Of a stretch of DNA of 64,000 nucleotides, positions 1 through 64,000 are shown piece by piece. Location: assembly GCA_010909165.1 (NCBI GenBank), contig VJWM01000254.1, forward strand, positions 154,855 through 218,854, in the 5' to 3' direction. The notes below the pieces were generated by a model that was not told the DNA's origin, searched no databases, and saw nothing but the letters and a program-made list of their open reading frames with translations. Both the position numbers and the translations under genes were made by a program. The DNA comes from Anthoceros angustus. Lineage: Eukaryota; Plantae; Anthocerotophyta. Numbering within the stretch: the stretch's first letter is position 1; each line of letters starts with the position of its first letter.

Positions 1-1080
1 CACTTCTAGTTTGGTGAAAGTGTCGAAGATTGTAGACTTCAACATTAGGCCCGCCCCGCCCCTCCCAGGGCGCCGCATGCCGACGCCTCCTCATCTCCCC
101 TCCCGGCCGGGCGCCGGCATGCCGGCGCCTCACTCTCCCCTCTCCTCCACCCGATGGCGCATTCTAGAGAACATGCCCGCCTTCGACCAAGGGCCGACCG
201 ATCGTACCTCGACCAAGGGTCAACATCCACCATCACAACATACCACCGTCGGATCGATGGCCCACCGTGACGCCCAACCTTTGCCCCTTTATACCATATC
301 GGAAAAAATGTGGGGAGTCTGATGATCCGTCTGATCCGGATGTTGAACTTTAGACCGCAAAGAGAACATGTTGAAAATCGATTGATTTGGGTATCTTCAC
401 GAAGTTCTCGCTCCCATAGTCTCGTAAAGCACGCTGCACGAAATATACGCCTTTTGCTCCATGCCACATTTGTATTGTGTCCACACTTCTAGTTTGGTGA
501 AAGTGTCGAAGATTGTAGACTTCAACATTAGGCGCCGCCGCCAATTGCGTAAATGTTGCATCCATCCATGCTATAGCGCCTAATGCATGAGATGATTTCA
601 CCCGGCTTGGCTTGCTACCATCCCATGGTGAATTCAACAAGATCACCCTTCACCTCCTCATACCTTTCCGACCCTATGCAATACACCCTTCAAGGATTTC
701 GTGCAACACTTGATTGGAACCGGTTTCTGTGAAAGTACATGCACTGTCTTTGCCTTCGATCCATGGTCGGGCCTTACAAGGGTCTCTGGAATGTCTCCGC
801 CTGACCTTCCCAACATAAGAAACCTTTGCCTCTCTTCTTGAAACCCTCCTCGAAAGTCGTTGAATACATAGTTTGTTGCAACACGGTTTCCGGAAATCTT
901 GCGTAACCGTGTCCGCCTCTTCTTCAAGGAGACACCAGCTACGCAAACGAAACCTGTCGCTCACCGCAATGTCTCCGACATTGGCTTCGATGATAGGACA
1001 CCGCAGCGAGGAGGGAACGGGAGGATGGGGAACGTTGCCATCGCCAGCAATATCGCCCCCGATGCACCAAACACTCCACA
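1..1080 (-). pseudogene. N-terminal part of DDD transposase (frameshifted; continues off-window)
   Basis: Fragments DFRKPCCNKLC, KCCTKSLKG, 'FTRLW..VKIPKxINRFSTCSLC' match DFRKxCCGRQC, LCCRGLE and RRLW..VKIQ..CDYL in the transposase at 40070-40650. Confidence 0.65.
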
Positions 1081-2519
1081 CGGAGGGGCAAAGAGACCTC
1101 GCATGGCACGCTCATTTCGACGGGCGGGCGACATCGCTCGCCTCTCGGGCTAAGTTCCATAGCCGCATACAAGTTCAAGTTCCGGCGTCGGTGGCACATA
1201 GGGGGGCACGAATGGTTATGAGTCCTTCGCCATCCCGAGCTCGCATACGATTTTCACGAGAACAAGGTGAAGCATCGTCATCCACAACGACGATTACCAC
1301 TCATCGCCATCCGCTTGCCTCGGGAATTTCCAGCTTGTCTACATAAGCTTGTGTTCTCACACACAGTTGTCCACAAAGAGCATTCAAAACTCGGTCCCTC
1401 ATCAAAGCAAAGTTCGCGCTTTGGCCAAATAGATCAATGCTCCTTTCACCGCATGTAGGTCTCTTTGTGAGGGCAAGACTGATGCCAACAAGTTCCCGCC
1501 ATCCGCAGAGTCAAGCCGCATGACACCCACTATGAACAACGCCCACGAGACAAGGGACTCGAACGTGAGGCGACGCTTTATGAAAATTACCGTGTCCTCA
1601 TCGGTATGGGTGGAGTGGAGCATGGGAAGAGACGCGCCGGTGAACGCGATCCCAAAGACCGTGAACAAGGAGGAATACACAAGCCTCGGCACAATCATAT
1701 TAGACATAGCGAACTATCGCGGATGCCTCGGAGTGGCATCTTCCAAAGACCGCGGAGAAGATTTATCAAGCGGATCCGACGCCGCTATTCACAAGCGTCA
1801 TAAAGTTGCGGCTTTTGCCGTTAGGGATCGGAAGGCTTTAATGTATGTAAGTGCAACACGTGGAAAACATGGGCACCGTGAAATAAAATCGTGGCAAAGA
1901 TAGCTGCCACACCAAATAAGGGTAAGTGGAAAAACAAACACCACAACGGTGGCGACATCACCGCTTTAACCCTTGCCCCGATTTTTAAGCGCTTCCTTCC
2001 GTAATGGAGCGCCCATCACGCTCACCGGCACCGAGTTGCGCCCACCGCAAACCAAGGAAGGCCTCGAATTGCGCCTCCAAGCCGCCAGGTGAGGGAGGCC
2101 GGCCGTGCGCCATTCGTGACCGCAGGAGGTGCGCCACGCCTCCTTTTGCTGCTTGAGGAGATTTGGTGTCTCACCGTGCATCCGTTGCTTGTGCGTGGCA
2201 ATGGCAAGTGGGCGCAAAGAAGGAATTGGCGGTGATGGAGAAGAAACCCGCCGCATGTGGAGAAACCAAGCCAAGAGACCAAAGGGAAGAAGGCGATCAC
2301 ACCCGCAAAGACCGCCATGGAGTGGATGCACACCTTCGAGCCGACCGGTCTTCCAATTCTAAGGCGCCACTTGAAGGCGAACTGGCACGCGTTGAGGGGC
2401 GACGGCCCGAACTCGGATCCGGATCGGCAAGGTGAGCACAACGAAGGGAGCAGGTGAGGGAAATCGTGGATGGCAAACTCACGTAAGATACCGCCGCAAA
2501 TTCTAATCCTCACCTTTTA

Positions 2520-3233
2520 CGCTTGAGGAGACTGCTCAATTGCGCAGACACTAACCGATTGATGAGACAATTGTCCGAGAAGGACGGCTTTTGACACAGA
2601 GTGAACTGAAAGACACAATGTGGTGTGGACACCAATGTTGAAATTATGGATTTATGGCCACAACGGTGCTTTGCCGAATCGAGAGCTGTATGATTTGTGG
2701 TATGGGCAACTTTGATAGAAGCGGAAGGAGATCCGGATATTCAGGTCTTGGTGACTTCGAAGCCTTATGGGTTTGAAGCTTTGCCACGAGTCAAGATTAC
2801 AGTGTTCGTGTTGAGCATAGCAGTTTGGTTAGCAAAAGTGTGAGCCACGTGAATTGTCTCTCAAATTCGGAAGCTCTTCGACACGGGATTGTAAGTGTGT
2901 CTTTGGTCATTGATTTTGAAGTTTTGGAACATCTTTGCATCCACTTAACCACTTTTGGAACTTCTAACTCGTAATGCAAGGAATTTTTATCGATGCTTGT
3001 GTGAAGTGATAACAACTTCTATCATCAATCACCGTCGCGAGATGTTCTTTAGAAGGACCAGGGCTGGGCTGTCTGATTATGAATTGGAAGGAGATGAGGA
3101 CGAGGCCGAGTATGGACCCTCGGATGAAGAGGATGGCCCTATACCGGAGCTGCTTGGCCAAACAGATGACGAACTGTCGGAGGAGGATGGTGATAACAAC
3201 TTCTATCATCAATCACCGCGAGATGTCCTTTAG
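2520..3233 (+). pseudogene. Unknown transposon cargo ORF with acidic C-terminal tract (repeated in each 1.9-kb unit)
   Basis: Frameshifted peptides VVWTPMLKLWIYGHNG and IQVLVTSKP resemble VPWIPLALWINGYNG and HTLLVTKKP on the - strand at about 36740-36890 in element C. Ends in an acidic tract (DYELEGDEDEAEYGPSDEED). Confidence 0.45.
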
Positions 3234-3519
3234 AAGGACCAGGTCTGTCGATTATGAATTGGAAGGAGATGAGGACGAGGCCGAGTATGGACCCTCGATG
3301 AAGAGGATGGCCCTATCGAGTTGCCAAACAGATGACGAATGTTGGAGGAGGATGGTGATAATGGGGTGAGGAGGATGATTGCGATTTCCATGCCGGGTGC
3401 CAACGGTGCCTTACAATCCGGTGAAGACATGGGTCGCAGCATGGAATTGCCCGCGGGAGAACACGGGTTGGGCACCCCTCACAGTGGTTTATATCGGTAT
3501 GAAGGCATGGGAGGAGAAG

Positions 3520-3890
3520 GGCGCCGATGCCGCCCTTCCTGACCCGCGCAGAAGGCGGCATCCCAAAGACTATGGGGGTGGGGCAGGCACCAGAGTCGTG
3601 GAACGGAAGAGGGCGCCGCATGCCGCGCCCGCTGGCCCCGGGAGGGGGCGCATGCCGCCCTTCCGTGCCTTTGATGGAGGCGGCGCCGCATGCCGGCGCC
3701 CGACCGGCCTTGGGATGAGAGGGAGGCGCCGCCGCCTCCCCGCCTTGGGATGAGAGGGAGGGCGCCATGCCGCGCCCTGTGCCATGGGAAGCAGAGGTGG
3801 CGCCGCATGCCGCGCCTCCCGTGCCATGGGAGAGGGAGGCGCCGCATGCCGGCGCCTCCTCACGGGAGAGGCGCGCATGCCGCCCCGCCG
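3520..3890. repeat. Array of degenerate GGCGCCGGCATGCCGGCGCC palindromes with related spacers (copies also at 5260-5630 and 7180-7550)
   Basis: About 9-10 units of ggcgccg(g)catgcc(g)gcgcc, separated by ccatgggagaggga-like spacers. Confidence 0.8.
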
Positions 3891-6800
3891 TGAACCCAAG
3901 ATGGTGGAGGCGATCGGAGTAGTGGAAGCGCAAGCGGAGTTCGACATAGCTGGTTTGGGGGAGGTCAACAAATGTGGAGGCAAGAGAATTTGAGAAGGAA
4001 GAAAGGCAAGCGCAGCAGAGCGCCGATACGATATTCACTATGCATGTTGCATCGATGGGGAGAGGCCGGAGGCCATTGCGCGCCATTCGTGATCGCGGGG
4101 CCACGCCTAACCTGCTGCGGCTTGAGGAGATTTGGTGTCTCACCGTGTAATCCGCTTTGCAGGCTGTGCAATGGCAAGTGGGCGGCAAAGAAGAAGGAAT
4201 TGGCGGAGTGGAGAAGAAACCCGCCGCATGTGGAGAAACCAAGCCAAGAGACCAAGGAAGAAGGCGATCACACCCGCAAAGACCGGCGGAGATGTGGATG
4301 CACACCAAAGTTCGAGCCGACCGGTCTTCCAATTCGCTTGAAGGCGAACAGGCACGATGTTGAGGGGCGCATGCCGCGCCCGAACTCGGATCCCGGGATC
4401 TCAAGGTGAGCACAACGAAGGGAGCAGGTGAGGGAAATGGATGGCAAACTCACGTAAGACAAAGCCGAAATTCTAATCCTTCACCTTTTACGCTTGAGGA
4501 GACTGCTCAATTGCGCAGACACACTAACCATTGATGAGACAATTGTCCGAGAAGGACCGGCTAGTGCGTAACTGAAGAAGACAATGTGGTGTGGACACCA
4601 ATGTTGAAATTATGGATTTATGGCCACAATGGTGCTTTGCCGAATCGAGAGCTGGATTGTGGTATGGGCAACTTTGAAGCGGAAGGAGATCCGGATATTC
4701 GGTCTTGGTGACTTCAAAGCCTTATGGGTTTGAAGCTTTGCTGTCGGACTACGGTGTCTGTGTTAGTGCTTGGTTAGCAAAAGTGTGAGCCACGTGAATT
4801 GTCTCAAATTCGGAAGCTCTTCGGATTGTAAGTGTGTCTTTGGTCATTGATTTTGAAGTTTTGGAACATCATTGCATCCACTTAACACTTTTGGAACTTC
4901 TAACGCGTAATGCAAGGAATTTTTATCGATGCTTATGTGAGGTGATTACAAGTATCATCAATCACCGTCGGAGATGTCTTTAGAAGGACCGTGGTCCTGA
5001 CTATGAATTGGAAGGAGATGAGGAGGCGAGTATGGACCCTCGGATGAAGAGGATGGCCCTATACCGGAGTTGCTTGGCCAAACAGATGATTTAAGGAGGA
5101 GGATGGTGATAATGGGGTGAGGAGGATGATTGCGATTTCTCCATGCGGTGCCAACGGTGCCTTACAATCCGTGAAGACATGGGTCGCACAGAATTGCGTG
5201 GGAGAACATGGAGTTGGGCACCCCACCGGGTTTATATCGGTATGAAGGCATGGGAGAGAGGAAGGCGCCGGCATGCGGCGCCTTCTTCGGACCTCCGCGC
5301 AGAAGGCGGCATCCCAAAGACTATGGGGGTGCGCAGCACCTGTGAGCCGTGGAACGGAAGAGGGCGCTGCATGCCGGCGCCCGCCGCCCCATGGAGGGAG
5401 GCGCGCATGCCGCGCCTTCCGTGCCTTTGATGGAGGCGCGCCGCATGCCGCGCCCGACCGGCCTGGAGGAGGGCGCATGCCGCGCCTCGCCCTGTGGATG
5501 AGGAGGGCGCGCATGCCGGCGCCCTGCCATGGGGAAGAGAGGCGGGCGCCCATGCCGCGCCTCCCCGCCATGGGAGGAGAGGAAGGCGCCGCATGCCGCG
5601 CCTCTGGGAGGAGGGCGCGCATGCCGCCCGTGATCGATGGTGGAGGCGATCGGAGTAGTGGAAGCGCAAGCGGAGTTCGACAATGCAGCTTGGTATGGGG
5701 GAGGTCGCCAACAAATGTGGCCGAAAGAGATTTGAGAAGGAAGAAAGGCAAGCGCAGCAGAGCGCCGATACGATATTCACTATGCATGTTGCATCGATGG
5801 GGAGAGGCTGGAGGCCTCCATCCGTGATGAAGATTATTTGCGAATATCGAGAGCGCACGAAGAAAGTGGTTCCAAATGCTTCCGAAATTAGAGAATTTAA
5901 GGCCTGCATCCTTTCTTTCTCCGATGCATGATTCGGATTGTGGATGAAGGCATGGACCAACTACAGCTCGAGTTATTTCAAAGGTAGAGTGGAGGCCATT
6001 GCGCGCCATTCGTGATCGCGGGGCCACGCCTAACCTGCTGCGGCTTGAGGAGATTTGGTGTCTCACCGTGTAATCCGCTTTGCAGGCTGTGCAATGGCAA
6101 GTGGGCGGCAAAGAAGAAGGAATTGGCGGAGTGGAGAAGAAACCCGCCGCATGTGGAGAAACCAAGCCAAGAGACCAAGGAAGAAGACACCCGCAAAGAC
6201 CGGCGGAGATGTGGATGCACACCAAAGTTCGAGCCGACCGGTCTTCCAATTCGCTTGAAGGCGAACAGGCACGATGTTGAGGGGCGCATGCCGCGCCCGA
6301 ACTCGGATCCCGGGATCTCAAGGTGAGCACAACGAAGGGAGCAGGTGAGGGAAATGGATGGCAAACTCACGTAAGACAAAGCCGAAATTCTAATCCTTCA
6401 CCTTTTACGCTTGAGGAGACTGCTCAATTGCGCAGACACACTAACCATTGATGAGACAATTGTCCGAGAAGGACCGGCTAGTGCGTAACCGATGAAGACA
6501 ATGTGGTGTGGACACCAATGTTGAAATTATGGATTTATGGCCACAATGGTGCTTTGCCGAATCGAGAGCTGGATTGTGGTATGGGCAACTTTGAAGCGGA
6601 AGGAGATCCGGATATTCGGTCTTGGTGACTTCAAAGCCTTATGGGTTTGAAGCTTTGCTGTCGGACTACGGTGTCTGTGTTAGTGCTTGGTTAGCAAAAG
6701 TGTGAGCCACGTGAATTGTCTCAAATTCGGAAGCTCTTCGGATTGTAAGTGTGTCTTTGGTCATTGATTTTGAAGTTTTGGAACATCATTGCATCCACTT

Positions 6801-7599
6801 AACACTTTTGGAACTTCTAACGCGTAATGCAAGGAATTTTTATCGATGCTTATGTGAGGTGATTACAAGTATCATCAATCACCGTCGGAGATGTCTTTAG
6901 AAGGACCGTGGTCCTGACTATGAATTGGAAGGAGATGAGGAGGCGAGTATGGACCCTCGGATGAAGAGGATGGCCCTATACCGGAGTTGCTTGGCCAAAC
7001 AGATGATTTAAGGAGGAGGATGGTGATAATGGGGTGAGGAGGATGATTGCGATTTCTCCATGCGGTGCCAACGGTGCCTTACAATCCGTGAAGACATGGG
7101 TCGCACAGAATTGCGTGGGAGAACATGGAGTTGGGCACCCCACCGGGTTTATATCGGTATGAAGGCATGGGAGAGAGGAAGGCGCCGGCATGCGGCGCCT
7201 TCTTCGGACCTCCGCGCAGAAGGCGGCATCCCAAAGACTATGGGGGTGCGCAGCACCTGTGAGCCGTGGAACGGAAGAGGGCGCTGCATGCCGGCGCCCG
7301 CCGCCCCATGGAGGGAGGCGCGCATGCCGCGCCTTCCGTGCCTTTGATGGAGGCGCGCCGCATGCCGCGCCCGACCGGCCTGGAGGAGGGCGCATGCCGC
7401 GCCTCGCCCTGTGGATGGGGAGGGCGCGCATGCCGGCGCCCTGCCATGGGGAAGAGAGGCGGGCGCCCATGCCGCGCCTCCCCGCCATGGGAGGAGAGGA
7501 AGGCGCCGCATGCCGCGCCTCTGGGAGGAGGGCGCGCATGCCGCCCGTGATCGATGGTGGAGGCGATCGGAGTAGTGGAGTAAGCGGAGTTCGACAATG

Positions 7600-10362
7600 C
7601 AGCTTGGTATGGGGGAGGTCGCCAACAAATGTGGCCGAAAGAGATTTGAGAAGGAAGAAAGGCAAGCGCAGCAGAGCGCCGATACGATATTCACTATGCA
7701 TGTTGCATCGATGGGGAGAGGCTGGAGGCCTCCATCCGTGATGAAGATTATTTGCGAATATCGTAGAGTTCGCCAAGAAAGTGGTTAAAAGCTTCTCAAA
7801 TTAGAGAATTTAAGGCCCGTGATCCTTTCTTACTCCGATGCATGATTGGATTGTGGATGAGGCATGGACCAACCACCGCTCGAGTTATTTCGAAAGGTAG
7901 GGTTGAGGAAGGTGTCTACTGCATGATTGACCCATCGATGCGACATTCAATCTATAGATCGGAATAAGTTTAGAGCAAAGAAGTATGTGATGGGAGTGCT
8001 CGGGGGCAATCACACCTATGCAGCGATGAAGCATCCGGACATATCTCCATCAAGGCCAGATTCCAATGGATGGAAGCCCATGTCTATTGTGGGCTCACTT
8101 TACAGGAGATGAGGGTTCTGGCCACAGACCACAACACCATGTCTGACAAACGGAGGAAGATGACTTTCATTGAGCAAGTTCGGTATCTGCGAGATGAGTT
8201 GCGATAGCAAAGAGATGGAGTCAATATGACCATGAACTGGAAGTTCAACCTATAAGGTGCTAGGCTTGATAGATGATGATGAGGCCGAGAGGATGAGCGA
8301 TAAGCAAAACAAGGTCGATAATCGCACACATATCCTTTGCATCGCCAAACTTGAGGGAGAGTGTGGGAAAATGTCGATAAGATCTTCACGAAGTGGAGGC
8401 CATGGAATTGCTGTAACAAGCCAAACATGTTGCCGCAGGACAAGCAAAAAGAGCAAGGGAAACTAAGACTGGATGAGGCGAAGTCGGTGGACCAAAGTTT
8501 TGAAGCCAAAGGACATGCAAGGAAGCCTTGGCGAAGTTTTCGTGGTATTCCACCGGGTGAGACTGCCAAAAATGTTGATCGTCACCGAGAAGGTCGACAA
8601 TATCCTTTGCATCGCCAAACTTGAGGGAGAGTGTGGGAAAATGTCGATAAGATCTTCACAGTGGGAGGCCATGGAATTGCGAACAAGCCAAACATGTTGC
8701 CGCAGGACAAGCAAAAAGAGCAAGGGAAAGCGGAGGCTGCGGATGAGGCGAAGTCGGTGGACCAAAGTTTTGAAGCCAAAGGACATGCAAGGAAGCCTTG
8801 GCGAAGTTTTCGTGGTATTCCACCGGGTGAGGCGGCAAAAATGTTGATCGTCACCGAGAAGGTCGTGACAGTCTCATAGACCTCAATGGTATGGCCAAGG
8901 AGATCACTCTTGGAAGAAACTACATGTGATACAAGTGGCTATGGCGAAGCATCTAGGCTGCAATTCATTCGAGATGGTGAGGAAGGAGTACCGGTGCACT
9001 CAACGGATGAAGTCATTGCGATTTCGACCGCTCAAGGGAAGGTGAGTTTCGCTGTTCTTACCAGTATAGAACTATTGGAGGGCGCCGGCATGACGGCGCC
9101 CTCCCTTTCCCTATTGTCCCCGCAATCTGACTTTCGGCAACCTCACTTGTTTTGTGTTATTTTGCAGCAAGTTAAAGATGTTGAAGACCTGAAAAAGCTA
9201 CCAGAAGATTTCCAGGCTTTTATATTAGAGGTCCACACATGGAAAGGGCTGGAGGATGAGCAGAGGGCACTTGCGGACATGGACATGGAGGAAGGGCTGC
9301 AATCTTTCATCGCCCAAAACAGAGGAGTTAGTGAAGTATCAAGTGGTGCGCAGAGATGTGGCGTAAATGAGAGGGTTTCTTTGAGTCAAGTATACAACTG
9401 GTGATGGATGTCCCTAGGGATTCAACAAGGGAAGTATGATGTCAAACTTGAGCAAAGAAATGGCAAACATATTTCATTCCTTCCATGACATGACAATGTG
9501 CGACGAGATCGTAATGATAGTAATGCATGGTGTGGAAGAGCCGCATATTGTCGTGAGAGTATGAGGAAGTGGTGCGTGTGGAGGCATGGTCTCATTTGTT
9601 TGGGACAAAACTAATATGCACAATGACCAAGGAGGCTTTGACATCGTGGAGTACATCATGGGTGGGGTGACCGCACGAGCAAGAAGACAAAGGTGTCCAT
9701 GTCAATACCTTGCGGGCTCTTTCAATAATGGGCGAGCGGTTATTGCACACGACGTGGTGAAGAAGTTATTATACATGTCGCTGGACAAGCTGGTTGTTTC
9801 CGCGTATCAGAGGCCACTGGGTCTAATGATGAAGTTGATCAAGAACTTCTCGAGAAGGAGATTGGATATTAGATGCATGTGCGGTGGAGTGGAACAACGA
9901 CATTAGCGGCACTCCTTTGTGGCCGAAATTGCATTGTGGAGGTTGACAAACGTGGCAGTTCATTCCGCAAAGGATTCATGGCTATGAAGTTTTACCGGAC
10001 GCAGAGGAGGAGTTGACCCATGAGCCACACCGCCGAGGCCCCACCCACCTGGGCAAAAGAATTGAGCTTGTCCGAGAAGGATGCATCCCAGTGCCCGTAG
10101 TCCCACTTGGGTTGAGCAGATGAAAGAGAAGACGGAGATCTTATAGATGATCGCCAAGAAACTGCCTCGCATTGTGGCATCCCGACTATTTGGAGAAGAG
10201 CAAGGAGGATGCGGTCGATATCACGGAAATGCTATGGTCGAAAACGACAATTTCGAGGATCCCGAGGATGCTCGACCAAGGACGGAAGTTGTGTTAGATA
10301 GCGTGTCGGGACAATGCCTCCCGAGCCACGCCTCAAGCCGAGAATCCCCTCGAGGGAAGTGA
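7600..10362 (+). pseudogene. ParB/Srx-like domain + beta-class (N4C/N6A) DNA methyltransferase-like gene, frameshifted
   Basis: In order: ParB-like GVLGGNHTYAA (about 7993-8025); motif IV-like VMDVPRG (about 9401-9421); SFVWDKTN (about 9590); YQRPLGLMMKLIKNFS (about 9805); motif I WILDAC..SGTTTLAALLCGRNCI.EVDKR (about 9860-9953). Probable intron about 9042-9167 (GTGAGT...TTTGCAG). Internal duplication of about 290 bp at 8310-8860. Confidence 0.7.
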
Positions 10363-13300
10363 GTCTAGTTTAGTTTTGAAAGTACCATAACCTGCATGGT
10401 TAGAACTAAGGCGCCGCATGCCGCGCCTGCTTAAGCCTCCTTCTTTAACTATGAGTGACATTGTTATTCGTTTTGTCAAGGATGACTTCTATTGACGGCT
10501 ACAAAATATCTGTAGATCTCGTTTCACACCTATAAGACATTCGTCGTGCACCGTACGAGAGGTCCAGAATGCACCAACATACCCACATTCGTGTGAAAGC
10601 ACCCACAAACGGGATGCGCAACCTCAAGCACTAAACTTGCAATGGACCGGATGGGGAACCCGAATTTGGTCCCGGGTTTTCGAAAGCGGGTTCGTATATT
10701 CCGCCGGTTCAAATATTATGGTGTTCTATGAGCTACTCAAAACAATCTAACGGGCTATACAAAATGCTCTTATTGATGGGTCACATTCAAAATGAAGTAT
10801 CCTGGGTATGCAAATTAACCAATGCCCACAATAATGGCTTTAGAACAGAGTGTGGAATGAAATGTATGAGGTTAGGGTTAAATATTATGAAACGATAAAG
10901 GTTAAATAATTAATGATATAAAGTTGAAGTAAATAATCATTCAGTTTGCTATAATCTGTCCGAGGGGATTTGGTTCATTTTTTTTTGGGTGTAATTCTTA
11001 CTGATTGGAATTAAGAAAAAATAGCACATCTAGGAGAATCCTCCTAAAGGTATGAAAAACAAATGAGCTCAACTACACTAGACTAGTAAAAGTCAAGGTT
11101 GGTCGCGTTAACAGGTATCTTGACTTGTGTGCCATCCGAGAAATTTCCTAAGAAGGTGTGCCCTCCTCTTAAGTTGTGTGACCATCCACTGAACGAGATT
11201 GACCAGCAAATCTGCGTCCACCTGGACCTAAACTTGGTGAAGGGTGGCTGGCGTTAACAGCTAACCAATGTCCAATACTCTGTTAGCTTCATCATTGAGT
11301 GTCAACGGCAGGGATTAAGCGTTGATGGAGACCTCTTGAACAGATCATTCACGTTCAGCACTATTTCCGGAACGATCTTGCAAGGACAGACTAAAGGTTG
11401 GGTGATTCGCAACAGCGTTCTGGCTTTCTCAACAAAGAAGGCCGCTCCCCAACTAGGGCTTTCGGCCTTGGCCAACTCCCAATCTCATTCCACGAGCTCC
11501 GCGACCTTGGGGCTGGCCAGCTCGAATTTAGGGAACATCAGAAGCCGAATTTCCTTTAAGGAATTGGTATCCTTATGTACATTGATGTCGATCAGTGTAT
11601 CTAACTCGACATAGAACCAGTGAAGTTCCTCTGGATTCCTGCACTTAACCATAAAGGTGGGAGCAAAGGCTAATAGTGCCCTGACCAACTCCTCGGTCTA
11701 TCTGGCTCCTTCCAGGTCAGTAGAACAACTAGCACACATCCAATTGTCTTCAGCGAATTATGTTTCCACTGGATCTGACAGGCTGGTCCTTACGATCTCC
11801 ACCGCTTCATAGGCGGCATCGAGTTCAATTTTGGTTGTGCATGGTTCATAGACGGTTCAGTTTGAGAGAATTGAATGGAGTCAAGTCACAGTGATGCTCT
11901 GTGTGGTGTTGGCAGCTGCATTTCTAGAGAGAGTGGAGGTTTTCAGATATAAGAGCTGAAGTAGGCTGATTCATCTCATCTCTAGGTTGTAAAAGGAGTG
12001 CGGTGTTGAACAAATTTTGCCGCAATTTGGTTATGGAGTTGGTTTTGCAAATTGTCTTCTTGGAATATCTCAACTAAATAAAGATGGAGAGGTATTGGGG
12101 AGGTGATACTCCGCATCTTTGTGTTCTAGTTATACTATTTCTGTTTGCCAGCATTTGTAATAGTAGTGAATTATCACCTGGTGTCACCTGATCACTCGCT
12201 ATGGCTGTAGGCAAACCCTTGTCATGTCCGTGCCGTAGCCTTGGCAGGTTAGGATGCAAGAGCTTGAACACACTCCGCTCCATCTCATGTTGGACAACTT
12301 TGGACTGGTCGGAATGCCTCATCAACCTACTGCTCAAACAACCAAGATGCCTCGTCTTCTGCCAATGAGTCCCCTCTCAAGCCCCTTCCTGCTGATCCTC
12401 AATTGTCCACCTCTGCTGGTAGACTCAATAGGATGTGGTCTAGCCATTACAAGAATCACAGGTGTTTTATAACACATTTTACAATGTAATTTACATTGTC
12501 CTCACGTTGCAAAAATGGACATTTACACGTTTGTAGAATAACAGCTTAATGAGCGCTATTACTGCCAGTGTTGTGACATCTGTGGACATCCTCCTCATCT
12601 CCTTCCCCAGCGCCCAAGAAAACTAGGGCTCCCCTTTCTCACTCCCCAGCAGCTGCCGAGTACTCCATTCGACGTGTAACTAGTTGTCTGTCATTGCCCC
12701 AATGCAGGAAAATCAAGTTTGAAGCGCATGCGCAGGCCGAAGGAAGCAGCACCCTGTCTGCGGAGATGCTTCAACAAATCCCCAAGGACCTTGCACCTGT
12801 AGCCCCTAGCCTAGACCTCCTTCCTCACTCACTTGCTCGTAAAACAGGTCATCTTCAACTCTCTCAATAATGCAATGGACAAGTGGCATCAAACCATCGC
12901 GGAAGTCAAAGACAACTTTGCTGGTATTCTATCTAGAAATTGCTTTTGCACTGCGCACCGCGTAAGGGCATCTTTGTAAATTCCTTTGCCCATTATAACG
13001 CGACAAGATCACCAAGAAAAACAACCTTCAGACAGGGCAGCCCATATCGTTGCACACGTGAATTGAGCCTTTCGATTGCAATCGCGAAGGAGAAGCGAGC
13101 AAGGGCTGAAGCGCTTCCTTGTTTTTTGTTTGCTATTGCTATCAAATTCTACCCAAATTCACACTCCTCTCCAACACCCGGGGATGCATGAACGAGCATA
13201 CTTAATGTGCAAAGTCCTGGGGCCATATTTCGTACCACAAAAATTCATGAGCACCGTGAGGCATAGAAGAAGAAGAAGAAGAATTATATTTAAGTCCTCT

Positions 13301-14752
13301 AAGGACGGATTTCCGTCATGGGACTTGGTACTTAACAACTTCTACCATGATGTGCCTAAGCTACTTGCACCAAGGGCATCCCACTTACTTTATACACCCC
13401 ATCTAAGTACCGATCTAAGCTCAGGATGCTTAATCATCAAGGGCATCCACTCCCTTTACGCACCCCAATCTAAGCTCAGGATGCTTAATCACGACGTTCT
13501 TATAAATGTGTGTCCATTTGGCCTAAGCCATTTGGACACACATATGGTGGAGCATGTTCGGCCCTAAAACGGGAAGTCGAAGCTAAGAAGCTAACAGCAT
13601 CGTCGTCCCTAAAAACAGTTTCCCGAGGGATTCAAATCCCGAGAGGGAAAGGGGGAAGGAAAGCGGCAGGCAGGCTAGGCTAGTCTGGCATGCGCAATCG
13701 AGCGGCAGGGAGCAGTGACGTGCACCGGGTCGTGAGTCGGGCATGTACGAGACGGCGGCCACGTGGGCGAGCCACGCCCCGCCGTCGCTACCACGTGCCG
13801 GCTGCCGGACACGGCATGCACATTCCCCGTTCCAACAGTTTTCAGTCCAAAAGGCAACTTCCCCGACGAACCTACGGTACTCGAGTCCTGGACCCCAGAA
13901 AAAAAAAAATCAAGGCCTACGTGAGGTCTCTGTGTGTATGCGTGTACAGTACAACCTACCAAGTGTACCTAGGCAGTATCAAGGGCGGCCCACCTCGCAT
14001 CAGATTCTGGCTGCGCCCTGTCCGTCCCCACCACCATTCCCTTTTGCCGGCGTCTAATCCCCACCCTAATAATCCCAATCTCCGTCTATAATCACCGCCC
14101 GCGGCCCGGAGCCCCGTCCCCGGTCCCCGGTCCCCCTTGCCCTGTAGGCTGCTGACTCCCAGTTGCAGCAACTTGGCCACCGATTCTCACGTTGGCACGC
14201 CACATGGGCCCGCGCCCCGCTGCCGCGTAGGGCACTGAACCCACGTCCCCGCCCCCGGGCCCCGCCCACGGACCAGCCCCGCCGGGATCCCCGGACCAAG
14301 CCCCTGGTCCGTCCATCGCCGGCTCCGCCTCTCTTTCCTTTCTCGTCTCTCTTCCTGTCCCTGGCGTCGGGACGCGCCACTGTGTTGCCCTGCAGGAGCA
14401 GGCCTCTGCCGGAAGCGGCAAGGCGGAGTCGGGGCCGAGCCGAGTTGCTTCCCGTGTGGTGCACGCCTGGCTGCTGCTGTTGCTGTTGCTGTTGCGTGCC
14501 CGCGGCCTCTTTAACCCCGCCTCCTGCCTGGGCTTTCTCCTTCTCCTCCCGCATTCTTCCTCGGCCGCAGACGGAGCGGCCTGAGCCTTCTGGAGCGTTC
14601 AATCTGTGTCTGGGAGATGGCCGGGGGACGACTGTTGCCTGCGGCTCAGGGGAGGCGAGGTCGGGTGTAGTTCTGAGCGGATCTGAGCTGGGGAGCGGGA
14701 TCCGGCGGCTGCGGGAAGGGAGGGCGGAGGGAGAGGGTTTCCCGGCTGTGGC

Positions 14753-17700
14753 ATGGTGACTGCCCTGGCCGGGGTCATGGCTCTGTACTCCAGCTCGCCG
14801 CCTGCCGGAATGTGGTCTTCGCAATGTGCGTTGGGGGGTAATGCTGCTGCAGGGATGGAGATGGAGGTGGTGTCGCGGACTACGGCGCTTAATTCGGCGT
14901 CCAAGCCTGGGGTGTTGGTAGGAGGGTTGTCGTCGCTGTTTGCCAGCTCCGGGGCGCGGCATTCGGTGTGTGCCGGGGGGGAGGTGTCGGAGGCGCCGTG
15001 TCTGTCCATGGGGATGGTGCGGAGCGGGTCGCAGACGGATCTGGCGTCGTTGAGCGGGGGCTCGGAGAGCCGGAGTATTCCCAAGCTGAAGGAACGGAGT
15101 CCTGTGTCCGTGCTGTACGGACCTGGGGGGCCGGTTTGTGTGTCGGCGTCGGCTTCTGCTTCGCACAGCGGGTCGCATGGTTCACAGATCTTGTCGTTGG
15201 CGTGCGAGTGGGAGAGGGGGAGCGGGAGTGCCAGTACCAGCGGGGCGGATCACGTCTGGGAGCGGAGACGGTGGCCGTTGGAGTGTCGGAGGGGAGTCAG
15301 GAATGACGGGTTCGATGGGAGAGGGGACAGGTTGGCAGCTGCGTTCCGGTCCAGAGTTTTGGATCTGCGCAGGCCCGAGGTGGACTTGGGGTCCAGTGAC
15401 TCGGAGGCGTCTGATTTTGGGGATGAGTTGGAGCTCGAGGGTTTGCAGACCGATGAGTTGGCGTGTGCTGATGGTAAGCGTGGGCCGGCTTGGGATGTGG
15501 CTGATTCACGGGAGAGGCTGCTGGGTCTGGCGGAGAGGGCTGCTGGTATTGCCTCCTCTTTGACTCAGGACGTTTTGGTTGCCGAGAAGGTGGTCAAGCC
15601 CAAATCCCCTGATGAGATGCTCAGGGATGCCCAGAGGCAGCACCGCGTTTTCAATCACGCTTTCGTTGTGAAAGCTTTTCGGACAGCACAAGATGCCCAT
15701 AATGGTCAGGTACGCGTGGCAGGAGTACTGTTTTAATTTCGCTCTTTGATCGTGTGGCTTTTGTTTTGATGTTCAAGTGTGATTGTGTGGCTTTTGTTTT
15801 GATGCTCAAGTGTGGTTTTTGCTCGGTGTGATGCAGTTCCGCCGGAATGGAGATCTGTACCTGGCACATTGTGTGGAGACTGCTCAAATCCTAGCAGCCT
15901 CCGGGGCAGACAGCACGGTTGTTGCGGCTGGCCTTCTTCACGACACTCTGGATGACGCATACCTCGATGAATCACAGCTTCGGGTTGACTTTGGAGATGA
16001 AGTGGCTGGCCTTGTTTGCGGGGTATGTTTACCTTTACTTTCTGTTTCATTGGTCATCGGAGTCAATGAAGCTGTTCCACAAGCGCATGTGTTTGTCATC
16101 GGTTGTTCGCTTATAGCTCCGTTCTGCACTACAGGTCTCCAAGTTGAGCAAATTTAGCCAGTTAGCCCGTGACAACAGAACTGTGTGCAACTCGGTGGAG
16201 GCTGATCGGCTGCGTACCATGTTTCTGTCTATGGTGGATGCCCGTGTGGTTCTCATTAAACTGGCAGATCGCCTGCATAATATGAGAACCCTTGGTGCCC
16301 TGTCCCCCGTGAAGCAGATCCGCATTGCTGATGAAACTCTTCACATATTTGCCCCACTGGCAAGTCGACTGGGTATCTGGAGCTGGAAAGCTGAAATGGA
16401 GGATCACTGCTTCAGATACTTGAGGCGTGAAGAATATGACGAGTTATCCCTAAGAGTGGCTGAGGGAAGGGGTGAAGGCGAGTTGCTCTCCTCTATCAAA
16501 GAACTGGATCAGGCTCTACGAGAGCAAGGTGTGGAGTTCACAGATCTTTCTGGCCGGCCCAAGAATTTGTACAGTATTTACTCGAAAATGATCAGGTAAG
16601 GAATCAGACAAAAGCTTTGCTGGTACCTGGATGACTGCTTTTTTCTTGTGTCCCTGCAACTGTGCCTCACAAAAAATCCGTGTGTTGCAGAAAGGGCCGG
16701 CATATTGATGAAATATTTGACTATCATGGGCTACGTTTAATCGTTGAAGATGAGGCAAGCTGTTATACTGCTTTGGAGGTCGTACACAGGCTGTGGTCAC
16801 ACGTTCCAGAGAAATTGAAGGACTACATAAAATCACCCAAAGAAAATGGGTAAGCTTTCTGACCCGTGTTTCTTCATGCCTGATGTTGGAAACTTCACCT
16901 AATTCGATTGCCACTTTATTACTGCAGGTATCAGTCTCTGCATACTGTTGTGCGTGGTAGTGAAGGACATTTTTTGGAGGTTCAAATCAGGACTGTTAAG
17001 ATGCATCATCAGGCTGAATTTGGTTTAGCTGCCCACTGGCGATACAAGGAGGGAAACCATAAATATTCGTCCTTCATACTTCAGAAAGTGGAATGGGCTC
17101 GCTGGGTTTTGACATGGCAAAGTGAGATCATGGATACAAAAGTCAGACTGTCACCTGCACAATCAGACCTCAGGCCACCCTGCCCTTTTCCCCTCCACAA
17201 AGATGACTGCCGCCATTCCACTGTTTGCTACCAGCCTCCACAACATGATGACGATCCTCTCTTTGTTATATTGCTGGAGAATGACAAGGTACTAAACTTT
17301 GTTCTTTATCTCATTTCTGGGGTTCACATTGCTGTGTCTTGCCGCTTAGGGCTGGGGCTTCCTGTAAGATTTTTGTTTCCGATAGGGGCAGTTTGCTAGT
17401 TGTTCGGAACACATGAAAATCTGTAACACACTTCGTTATGCAGATGGTTGTCCAAGAATTGCTTCCAGGGTGTACAGCAGCAGACTTGATGGTTGAAAGA
17501 CGAGAGAAGTACCCAGATTGGGACTCCACATGTGCAACCGGAAGCTATAGCAAGGAGAAGAAGGCAAAAGTAAATTGCAAGTTTGTAGAGGATGCTCATC
17601 AGAAGCTGAGGATGGGTGATCTTGTAGAATTTGCTTGCGAACCGGAAGTCAGTTCGGACAGGGATAGTATGCTTTTGGAGCATACCGCACACCGAGGATC

Positions 17701-17836
17701 TCCAGGGGACAGGTGTGGTCAAATTGCTGTTGAGTTTCAGAGGGAACAACTGAAGCGGCTCTATCAGGATAGCGGAGATGCAAGGAGGACTCCTAGGTTA
17801 GATCGGAAACCTAGTTCTCTGGCAGGGTTATCGTAA
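14753..17836 (+). CDS. RSH3: RelA/SpoT homolog, RSH2/RSH3 clade (plastid ppGpp synthase/hydrolase), about 838 aa, 6 exons
   Basis: Exons 14753-15709, 15837-16022, 16135-16595, 16691-16849, 16928-17288, 17444-17836; all introns GT-AG with phases matching. Motifs: [39 protein letters not shown] (HD domain), [54 protein letters not shown], and a C-terminal TGS-like segment (LRMGDLVE). Confidence 0.95.
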
Positions 17837-18119
17837 CGTGACGAACGTCATGGGCAATCCGTTATCCCGATCCACATAAGCGTAGTTGTATACATGTGTA
17901 AAAAATTGAATGGTGGGTCAGGGCTGACGGAGGGGAGACTTATCTATTTCATTCTTTACGTCCTCGGGAATGTTTTTTGGACAAACTTGGGCATGAGGTC
18001 CTGCCCTGTATCTCGTCCTGAGGATGGTTTGATCAGGTCTTGTACATAAGGATGCTCTGATCAGATCTTGTACATAAATAAAGTGCTCTTGCTGCCCAGG
18101 CTTTCAGTCTTTCTGCTGT

Positions 18120-18488
18120 AGACTGCTGGTTGTTGATCATTCTGGATATGGGTCTCCAGACTGCTGGTTGTTGCTCATTCTGGAGATGGGTCTCCAGACC
18201 GCTGGTTGTTGCTCATTCTGGAGATTCTCTCCAGACTGCTGGTTGTTGCTCATTCTGGAGATGGGTCTCCAGACTGCTGGTTGGCTCATTCTGCAGATGG
18301 GTCTCCAGACTGCTGGTTGTTGCTCATTCTGCAGATGGGTCTCCAGACTGCTGGTTGTTGCTCATTCTGGAAATGGGTCTCCAGACTGCTGGTTGCTGCT
18401 CATTCTGGAGATGGGTCTCCAGACTGCTGGTTGCTGCTCATTCTGGAGATGGGTCTCCAGACTGCTGGTTGTTGCTCATTCTGGAGAC
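18120..18488. repeat. 38-bp minisatellite, about 10 copies
   Basis: Unit CTGCTGGTTGTTGCTCATTCTGGAGATGGGTCTCCAGA. Confidence 0.95.
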
Positions 18489-18529
18489 TTCGACCATGAC
18501 TTGTACCAATTAGAATTGAAGTGCTCCTC

Positions 18530-19700
18530 CCCTGCACTGGCTTATTCGGCTTCACTTGCTAATTTGAAGCCTAGTCAACTAGCATCCCTTTGGCATGCAA
18601 GGTTAGGGCATGCAAGAAGGCATAAACTAGTGGACATGTCTCAAAAGGAATGTCACAAAGAGCCATTACCCAAATGCTTCAAGGAGCTCCCCACTTACGA
18701 ATCTTGCATTCCAGCTAAACAGAGGGAGTAGCCCTTCCCTAAGCAGGCACATAGGGCCACATCAGTCCTTGAGTTGGTACACGCCGACATTTCTGGAAAA
18801 ATTCATGAGCCCTCCTTGGGAGGAGCTCAGTACTACCTCACAGTCCTTGAGTTGGTACACGCCGACATTTCTGGAAAAATTCATGAGCCCTCCTTGGGAG
18901 GAGCTCAGTACTACCTCACAGTCCTTGAGTTGGTACACGCCGACATTTCTCGAAAAATTCATGAGCCCTCCTTGGGAGGAGCTCAGTACTACCTCACACT
19001 CACGGATGACTACAGTCGGTACTCATGGACTTTCCCCATGCATCTGAAGAGCGACATGCTTAAGCTCTTCTAGGAGTGGTTACCAACAGCCCAAAGACAA
19101 TCCGAGTGTTTACTCAAGACCTTGCGAAGTGATAATGGCACGGAGTTTGTCAACAACGCCTTTGACACCTATCTGCATGATCAAGGGATACGACGACAGT
19201 TAATCGTACCTTACACCCAACAGCAGAATGGTGTGGCTCAACGCAAAAATCAGACCTTACTTGGTATGACTAGGAGAATGCTCTTATGGGCAGGGCTGCC
19301 ACAAGAATATTGGGCAGAGGCTGTGGTCATAGCCACTTACATATCAATTCGCATTTTGACTAGCTCTGTCCCAGGCAAGACACCTTTCGAAGTGTATTGG
19401 GGAAGGAAGCCGAGTTTGCTCCACCTTCGAGTGTTTGGCTCCAAGGCATACGCCTACATCCCTGCTGAGAAGCGAAAGAAGTTAGACAATAGATCTCGGA
19501 GTTTGATTTTCGTGGGATACAGTGAAACTGTTAAAGCTTACAAGCTTTATGACCCGGATACACACTCCGTTACCCTAGCACGCAGTGTTACCTTTCTGGA
19601 GCAATCTGGGCCGGCAACACAAACTTCAGATGTCATATCTTCAGAGGGAGTCCACAGAGATGTCCAGAATGAGCAACAGCCAGCACTTTATGTTGTGCGT
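18530..19700 (+). mobile_element. Ty1/copia retrotransposon fragment (GAG-pre-integrase, integrase core, SH3-like region)
   Basis: Motifs LWHARLGH, LELVHADISG, TDDYSRYSW, LRSDNGTEF, QQNGVAQRKN, YWAEAV, KTPFEVYWGRKP, KLDNRSRSLIFVGYS; internal stops present. Confidence 0.92.
18763..18996 (+). repeat. In-frame 78-bp triplication inside the copia integrase
   Basis: Three near-exact copies starting at 18763, 18841 and 18919. Confidence 0.95.
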
Positions 19701-19849
19701 AGATTACCCAAAAGAACAGCGTCTGGCATACATGTTAAGCTAGGGATAAAAGAGATGGGCGTCGGCATGCCGGTGCCCACCTGGTAGGCACATGTTCAAC
19801 AAAAGTAATTGGTCTAAAACACTGTCATTGATGCAGTCTAGGTTGAAAG

Positions 19850-21480
19850 GTCTTCCATTCCGGTTTGAGTCTTTGGAGGGCATTGCCCATGCACGTCATC
19901 CATGACCACTTGCAGTTCTTTCAGTCGAGCATGCTCCGTGTCTTCAAAGTTGTCATTTTCCTCCATCGCATTATCTTCGTCGGTATGGTCTTCTTCCGCG
20001 CCATTGTCAGAGTCATTTTGTGGCCAAACAACATCCAGGGTCTGCTGCCCATCGTCCAGGATGTCACGGTATTCTCCTTCCTACAATTAGTTGCCAAACG
20101 AACAACCTACGACTGAGACCCATCCTTTTCAGACAAAACTCACCTCTTTTGCCCATAACTGGGTCGGGCCTCGACGATGTGGTTCATAATTCAACTCCTC
20201 TTCAGCGTCCAGCAGCACTTCGTAGCCATGGATCCTCTGAAGAATCAACTCTGCGCACCTCTTGTCTACCTCGATTGAAATGCAGTTGCGTCCACAAAGC
20301 AAGGCTGCCAAAGTCGTTAACCCACTCCTAGCACAAGATCCAGAATCCAATCCCCCTCCTTCAAGAAACTTTTGATGAGCCTCATCATCAAAGCCAAAGG
20401 CCTTTGATAAGCACAGACCACCAGCTTGTCCAATGATGTGTACAGCAACTTCTTCACCATTGTAGGATGCCCGATGACTACCCCCCATTGTTGAAAGACC
20501 CATGGATGTTAGTGGGGATCATGGAAATTTTGGTCTTCTTGCTATCCGATGTTAAACCCCACCCTACAGTCACGTACTCCATAGTGTCGTACCCACCCAA
20601 GTCGTTATGCATATTTGTTTTGTGCCATACAAAAGAGACCGATCCTCCTCCTCTGCACCACTTTCGCATGGCCTCTCTGACCATATACTGCTCTTCAACA
20701 CCATGCATCTATATCATTCTCATCTCCTGGCAGCTCATCATGTCATGGAATGGATGGAATATTGTACTCAATTGACTTTGGTCTAACTTCACATCATGTT
20801 TGCCCTTGTTGAACCCTCTGTGCACGTCCATCGCCATGAGGGTGTACTTGCGGATCCTAAGAAACCCTCTCATATCAGCTGCATCCTTCGCAATGACTTG
20901 GTACTTCACAATGTCTTTCCTCCATGTCCATATCTGCCAGTGCTCTCTGCTCATTTTCCAGCCCTTTCCATGTGTGAATCTCAAGAATAAATGCTTGAAA
21001 ATCCTCAGGTTTAGTGGGTGAGAGTGAAAGGGCATGATAACGAAGGCGCCGGCATGCCAGCACCCTCCAACAAACATTACCAAGAATGGATGGCAATTTG
21101 GTTACCTTGCCCTCGAAGGCAGCTTGAAACCTTGCTATCACTTCATCGGAGGAGTGTTGAGGGTATTCTTGTCTCACCATATCGAATGAGTCACATGCCA
21201 GATGTTTTGCCATGGCCACTTGTATCACGTGAAATTTCTTGCACAAGGTTACTTTCTTCCCTATGCCGTTGAGGTCCAGGAGTCGCGTCAGTACCTTCTC
21301 TGTTGCACATATCAACATATGTTGACTAGACTGTCCATGTGGGATTCCTTGAAAGCTTCGCCAGGGCTTCCCCTACATCTCTTTGGGTTTGACAAAAACC
21401 CCCTCAACCTGCTTCATCTTGTCAGTTGCCTTCCGCTTTTCCTTGCTCTTCTTACTTGTTCCAGCCGCTACTTGCTTCGT
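19850..21480 (-). pseudogene. Beta-class DNA amino-methyltransferase-like gene (3' part)
   Basis: Peptides KYTLMAMDVHRGFNKG, SFVWHKTNMHND, GSCARSGLTTLAALLCGRNCISIEVDKRCAELILQRI; clearly homologous to 8900-10100. Confidence 0.75.
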
Positions 21481-21499
21481 ATGAGGCCCGAACCCTCCC

Positions 21500-22666
21500 G
21501 ATTATGCAGGATATATTGAGAACGTTCTTCTCACCAAACCCAAAAGTGAAGGTACTCACCGAAGTGCCAGACTTCCAGAAGTATGTGTGGCCAGTTAGGA
21601 AAGGTGCAAGAGGGCACCAATACAAGGCTGCCGCTAAACAGTTGAACGACCTCTTGTTCTAGCACCAGTTCAAAATTACAAGAGAAGACAGAGTGGGATG
21701 GGGAAAGGTAACGGTCATACGGAGTAAACAATATTCCACTTCCCAGCAATGGAAAAGCGAAGATTTCTTGGAGTTCTTAACTTCAGTTCCTGATTGGCCC
21801 TGCACCATTAATGGCACTGCAGGCCAAAGATAAGAAGGCGAGTGAAGGTGGGCTCACTGGGAGGGCATTGAGCACTTACACAAAGGCTTTCTAAAGCTAT
21901 CTACATGTGTGAATGCAGAGGAAGGGGAGTGTGGACTGAAATCTGGAAGGACCACAGTGAGATCTCAACTATAGTTGACAACAACTTTGGACTTGTCTTG
22001 CAGATTGAGTGAAAATGGTACGACAGGGCAGCAGCGGAATTACTAATCCCCCCATTGCAAGTACCATAAGAAGCAGTAGACGAAGCATTACTCCAAGAAG
22101 TACCATAGAGAGACAAGTATTTGGGAGGTCACCAGAGTACAGAACGATGTCAAGATCTAGAGGAGGTGGAAAGGATGAATGGGGATATCATGGAGATTCA
22201 AAAGAGCATGTTTCTCGTAACTCCTTGCGAGGAGGACACTCACAACCGACCATTTTGGATTGCGAAGGTTATAAGTGTCCACCTAAATTCCGCTGACCCT
22301 TACTTACATGTGCATTGGTGGAGAACAGAGCACACAGATTCTTACGAGGGGAAGTATGTGGGAGAATACGCCTTCAGAACAGATGAAGACAAGGCACCAC
22401 CATCAAAAAGTAAAGCTGGTAAAGTCTCAAGACCTCCTAACATCCACACGGTCTTCGTTCGCAAAACCGTTATCGTCTATTATGGCTTCAAGTTGAACTC
22501 GAGGAAACATCTATATGCCGCAAATAAGAAAGCAATCATAGAGAAGTTGAGTGCCCTTCGTCCCCATCTACAACCTTGCACTCCTGATGTACAAGATTAT
22601 AGCGATTATGATGGCGACGAGGCAATGCAGGTCAAAAGAGAAGGTTTAGAGTCTGGCGAGGAGTGA
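21500..22666 (+). pseudogene. C-terminal part of DDD transposase
   Basis: EVPDFQKYVWP, QFKITRE, RPFWIAKV..LHVHWWRT and YGFKLNSRKHL match EVPDFxxxWP, SFKITRE, RPxxLAKV..IKVHWWVT and YGFSLTKAKQL at 41440-42640. Confidence 0.7.
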
Positions 22667-22760
22667 TCATGTGGTGTCATCGTCGTGGGACTTCCGCGAT
22701 CATGGATTATATATGTTCAAACTCCCTTGACGATGATCATGATCCGTGATGATCATGATC

Positions 22761-22812
22761 CGACGATGACACGACATGATCACTCGTCGGTGATCATGTC
22801 GTGTCATCGTCG
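22761..22812. repeat. Perfect 23-bp inverted repeat with 6-nt loop
   Basis: CGACGATGACACGACATGATCAC-TCGTCG-GTGATCATGTCGTGTCATCGTCG, about 95 bp after the transposase stop, within GATCATGATC-rich repeats. Confidence 0.9.
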
Positions 22813-23599
22813 TTCCAGGATCATATATGTTCAAGTCCGCATAGGCTGCCAGCGCCCCCATATATCAACGGACTTCTGAAATACGCAATATTCAATTTTG
22901 CTTAACCCCGTGTGGATGGATGTACATATCAAAGACCATGGTATTTAGTCTCCAATAAGGGTTTCCAGTAAACTATGTGTTGGATAGCAAACATGCTTTG
23001 GTCACGACATTGGCGTGGATGTTTGTATTCGCTCATGGTCTAGCGCAGCAGCGGTATGGGCGCCGGCATGCCGGCGCCCCAACCGCAGGCCCGCACGTAA
23101 AACCAGTTCAGGTTAATAATTTGACATGATCTCAAGTAACATATTCGGGACTAACACTCGGAAGCTGCTTGGCTCACGAGGTTGGAGATGGTTGGTTCAA
23201 TGCATCTATACTTATATGAAGAAATATAGCGTATTTGACTATCCTTCACCCACATGCATGGAGTGCCATATGGGTATTGTTTATAGGAAAAACAATGGAG
23301 GCTATAAGTCAATGACCCTAGCTGAATCATAAAATACAAAAGTATACTCTTGGATTGGGTAGCGAGATATTTCTCTAGTTATTTCTCGATGATTTGTAAC
23401 ACACTGTACAACCTCTAGTACTACGTGATTTAAAACACTTAAAATGTCTCAATAGTGGTCTTAATAATTTACACGCCATTTGCAACACTATCATCGCACA
23501 CTATCATTTGCAACACTATCATGTGACTGTTTGCAACATATGGGTGACCGTTTGCAGCAGTAGTGGTCTTAATAGGGGGCTCAAACATTAGGTTCGGTG

Positions 23600-23930
23600 G
23601 ATGGGGATGGGGAAACGGAGTGGGGGTGGTAGTAGGAATGGGAATGGGGACATGGTGGAGTGGGAGTAGGAGTGGGGATGGGTTTGTAAGCGGAAGCCGG
23701 GTGGGAGTAGGAGTGGGAATGGGTTTGTAAGCGGAAACGGAGTGGGGTGGTAGTAGGAATGGGAATGGGGACATGGTGGAGTGGGAGTAGGAGTGGGGAT
23801 GGGTTTGTAAGCGGAAGCCGGGTGGGAGTAGGAGTGGGAATGGGTTTGTAAGCGGAAACGGAGAGTGGGAGTAAGAGTGGGGATGGGGACGCGGAAACGG
23901 AGTGGGAGTACCAATGGGGATGGGGACGTG
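23600..23930 (+). repeat. G-rich minisatellite with a higher-order unit of about 120 bp
   Basis: Repeated GGGAGTAGGAGTGGG(G/A)ATGGGTTTGTAAGCGGAA. Confidence 0.9.
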
Positions 23931-24257
23931 ATAAGCATTTATACAATGGTAAACAACACCACCATCTGCATGCTCTTTCATGAAAAGCAGCAGGACCATT
24001 GGTCTTTTTGCAAAGAATTAAAAGATCCCGTGGTGGCACCCCTTTTGCATCACAGGAAACATTTCTACTGGAAATGGATCAAGAAAAGCAAGATGAGTTT
24101 CATGGTTCTATCGAAAGCAGGATAGAGATTGAAAATGCAAGGTAAAAGAAAGAGCTTCCCCAAGATGACCTCGACAAGACGGTTGCTGACCTACGGAAGA
24201 CAGTCTTTCATCTCCAGAAGATGATTGTTGAATTTTAGGAAAGAGATCAGGGACAAT

Positions 24258-24395
24258 GAAGGAGCACAAAAGAACACGAAAGGAGCATAGAAGAACAGGG
24301 AAGGAGCCTAGAGGAATAAGGAAGGACCATAGAGGAACATGGAAGGAGCCTAGAGGAACAAGGAAGGAGCATAGAGGAAGAGGGAAGGAGCATAA
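24258..24395 (+). repeat. 21-bp purine-rich tandem repeat, about 6 copies
   Basis: AAGGAGC(C/A)TAGAGGAACAAGG-like units. Confidence 0.85.
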
Positions 24396-24572
24396 CGGTC
24401 ACTCCTTTCCTCTATGCTCCTTGAAGGGAGGAAGGTCCTCCCTTCAAGGAATGACATCCAGACATGGGGTTATTGGAACTCAATAGTCAAGGGATAGATC
24501 AGTACTCGGATGGGGTGCAACCCATTCGGGGGGCTATATATCATGCCCTCGGTCTCCGCACTGTGCAGGGCC

Positions 24573-24805
24573 TGTTGGAGTACAAACCTCGGCACTACGG
24601 ATTGGGGTTTTAGCACCCAAGAGCTATTAGGGCACGTTTCGTGCATAGGTAGATAAACGTTTTAGTTGCTGAAGAGCAGTTCTGTTGGTTACGCTAGTAC
24701 TCGACATTGGTGCGGTTACAACCGCATCTCAGACACTATATGTACAGCACTCTCGCTTAAACAACTTACTTATCATAGCTCAATCTAGCACCTTGCTCTG
24801 CTTTA
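24573..24805 (+). repeat. 5' LTR (TG...TA)
   Basis: Starts TGTTGGAG, ends CTTTA immediately before the PBS; matches 30134-30365. Confidence 0.92.
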
Positions 24806-24817
24806 TGGTATCAGAGC
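24806..24817 (+). other. Primer binding site (tRNA-iMet)
   Basis: TGGTATCAGAGC directly after the 5' LTR. Confidence 0.93.
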
Positions 24818-25300
24818 CACCGCGCTCGGTGCCGTTCGGTGTCTCACAAGCACCTCGCGCTTGGTCTTCACAAATCAGCCGTGATGGAGCTAGAAGACAC
24901 ATACGGCAACCAGCGCCTGTAATCCTGAAACCTGCAACATGGCTCGAAAGCGCAATCCAGCAAGCTACTCACCTTTGGGCAGGGCCCCACCCCCAAGGCA
25001 AGTAATCTGCAATGAGTGCATTGCAGAGATGATGAGCGGTCTTGGATCCAACCACCAAAGACCACTCCGCAACAACTCGAGCATACTTCCTGCCAAGAGA
25101 ATCATCACACACGAAGATTTGAAGACACAACTCTCAGCAATCGAGCATCAAATTGAGTTGCTCCACCTAGCCGTAGAGAGAATTTCCGTTAGCCATAGAC
25201 TGTAGATTAGCATTATACGCACCATGATTAGAGGACGCTTATGCTAGCCTTCGATCCTCTCAAAAACTATATCAGAAAGACTAAGAGACACAGAACAATC

Positions 25301-26221
25301 ATGAGTGCACAAGTCCCCACTGTAGTCAACACCACCAAAATCGAGTTCCGTGACCGAGACCGGTTTAACGGAACCGATTTTGTGGTGTGGAAGATGAGGG
25401 TCACTGCCCTACTCGAAGAGCATGACTTGATGGAGATTGTCAACGGCACACTCCCAGTGCTAGGGCCCACTTCCAATCCCGTTGGAATGCCCGACACAAT
25501 CGCAGCTTGGAACAAGAGGGACAAGCGCGCATGCAACGTCCTCATTTCTGCACTCAACAAAAGTCTACTTCAGCACACACAAAGCACTAAAGACGCTCAC
25601 GGGATCTGGAAGATATTCAACGATATGTTCCAAGCCCAAGACTCTATGTCGCTAGTGAATGCCACAAGACTGTTTTACCAACTAAAGATGAAGGATAGCG
25701 AGAGTATCGAGCAACACATCAGCAATTTTCAAGCAGCAAGGGCGCGACTCGCCACAGCCGGCACCGCAGTCACAGAACACCAAGCTGCAGTCACACTTCT
25801 AACATCCCTGCCTGCATCTTACAGGACCTTCGTTAGCTCCCAGAATTCCATCATCAGACAATCAGCAAAAGCAACTGCAGCTGGAGGTGCCCAAGCGGAC
25901 ATCTTTTCTGAAATTTTCGGAGCTCTACTGGAGGAAGAATCCAGCCGCTCCGGCAATCCACGCACGAGTCAAGGCGCAAATCATGCCCTCTTTACTTCTC
26001 GAGGCCGAGCAGGAAGACGAGGCAGGCGGGGAGCTCGTAGAAGACCCTCGCATCGCCAGCCATCACCGGAGGATTCAACAACCCAAAGGTCATCACCGGA
26101 GGATTCAACAACTCCAGCAGTCATCACCTGGAGGATTCAACAACTCCAGCAGTCATCACCTGGAGGATTCAACAACTCCGAAATATCACCGGAGGATTCA
26201 ACAACCCAAAGACCCTCATAA
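25301..26221 (+). CDS. gag: Copia Gag (UBN2-type), open up to a roughly 30-bp tandem repeat; zinc knuckle frameshifted
   Basis: FNGTDFVVWKMRV, WNKRDKRA, IWKIFNDMF, LKMKDSESIEQHI, LLTSLPASY; repeat CATCACCGGAGGATTCAACA at about 26060-26210. Confidence 0.85.
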   Translation: MSAQVPTVVNTTKIEFRDRDRFNGTDFVVWKMRVTALLEEHDLMEIVNGTLPVLGPTSNPVGMPDTIAAWNKRDKRACNVLISALNKSLLQHTQSTKDAHGIWKIFNDMFQAQDSMSLVNATRLFYQLKMKDSESIEQHISNFQAARARLATAGTAVTEHQAAVTLLTSLPASYRTFVSSQNSIIRQSAKATAAGGAQADIFSEIFGALLEEESSRSGNPRTSQGANHALFTSRGRAGRRGRRGARRRPSHRQPSPEDSTTQRSSPEDSTTPAVITWRIQQLQQSSPGGFNNSEISPEDSTTQRPS

Positions 26222-26399
26222 GAAGAACGGGAAGGGCCCCTGGCCGGTGCAGTTCTACGCACCACGAGCACGAATGCGTAAAGAAACAACAAGAGAACCC
26301 CGACGAGACTCACCCAGGAACGAGTCCAACGTGACTACATCAATCAAGTCACCCCCGCAAGCTCAATTATAGCCGTTTGCTTGACGACCCGACAGTAAT

Positions 26400-29300
26400 C
26401 GGACCAAATGGTTTTAGATTCAAGCCGACGACCCACATCTGCAGCAGTAAGGATATGTTCACATCCTACCATACGGTCAACTTCGACCAGCACGTCCTCC
26501 TCGGAGATGACAGTTCCCTACCAGTCGAAGGCACTGGTGAGGTACAGCTGCGGCTGTCTAATGGAGAGACTCTCACCATCAACGGTGTCCTCCACGTTCC
26601 TGCAATGACGAAGAATTTACTATCAGTCCGCAAGCTAGCAACGGAGCACAATTTTATCATTACCTTCCAATGCAATCATTGCTCCATCTATCATTCAAAT
26701 GACAAGACTCAAACTGCTATAGCACATGGACTTTCCTTCAACGACTGCACTTAACATTCTAGTCTCGGCCTCAAGACCGCCGCCGCTGCCCCTTATCAGT
26801 AACCTCGACACTGCACTGCAGCACGAGGCATATCAATCCACGGTACCTCAGCACATTTTCCAACCCGGACATGTATAAGGATCCTGTCTGCAATAAGGTA
26901 CCCAAGGACTTCTTTTGCGAGATATGCAAGTACTCAAAGTTACATCAACTCCCATTCAACGACCCCTCACCTACTCGAGCTCAACGTCTCCTGGAGGTTG
27001 TCCACTCAGATATCTGCGGACCAATGAGTACCTCCAATTTCGGTGGCCACAGCTACTTCTTGACATTCTTGGACGAGTGGAGCAGGTACTGCCACATTTT
27101 TTTCCTTAGGCACAAGGACGAAGCACTCACCTGTTTCCAAGAATTGTCCTAGCAGCAGAAAGGCAAACTGGTTTCCAGGTCAGTACACTCCGCACTGACA
27201 ACGGAGGAGAGTACACAAGTCACGCCTTCCAGGACTTCTGCAAATCCAAAGGGATTCTCGGCCAACGCACAGTACCTCACACACTAGCCCATAACCCATT
27301 TGCTGAGCGACTGAATCGCTCCCTTCTTGAGATCTCCAGATCCATACTCAAGCTTTCTGGGCTCACTCGAGGCTATTGGGCCGAGGCCGTAGCAACATCC
27401 AACTATCTGAAGAATATATTTCCCACAAAAGAGCTGCCCAACATCACACCCTTTGAGCGCTGGACAGGGCACAAACCCCGAATCTCCCACATCAGAATCT
27501 TCGGCACCAAAGATTTGCTCATATCCCGTCGACGCCATGGGACGACAAGGCGTAAACTTCTCTTTGTCGGGTATTCAGATCAGGCCAAGGCATATCGCCT
27601 CTTTGACCCTTCCACCCGTGAGGTAATACTCTCCAGAAGTGTCCACTTCCATGAATCCCTGCTGCTTAACTCCTATTTAGCCTCTCTGTTGTCCCCCCTC
27701 CCTGCTCCTAGCATGTCAGGTTTCCTCCACATGGATTCCCCTCTTGATCTTGAGGGGGCCACACTCTATGACAACGACCAAGTCCAAGAGGAGAACCAGC
27801 ACTGCCTACTCCGCCTCCAAAGAGCCCAAGCACCACCACATGTTCCAGTGCCAGTGCGGTGTACTACCTCCCCCACAACTACCTGCACCAGAAGCTCTGG
27901 ATCAGCCACACCATCATGTGATAGATAACCAAGTCTTAGACATGAACCATATCCACGATGAAGGTACCCAAGGACTTCTTTTGCGAGATATGCAAGTACT
28001 CAAAGTTACATCAACTCCCATTCAACGACCCCTCACCTACTCGAGCTCAACGCCTCGGAGGTTGTCCACTCTTATATCTCAAGGACCAATGAGTACCTCC
28101 AATTTCGTGGCCAGCTACTTCTTGACATTCTTGGACGAGTGGGCAGTGCATCGCCACATTTTTTCCTTAGGCACAAGGACTAAGCACTCACTGCTTTCCA
28201 AGAATTGTCCTAGCGCAAACCTGGTTTCAGTCAAGACACTCCGACCGACAACGGAGGAGAGTACAAGTCACGCCTGTGACTTCGCAATCCAAAGGGATTC
28301 TCGCCAACGACTCACACACTAGCCCATAACCCATTTGCCGAGCGACCGACCGCTCCTTCTTGAGATCTCCGGATCCATACTCAAGCTCGGGCTCACTCGA
28401 GGCCGAGGCCGATAACATCCAACCATCTCAAGAATATATTTCCCACAAAAGAGCTGCCCAACATCACACCCTTTGAGCGCTGGACAGGGCACAAACCCCG
28501 AATCTCCCACATCGTAATCTTCTCACCAAAGATTTGCTCATATCCCCGACGTCAGCAGACGCAAATGGGACGACAAGGCGTAAACTTCTCGCATCGGATC
28601 AGCCAAGGCATATCGCCTCTTGACCCTTCCACCCGTGAGGTAATACTCATGTCCACTTCCATGAATCCCTGGTGCTTAACTCCTATTTAGCCTCTCTGTT
28701 GTCCCCTCCTCGCCTAGCATGTCGTTTCTCCACATGGATTCCCCTCTTGATCTTGAGGGGCCACACTCTATGACAACGACCAAGTCCAAGAGAGAACCAA
28801 ATTGCCTACTCGCCTCCAAAGCAGCCCAAGCACCACCACATGTTCCACCGGCCAGCATGACCCTGTGTACTACCTCCCCACAACTACCTGCACTGTAAGC
28901 TCCGCCCACACCATCATGTGATAGATAACCAAGTCTTAGACATGAACCATATCCCAGTACTCGAGGTACCCATCCCAGAACCTGACCCTCCTCCTCTAAG
29001 GCATTCCACACGCAATAGACCACCAAGCCATCTATGGAAAAATCCACCCTTTGTCCCTAGAGATTCTTTTTCTCGTCATGCAACCGTTCCACCTGTAGAA
29101 GCACCAGTTCCCGCTCAAGCCCAGCCTGACAATGCAGACCCAGTCCAACTTGCCCTGCATCAAGCTATGTCCGCAATTGAGATGCAAGATGTACCTGCAA
29201 GCATAGAAGAAGCCCTTAGTACGCCCGATTGGAAGGCATCTGTCCAGTCTGAATACGACTCCTTAATTGCCAATAATACCTGGAAGCTCACTGACCTGCC

Positions 29301-29920
29301 TGCTGGGCGCAAACCTAAGGTCACAGCTTGTGCAACGTCGGAACGTGGTATCCAGATATTTGTCGAACCCCGGGAAGGCTCACTGGACCTGCGTCAAGTG
29401 CATCCTTTGCTACCTAAAGAAGACCAAGTCCCTCAGACTCATCTACAGAGGCGACCGCTCTACCAAGCTCACTCTAATCTCCTTCTCAAACGCAGATTGG
29501 GCAGGAGATCCAGATGCGAGAAGGTCTACAGCAGCCTGCTGCACAGCCATCAACGGCTATACAATGTCATGGGCGTGCAAGAAGATGCAAACAATCTGTA
29601 CCTCATCAATCGAAGCGGAGTATGCAGCAACAACGCTGGCGGCCAAGGAGATTCTGTGGGTGAGGCAATTCCTGCACGACATAGGCGAGGACCAGGATCG
29701 TGCTAAGGCCTATTCTCATGACAATCAATCGGCCATCGCCATAACACTCAACCCTGTGCTGCACGCAAGGACCAAGCACGTGAGATCCAAAGACCACTTC
29801 ATTCTAAGTGGTGGCCAACAAGCAAGTCGCCTTAAGCTACATCAACACGAATGACAACACCACCGATCCGGCGAAGGGCCTACCAAGCCACTTCACGGCT
29901 GACACCCGAATGTATCGGAT
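26400..29920 (+). pseudogene. pol: Copia pol (protease, integrase, RT start, RNase H), frameshifted; about 1.06-kb integrase segment duplicated (26895-27960 / 27960-28950)
   Basis: WVLDS..TTHIC, VLHVPAMTKNLLSV, LEVVHSDICGP, TDNGGEY; NNTWKLTDLPAGRK runs almost directly into VVSRYLSNP; SNADWAG, SIEAEY, DNQSAI, RTKHV. Confidence 0.9.
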
Positions 29921-30124
29921 TGGTGAGCAGAGAATCTTATCTGGGCATCCTCAGCAGCCCAACAAGATGACGAAGGGAGCTCCTTAGCTCCGCCGGGCCT
30001 GACCTGCTCCACCACCGCCAAAGATCCTCGCTCAACTCGACCTTCCACCGCACTGGAAGATTGAGGACGAGGTTGAGACACGCGTGGGAGATGGACGTCA
30101 TCACGGCAAGCTGGAATCCGCAGC

Positions 30125-30133
30125 GAGGGGGAG
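30125..30133 (+). other. Polypurine tract
   Basis: GAGGGGGAG immediately before the TGTTGG start of the 3' LTR. Confidence 0.9.
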
Positions 30134-30365
30134 TGTTGGAGTAGAAACCTCGGTGCTACGGATTGGGGTTTTAGCACTCAAGAGCTATTAGGGCACGTTT
30201 CATGCATAGGTAGATAAACGTTTTAGTTGCTGAAGAGCAGTTCTATTGGTTACGCTAGTACTTGACATTGGTGCAGTTACAACCATCTCAGACACTAATT
30301 ATATGGCAAAGACTCGCTAAACAACTTACTTATCATAGCTCAATCTAGCACCTTGCTCCGCTTTA
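30134..30365 (+). repeat. 3' LTR (TG...TA)
   Basis: Matches the 5' LTR; followed by the TSD GGGCC. Confidence 0.92.
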
Positions 30366-30630
30366 GGGCCCTCCATATTACAAACTTGACATTGGTGCAG
30401 TTACAACCATCTCAGACACTATATGTACAGCACTCTCGCTTAAACAACTTACTTATCATAGCTCAATCTAGCACCTTGCTCCGCTTTAGGGCCCTCCATA
30501 TTACAAACTTGACATTGGTGCAGTTACAACCATCTCAGACACTATATGTACAGCACTCTCGCTTAAACAACTTACTTATCATAGCTCAATCTAGCACCTT
30601 GCTCCGCTTTAGGGCCCTCCATATTACAAA
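30260..30630 (+). repeat. 123-bp triplication spanning the LTR 3' end, TSD and flank
   Basis: CTTTAGGGCC recurs at 30361, 30484 and 30607. Confidence 0.92.
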
Positions 30631-31099
30631 CTCCAATTATTAACAGACTCCGCGCAATATCGGCGGATTCTTGAAAGCCTCTTTTGCGCTTTGGGCGGAG
30701 GTTGCCACCCCTTTCTCATATCAAGCAAAACACGTGTTTTTAAAAGAGATGTGTTGAATGGCGAGTTCCACTTAGAACAATGTAAGTAATATCGAGGTTT
30801 TTCCATGTATGCACACTTTTGTTTCATCGCGGTCGTCCCTTCCGAGACTTACTGGGAAAGGCGATGCGGCACTATGGGTCCAAAACACGTAATATGCATT
30901 CAAATCAAAGTCGGGCATTTTCCACGAAGGGTCAAAACGGAATTATACGGTCAACGGACGAGCCCCTCATCTACAAGTCACAGCTACCCAAAGGGTCATC
31001 TACTTCAACCAAATTGAGCTCCGAATCACCGCGTTTCTACATTTTCCAAATCACGCCTTTTCCGTGTCACCAAAGTCATCGCCTTCAACTGCAAAACAG

Positions 31100-34000
31100 A
31101 AAACGTCGGAGCCTCTGTCTGCGGTGGTAGTGTGCCGTTTTCATCCCATATTGTCAATGCGGTTGGTCTTCAACCGGCGGTCGTCACAGGGTCTGCGGAG
31201 TCCTTCATTCGACCTTCTTTCCAAGCAAGCTATACACTTGCATTTTCTGTCAATGCCTCCGTCTTGCGGATCTCCTTTGCCCAAAACTTGCAGGCCCGAA
31301 AACTTATCTGTTATTTCTTGAACTCGTCCGGCACCGCTCCAACCTGCTCACTCGTTGTGACATATACATTGAGCATCGTGCGTCTTTGTCAATGGCCAGC
31401 GTTCCTTTTCCGTTGTATCCGCCACCAAAATGATCCCGATCACGCAGGCGTCAACAATCGTCTTCGTTGGAGAACATGTTCACCAACATGCCTAATAAGC
31501 CCACGGTTTACGATATGGCGTCGACCATCTTATCACCGATGTGGTAAATCGCTTCTTCACCACGCCCCATGTCGGATAACTCTTGGCACTGTTTGATGTC
31601 TTTGCGGAAAAGAGGAGCTTTTCCGACATTGGACTCGTCCTCACCGCGCTTCCATCCAAATATTCCACTGTTTCCACAGCGTTAGGTGGGATGTTGGTTT
31701 TCTCCCATACCGAGTCGAATGACTCCTTTCGCACCAAGACCTCAAAGCCTCCACGGCTTGAATCACCCCATCCACCCCATGCATAAGAATTATCCGAACA
31801 CATCGCTCGTGGTCTTCTCGTTGAAAGAGGCGATGATCTCTTTCAATTCTTCTTCAACGAAAGCCTTGTCATTCTCATGCTGTAAACCTCGAGGGAGGTC
31901 GCAGAAAAGAAGAGTATACCTCCTCGGTGGCAAAAATCCTTTCATATCCAAAATGTCTCGATGCACCACACGATATGCCACTTTGTCCAAGACCTGTGCA
32001 CTCAAACCGCCACCGCATCCATGTCCTTGTCGGCCATTTGTTTTCGCTCTTCTTCCATCCGTTTCGATTCGCTATAAACAAAATCTTGGAAAGGTTTTGG
32101 CGAGCTTTCAAATCCTCAATGTCTCCGGTTTACGCAAACAGCACGGTGGTCGACGAACTCATTGGCGATGGAGTCGCGGTCGGCGCGCGCGCGCGCGCGC
32201 GCGCGCGCGCGCGCGCGCGCGCGCGCGCGCGCGCGCGCGCGCGCGCGCGCGCGCGCGCGCGCGCGCGCGCGCGCGCGCGCGCGCGCGCGCGCGCGCGCGC
32301 GCGCGCGCGCGCGCGCGCGCGCGCGCGCGCGCTGCTGCGCCTCGGGTAACAAACAAAGTGCGGCTCGGCCCTTCGCGGTGGCGCGCCTCTAACGAATACA
32401 CTCACTTACCACTTTCAAAATTGTTTGAACTTCGCCAATTCCTTGGCCTCGGTATGCTTGAAGCTGTTTGGCGACTTGAGAGGTGGCACTTCATAGCCTT
32501 CGAAGGCATGCTCGATAAGGTTAATCTTCTTCCTGTTGCCAACATCGTATCCATATCTTTTAGCTGCGGTTTTCCTTGGATGACCGGGTCGCTATCAACA
32601 TCTCTTCACCTTTCTCGTCCTTGGGACTCCTTGGAATGCTCTCCATGCCCTTCCGAGCATTGGAGCCGGACGAGTCGATTAGGGGCCATGCTGTTGTAGT
32701 TGGGTCTTGTGGCTTCCGTTTGCTTCGCCCCCCGTCGTCCCTGTCTTCTGCACCGCTTTCTACATTTTCCAAATCCCGCCCGTGTCACCAAAGTCATCGC
32801 TTCAACTCGCAAAATGTAAAACGCGAGCCTGTTGTATGCGGTAGTGTGCCGCTTTCATCCCATATTGTCAATGCCATTGGTCTTCAACCGCCGGTCCGGG
32901 TCTCGTGAGTCCTTCATTCTCGACCCTTCTTTCCAAGCAAGCTATACACTTGCATTTTCTCCAATGCCTCCGCCTCGCATGCATCTCCTTTGCCCAAAAC
33001 TTGCTGTGGCCCCAAAACTTATCTGTTGTTATTTCTTCGAACTCGTCCGGCACCGCTCCAACCTGCTCACTGCAGACATATACATTGAGCATCGTCTTTG
33101 TCAATGGCCACAACGCCTTTTCCGTTGTATCCCGCCACCAAAATGATCCCGATCCGCACAAAGGCCAACAATCCGATCGTCTTGGGAGAACATGTTCACC
33201 AACATGCCTAAAGGTTTCGATATGGCGTCGACCATCTTATCACCGGTGGTAAATCGCCTTCTTCACCACGCCCCATGTCGGATAACTCTTGGCAGACTGC
33301 TTGATGTCTTTGCCGGGAAAAGAGGAGCTTTTCCGACATTGGACTCGTCCTCACCGCGCTTCCACCGCCAAATATTCCACTGCTTTCCACAAAGACCACC
33401 GTTAGGTGGGATGTTGGTTTTCTCCCATGGTTTGAATGACTCCTTTCGCACCAAGACCTCAAAGCCTCCACGGCTTGAATCACCCCATCCACCCCATGCA
33501 TAAGAATTATCCTAACACATCGTCGTGGTCTTCTCGTTGAAAGAGCGATGATCTCTTTCAATTCTTCTTCAACGAAAGCCTTGTCATTCTCATGTAAACC
33601 TCGAGGGAGGTCGCAGAAAAGAAGAGTATACCTCCTCGGTGGCAAAAATCCTTTCATATCCAAAATGTCTCGATGCACCACCGATATGCCACTTTGTCCA
33701 AGACCTGTGCACTCAAACCGCCACCGCATCCATGTCCTTGTCGGCCATTTGTTTTCGCTCTTCTTCCATCCGCTTTCGATGCCGCTATAAACAAAATCTT
33801 GGAAAGGTTTTGGCGAGCTTCCAAATCCTCAATGTCTCCCGCAAGCAAGAGCGGTCGGAACTCATTGACAGCAGTGGAGTGCGCGGTCACCGGCGACTTG
33901 TGGTGGCGCCACCGACCGCGACTCCACCATGAACCGGCGGCGAATGGTGGAGGCGCACGCCATGGCCGGCCGGCGGCGCGCATGCGCGCGAGCGGCGCCG

Positions 34001-35900
34001 GTCACCGGCGATCGCGCCGGTCGTGCGCGTCGTGGCGCGCACTGCAGGCGCTACCGCGCACTCGCGCACTAACAACAACGCTCACGCACCCCTCAACGAA
34101 TACACTCACTTACCACTGCAAAAGTGTTTGAACTTCGCCAATTCCTTGGCCTCGGTATGGGAAGCGTTTGGCTTATAAGGTGCACACTTCATAGCCTTCG
34201 AAAGGCATGCTCGATAAGGTTAATCTTCTTCCAACATCGTATCCATATCTTTTAGCTGCGGTTTTCCTTGGATGACCTTGGTCACGCTATCAACATCTCT
34301 TCACCTTTCTCGTCCTTCGGGACTCCTTGGAATGCTCCATGCCCTTCCGAGCATTGGAGCCGGACGAGGGGGCCGCTTAGGACCGCTGTAGTTGGGTCTT
34401 GTGGCTTTGCTTTCGCCCGCCGTGCCCCGATCAGGCTGCCTCGCCCGGGAGTTCGCACTTCTCCCACATCCGGAAAATGGTGTCCACGTTCTCCCACAAT
34501 TTACCCCCGCACCTCGCAATCCTCAACGCAGTCTTCCATCCACTTTCGATGCCGCTATAAACAAAATCTTGGAAAGGTTTTGGCGAGCTTCCAAATCCTC
34601 AATGTCTCCGCAAGCAAGAGCGGTCGGAACTCATTGACAGCAGTGGAGTGCGCCGGTCACCGGCGACTTGTGGTGGCGCCACCGACCGCGACTCCACCAT
34701 GAACCGGCGGCGAATGGTGGAGGCGCACGCCATGGCCGGCCGGCGGCGCGCATGCGCGCGAGCGGCGCCGGTCACCGGCGATCGCGCCGGTCGTGCGCGT
34801 CGTGGCGCGCACTGCAGGCGCTACCGCGCACTCGCGCACTAACAACAACGCTCACGCACCCCTCAACGAATACACTCACTTACCACTGCAAAAGTGTTTG
34901 AACTTCGCCAATTCCTTGGCCTCGGTATGGGAAGCGTTTGGCTTATAAGGTGCACACTTCATAGCCTTCGAAAGGCATGCTCGATAAGGTTAATCTTCTT
35001 CCCAACATCGTATCCATATCTTTTAGCTGCGGTTTTCCTTGGATGACCTTGGTCACGCTATCAACATCTCTTCACCTTTCTCGTCCTTCGGGACTCCTTG
35101 GAATGCTCCATGCCCTTCCGAGCATTGGAGCCGGACGAGGGGGCCGCTTAGGACCGCTGTAGTTGGGTCTTGTGGCTTTGCTTTCGCCCGCCGTGCCCGA
35201 TCAGGCTGCCTCGCCCGGGAGTTCGCACTTCTCCCACATCCGGAAAATGGTGTCCACGTTCTCCCACAATTTACCGCACCTCGCAATCCTCAACGGCAGA
35301 GTCTTCCGCCCACCATCTTCGTACATAATCGTGTCCTTGAGTTTCCAGCCTCCTCCGGCATCCCTGCAACATGCATTGAACTTCCACACATCGGTTTTCC
35401 ATCGGGTGTGTCCGGTGCCAAATCTCAAGCTCATCATGTATGTAGCGTACTTGTTCAATAAAACCAAGCTTCTTCCTCTTATGCATACACATTGTGATCA
35501 ACGCGGCACCGCATTTCTTCCTCTGAGCACATATACATGGCCTCAAGCCATTGAAATTTATCTTCCGGATACATTTGACGATTATAATGGCGGCATAGCA
35601 ATGGTTCCCTCGCACCCCTAGGGTGTAATGAGCTCGATCTCCTCCGGTGCATCTTCTTCTTCAAGCCATCTTTGGATCAATCATGCACAAAAGTGGGAGC
35701 GTCCCTTCCTTCAGGACACATGCATCGTCGAACAAGGCACTTCATCCATGCCTCATCCACCTTCCTTATCGAGCATCCGTTAGAAATGAAGCGGGGCGTA
35801 AATAAATGTGAATGTCGAATGTTGTGGTTTGCACCCGCTTCTTGTAGGCCCAGTGCGAACCATCTCGGATAGTCATCCTCCTGCGAAAGGAGCTCCGATC
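31100..35900 (-). pseudogene. ParB-like + beta-class DNA amino-methyltransferase-like gene (frameshifted, with internal duplications)
   Basis: LCMIDP..LGVRGNHCYAA (about 35590-35690), FIEQVRY, LWENVDTIFRMW, RYTLLFCDLPRG (about 31890-31925 and 33600-33635), SVWEKTN, YRKPVGLLGMLVNMFS, DAC..SGS (about 31430-31455). Duplicated blocks: 31060-32750 / 32750-34500 and 33770-34540 / 34540-35270. Confidence 0.68.
32183..32332. repeat. (GC)75 pure dinucleotide run
   Basis: 150 bp of uninterrupted GC repeat. Confidence 0.95.
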
Positions 35901-36589
35901 GTTCGGCATCTCATGGTCGCAGACAGCAGCTTCCTCTTCGCATGCTTCCTCGACTTCCTTAATTTTTCCGCCTCGCCCACCTCTTCTCCATCACCAGCGA
36001 GATCTTGCCTTCCTCTTCGCTTGATTGGTGTGCTCTCTGCATGGAAATCAAAACAAGATGCTTCAATTCTTACATGGGTTCGAATTGCGGAGGCGGGCGG
36101 CATTAGGAGCATTCTTACCATTCGCCTTCTCATCTTCACGGAGACTGGGCAGTGCGGATTCCCTTCTTCTTCTTTCTGTGCTGCGCCTGCACCGGTCCTT
36201 TCGGACGAGGAGGGTCACCTCCTCCTCAAAAGCCTCAGATTCAAGACCCCAGACATGACATGTTGCGAGCCATGGCCTCGTCGAGCTCGCCTCGCCGGAC
36301 CACGAGGCAGGCTCCTCCTCTTCCGGAGAGCTCGGCTCGGCCAGCCACCGGAACCTCGTCCTCCTCCATCTCCGGTTGCATAATCCGGGCATCGTTTTGA
36401 TGCACACACAACCCACCGCTGATAGCGGCGTGCGTTCGCCGCCTCGCTGCCCGATCACCGGCGTCGATCACTACACCTCTTCTTGACGCCGTGAGCGGAG
36501 TAGAACGCGGCAAAATTGTTCTCCCCTGTTCATTTTAAAGAGGAAAACAATGAGTAAAGATGCGAAACCCTAAGCGAAAATGGGAAGTG

Positions 36590-39500
36590 ATACATGGTGA
36601 CATACAACGACTTACATCTTGAACACTTTTGGAATCACGCAAGGCCGATTTCAACGGTGGCTCACGCGACGAGGCATTATCTTGGCAGCATCCATTATCG
36701 GAGGAGATGTGTGTTGATGTCATCGTTTATGTGCAAATGAGGTTTCTTGGTGACCAAAAGCGTATGTGCATATCTTCGCCCATTCAGTCCCTTGCACATA
36801 GAATCCATCCGACTCTTGCACAGGAATCCCCTCAATACCATTGTAACCGTTAATCCATAAGGCGAGTGGAATCCAAGGCACTGGATCTTGGGTTCTTCTT
36901 GCAACAACGCTCCACTCTTTATGCATGTTGTACCGCGGAAGAGAATCCACAGCTTTTTCACCGAAAGCTCCACAAAGTTAAAAGCATGAGGAATCGCGGT
37001 GGCGCATTTCCACCGAGGTTGGTGCTCCCTCGGCCATCAATGTCTTCATATCCTCTCCGTTGAGTACCCTTTGAGGTGGACGTCCGGACACTACCATGAG
37101 AGGATTCTCTCAATTGCATAATAGCGGTGGGGTTCTGTTACCACATTCGGGATCGCATCCCCTCATCCGTGCAGCGCCCTTGCGGCGATCCTGCTCTTGC
37201 GGCCCGCCCGCATTTTTCCGCTTCACGATGCGTGGCGGCGCCTCCAAGCGGGGGTCGATCTCTGCATGCTTATTGCTCCGTAGCGTCCTCGCGATCACCA
37301 TCCTGCAATCTTCAAAAACCTCTGTGCGGGAAGTTGGCGGGAGGAAGTAAGAGAATTCGTATCCGGACTCTCGAACTCTTGATGAAAAAGGAGAGGCTCG
37401 AGCTTCATGGAAATGAAATATGGATGTTGAAGCGCATCAACGGATTACGATAAAGCCTTAACACACTAGTTACGCTAAAGCGGCTCAAGTTGTAGCAGTT
37501 GGGTCACGAACACGGTCATCATTCATTTAACCTCAAATGCCTAAAATAGGCCCATTACAAATTCGATGCATCCACCTCATCTTATGCCGTCATTTTCTAA
37601 GGCGGTGTGCACTCTCATTCAAGGTCCATCGATCATGGCAAATTCGCCCGTCCATCGATGCAACCGTAAATCATCCAACACCACACGGTACCACCTTATG
37701 TCACATGTCTATAATTGTGGGTGTGACTTTGATCTTGATTCAAAGTGCGGTTCTTCCTCGCATGCAGGTAGCTCTTGAAAATTTGCCGATGTTGAAGCGG
37801 TGGAAGGAGTTCTTGAAGTCAAAGGACTTGGATGCTATCGGTCGGGCGAGCGAGATTCCTCCCGATATGCAACACTCGGTCGGAGGCATCAAGCGGTTTT
37901 GCTTGAATGCCTATCGGCGATCAAGGTATTCAAGTTGAAGAGGAGAAGTAGATGAAGGTCGTCGTGCAAACTCGTCGGAAATCGATTGCATTCAAAGGCT
38001 CTTGAACATGATTCCGGATGTGTGTTATTCGTCTGCAGTGCGCCTCCACCACTTCCGCGCGATAAGCGCATCCATTCCAAGACACCGCCTGTTTCGGTAT
38101 GTTGGATTCCATTCACGGAAGTCCTTCTCCGCCAGACAGCCTCGCCGTACATCCCGACCATCCGCAAGACTACTCCTGGGAAGTGATACATGACATATAC
38201 AACGACTTACATCTTGAACACTTTTGGAATCACGCAAGGCCGATTTCAACTCCGCTCACAACGACGAGGCATTATCTTGGCAGCATCCATTATCGCAGGA
38301 GATGTGTGTTGATGTCATCGTTTATGTGCAAATGAGGTTTCTTGGTGACCAAAAGCGTATGTGCATATCTTAGCCCATCAAGGTAACATAGAATCCATCC
38401 GCTCTTGCAGGAATCCCCTCAATACCATTGTAACCGTTAATCCATAAGGCCGAGTGGAATCCAAGGCACTGGATCTTGGGTTCTTCTTCGCAACAACGCT
38501 CCACTCTTTATGCATGTTGTACCGCCGGAAGAGAATCTCGGAGCTTTTTCACCGAAAGCTGCTCCACAAAGTTAAAAGCATGAGGAATCGCAGGGATCGT
38601 GCAGGTTGGTGCTCCTCGCCATCAATGTCTTCATATCCTCTCCGTTGAGTACCCTTTGAGGTGGACGTCCGGACACTACCATGAGAGGATTCTCTCAATT
38701 GCATAATAGCGGTGGGGTTCTGTTACCACATTCGCGGGATGCATCCCCTCATCCGTGCAGCGCCCTTGCGGCGATCCTGCTGCTCTTGCGCCCGCATTTT
38801 TCCCCGCCGATGCGTGGCGGCGCCTCAACGCAGCGGGGGTCGATCTCTGCATGCTTATTGCTCCGTGGCGTCCTCGCGATCACCATCCGCAATCTTCAAA
38901 ACCTCCGTATGGAAGTTGGCGGGAGGAAGTAAGAGAATTGTGATCCGGACTCTCGAACTCTTGATGAAAAGGAGAGGCTCGAGCTCGGAAATGAAATATG
39001 GATGTTTGAACCGCATCAACGGGATTACGATAAAGCCTTAACACCGCTAGTTACGCTAAACGGCTCAAGTTGTAGCAACCAAACACCATCATTCATTTAA
39101 CCTCAAATGCCTAAAATAGGCCCATCACAAATTCGATGCATCCACCTCATCTTATGCCGTCATTTTCTAAGGACGTGCACTCTCATTCAAGGTCCATCGA
39201 ACTGCTACGCCATCCCCATCAGAACCGCAATTATAAATCATCCAACACCACACGGTACCACCTTATGTCACATGTCTATAATTGTGGGTGTGACTTTGAT
39301 CTTGATTCAAAGTGCGTTCTTCCTCGCATGCAGTAGCTCTTGAAAATTTGCCGATGTTGAAGCAGTGGAAGGAGTTCTTGAAGTCAAAGGACTTGGATGC
39401 TATCGGTCGGGCAGAACGCGAGATTCCTCCCGATATGCAACACTCCGGTCAGAGGCATCAACGGCGCGGTTCCCAGCTTGAAATGCCTATCGGCAGTCAA

Positions 39501-39760
39501 GGTATTCAAGTTGAAGAGGGAGAAGTAGATGAAGGTACGTCGTGCAAACTCGTGCCGGAAATCGATTGCATTCCAAAGGCTCTTCTGAACATGATTCCGG
39601 ATGTGTGTTATCAGCGCAGTGCACGGCCTCCACCACTTCCGCACGCGATAATCGCATCCATTCCAAAGACACCGCCTGTTCAAGATGTTGGATTCCATTC
39701 ACGGAAGTCCTTCTCCGCCAGACAGCCTCGCCGTACATCCGACCATCCGCAAGACTACTC
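36590..39760. repeat. About 1.6-kb tandem duplication inside element C
   Basis: 36590-38180 and 38180-39760 share the ORFs MESKALDLGFF, MRGFSQLHNSGG and MPKIGP; they differ by indels. Confidence 0.9.
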
Positions 39761-39899
39761 CTCCGGAAGTGCTCCACGGGGCGACACGCCGGTCGGATAT
39801 GGCCGCCTGTTGGGGTGAATGCCAACTCGGTTTTGCAGCCGGTTGTATCTAGAAGATACTGCTTTCCACTGCCGTGGCCCCGTTCGGTGGAACGATGTG

Positions 39900-42770
39900 G
39901 AGGAAGAGGACTCGGATGACGGTGCATTTGAACATCCACCTCCAGGCGTACATACAATTTGAAGCCGGGTCCGAATCATTTATCGAGCATGGCGAGACCA
40001 CCACGTAGGCGCCCAAGTAAAGGCAATCTAAAGTGCCCGAGATGAAATGTGAAGAGGTTCGTATTACCGTGATTTTCGCAAAACTGTTGTGGTAGACAAT
40101 GCTTGAGGACAATAGGGAAGGCAACCTTCGAGATTTGAGGTATCGGTTCCTTAGAATGTGCGGCGGAGGCGGAGATGCACCTACAATCCCTTTTGATGTC
40201 GATTATGAGGCGATGGAAGGGTTAGGGTAGACTCGTTTCTTGTCGGACGAGGAAAAGTGTATTGTTGTAGAGGCCTTGAGACGTTTATTGTATCGGGTCT
40301 AGCCAGTGCAGAAGCAGCGAGGCGGTCGGAAACATTGCGTGGTCGCCTTCGCGTCTGGCCATCGACATCTTTGCAAGACTCTGGCGTGGATGAACCAACT
40401 GTTTATGCTTATTGCCGAGAGAATGCCAAACATTGAAGTGTATCACCTTCCGACTCTTACTCAAAAGGCGAGGTGTTTCAAGAATACAAGCAACATATGC
40501 ACTCAAGATCTGATGTTTCTCATTCCTACTTTTGTCGACTTTGGGCTCGCACTTCCACAAGGTGAAAATTCAAGAGCAATCGGTTTGCCTTGTGCACAAC
40601 TGCGATTACCTCAAGCGAAATATAAAGAGCGAGAAAAACAGAGAAAAACAAGGTGAGGCTTGATGTGAAATTGTGTTTTGGCAATGCGTGGATGGTGCGC
40701 GGTCGGTGGCAGTGTCGTGGTCGCGGCGCCTCCCACGGTAGTCGGGGTCGGGCGCTGTCTGGCGGCCGGGCGTGGTTGTGAAGTCGCGGTCGGCCCGGCG
40801 CCTCGGTATTCGTTGGCTGTTCCTTCCAGGCGGCGGTTTATTCCTCAACGTTGTTTGGGTGATTATTTTGCGAAGCATTTGAAGGCGATCCGAGGCGGCC
40901 TGACTCAAGTCGAGAGAGAAAATGCATCAAGCACCGCGTGAAATGTTATGGAGACCGGCAAAGTATATCGGGATATCCATCGACGGATGGACCAACGAAG
41001 ACAGCCTTCCACATTTCACGCGTTTACCCAAGGACTGTCGATGTAGGTTTGATCGGCGTCCATGTTGTGGGGTGCATGATTTATAACTACACCATGTCGG
41101 AACTCTTCATGGCATACGGAACATCCGAACGATGCAAACGACTATAGCCAATATCCGATGTCATTTCAAATTACGAGGACTACTACCAAAGGTTCTTTAT
41201 CTTCAACTCGACAATCGCGGGAGAATAAGAATGCCGCTATTCGCTTACCCGAATATGTTGGTAGAGCTTAAGGTTTTGAGAAGGTAAAAGTAGGATTCCT
41301 CCGGTTGGGCACACTCATGACCAGTTGACGATGTTTTCGAGGTTTTCAATTCTTGCGAAGGAAGCTTTACGTTGCCCAAACCGACCGGTATTTTGGAGAA
41401 TGCATATCGCCCAAACCAAAAATTATGGAGGTGAAAGAAGTTCCGGACTTCAAAGTTTGTGTGGCCAATACCTTATGGTAAGGTGGCTATAAACAATTCT
41501 TTCGGTGAAAGCGTTGCACAATATATCTTTTCGACATCGTTCAAAATAACCCGAGAAAAGCGAGGTGAGCGGACTTATTCTTGTGATGAGGGGCAAACAA
41601 TATTCCAGATGAATCTGGTCACCGGACGAGGGTTTGGAGTTTTGAATAATGTCCCATCTACTCCTATTCAAAAGCTCGTTTGGTTCATTTGGAGGTCCAG
41701 TAAAAAGCGGTTGCGAGAGGGAGAGATCCGAAGAAGTCTTGCGACAATGCGTGGGAAACTAGAGGAAAACTCGGGACCCATTTGGCGCGGTGAGGATATT
41801 TGGTGGGAGGAATTCAGGGTGAGCAATCGACCATCGTGGACAAGATAGCATGTGAGCATCTTTGAGGAATTGAAGACCCCTTGGCAAGTAGTGCGATAGA
41901 ACACATAATGAAGAGTTGCATCGCTGGTTGTACAGTGAGATTTTACATCAATCGTTCGGCAAGTGCCCCGGACATGTATGTTGGAGCGTCGGCGGATGAT
42001 GCGCGGGAACAAGAAAGCTTGAAGCGATGTGTTGGAGATACAAAGCAGTCACATGATTGCGGTGCCTTGTGAGGCAGATCGACAATCGACCATTACGGCT
42101 CGCAAAAGTTCTGGTGGACTTCCAATGTGGCCCCATTCATTAAAGTCCATTGGTGGGTGACTAAATGCAGCGCATTTGAAGGCGGTACCTAGAGGAGATG
42201 ATTTTACATCCAATCGTTTCGCTGGACATGTATGTTGGAGCGCATCGACCGGATGATGCGCAAGGCGGGAACAAGAAAGCTTGAACGGCGATGTGTTGGA
42301 GATACAAACAGTCACATGATTGCGGTGCCTTGTGAGATGATGACAATCGACCATTCGGCTCGCAAAAGTTCTCTGTGGACTTCCAATGTGACGCCCATTC
42401 ATTAAAGTCCATTGGTGGGTGACTAAATGCACCGACGCATTTGAAGGCGGTACCTAGAGGAGATGATTTTACGATCACCACCAACGCACTGGGGGTCGCT
42501 CTCAACGACGGAGCATGAGGTTGCGGAAACACGTCGACAAATTGCTTCTTCGGACACATTCATCTTGGCATACGGGTTTTCTCTAACAAAAGCGAAGCAA
42601 CTAAATGCAAGGACCGAACCATAATACGGAAAAACATATACGTTTTGCGCTCATGCGGGAAGCTCGGAACATATGGAAGGAAGGGACGCTGCGGATGATG
42701 GCGTTGCGAAGATGTTGCATCGGCGAGGACATTGAAACACTTGATGAACATGGTTCATGGAGTTGATTAG
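39900..42770 (+). pseudogene. Sola-like (DUF7869-type) DDD transposase, frameshifted
   Basis: YIGISIDG(M)DQTKTAFPHF (about 40960-41020), GVHVVG, LPKVLYLQLDN..ENKN (about 41180-41235), VFEKVKVGFLPVGHTHDQxD (about 41270-41335). Cys-rich N-terminus; probable GC-rich intron about 40653-40829; C-terminal RPxxLAKV..VHWW domain, duplicated at 41950-42470. Confidence 0.8.
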
Positions 42771-44039
42771 TTAGTTTTCGATTGACCATGGACTCCTACT
42801 AGTCTTTGGGTGTGGGAAGGTATCGTGGCCTGCGCACTTCTCCAGGAGTGGATAGGTTGTGTGTTCCCCCATGGACATAAACGGCTTAACCAAGTGCAGA
42901 GTATGGGCACACAAAATGACGGTACAACACAGAATTTGCGATTATGTTCCAAATCGGCCAAAACCGTGTCTCTATTCTGATGGACCTTATTTTTTTAGGA
43001 CAACACATGATAAGACCGGCCTGTACGACAAAAGTTCAAACGCATCCACCAGTTCCGGTCCCCACACTTTTTCCGAAGTTTTGGAGGAATGAATTCGAAG
43101 ACGATAATTTTTTTGGCCACGTTCTTTTTCGGTCCTGTCGAAAAGTGGATGCCGAATTTCTTCAAAACCCGCAATAACGTACATGGTTTTCTGGGACATG
43201 CTTTTTTTTGAATATGATGATGGGAAAGTTTACTGCCTTTTGCCCAGCAGCCCATTTCAACGGAATCCGCCGATATTGCGCAGACACTGTTTATTAGTGT
43301 CTTACAGGTTTACTCCATGCCCTTGGTCTTCGTAGTGTGTGGGGCCCTCAAGATTACAAACTTCGATTGTAAAACAGGGAAGGAGCACCGCTGGTATGGT
43401 TGAACATCCTAGTTTAGGGCTATGAACTGAACTAAAATGATCCTAAACTAGGTTGATCCCATCCATAATCATTTTGGTCAGGATGGCCAACCATGAGTCC
43501 GTTCAGGTTCATATTATGATATTGATAGAGACAATAAAACCTTATTCATCGTATCAATATTTGATGTATTTCATCGTTTGGTCCACAAGGAAGAAGGAAA
43601 AGAAAAATCCTCCCAAAATATTTGTTACCCTAGAACATACACACTCCTAGGTTACCTACTTGCTTGAATGTCCTTTACGTACATATCTTTATGTGGTAAT
43701 TGTACATACATATTTGTTTCGTAGAGTTGGAGTTTGTGCATTTTGGGGCATCTTCGACACTAGGGATAGGTAAGCCCTTTTATGTCCATAATATTCCGGG
43801 AGTAGTAGGTAGTTTCAAGATAGGTGATTGCGGGGCTAGTCCCCCTTGGCCTGGTGTCCTCAAGAGGATCGTTCCCTGTGTCTAGCTAGGGGTAGATGGG
43901 ATTTCCCATCTCTTTTTCTTACACAAAGTCTCAATTTCCTAATTTTGGGATATTATGTTTTGTATAATTTAGAAAACTTGCACCCATGATGTATACATTC
44001 TGTGCCCATATTATGTGCATGGACTACTTCCACCTTGAT

Positions 44040-44270
44040 ATTATGCACCTGCACTACTTCCACCCTAATAAATACTGCTTGGACTACTTGTATCGTGGAT
44101 GTACATATGCCTTGCCCACAGAAGTAGTGCACCCTTATATTACCCGATATGAATACTACCTGGACTACTTGCAATGGGAAAGTACATATGTCTTGCCCAC
44201 GACGAGACACAATACTACCTGGACTACTTGCAATGGGAAAGTACATATGTCTTGCCCACGACGGAGACAC
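44040..44270 (+). repeat. About 59-bp tandem repeat, 2-3 copies
   Basis: CTGGACTACTTGCAATGGGAAAGTACATATGTCTTGCCCAC recurs at about 44160 and 44219. Confidence 0.85.
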
Positions 44271-44856
44271 AGTATCCATGAAGCGCATCTTGACCTAAAC
44301 TCCGTACAGCATAAACGTATTTGTTTATTATATCTTATCAATTTATGTACTTATGTATTTGGAGACCAACATTTTTGACTTAGATTTGTTCAGCTAGTAC
44401 AACCCAATGAACCAATCATCCAATTCCTAGAGTTCTTCTGCCTATGTGAGCAATATGTACATTTTATTATCCTTGAAGACAAGTGGAGATACTGCCTACA
44501 TAAAACCTGCATATGCATTGGTGAGCGGCTGAGAACAAGTCATACAAAGACAGCACGGAGGCCAGAGATACTAGGTTCATACATAACGTTGCGGCTCCTA
44601 CCTCACCTCACACGCGTTATCCAAGGGAGGCCCAAATCGCGGTGCCGATTTGTCTCCCTTGGGCCCGACCCGGTCTGGTGCAGTCCGTTCTGGCCTGGCC
44701 TGGCGGAGGAATATCTTCGAATGCTGCAACTGGGCAGAGCTGCTGCGGACGGATGGCCCGATCGTCTTCACCGGCACCTGGACTTCGAACGACACTGACG
44801 CTCACTTCCACTCCCTGCATGTTTCCTGCCGTACCGGCCCATCAACCTCGACTTGC

Positions 44857-44935
44857 GCAGCAGCAGCAGAAGCAACTGCAGCAGCAGCAGAAGCAATTGC
44901 AGCAGCAGAAGCAACAGCAACAGCTACAGCAACAA
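44857..44935 (+). repeat. Imperfect (CAG)n microsatellite upstream of RSH1
   Basis: Run of CAG/CAA/AAG triplets. Confidence 0.85.
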
Positions 44936-45224
44936 TTGGGATCTCACGCACTCTAGCTTCCTTCAATCGCAAACAGCCACAGCAGGGGGGTCTCATTGCA
45001 GGAGCGGCAAGAGCAGGGCAAGGGCAAGGGCACGGGCAAGTGCTCAGCAGCTCGGGCAAGGAGGAATTGGTCGCTTATCATCGGGGCCCGGGGGGCCTGA
45101 ATTGCAGGGCGCATCGCCTCGCCTGGAACTGGGATGGGCTAGCTGAGGAGCTATGATGCATGACGCCACTTGCAGCTCCCTCCCCGACCGGGCTTCTCCT
45201 CCTGCACCCTAAGCCCAGGACCCC

Positions 45225-48200
45225 ATGGCCGCAGCACCAGGTCAGTCGTGAGCTGAGCTGGATTGCTGCCGTTTCCGCTGCCGCATTGGCGTGTGCATTG
45301 CCTTGGGAATTGCGTGTGGTGCACGCGCAGATGAGGTTTTCTGTGAGGTTGGTGTGACGTTTGGTGCTTGCTTGGCAGCGCATATGAAGACATTGGGGGG
45401 TTGGAAATTCATCCAGCCTCTCTTGGCCAACAGCGAGTGTAGTCACACAACCTGTGCTTGGAAGGCTCCACGAGTGTTGAGCGGATTTCTTGCCAGCACT
45501 ACGCAGCCCGCCCTCCCCAAGGCCAGGCGATGGCAGAAGTACAGCCACAGGGCGTCTGGCAGTGATATGGTTCAGGATGAAGACGTAAGCTCATTGCTCA
45601 TCGCGCCGCATTGTGCAAGCCACTGGTAGCTTATGGTAACCAATGCCTTGGGGGTATCTGCTTTCAACAGATTCCTTTCGGAGGATGCAACTCCGGTTTC
45701 TGCCCTCGCGCCTCTCCTTATCAGAAAATTGGGAACACGAGATCCAGGAGCAGGAGAGGCATTCGGGTGGCGTGTGGAGTGCAAAGCAGTGAAGCTGCAT
45801 CTGAGGATTATAACCACATCACCCCCATTTTTCTGTGGAAGGTAAGGGTGCCCAGACTAATCACAGTAGAATTTACATCAAGAATTCTTCTCAACACCTT
45901 GTTTGTGTCTTCACGCTCGTCCTCGGTAGTTTCCGATGCGTCAGTCAATTTACTGATATGGCTGTCATACTTTTCATTTTGCAGGATCTGCACCCAACAG
46001 TCAGTTATCTCTCTCTTGCTCAGCTTGGGATGGTGAAGGATGCGTTGAAGGTAGCTCCACCCCACCCTCAATGGTCATTTACGTCTAACTGTTTGTTGTT
46101 TCTCTTGTCCAAGCAACTTCTCTTGCATTTGTATGTGTTTTCCGGGTCTGTTTCGCACTATGAAAATTCCTTTCTGTATCCAGCTCGCATTTCAAGCTCA
46201 TGATGGTCAGAAGCGTAAAAGTGGGGAGCCTTACATCATTCACCCTGTTGAAGTTGCTCGAATCCTGGGAGAACTGGTAGGAAGTTTGAATGCCATTGAG
46301 CAAACAGTGGTCCTTGATTGAGTGCAAACTTAAGCATCATGATGTTGGGCATGTCCTTTTACATTTGGCAATGACTCTGGCAGAAAGAAACGAGTTATGG
46401 GATCTTGCTTTCACAATTATCATTTGTGGTGTTATTCAAATCTTTTTCAGCTTCAAGCTTGCTGTGTAGATGCTGGTTCTGGCCTTTCCTGCGTCTCCCA
46501 ATGTGCCCTCTGGAAAATTTATCAGACAGCATGTCCGCCTTTGCCTTTACATGTGTGTTTCTTTGCTCACAGGAAATGGACTGGGAGACTATAGTTGCTG
46601 GTCTGCTACACGACACCGTAGAAGATACAACGTTAGTATCCTTTGAAATGATTGAAGAGCGGTTTGGACCTGTTGTTCGACGCATCGTTGAGGGGGAAAC
46701 GAAGGTGAGTATGGTGAAGTATGGTTCAAGACAGTCCATCATGGGAATTGTGAGTGGTATTGTTTTCCTGATATGGGTCTCATTGCAGGTGTCTAAACTT
46801 GGGAAGATGAAATGCCCAAATTCAGAGTCAGCAGCGCGTGATGTTAAGGCTGATGACTTGAGACAGATGTTTCTTGCAATGACTGAAGAGGTAGGTATTA
46901 CTCGGTTAAGAGTTGAGACCTCGTAACTCTTCCAGCTGCATTAAACGATCACTTGTAAGGCAAGCAGCCAGAGGACTTAGCCAAGTGCTTTCCTCATGAT
47001 GGAAATGAGCAGGACTGACTTTTCATGCTCAAACTGCATTGTATTGCGCAGGTTCGGGTGATAATTGTCAAACTAGCAGACAGGCTGCATAATATGAGGA
47101 CATTACAGCACATGCCTCCTCACAAACAGGTTCTATAGCTTTAACCTGGCTAGCAGCAGTCTGGTGTCAAGTGTTGTCTAATTGGTTCTTGTTTGTTGAG
47201 CAATCGCAGTGGTTGTGCAGCGCCATATTGCCATGGAGACTCTGCAAGTCTTTGCACCTTTAGCAAGGTTGTTAGGAATGCATCGTATCAAGGTTTGGAA
47301 ATGCTTCTAACACTCATCGAGTACATTCCGAATTAGGTCTATTTGTCACCTATTGGAACTCATCTTCAGCATCTTTTATGTGTGCAGTCTGAATTGGAGG
47401 ATTTGTCCTTCATGTATGCATTCCCTGATGACTATCGTGATTTAAAATGGCGTGTGGATACATTATGTAAAGAGCAAGAAGAAGTTGTTTCTGAGGTAAT
47501 TCAAAGAAATCTTTGGGTTTTATCTGCGGAGCACTTTTGTGGTTGGTGTGAGGATAGCATAAATTTCTACTTGGCTACTCTGAACATCCACTGCTGCAGG
47601 CTAAGAAGGTACTGCAGCGGAGAATCGCTAAAGATCAGTTCCTAAGCTTTGTGACATCGGAAGTGAAAGTCATTTCATCCTGCAAAGAGTTATACAGGTT
47701 TGTGCATGAAGGGGTGTGCCTTTGTAAAGTACGGGATGGAGGGTGATTTGGCAAAGGCTGCTGATGGTTGGTGTTCATGTCGGATACGTGTCGGACATCT
47801 GATTGTTGGCTTTCTTGCTTTTGCAGTATTTACAAGAAGATGCAAGAAAGCAAGTGTTCAGTGGATGAGATAAGAGATATTGCACAGGTTAGCAAGTCTT
47901 TCTCCGTCTTGAGTAAGTTGTCCAGTTATAGAAGTTATTTCCTGCCTGGTAAGCTGACTTCGTTGTGTGTGCCTCCTGATCAGCTACGAATGATTTTGAT
48001 CATGAAACCTGGGACCGCGGTGGGTCCTCTCTGTACTTCTCAACAGGTACTTGGCTGGTCCTGAATTCTTCTGCAGCAATCTTGTTACATATGTCTGCAC
48101 GGACTCAATTGGCAGCAGGGTTGAAGCTTCTGCTTGTCTCTAATTTGTGAAAATCTCCATTATGAAGGTCTGTTACCACTTGCTGGGGTTGGTACATGCA

Positions 48201-50781
48201 ATGTGGCCGCCTGTACCTCAAACTGTAAGAACAAAGAACTGGACACACAGCTCGGTTGCTGCTTCTGTGAACTGGTGAAAGACAGTTGCACGTAAGGAAG
48301 ACCCTCTCTTTAATGTTTTGGGATTTGTCATCCACAGATGAAGGACTACATAGCAACACCAAAGCCTAATGGCTATCAGAGTCTTCACACAACTGTCATA
48401 CCTTTTGGCTCAAAGACATTCTTTCCGTTAGAAATTCAGGTACACGTAACTCTATTGCACCTAAAGAAATGGTTGGATGTTCAAGTGATTTGTAGATTGA
48501 TTTTGTCATTATTCTGCAGATTCGTACAGAAGAAATGGATAAACTTGCAGAATGGGGCATTGCGGCACTGCATAGTGGCAAGTGGGTGGAGCCTTGTGAT
48601 TCAGGCATGTACCAGAGGAATGCAGGGTCTGTAATCACTGGGCCTGGAACTGGGAACACTTTAACTGTCAGACATTCAACAAGCAGAGGCAGTGGCAGCT
48701 TTTTGAATGATGCTGACATAGCCCGCAGGGTAGGCAGCCTATCGGCAGAGCTCCACACATCAGCTGATGCATGTCTAGCCGATTGAGTAGCTTGACGGTT
48801 CAGTGTGTGAAGTCTAGGAATTTGTCTGCAGTCAAAAACTGGGGCCACCAGTCAGGATGCTGTTGAATTAAGTGTGAATAAATTATGTGATTGTTCAGGT
48901 AAGCTGGCTGAACTCCATTCGAGAATGGCAAGAGGAGTTCGTTGGCAACATGACCTCACGAGAATTTGTTGACACCATCACTGGTGATCTCCTTGGGAGC
49001 CGGGTCTTTGTGTTCACACCAAAAGGGGAGGTGCGGACCATCCTTACTTATGCCATACTCGTTTTCTTCTGAAGAAATCTGAGATTTAAGGTTGCTACGT
49101 GGGGTCAAGAAGGTATTTGCGGTGATTATTTGAGCTCCTTGATCTTGGCAGGTGAAAAATCTTCCAAAGGGAGCGACTGTCGTGGACTATGCTTATCAAA
49201 TACACACAGATGTTGGGAATCGCATGATAGCTGCAAAGGTCGCTATGAGTCTACCCATCAGTCAGTGTTTGCGTCTGCTCTGGTTCCCCCTGTATCTCTG
49301 TTTCACGTGTGACAGCTCTCTTGTGTCTGCAGGTCAATGGGCATTTGGTTTCTCCAACTCATACACTAGCAAATGCTGAAGTTGTGGAGATCGTAACATA
49401 TGATGTAAGTGACTAAAGGATTAGCTTCTAAGAGGTTACACATGCAGAACTTGGCAGGTTTGATTTGCATGATCAGGAAGTAAGTCATGTTGATATTGTG
49501 GTTGCTAGACTCAGCTGTTCGGAAGTTCTCTTCTGAGACTGGTGTTTGGCAGGGTGTTTCTACCAAGAGAATGTTTCAGCTCCATCGTCAGTGGCTGGAG
49601 TTTGCGAAGACAAGGAGTGCTCGGCATAAGTTGACAAAGGTTCGAGGCTGCCCTTTCGAACGTTTTGCAACCTTTATCCAGCATATGGTTCAGCTGGCTG
49701 AGATTGCATTACTTTCAATATCTTGCAGTTCTTGAGGGAGCAAGCTGCCCTGGTTGCTGATGAGATAACAGCGGAATCAGTAAAAGCTTTCGTATCTGAC
49801 ATGGAAGAGAACGTTCAAGGATCTCCTGACACTGAAGTTACTCAGCAAGCTCCTAATGTTTGGTTGACAAGTCCTATGCTAAGGTCAACAGCTATCTTGT
49901 TTGGCGAGGAGATCTACAAGAAATTTCCTGTCCCAACCTACCTTCGGTCAAATGGCACTGGTCCACAGGGTGCGGAGACTGGGAAGCCCATCACATATGT
50001 GAATGGCAGTGCCAACAAAGCTGCTGAACAGCGGGCAGTTAAGCTGTGCTCAGGACCTGGCAAATTGCTGCAAAATAGCAAGGCTGAATGTCATGATGCC
50101 ACAAAGAATGTGGTTAAGGTAGATGATAATGCAAAGTCGAGTATAGATCTCTGGAGAAGTGGGAGAATTGCGATGTGGGAGGGGTCTGGAACTTTCCTTT
50201 CGGTACACTGGTTCAGTATTTGCTGCATGGATCGTAAGAGTAAGCAGCTCACATGTCGTTGACTCCTTAAGTTCTTGATATCAAGAGCCCGACTTCACCT
50301 GTTGATTTGGTCGCCCTTTTACAGGCATGTTGGCGGAAGTGACAGCTGTTCTTGGAGCTGCCGGCATTCTCATCTGTGCTTGTGCAGTAAGTCTGGGCTA
50401 CATTTTTTCGTTTGGCCTTGGAAGGATCAGCATGGTCACAGTTATCCGCCTCATGTTTGTTCTTTCCATGTTGTAGGCTGAGACCGATAGACTGCGGGGC
50501 ATTGGAATCATGCTGTTCCACATAGAAGCTACTGACGAGCATCTGGTGAGTCAACCTTTGTCAATGTTTTCAAGGACAAGTCCACAAGGCTGCCTTTTTA
50601 TTGTGACATGCGTGGTGGAGGGCAAAGGTTCGTCTCCCTGGTTATTCGGTTGCGTCTCCACTTACTGTGCTCTTGTGTGCAGGTGGATGCATGTTCCAGT
50701 GTTGATAAAATCGAAGGTGTGTTGGATTGGGCAGTAGGTTGTAGTTGGCAAAATCCTCGGAGGTTTATTAGTACAACATAG
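45225..50781 (+). CDS. RSH1: RelA/SpoT homolog, RSH1 clade (HD-SYN-TGS-ACT), about 917 aa, 24 exons
   Basis: Exons 45225-45240, 45379-45584, 45671-45841, 45985-46050, 46184-46276, 46573-46704, 46789-46890, 47052-47129, 47221-47292, 47388-47495, 47600-47697, 47827-47887, 47984-48046, 48168-48224, 48338-48439, 48520-48729, 48899-49030, 49152-49238, 49333-49404, 49553-49639, 49729-50239, 50325-50386, 50477-50545, 50683-50781; all GT-AG and in phase. Motifs: [84 protein letters not shown] ([18 protein letters not shown]), ACT (DRKSMLAEV). The start may instead be the ATG at 45384. Confidence 0.95.
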
Positions 50782-51698
50782 TTTTGGCTTCTCCCGTCTC
50801 TCTTGTTCGTAAACCCTCATACTTCATAACCTCGTCTGTGGTGTTCGTAAACCTGAAATGACCTTGGTTTCGTGCGCGACTTCCGTTCTGTGTGAGGTGG
50901 AATTCTCTACAAGAACATAAATCCTTCATGTGCCAGTGTCGCAGCGGTTATGATCGTCAGCAAGTGACTGCACAAACCTGGTCACCGAAGCCCTGCCCCG
51001 CGAAAGAACGATTTAACTTGGACGTCTTCAACGGAGGGTGTCTGTCGGACCACACTCCCTGGCCGACGAACCCTCGTTCGGCGGAAGGACCCTTGAACTT
51101 CGACGTTTTCAACGAAGGACGAGTGTCTATCGGACCACATTCCCCGGCGAACAGAAAGTCTTTTCACCGGCCTGACCGGGGACGGGGCATTGCCGCTTTC
51201 CCTATCCACTGCCTCGCTCATCAACCGGCTTCCGGACTTGCCGGTTTCGGGGGAGAGACTTTGATCCGGATCCCGATCCCACGGCGCAGCAGGACAAGTT
51301 TTTTCCACACGCGATGATGTAAAATTGCAGAAATCCTGACCTGACTGACCCGGTTGTCCGTGCCTCGCGTGACTGCTCGGTCACCCTGCAAAACCGTTGT
51401 TATTCCACAACGGGGTTTGGTATTCCCTGCTAATTTCGCGACAGGACAGTCGACAGTGCAGGATTTGTGATTCATGGAGCGGTTCTTGTGCCCTGCTGAT
51501 TTCAAGTTCAAGTCGGGTCGCTGTTCACGCACTTGGACTCTGCTGCCACCGACCGGTTTTCGTTGGCTGCGGCAGCTGCAGCAGCTGCAGCGAATTTGAG
51601 GTCAACCTTGCATATCGCACCTATTGGTTAAACAATGGCCAGCTTCAAGTGATCAGCAGCGGAGGTCCGGGGTCTGGACATTCTCGATGTGAGTGGCG

Positions 51699-51883
51699 AT
51701 GGTCTCATATGTGGCTCTTGTAGCCATGCTATCATGTCTTATTCTCTTGCGACTGCCTGCTGTAGATGCGGACGACTTTAGAGTGGAGTGGAACGATCCG
51801 CATCTGATCATGAACCTCCATACCCACGGCCGAATCGTGGCACCTAAATCATATCCCCCGGTAGTTTTGGGCTTCCACCATAT
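51699..51883 (+). other. Possible orphan first exon encoding a signal peptide
   Basis: MVSYVALVAMLSCLILLRLPAVDA-DDFRVEWND..., ending at a GTGAGT donor; no downstream exons found. Confidence 0.3.
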
Positions 51884-52922
51884 GTGAGTTTCATGCTTCT
51901 CAACAACACAAAACTACATGTTAGTGAGGTCCACGTAAGTTCTCTTGCGTGGATCTTTATGTTACACCGTACTAGTCATTTTAATAATTGGAGTGAAGAT
52001 AATTTTTATATTAGGATCTTATTTCCCACCGTATAAGTTATTTTAATACTAAAGATAATCTGAGTTATTTTTTATCACTTATAGAGGAGTTTATCAAGGA
52101 AAAAAAAAGGAGTGAGATTTGCGAAGGTCCCTTTTCGGACAAATGAACGGAATTGGCACAATTTAGTTTCTCTATGGATACTTTGTACGTACTGGTTTTA
52201 TTTCATATGTATTTTATATGTAATAATATATAGAATATATAAAGAGTACAAAAAAAAGACAAAGCTTTTCCTTTATTCACTTTGGTACGCGCTTTGGCAG
52301 CATCTGGGCTATCCTTGGCTTGCAGATGAGCAAGACATTATTGTGCATGCCATGTGGTCCAACCAAGCACACATAGCAGCTTCTCATAGAATTTAGCAGA
52401 TCAGTATTAATATTAGTTTAAAAAAGACAACTATTGATGGATTCAGCAATCTAGAGCTTTAGTCCTTGTTTTTCTTGGTGATAATTTATACTCAAGTTAA
52501 ATTAGAAAAGAGAAAAATCCCTTAAACTGGAATCACAGCACCACATCATCAGCTACGCCTGAAAGAAACTAAACTACATGTTAAATATGAACAACTGGAA
52601 TGGGGTAAAGCCCACAAACGAGTCCAGAAACCGGCTCCAAAAGGCTTCAAACACGCTAGAGTGGGCTAGACTTGCTAGAACCAAGTAACCGTCGGTCCGT
52701 AAGCATCACGAACAACGTTATTGTCCTTGTTTGTATGCTCCTCGTGAACGTGTATATCTCATGATAAAGTAGGTGCTTCAGGCTATGTAGAGATAAATCT
52801 AAAATCAACAAACTTAAGATAAATCTAAAATCAACAAACTTAAACTCTGACCATATGCTCTAATCACCTATACTAATTATGTAGAGATAAATCTAAAATC
52901 AAGAAACTTAAACTCTGATCAC

Positions 52923-53930
52923 CTATGCTAATGATTTCTTGTTCTCGAGGAGCTCCTTAAAAAAAGGGATGTAGTACAGCTTCTATAACTGTGATTCTCT
53001 CTGCAGGGTCGAAAGTAAGAAGTTGCTTAAGTAGCGACAAGGCCATAGGATCTGCTGTAGGAAGTCTTTTTGTAAAGAACCTATCTAAGGCTTGAGGAAA
53101 TAAATGTGCAATGCTAAGTTTTTTATAAGTGATTCTTGTTTTTTTCTAGATCTATAGGAATTATTTGTCCTCGTTGTAGTATTTTTGCGAAAATATATCC
53201 TAGACTCCAAATATCAACTCCTGAAGTGTATGTTACGCTAAACTCCTTGGAAAATTCCTCTGAAGCCCTGTAACTGGGAGTTGCAAAGGAGTAACCAGAT
53301 AGCTGCAAAGGGATTTCATATTGATTACTTGGAGTAACATGACCTTCTCCAAAATAACACATTTTAACTAAACCATCAGAATGTACTAATATACTAGGAC
53401 CGTCAATCCTCACCATGTATTCCAGACTCTTACCCAACTTGCCTGCACAGATTTCGAGAACCTAGCTAGTGGTCACCAAAAAGGCTCCTTGGTCTTCAAT
53501 TTATTAGGTCCTATGCAAGTCCCACATTCTCTGCATCCCTTTGGCCCTAAGCACTCGCATAAAAGAAGAGCAACTTGCCTTACAAAGCCCAAAACATTCT
53601 AGTCTATGCCTCCAAAACGGATGCACCGGGCTGCACATGCAACCCTCAAGTGTATTTCCTATGCCTTAGGTAGCTGGAAGGACGAAGGCGGAGTTGAGGA
53701 GTGGACAACCCCGATCCTGCCTTGCTTGAAGGTGACTTTGGAGGCGCCAGAGATCAACATCGATCACATGCAAATATTCTACTACGGTGGAGGATTCGAT
53801 GAAGCAAGTTTTGCTAGTTCCCACATTTTCACTAGTTGTTGAATATACTCCCCCAATAGATCCTTTGCCTAAATATTTTATTACGTGGTATGAAAATTGA
53901 GCACCATAATTTGAAAAATTGATCAATTGA
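52923..53930 (-). pseudogene. MAP kinase-like pseudogene with an unrelated insertion of about 400 bp
   Basis: YHVIKYLGKGSIGGVYS (subdomain I), ILVHSDGLVKMCYFG (DFG lost), ATPSYRASE, YTSGVDIWSLGYIF, ADPMALSLLKQLLTFDPAERITVIEAVLHPFF; stops and frameshift; middle subdomains missing. Confidence 0.8.
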
Positions 53931-54812
53931 TTATGTAGAACTATTTATGTTTTTTGATGTACCAAAATTGAAAAAGAAAAAAATGGTTTCAAAAACTGCC
54001 AGCAAAGTGAGAAATCATAAAATGAATGCACAACATGCCTTTTTGGTGATAAATATCTTCAAATTTGAAAAGTGCACACATAAGCAACGCGGAAGAAAGC
54101 ACAAGTATTAAAAAATATCTTCAATTGGTGGGAAACACCCATTTTGAAAGTTTTCGAAATCGCATAGTAAGTTTGGTGATCTAAGACAAGCAAGTCCTGG
54201 ATCACAAGTCCTGGATCACCTGGATACCTAAGCTTGATATGCGATTGGTGGTCTTGCACAAATGAACTCATACAAGTGAGTTCTCGTTGAAGTTTAAATA
54301 CTTTCTTGTATTAACACTCAATGTTTTAACTTGACGACCAAACATCCATATATACTAGATAGAGTTCTTCATTAGTTATGAAATTCTTTTTTTTTCAAAA
54401 GTTGGATAATTATTTTTTTAAATAATTTTAATATATATTCGTAAGGTATTTTTATTATATGAATATGATCTTGATTATTATGCTCTCTGCAAAACTATGC
54501 TAATTTCCCTACCCCGAGACTTTGCATAAGCCATTCTTATGTTAGTTAAGTTACATGTTGTTTATGCTAGGTTAACTCACCTATCCCAAGTGATACTATG
54601 TCGTGTTTAGTAAGTCACACTATTCCCCTCCAAAGCCGCACACTTCTTCTCAACTTCATCTCAATTCCTATGAGTTGGAAATTGCCACTCGAAGATACTC
54701 TGAATCTATAGTCACGTTTAACGTACAATTTGCCTTTGTTAATCCCTTCTACATAAATATTTCCTTTTGGACAATGTTAAAAGATTTGAATGACTATCAA
54801 TCAAAATCTATA

Positions 54813-55088
54813 AAAATCTTCATCATCAAGGATTCTCATCACTTGTTCGGGTTCATACAACATGGCCGCCTTTACCTCATACCACAAGAACACTGAATAT
54901 CAGAGCTTGGTTGCTGGTTCTTTTTATGTACACCATCAAAAGACAAAGGGATGTAGGAAGGGCTTCTCGTTCATGTCTCAAATTAGATTTGTCATCTAAA
55001 TATTGAGGCTTTGGTATAGCAACACCAAAGCTTTATCACTATGAGAGTCTTCACACCACTTTCCATACTTTTGGCTCAAAATCACTCT
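54813..55088 (+). pseudogene. Decayed local copy of RSH1 exon 14, intron and exon 15
   Basis: TGGCCGCCTTTACCTCA, GATTTGTCATC, ATAGCAACACCAAAGC, AGAGTCTTCACAC and TTTTGGCTCAAA are collinear with 48150-48425. Confidence 0.8.
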
Positions 55089-55423
55089 GTAAGTATGTGA
55101 GCATTGTGTATGAGTTTGTGGCAGCTTTGTAGTGACTTTGATATATGCATGCTCTGGTAGCTATGGTAGGTATAAAAGCTATTGTAGGTAGGAACTTCTT
55201 TTATAGGTTGGAGGCATTGTGGGTGTGAAGGGTGCTAAGCATTTCTGTAATCTAGTTATATGCAACTGACTGGGTAAAACTTCGATGCATTGCATTTAAG
55301 TTACAAACCACTGCATGTCAGGTACTCGAAAGCAACCTGAATAAATTGTCAAACCAACAAGCCTGTATGCTAGAAGACTAGTTATTTCAGTCTGATGGTA
55401 AGTAGTCCTGAAGGAACGAACTT

Positions 55424-58400
55424 CTACGACGTTTGACGTGGTGGTGGAGCCAGGCCTAACCATGAGGCTTCAAACTGGCCTCCGAATGTCTTGCTTAGCT
55501 GCAGACCGTGAAGTGGAGAGGAGGCGCTGTCCCTGGATTTCCCAGCAACAATTTGAGTACCTGCACCTGGAGAATGTAGCACTGGCACCTGTAACCTTCT
55601 TCCACTTATGGTCATCGTTGACTTCGGGCTGCTAAGGTCAGCTGATGAAGAAGGAAGTGTTACCAAGTTGGACGACTTGGCAGGGCTCGAACAGGTGGCA
55701 GTCACGGACAGAGAAAGCTGCGTGGACAACTCTTTGTCCTGCAAGATAATTGGCCGCAGACTTCCTGGACCTGAGCTCGTCTCACCACCTTTGCGCCTTT
55801 TCGCCGCCGGAAATACGTCCAGGCCTGGCGATGAGCTCCCTCGCTTTCCAGAAGATGTTTTTCCTTGTCTGCTGTTATATGGATCATGGGCCATGTCGCC
55901 ATTGTGGATAGTTCCTGGGCTTCGTCCAGGCTCGGCGTTGGATACTACCTGCAAATCCAATTGCAAGTTTCTTGCTAGTCTCCTCTCTAAGATGCCCGGA
56001 TGAATTTCCACATCATTGCAATCCCGTTGTTTGGGCTCATTCGATGTAGATGCCATCCTTCCCGGCGTCAAATATAATTCAACCCTCCCTACGTCTGAAC
56101 CGGTAACAGGAAACTCTTGACGGGGACCATCCACTAATGGTTCTGAGTCCCCGAGAATGCTGACATTATGCTCAGAGTTCTCTTGCTGGTGCTGGTGCTG
56201 ATAGTCTGCCCGAAGAGTGGATCTCGCCTGTGATGGACTTAATTGGCTGTCTCCAAGCCCTTCATAAATACTTGGCTGGTGTGACTCCAAGTGACGGTTA
56301 TCCCCATTAGAGAATGCTTCGTGCAGGTTTACCTGATGCTGAAAGAGGCTACTTATATACTTTTTCGGAGGCAGTCTTAGCAGCATCTGAATACTCTCAG
56401 GACCAGGTGCCATAGAAGACCCAGCAGCTGCTGGCAGCAGGGGCAACAGAAAATCTTGCATGCTAAAACTTCCAGTCGAAGCCATGGGTGCGCTAGTATT
56501 TGGCCAAGCAAAGCCACTCAGAGGTTTTGGGAGCTGTAACTCAACCTGCCCTTTCTGGACGTTGTCCGAGTCCACCCGTGCAAGTTCACCATGCGGGTCC
56601 GGGACAGACCTGCCGCTCTTATCACAGGATGCCCTCGTTGTATCTGCACCCTCATTTCCGCTGCTTGTGCTTCCCGATCCGGAGCAGTATTTCGCTACAT
56701 TGGTTGCCTGGTCGAATGACGACGATATATGAAGTGCGTTAGCCGCCGGCCCCTGGGGACAGGTGTCCTTCACCTGGCCATACTTTTGATTCTGCTGCTG
56801 GAATCCCATAGCCTTCATGATGAATTGCATATCCTCCTATGTACACGAAACGGAGCTGTAAGATGCCACAGAAAACATGCCAAGCAAACGAGCACACGCA
56901 TAGGTATACGACATGTAGTTGCGGACGTACCTGTATCCGGTTTACAACCTTGCACATCAGTGAGAGTTGAGCCTCCATATCGATCTTGGCTGCCTCCATT
57001 TGGTCAAACCGCATCTTCCACTCCTATTCGAACGGGAAAGCCGGGAAGATACTTCAGACAAGCATTGCGCGTCAGAGCGGAAGTCAGAGAACATTTCAAG
57101 TGTGCTAGGTACCTCAGAAATGCTCTGGACTTGAGACCCAAATTTTTCTATATGCTCTTGGTCACGTCTGTCTTGCTTGCGTAATCTGTTTGCAGACATA
57201 CAGGTAACTATAGTAAGTTTGAGATAAATTGCTGAAGCATCAATACTAGAAGTCGCTGCGGTGCAATTTGGTCCAAAACACAGTGCTGTGCTTAGTTCAG
57301 GCGCTTTCAAATCGTGGAGACTAGATATATACCCTCCCATTTGACTTTGGCTCAAATCCACATTCTGCTCCTCGAGCTGATAGACTTCATGCTGATCCGC
57401 ATCTACGTTCGACTGCAAGAAGTAGCCCAAATTAGAAACTTTCAGGCAATATGGAGATTCTGCGGGAGACCTCTATGTGCTGCAGTGTCTGTAGACGTAC
57501 AGGAACAGGTTACCAGGTATCTAGAGAACAAGATAGTGCAACAGTTCTGAGACAAACGAGTTTAGCATATAGATTGAATACAGACCGAGTTTACAGATTT
57601 CCTCCGCTAATAACCAACCCCCCTTTAGACCTTTCAATACAGCAATGGGTTAAGGGGTTTCAGCGAGCAGTTATTACTTTACGGAGGGAAGCAGACTGGT
57701 GACTCAGGATCCGGTTCTCAAATTCCCTGCGGATCAGCGTCATTTCTAATTCCATTTTCTGCGTAAGAGTTTATAACAACATTCGCATTCATGAGACTCT
57801 GAATTAGTTGAAGACTCTACAATGACGTCGAATTCAAATCCATCCGCACAATACATTCTGACATGCATCTGACATGCATTACGGTAAGTTTACACAACTG
57901 TTTCACTGGATGTAGGATATGTGGATAAGGGCTTTTCCAACCTAGCTAGTTTCGAGCAGCATACATTTCAAGGGTGTAGGGATGTCTTTCTTACCTCGAA
58001 CTTCTCCTTCATGTCCGGTTTAAACTCCGTTTGTCCACTTTCAACCAGGACCTTCCTCTGTTCTGATAGCTCATGGGCACTCGTCTTTGCCGTCACCTTT
58101 TTGGTCAGGTCTTTCACTTGAACAGAGAGGGATTTCATTTCACTGTTCATGTCGTAGAACATTCGAATTAGATATCCGAAGATTTGACGTTGTCTGCACT
58201 TTAGGACTCTCATGAGATATGAAATCCATATTTGCAGCTGAAAGAACGGATGTCACAGACATGAACGATGCACAAGTTAGGAATTCCTCTGACCTCCGCA
58301 TTTTGGATACCATTTCCTGAAGGCGCTTCATCTCCGCAGCTTCCGTGGCAGACATCCCTTGGGTGTAGATGTACTCGCCCCTGGCAGGTACTCTGTCTCC

Positions 58401-61400
58401 AGGCTTCCAGCCGGGCGGTGGAATCCACGAGGGATCATCTATTCCAGCTGCTTTCCTGACCTCCATTAGACTAGCATCTTCAAGCCAATACTCCATGGCT
58501 CCATCGGCGTTGTAAGTTCGCCTGAAACGTTCACCAGAATTGACGATAGTATCCGTCATGTGTTTTAGAAGGTGATCGAGGAGCCCTGTGTCTCCGATGT
58601 GTTTCCTCGCCTCTTCCCTTAGAGCAGGTCGGAGAATAGGCTTTCCTGGTATAGCACCACGCTGATGCATGATCTCTATAAGTTTCAGCTGGGCTGATTT
58701 GTATCTGTTCAAAACAACATTCAAATGATAAAGCGGTCATCTCCTAAGACAGTATCACCTCTAAAGTATTGCGCCTTCAAAAAGAGACAACTGAAAATTC
58801 AAGAGGATTTGGCTCCGCGTGTAGGTAAAACACCTTTCACTGGACCACCTTCCCTGCATTTCCTTCGGGAGTTTCAGGATACTGGCAATCGTAGCAGGTT
58901 TGGTACTCGGCTCCTTAGTAATCATGCTCACATCGGTTGCCATCGATGAGGAAGGCCCATTGCTCTCCGGATTTGGTTGACTTTTGTTTGCTTTGCCTGC
59001 TTTGGAAGATTTTCTTTTCCGAGAAGCAGCTTCCAGCTTGTCGTGTTCATGATCAACCGGAACAACGGTTCCACAGCTGGGATTCCCTCGAAACTTGACT
59101 TTTCTTCTCGAGCCCCAGGTGATTTCTTCGTCGAGTTCCTCTCTCTTGAGCCTCTCTGCATCGGACGCTGCATGCCTGGCAATAAGGTCTATCCCGGACA
59201 GCAGTATGGACCCATCCATTCCACTTGTTACCCTTGAAGGCCTGTGGTCGTTCAGTCTGTCAATCATGTCGAGATTCCGCTGTGGATCGACATTTTCTTG
59301 TCCGCGCCGTTTTGCTGGTCCAAGATATGTTTGGTTACGGCTTTCTCTCAACTGCTCAAAATATGTAGGCTGTTGCGCTGCGGCTCCTTTACCAAGAGGG
59401 CTTGCGCTCTTTCCATCCATGGGGAAGTCGAGAAATTGAGCAAGCTGTAGAAGTTTTCCGTCAGGATGAGAGCACGGCAGCAGCTTCTGGCGTCGTGTTT
59501 GTAGGCCATGTGCATGCTGAGTCGATGCCCCTTCCTGGCCTTGAAAAAGTGGAATCCCATGGCGATGCTGCGGATTGATATGAGCCCTTGACGACAGAAA
59601 CTCCCTTGTAGCTGAAATGTGCCCTTGAGCATTTCTTGAGGGCGAACTGGTAGTTACAGTCGACTCGTACTCAAAGCTCAAGCATGACTTCAGTGAGCCT
59701 GTGAATTCTGCTTTGCTTGCCTGCCCACCGCCACGGTGGTCTGCCACCCAAAAAGTCCGGAGGTGACCCTGGTGCAGACTTTCCGTGCAGGAAAGCTGCC
59801 GCACCAAGACGTCTTTGGCTCGCTCGGTAGTGAAGGTAAATTGTTCATCCATTTCGGGTTTGGTGCCCATCACAGTCAGCTCTGTTGGGGTTCTTGCCTG
59901 GTTGTCGACCACAGGTGCGTCTGACCTGTTGACACCAAAATACATGTCGAGAGAGGCCGCACTCGGATACTTCACGGTGACATTCATGCTCGTCGTCTCT
60001 GCAACCTGTACAGCAGGCATCCACAACAAATGCACCAGTTCAGAGAAGTGTGCACTCCCATCCAAGGGACTTCACAATGTGAACATTGTATATCCAGAGT
60101 GACATCCGGAGTCTGCTGTTGGAAGATGCTCATACCATTACAACCCGGACCAGCTTTATGCTGGGCGGAGCTTCTGCAGGTAAGCTTCCATGGGCAATCT
60201 CGAAAATAGTTCCAGCCTGTCGCAATTCCTCATCACACGAATCGAACAGTCCAGTATGCATAGTCTGCGAATCTGAGGCTCCAAGGTCCTCCTCCTTCAA
60301 GGTAAAGAAACCATCCTTACTTTCCGCAGAATAGGTGTATCCACAGACGTAGACATCCAGAGGCCCTGACGGTCTGGACGAGACAGAAGAGTGCATCAGC
60401 AAAAGGGGTGGGATCACGTTGACAAAAAAAGGCAGAAGGAGACTCCCAAAACGAAAACGAGAACGTAAGAAAGAAAGGTGGGTGCGGGGGACAGGGTTCG
60501 GCATACTTCAACCGTAACTTGGCGTGCTCTCTCCGGCTGATGACTTTGCAGCGTCCAAGCACATGGTCTGCTGGCTGCGTGTCAAAATAATCCGTGTCTG
60601 AGCAAATCCGTTAAGTCCTGACAGAGACGCAACCCTGGAGGACCCAGACGCTTCGAGAAGCGCGACGCGAGCAGCTAATTGGACAAATGAATTGCTCCGC
60701 TCTAAGGCGATGGATCTCCATGCTTTCACGACTCTTTTCGGTGGCCGTTGTACAGATCTGTAGGCCCACGCAACAGAGACTCTCTAATCGACCTCACAAT
60801 AACAAAAAAAAACAGCTGCGCGCACCACGCCATCATCAGGACGCGTGCGACATCGCTATACCAAAACCGAAAGGACGTAGATCCAGCTCCACTGAAAATA
60901 ACAAAAGAAAGGATACGAAACACCTCGTCCTTGCCGAGGTCTGGAGGAAGGGGATGAGATACGTCAGCCGGTCGGTAGAACCTGCGTTGCAGGCGGGGCA
61001 CACAAGCGTCACACACACCTGGTAACAGCCTCCCATCCATGCATAGTAGCGGGGCGGGGGGATCCCAGACGAGGAAAGAAGCCTCTCACCAGCGAACCTG
61101 CAGCAGCGCCTTGCCCTGGTCGTCGCGCGACCTGCTCTCGATTCTGGCAATGTAAGGTTCTAGCTGAGAATCCGCTGGGTACAAGTAGATGTAGTCACCT
61201 GTTCACACAGCGGCGGCGCAGAGGTTAGCCCGGACAGCAAGCTCAAGCTCAAGCGCAGGGCAGGGCAGGGCGCACCGAGAGCAGCAAACAAACGAAGACG
61301 GCTTGAAGGCAAACAAAGAAGAAGAAGAAGAAGCTGAGATAGATGCTGGACATGTATGCGCTGAGCACTTCAACCTGGCGTCCAGACCGACCGCGTGCAC

Positions 61401-61411
61401 TTCTTGATCAT
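55424..61411 (-). CDS. SWI1: SWI1/DYAD/AMEIOTIC1-family protein with an N-terminal BAH domain, about 1336 aa, 13 exons
   Basis: Exons (- strand) 61411-61375, 61198-61090, 60981-60917, 60597-60507, 60373-60136, 60005-58834, 58704-58294, 58142-57995, 57758-57678, 57412-57333, 57185-57113, 57023-56931, 56836-55424; total 4011 nt with GT-AG phases matching. DYAD motifs: FEIAHGSLP..VRVVMV..KYPS, GRWSSERY, LREEARKHIGDTGLLDHLLKHM, RFRRTYNADGAMEYWLE, DPSWIPPPGWKPGD, coiled coil, C-terminal WLGLA. The first exon and the small coiled-coil exons are the least certain. Confidence 0.88.
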
Positions 61412-63779
61412 GATCTCCTACCCTGCCTCGGGAGCTCATCTACAGACCTGCAGGCGCTATTTGAGCAAGGCCGAGGCGGACTGCCATGGCGGCAACAAGA
61501 TATCCTCCTGTGCAGCTATCTATCCGGCTGGCTGTGCAACTACCGATCTAAGCTATCGGACTCCAAAACGACAAGCACAGACATGTATGACAATCTGCGA
61601 CTACTACTAGGCACAATTGGTCCGATCCCGCATCACTCCTCCGCAAGCAAGCTCATGCTACATGTGTGTGCGCGTGGACAGATCGTTCTGCCAAGTCGGC
61701 GTACCAATGCAGAGCGGATCACCATTGGCTGCAGTGAAGGGTTGCGGCACAGGGGCAGAGGCAGAGGCAGAGGCAGAGGCAGAGGCCGAGGCGGGGGCAT
61801 CCCCCTGCTGCAGGGTTGCGGTTGTAGGCTGCGGGGAGCGCGCCATCGCAGAGCCTCAGAACGGCAGCTCCAGGACAGCTCCGGTAGCAGCGCCTCGCCT
61901 CCTCGGGGTACCATGTGCCGAATGCAGAATCCAGCGCTGGCATGCAGCGCGGCCGGCGCAGCACAGCGCGGCTTAGCGCAGCGGTAGCGGTACCGGTGGA
62001 GCTCCGTCTAGAAGCTTTTGCCTGTGCCCTCGCGGGAGGGAGAGCGTGAAGGGCAGCGCAGGCGTCGGTCGTGCACAGCGGGCCATATGACAGGCGCGGA
62101 GGGGACCGGGAGCTGAAGCGCGTCCATCCATGAATCGCATCGCAGGATTTCATTATTCAAATCACAGCCGTGACGGAATGAAATTAGGGCAGGGGAAGGG
62201 ACGAGACGACGAGACGACGAGACGGGCGCCGGGCCGGGCCAATTTTTCATGTACTGGGGGGGCTGGGCGCTTGGAGTTTTGATGGGGTGTACGGCTCACG
62301 GCTCACGGCTCACACCTCACGACTGATCCTGATGAAGCTCACGACCCGCGCGGATGGGGATGGCCCGGGATGGCCGCATGTCATGATGCGCTGATGCATG
62401 CCTTTGCATGGGCTGGGGTTTATGGGAGCGATCGACACGTGTCCGGGGCGGGACCAGCGTCGCCATCGGTCCATCGGGCGGGGCCTGGCAATATCCCCGC
62501 CGGATCGCCCACACGAAGCGGCAAGCTTTGCCTTTGCTTTGCAGAGGGGACGGTACCGGACACCGGTGATGATTCCGGTTACGGTAGCGTAACCTGTCCC
62601 CGGCTAATGGGCAGATGGAACAAGGCTCTGGTTCCATTTGCGTCACCCGGCCCGGCAAGTTGCCGGCTTGGAGGCGCAAAATGTGTGAGTTGCTGGAAGC
62701 CGGGGCCTTTGCACAAAGCCGCTGCCGCTTGCTGCCAGGCTGGGCTGGTGTGTGTGTGCGTCACGGGCCGGGCGTCAGGTACCCGCTTTCGTCCGCACAC
62801 CCGCCCGCTGCAAACCCCAGCTCCCTCTCCCGGGTCAGGTAGGTGAGCCAGCACCAGCCACCAGCAGCCGTGGTTAAGGCTTGCACGGCGCCTGGGACTG
62901 GGACTGGCTTAATGGCGGAAGATTGACTGACCACCAGATCGCCGGAAGTAATTGCCCGCAAGTGCAAGCAATCTGGGAGAATCCCTGCCACAAGAATGCA
63001 GGCTTTGATCAAGGCTCGTCGCCTAAACTGGCAGGATCTGCAATAAACCCAGGCACACCTTGCCGCCTGCCTTGCCCTTACTCGTCCTTGCGGCTGGGCT
63101 GGTGCCGCTTGCCTATCCGGCCCCTACGGCCGCACTACAAGGACGTCGCACCTCAAATGGCCGAGGCAGCTCATGTTGTCCCCTGAAAAACCCCTTTCCA
63201 CCTCCCGCCACCACATCGTAGTAAAACGTCCACCACACAAGAACAATTCCATTTCAAATGAGAGATGTTAGCTTCTTCAATTGGGTGGTGGTATCATTTC
63301 ACTGAAATCTCGTCCTTCAATCTCTTACGGTTTCCAAGTCCGGTGCGGTGGGTGACTCTAGGTCTTATGCTCACCCATTTAGATCTGGGGCTATATAGCT
63401 GCTCTATCTTATCCTTTAGTAGTTGCACATGTTATTTTCTTACTTTGTGATGTACACCTAGTTTTACTAAAATATAGCCTAGTTCTCTCCATCAAACGGT
63501 GTCAAGTCAATCATTCAAGTGAAGGAGTGGTCTCCTGTGAAGGAACTCACAAGACAAGTCCGGTGTGCCCAGGAAAAGGGGCAACATCACAAAACACACA
63601 ATGCGAGTTACCCCGTTGTCACAAGGAGTACAAAGCCACGATTTGGGCACGAAACAAGTTTGCGAAATGTCATATTGTTGTACGAGCTCTCCACCTTGCA
63701 GCTTGTAAAACTTTGATACTTGCACCAAAATGGGCCGAAGAGTAGCAGTGGCGCGATGACTATGTTGTACATGATGTGC

Positions 63780-63900
63780 GGCCCTCAGATAGTTGTTCCA
63801 ATGTTGGTCCCTACAAGCTTGTGGGGCTGGGCAGGAGACGAGATAGTGCTCCTCATCATCCACTTGCTAAAGCTAGAATCTAAGGCATAATCTCGCTTCT
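63780..63900 (-). mobile_element. Possible LINE ORF2 C-terminal zinc-finger remnant
   Basis: DDEEHYLVSCP resembles the ExxxHxxxxCP motif at LINE ORF2 C-termini. Confidence 0.35.
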
Positions 63901-64000
63901 GGTGGAGGGTGGAAGAATGAATAAACACCGACCTTGCTTTGTCATGCATTCTTCGCCTCCCGCATCCCTTTGTGTGTGCGCTGACCGCCAAGCGACGAGA

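What the first reader, a model, noticed from the sequence alone, without database searches (positions are those of the whole stretch)
60300..61411. BAH histone-reader domain fused to a SWI1/DYAD/AMEIOTIC1 meiotic regulator
Seen: four small exons splice in phase into the DYAD ORF, giving MIKKCTRSVWTPGDYIYLYPADSQLEPYIARIESRSRDDQGKALLQVRWFYRPADVSHPLPPDLGKDEVFHTDYFDTQPADHVLGRCKVISRREHAKLRLKPSGPLDVYVCGYTYSAESKDGFF. This runs without a stop into the DYAD N-terminal motif FEIAHGSLP. Established: it follows the EBS/SHL BAH pattern (GDCVLM..PYVARVE..RWYYRPEE..ELFLSDHYD..IEGKC.V..YYCRFEY). The Tyr/Trp/Tyr cage that binds H3K27me3 is conserved here (PY, RW-F-Y). Angiosperm SWI1/AM1 proteins, which control meiotic entry and cohesin protection, have no BAH domain to my knowledge. 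Inference: a direct link between methyl-lysine chromatin marks and meiotic cohesion control, either ancestral and lost in flowering plants or lineage-specific.
Basis: partly seen in the sequence, partly recalled or inferred. Interest (0 to 1): 0.85.

Follow-up and report, generated by a model that had tools for sequence, protein, structure and literature searches.

The report
BAH domain on a SWI1/DYAD gene
This plant gene really does join a BAH chromatin-binding domain to the meiotic cohesin regulator SWI1/DYAD/AM1, but the same layout is already on record in ferns, conifers, a clubmoss and charophyte algae, so it looks like the old form of the family that flowering plants lost.

Summary
The fusion is real; the first exon and the novelty claim are not.

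- **Splicing:** the junctions of exons 2 to 8 (61198 down to 57995, minus strand) are canonical GT-AG. They are used in spliced contigs of three related organisms from three studies. One 2,602-nt contig carries all of them.
- **One exon holds both parts:** exon 5 (60373-60136) encodes the last BAH strands and the DYAD N-terminal motif in one open frame.
- **First exon:** The supported one is 61846-61705.
- **BAH test:** a profile built from Pfam-certified BAH domains of DYAD-like proteins ranks exons 2, 4, 5 and 3 as the four best of 2,708 six-frame fragments, in collinear order.
- **Cage:** the SHL cage positions are Tyr/Trp/Tyr here. The His that clamps H3S28 is Tyr, and the nearest solved sequence is polybromo BAH1, so H3K27me3 reading is unproven.
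- **Distribution:** BAH plus the family's winged-helix core (PF25874) is already annotated in Ceratopteris, Adiantum, Cryptomeria, Taxus, Diphasiastrum, Closterium and Chara. It is absent from every angiosperm hit and from the annotated moss and liverwort models.

I found no paper that discusses this. Verdict: a new member of a catalogued but unstudied architecture.

The parts
61705..61846 (-). Exon 1 as supported here. ATG at 61846, 142 nt, ends in phase 1. It encodes an Ala/Ser-rich N-terminus and the first BAH strand, ending in the conserved Gly-Asp split across the junction.
   Evidence: The X8 contig continues 5' of exon 2 with 28 letters identical to 61705-61732. There is a GT donor and an in-frame stop four codons upstream of the ATG. 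By eye, the tail resembles the stretch before the GD motif in Cryptomeria and fern BAH.
61090..61198 (-). Exon 2, the BAH core. It holds the first cage Tyr (PYIARI) and two bases of the cage Trp codon.
   Evidence: Family BAH profile E 1.8e-9, the best fragment in the window. 51% identical to Diphasiastrum BAH. Both junctions are used in X8.
60917..60981 (-). Exon 3, BAH. It completes the cage Trp codon and holds the third cage residue (FYRP).
   Evidence: Profile positions 66-89, E 0.21, collinear with the other exons. Junctions to 61090 and 60597 are in X8; the X3 and X4 contigs join exons 3 and 4 at the same place (60597 to 60919, two other letters between).
60507..60597 (-). Exon 4, BAH (TDYFDTQ...GRCKV).
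   Evidence: Profile positions 90-130, E 1.3e-4. Junctions are in X3, X4 and X8.
60136..60373 (-). Exon 5. It encodes the last BAH strands (DVYVCGYTYSAE), a roughly 35-residue acidic linker and the start of the SWI1/DYAD N-terminal conserved region (FEIAHGSLP), all in one exon.
   Evidence: Profile positions 127-153, E 4.8e-3. The DYAD N region gives tblastn hits to lycophyte and angiosperm DYAD proteins. The junction to exon 6 is in X3, X4 and X8.
58834..60005 (-). Exon 6. The rest of the SWI1/DYAD N-terminal conserved region (about 60005-59740), then a long poorly conserved stretch.
   Evidence: Together with exon 5: tblastn E 7.6e-25 to Diphasiastrum residues 361-476 and 1.3e-14 to P0020 (source not looked up; residues 26-152 of 409); the named angiosperm DYAD proteins P0009, P0014 and P0016 hit the same stretch at E 2e-11 to 7e-11. 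No Pfam hit and no homologue of 215-683 aa.
58294..58704 (-). Exon 7, the family core domain (PTC1-like winged helix, PF25874 WHD_plant_repro).
   Evidence: phmmer gave 267 proteins at E<=0.001 and 103 at E<=1e-30. The hits are named DYAD or AMEIOTIC 1 and carry PF25874. 79% identical to Diphasiastrum and 78% to Calypogeia.
57995..58142 (-). Exon 8, a Lys/Glu-rich stretch after the core.
   Evidence: Junctions 58294 to 58142 are in X3, X4 and X8. The contigs leave the genome at 57995.
57113..57412 (-). Exon 9. The start is supported; the end is inferred.
   Evidence: The X3 loose end beyond 57995 reads, by my own translation, as the residues encoded just after the acceptor at 57412. AG/GT borders and frame are intact.
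56931..57023 (-). Exon 10 (inferred).
   Evidence: Splice-site and frame logic only.
55424..56836 (-). Exon 11 (inferred), the C-terminal 470 residues with the stop at 55424. It contains a short motif shared with angiosperm DYAD C-termini (about 56539-56209).
   Evidence: Weak tblastn hits of several DYAD proteins at 56539-56209, the best E 0.002. The full 11-exon model is 4,182 nt and 1,393 codons with no internal stop. The X3 contig length beyond exon 8 (1,859 nt) fits exons 9-11 (1,806 nt) plus a short UTR.
61375..61411 (-). It is not supported as coding. It lies inside intron 1 of the X8 form.
   Evidence: No contig uses a donor after 61375. X3 and X4 read through to about 61346, and in that form the ATG at 61411 meets a TGA after 13 codons.
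61346..61658 (-). An alternative or retained 5' segment seen in the contigs of organisms A and B. It is joined to exon 2 from about 61346.
   Evidence: records 11 and 15 and the joints 61198/61208 to 61346. Its meaning is not resolved.

Best explanation
**What it is.** One 11-exon gene on the minus strand (61846 to 55424, about 1,393 residues) encodes the non-angiosperm form of the SWI1/DYAD/AMEIOTIC1 family. Its parts, in order, are:
- an N-terminal BAH domain of the polybromo/RSC/EBS/SHL subgroup, with the aromatic cage intact (Tyr, Trp, Tyr);
- a short acidic linker;
- the SWI1 N-terminal conserved region;
- a long poorly conserved stretch;
- the PTC1-like winged-helix core (PF25874);
- a Lys/Glu-rich stretch and a long C-terminal tail.

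**Origin.** The BAH domain is an old part of the family. It is present in charophytes, a lycophyte, ferns and gymnosperms, and it is absent from flowering plants.

**Likely function (inferred, not shown).** In Arabidopsis, residues 1-300 of SWI1 bind PDS5 and displace WAPL, which keeps cohesin on meiotic chromosomes (PMC6465247). The matching region here probably does the same. The BAH domain would add a direct hold on nucleosomes or a histone tail, possibly a methyl-lysine mark, placing that activity on particular chromatin.
For: **Gene structure.**
- All 11 exons have AG/GT borders and the frame is open throughout.
- The exon 2-8 junctions are used in spliced contigs of three related organisms from three studies. 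One contig spans them all.
- The BAH end and the DYAD N motif lie in a single exon.

**BAH domain.**
- The exons align collinearly with BAH domains of DYAD-like proteins that pass Pfam PF01426 above the cut-off: Ceratopteris 63.4 bits, Adiantum 52, Chara 35.4.
- They are the top four fragments in the six-frame profile scan.
- The family profile hits polybromo BAH1 at 2e-23, SHL at 1e-15 and EBS at 6e-15.
- The AlphaFold model of the lycophyte BAH (pLDDT 82) matches 1w4s, 5z8n and 5znp with Foldseek probability 1.00.
- The PtSHL cage residues Tyr41/Trp63/Tyr65 (PMC6013494) align to Tyr/Trp/Tyr here.

**SWI1/DYAD identity.**
- The core exon hits 103 proteins at E<=1e-30; the hits whose names were looked up are called DYAD or AMEIOTIC 1.
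- The N region matches residues 26-152 of P0020 (a 409-aa hit whose source was not looked up) at E 1.3e-14; the named angiosperm DYAD proteins P0009, P0014 and P0016 hit the same stretch at E 2e-11 to 7e-11.

**Ancestry.**
- PF01426 plus PF25874 occurs in Chara, Closterium, Diphasiastrum, three ferns, Cryptomeria and Taxus, and in an intronless gene on a metagenome contig.
- On the core-domain tree these do not form one clade but are spread along it.
Against: - There is no RNA from the window's own organism. All transcript evidence is from relatives 90-96% alike, and the runs are only guessed to be RNA, although the spliced GT-AG joints argue for RNA.
- Pfam gives no hit on any single exon. 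The joined protein was not scanned.
- Exons 9-11 are inferred.
- No function was tested. PDS5 binding, a meiotic role and histone binding are all extrapolated.
- The SHL His88 position is Tyr. The nearest solved relative, polybromo BAH1, is not an established methyl-lysine reader to my knowledge.
- Annotated moss and liverwort homologues lack BAH. So either it was lost several times or those gene models are truncated.
- Contigs of the gene turn up in ten runs from six studies. If those are ordinary vegetative samples, the gene is not restricted to meiosis.
Confidence: 0.8

Rival explanations
1. This is a novel or lineage-specific fusion whose BAH is an EBS/SHL-type H3K27me3 reader, coupling Polycomb marks to meiotic cohesion.
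For: The cage Tyr/Trp/Tyr is conserved and Asp90 of SHL is conserved (PMC6013494). EBS and SHL are among the best structural matches, with TM 0.71-0.73.
Against: The fusion is not lineage-specific: the same architecture occurs in at least nine other public proteins from charophytes to gymnosperms. His88, one half of the H3S28 clamp, is Tyr here and in the family consensus. Polybromo BAH1 scores better than SHL or EBS by profile. There is no PHD partner. Aromatic-cage BAH domains read different marks, including H3K9me2, H4K20me2 and H3K27me3 (PMC6013494 discussion).
Confidence: 0.15
2. The architecture is as described, but the BAH is not a methyl-lysine reader. It would bind the nucleosome surface, an unmodified histone tail or a partner protein, as reported for the Rsc2, ORC1b and Sir3/Orc1 BAH domains. 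In that case it acts as a general chromatin anchor or a protein-interaction module.
For: The nearest solved sequences are polybromo-1 BAH1 and Rsc1/Rsc2. ORC1b BAH binds unmodified H3 through another surface (PMC6013494). In Closterium and in P0146/P0147 the first cage position is Phe, not Tyr.
Against: Trp and the second Tyr of the cage are kept in every well-modelled family member from algae to conifers, and the first position stays aromatic. That is what one expects if the pocket is in use.
Confidence: 0.35
3. In this organism the gene is not a meiosis-specific cohesin protector but a broadly expressed chromatin factor. On this view the meiotic SWI1 role is a later specialisation in seed plants.
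For: Contigs of the gene are found in ten runs from six studies of related organisms, with spliced forms in three of the four runs laid. That would be unusual for a transcript confined to a few sporocytes. The protein is about twice the length of Arabidopsis SWI1 (639 residues in PMC6465247) and has extra regions.
Against: The tissues of the runs are unknown. The N region and the core are clearly orthologous in sequence to DYAD/AM1.
Confidence: 0.2
4. Artefact. The BAH exons belong to a neighbouring gene, and the link is read-through or a chimeric assembly.
For: The tool warns that a contig across two genes does not prove a single transcript. X3 and X4 show a different 5' structure.
Against: The BAH C-terminal strands and the DYAD N motif share one exon and one open frame. 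The junctions recur in three organisms. The same order of domains is found in independent gene models from ten other sources.
Confidence: 0.03

Closest known systems
Arabidopsis SWI1/DYAD and maize/rice AMEIOTIC1
   Same: The winged-helix core (PF25874) and the N-terminal conserved region lie within the part of SWI1 (residues 1-300) that binds PDS5 and displaces WAPL (PMC6465247).
   Different: The angiosperm proteins have no BAH domain and are roughly half as long. The function of the window's gene is untested.
Database-only BAH plus PF25874 proteins: Diphasiastrum complanatum (1,528 aa), Ceratopteris richardii KP509_24G022600, Adiantum (two species), Cryptomeria japonica 'AMEIOTIC 1 homolog', Taxus chinensis, Closterium, Chara braunii CBR_g32476
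   Same: The same domain order: BAH, DYAD N region, winged-helix core. Against Diphasiastrum the BAH exons are 34-51% identical and the core 79%.
   Different: In ferns, gymnosperms, the lycophyte and Chara an extra conserved segment follows the BAH, and in the land-plant members the DYAD N region starts only at residues 260-390. In the window and in Closterium the BAH is followed almost directly by the DYAD N motif. None of these proteins has been studied, as far as my searches show.
Polybromo-1 (PBRM1/BAF180) BAH1, and yeast Rsc1/Rsc2 BAH
   Same: The best sequence-profile match among solved structures (2e-23; 1w4s at 2.6e-19) and the top Foldseek hit. Shared motifs include GDY.Y, WFYRP, EVF..DY and DVYVC.
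   Different: Polybromo has His at the first cage position and Asn at the SHL Asp90 position. Its context is a SWI/SNF remodeller subunit with bromodomains.
EBS / SHL (and AIPP3, BAHCC1) H3K27me3-reading BAH domains
   Same: The fold, and all three cage positions (PtSHL Tyr41/Trp63/Tyr65), plus Asp90 (PMC6013494).
   Different: His88 is Tyr. There is no adjoining PHD finger. Sequence-profile scores are lower than for polybromo. Binding specificity is unknown.

Membership tests
BAH domain (Pfam PF01426) | Match to the Pfam BAH profile above the gathering score | tested here: inconclusive
   Single exons of 21-79 residues give no Pfam hit, as expected for pieces of a 121-position model. Homologues with the same N-terminus pass: 63.4, 52, 51.8, 58.8, 45.3 and 35.4 bits against a cut-off of 30.8.
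BAH domain (Pfam PF01426) | Collinear homology over the whole domain to certified BAH domains | tested here: met
   A profile of the homologues' BAH ranks exons 2, 4, 5 and 3 first among 2,708 fragments. In exon order 2-3-4-5 they cover profile positions 30-153 without overlap or a gap of more than 4, for a summed score of 75.5 bits.
BAH domain (Pfam PF01426) | BAH beta-barrel fold | tested here: met
   Met for the lycophyte homologue only. The AlphaFold model has pLDDT 82 and pTM 0.75. Foldseek gives probability 1.00 to 1w4s, 5z8n, 6oxb and 5znp. The window's own domain was not folded because it would have to be joined.
EBS/SHL-type H3K27me3-reading BAH | Aromatic cage Tyr41/Trp63/Tyr65 (PtSHL numbering) | tested here: met
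   The profile-to-5znp alignment, the exon alignment and the residue list in PMC6013494 give Tyr in PYIARI, Trp across the exon 2/3 junction and Tyr in FYRP.
EBS/SHL-type H3K27me3-reading BAH | His88/Asp90 pair that anchors H3S28 | tested here: not met
   The window has Tyr at the His88 position (TDYFD). Asp90 is kept.
EBS/SHL-type H3K27me3-reading BAH | Measured binding to H3K27me3 | not testable with these tools
   Needs ITC or peptide arrays.
SWI1/DYAD/AMEIOTIC1 | PTC1-like winged-helix core (PF25874 WHD_plant_repro) | tested here: met
   The local Pfam copy seems to lack this model: the core exon and proteins that carry PF25874 in the precomputed table get no such hit. Exon 7 matches proteins that carry PF25874 in the precomputed tables at E down to 1e-117.
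SWI1/DYAD/AMEIOTIC1 | N-terminal conserved region of the family (inside the PDS5-binding residues 1-300 of AtSWI1) | tested here: met
   tblastn of family proteins onto exons 5-6: E 1.3e-14 for P0020 (source not looked up), 2e-11 to 7e-11 for the named angiosperm DYAD proteins P0009, P0014 and P0016, and 7.6e-25 for Diphasiastrum.
SWI1/DYAD/AMEIOTIC1 | PDS5 binding, WAPL antagonism and a meiotic phenotype | not testable with these tools
   Known only for Arabidopsis, maize and rice (PMC6465247).
SWI1/DYAD/AMEIOTIC1 | Orthology rather than paralogy to angiosperm SWI1/AM1 | tested here: inconclusive
   The FastTree of the 136-residue core roughly follows the species tree, and the window falls among bryophyte and lycophyte sequences. 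The tree is short, supports were not examined, and sampling is thin.

The most novel reading that the evidence does not exclude
The ancestral green-plant SWI1/DYAD protein carried a working methyl-lysine-reading BAH domain. That domain placed WAPL antagonism, or control of meiotic entry, on chromatin bearing a particular histone mark. Flowering plants, and perhaps mosses, later lost this module and now rely on partners such as PDS5 for targeting. The window's gene and the Ceratopteris gene would then give a direct route to test a link between histone marks and meiotic cohesion.
Probability: 0.25. Interest if true: 0.7.

Novelty: new member of a known kind. Interest (0 to 1): 0.45.

Why it matters
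SWI1/DYAD/AM1 controls meiotic entry and protects cohesin in flowering plants. How it reaches chromatin is only partly understood.

The evidence here suggests the older form of the protein carried a BAH domain with an intact aromatic cage, kept from charophyte algae to conifers and lost in angiosperms. That gives a concrete, testable idea for how cohesin protection could be tied to chromatin state. It also names tractable species that still have the domain, such as Ceratopteris.

The caveat is that this is not a discovery of a new architecture. Automated annotation already records it in at least nine public proteins. What seems to be missing is anyone noticing it or testing it.

Tried and rejected
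- **Pfam on exons.** Pfam on each exon and on the large open frames gave no hit at E<=10. The exons are too short, and the local Pfam copy seems to lack PF25874, so this says nothing against the domains.
- **Homology search with exon 6.** 390 aa, candidates of 215-683 aa: nothing found.
- **Search with Diphasiastrum residues 20-480.** It found only itself.
- **ESM Atlas with P0146.** No usable hit.
- **treekit build.** Killed by the sandbox. I used FastTree instead, so there are no tests of clades.
- **Scan's earlier notes.** They hold nothing on this gene.
- **Paper searches.** BAH together with SWI1, DYAD, AMEIOTIC or SWITCH1 turned up nothing relevant.
- **Joined protein.** Exons were joined only inside scripts, to count length, phase and stops.
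- **Rejected readings.** I also rejected 'lineage-specific fusion', and 'separate transcripts', because the two parts share one exon.
- **Organism.** I could not identify it. The core domain is closest to lycophyte, liverwort and moss homologues at 74-79%.
Full report
**1. What is in the sequence**

The gene is on the minus strand. I read 62000-57800 and 58000-55300. I checked borders, phases and stops by script.

The model has 11 exons:

| Exon | Coordinates |
|---|---|
| 1 | 61846-61705 |
| 2 | 61198-61090 |
| 3 | 60981-60917 |
| 4 | 60597-60507 |
| 5 | 60373-60136 |
| 6 | 60005-58834 |
| 7 | 58704-58294 |
| 8 | 58142-57995 |
| 9 | 57412-57113 |
| 10 | 57023-56931 |
| 11 | 56836-55424 |

All borders are AG/GT. 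The model is 4,182 nt, or 1,393 codons, with no internal stop and a stop at its end.

Exon 5 carries, in one open frame, both the last BAH strands and the DYAD N-terminal motif FEIAHGSLP.

**2. Transcript evidence**

No run holds the window's own organism. Ten runs of four related organisms hold parts of the stretch at 90-96% likeness. I laid four of them on 57900-61700.

- **X8 (organism C).** One 2,602-nt contig lies on 61196-61088, 60979-60917, 60597-60510, 60371-60134, 60003-58834, 58704-58294 and 58142-57995. The skipped parts end in CT..AC, which is GT..AG on the minus strand. That is exons 2 to 8 in one spliced molecule.
- **X3 (organism B) and X4 (organism A).** Their contigs use the junctions 58294|58142, 58834|58704, 60134|60003 and 60507|60373, and join exons 3 and 4 at the same place (60597 to 60919, with two other letters between).
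- **X1 (organism A).** This run is unspliced and collinear with the genome, so it looks like DNA.

The spliced form is therefore seen in three organisms from three studies.

The caveats are these. The runs are only guessed to be RNA. They are relatives, not the source organism. Contigs are not single molecules. Even so, the two parts share exon 5, so a link by read-through can be set aside.

**3. The first exon**

The X8 contig runs 364 nt beyond exon 2. After two letters that stand for 61197-61198, its loose end equals window 61705-61732 over 28 letters. The implied intron 61704-61199 has GT..AG ends. The exon upstream has an ATG at 61846, preceded by an in-frame stop four codons earlier.

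By eye, its last dozen residues resemble the stretch before the GD motif in the Cryptomeria and fern BAH domains.

X3 and X4 instead carry 61658-61346 collinearly and join to exon 2 from about 61346. In that form the ATG at 61411 meets a TGA after 13 codons. I could not tell whether this is a retained intron, an alternative start or a BAH-less isoform.

**4. Is it a BAH domain?**

Pfam finds nothing on the separate exons. They are 21-79 residues against a 121-position model. I worked through homologues instead.

- **Homologues.** The core exon (58704-58294) was searched against 1.84 billion representatives. Among the hits, these proteins pass Pfam BAH above the cut-off at their N-termini: Adiantum P0007, Ceratopteris P0008/P0151, Chara P0037, and two unnamed proteins, P0146 and P0147.
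- **Profile scan.** I built a profile from ten such N-termini and ran it against all 2,708 stop-to-stop fragments of the window. The four best are exon 2 (E 1.8e-9), exon 4 (1.3e-4), exon 5 (4.8e-3) and exon 3 (0.21). In exon order 2-3-4-5 they cover profile positions 30-67, 66-89, 90-130 and 127-153. The fifth fragment scores E 8.3.
- **Identity.** Against the Diphasiastrum BAH the exons are 51, 43, 34 and 48% identical.
- **Solved structures.** The family profile (A1) hits polybromo-1 BAH1 at 2.2e-23 (1w4s at 2.6e-19), SHL at 1.2e-15, EBS at 6.2e-15, BAHCC1 at 1.2e-11 and Rsc2 at 1.4e-9.
- **Fold.** The AlphaFold model of the lycophyte domain has pLDDT 82. Foldseek matches it to 1w4s, EBS 5z8n, PBRM1 6oxb and SHL 5znp/5znr with probability 1.00.

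So this is a BAH domain of the polybromo/RSC/EBS/SHL subgroup.

**5. The cage**

PMC6013494 names Tyr41, Trp63 and Tyr65 as the H3K27me3 cage of PtSHL. It also names His88 and Asp90 as the pair that holds H3S28.

In the profile-to-5znp alignment and the exon alignment, these positions fall as follows:

| PtSHL residue | Window |
|---|---|
| Tyr41 | Tyr of PYIARI (exon 2) |
| Trp63 | Trp whose codon spans the exon 2/3 junction |
| Tyr65 | Tyr of FYRP (exon 3) |
| His88 | Tyr of TDYFD (exon 4) |
| Asp90 | Asp of TDYFD (exon 4) |

The cage is intact but the H3S28 clamp is only half kept. Across the family the Trp and the second Tyr are kept, and the first position is Tyr or Phe. The mark that is read, if any, cannot be deduced from this.

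**6. Is it SWI1/DYAD/AM1?**

- **Core.** The core exon matches 267 proteins at E<=0.001 and 103 at E<=1e-30. Named ones are 'DYAD', 'DYAD-like', 'AMEIOTIC 1-like' or 'PTC1-like winged helix-turn-helix domain-containing', and they carry PF25874.
- **N region.** Exon 5's end plus exon 6's start match residues 26-152 of P0020 (a 409-aa hit whose source I did not look up; E 1.3e-14), the named angiosperm DYAD proteins P0009, P0014 and P0016 (E 2e-11 to 7e-11) and residues 361-476 of the Diphasiastrum protein (7.6e-25). This lies inside the part of AtSWI1 (1-300) that binds PDS5 and evicts WAPL (PMC6465247).
- **C-terminus.** A weak C-terminal motif is shared too, at 56539-56209.

**7. How common is the architecture?**

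PF01426 together with PF25874 is precomputed for these proteins:
- Ceratopteris richardii;
- Adiantum capillus-veneris and A. nelumboides;
- Cryptomeria japonica (RefSeq name 'protein AMEIOTIC 1 homolog isoform X1');
- Taxus chinensis;
- Diphasiastrum complanatum;
- Closterium sp. NIES-65.

My own scans add Chara braunii, P0147 (a protein from a Logan contig) and P0146. P0146 is an intronless 546-residue gene on a gene-dense 28.8-kb metagenome contig.

No angiosperm hit has BAH, including Amborella and Nymphaea. Nor do the annotated models of Sphagnum, Physcomitrium, Ceratodon and Calypogeia. I could not check whether those models miss 5' exons.

On a FastTree of the core, the BAH-bearing proteins are spread along the tree rather than forming one clade. 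The window sits among bryophyte and lycophyte sequences, at 79% to Diphasiastrum and 78% to Calypogeia.

The simplest reading is that BAH is ancestral in the family and was lost in angiosperms. Whether it was also lost in mosses and liverworts is open.

**8. Literature**

I found no paper that links BAH with SWI1, DYAD or AM1. PMC6465247 notes only that SWI1 has homologues in moss.

**9. Verdict**

H3K27me3 reading is unproven.

The architecture is already catalogued by automatic annotation in many species. This is therefore a further member of that group rather than a new kind, but it is an unstudied one with a clear experimental path.

Noticed in passing
window 61757-61792 (minus strand, exon 1): A GCCTCT microsatellite (about five and a half units) lies inside the coding first exon and encodes an Ala-Ser run. 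Its length is likely to vary between relatives.
   Followed up: no
window 61346-61658: Contigs of organisms A and B keep this segment, which is inside intron 1 of the X8 form, and join it to exon 2 from about 61346. In that form the ATG at 61411 is a short upstream open frame, and the first in-frame Met after exon 2 lies in exon 5, just before the DYAD N motif. This may be a BAH-less isoform or just unprocessed RNA.
   Followed up: partly
window 60257-60283: Relatives A and B skip 27 nt in frame here, in the acidic linker between the BAH domain and the DYAD N motif. The linker length is therefore not constrained.
   Followed up: no
P0001 (Aristolochia californica), P0002 (Coptis chinensis), P0003 (Ranunculus cassubicifolius), P0004 (Rumex salicifolius): These angiosperm models contain two to four tandem copies of the winged-helix core in one predicted protein. 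They could be internal duplications or fused tandem genes.
   Followed up: no
P0168 (Diphasiastrum complanatum), residues about 75-80: A two-residue insertion (WFEFYR against WFYR elsewhere) sits exactly where the window has its exon 2/3 junction. That suggests a slightly misplaced splice site in that public gene model.
   Followed up: no
L001:3001-4641: An intronless BAH plus PF25874 gene of 546 residues sits on a compact metagenome contig between RNA polymerase Rpb6, an alcohol-dehydrogenase-like gene and an NAD kinase gene. It may come from a small green alga, which would push the fusion back before the streptophytes. The taxon was not determined.
   Followed up: partly
Pfam library used by the scan tool: The local Pfam copy returns nothing for the DYAD core, or for proteins whose precomputed annotation lists PF25874 (against 25). 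A blank from it is not evidence against that family.
   Followed up: yes
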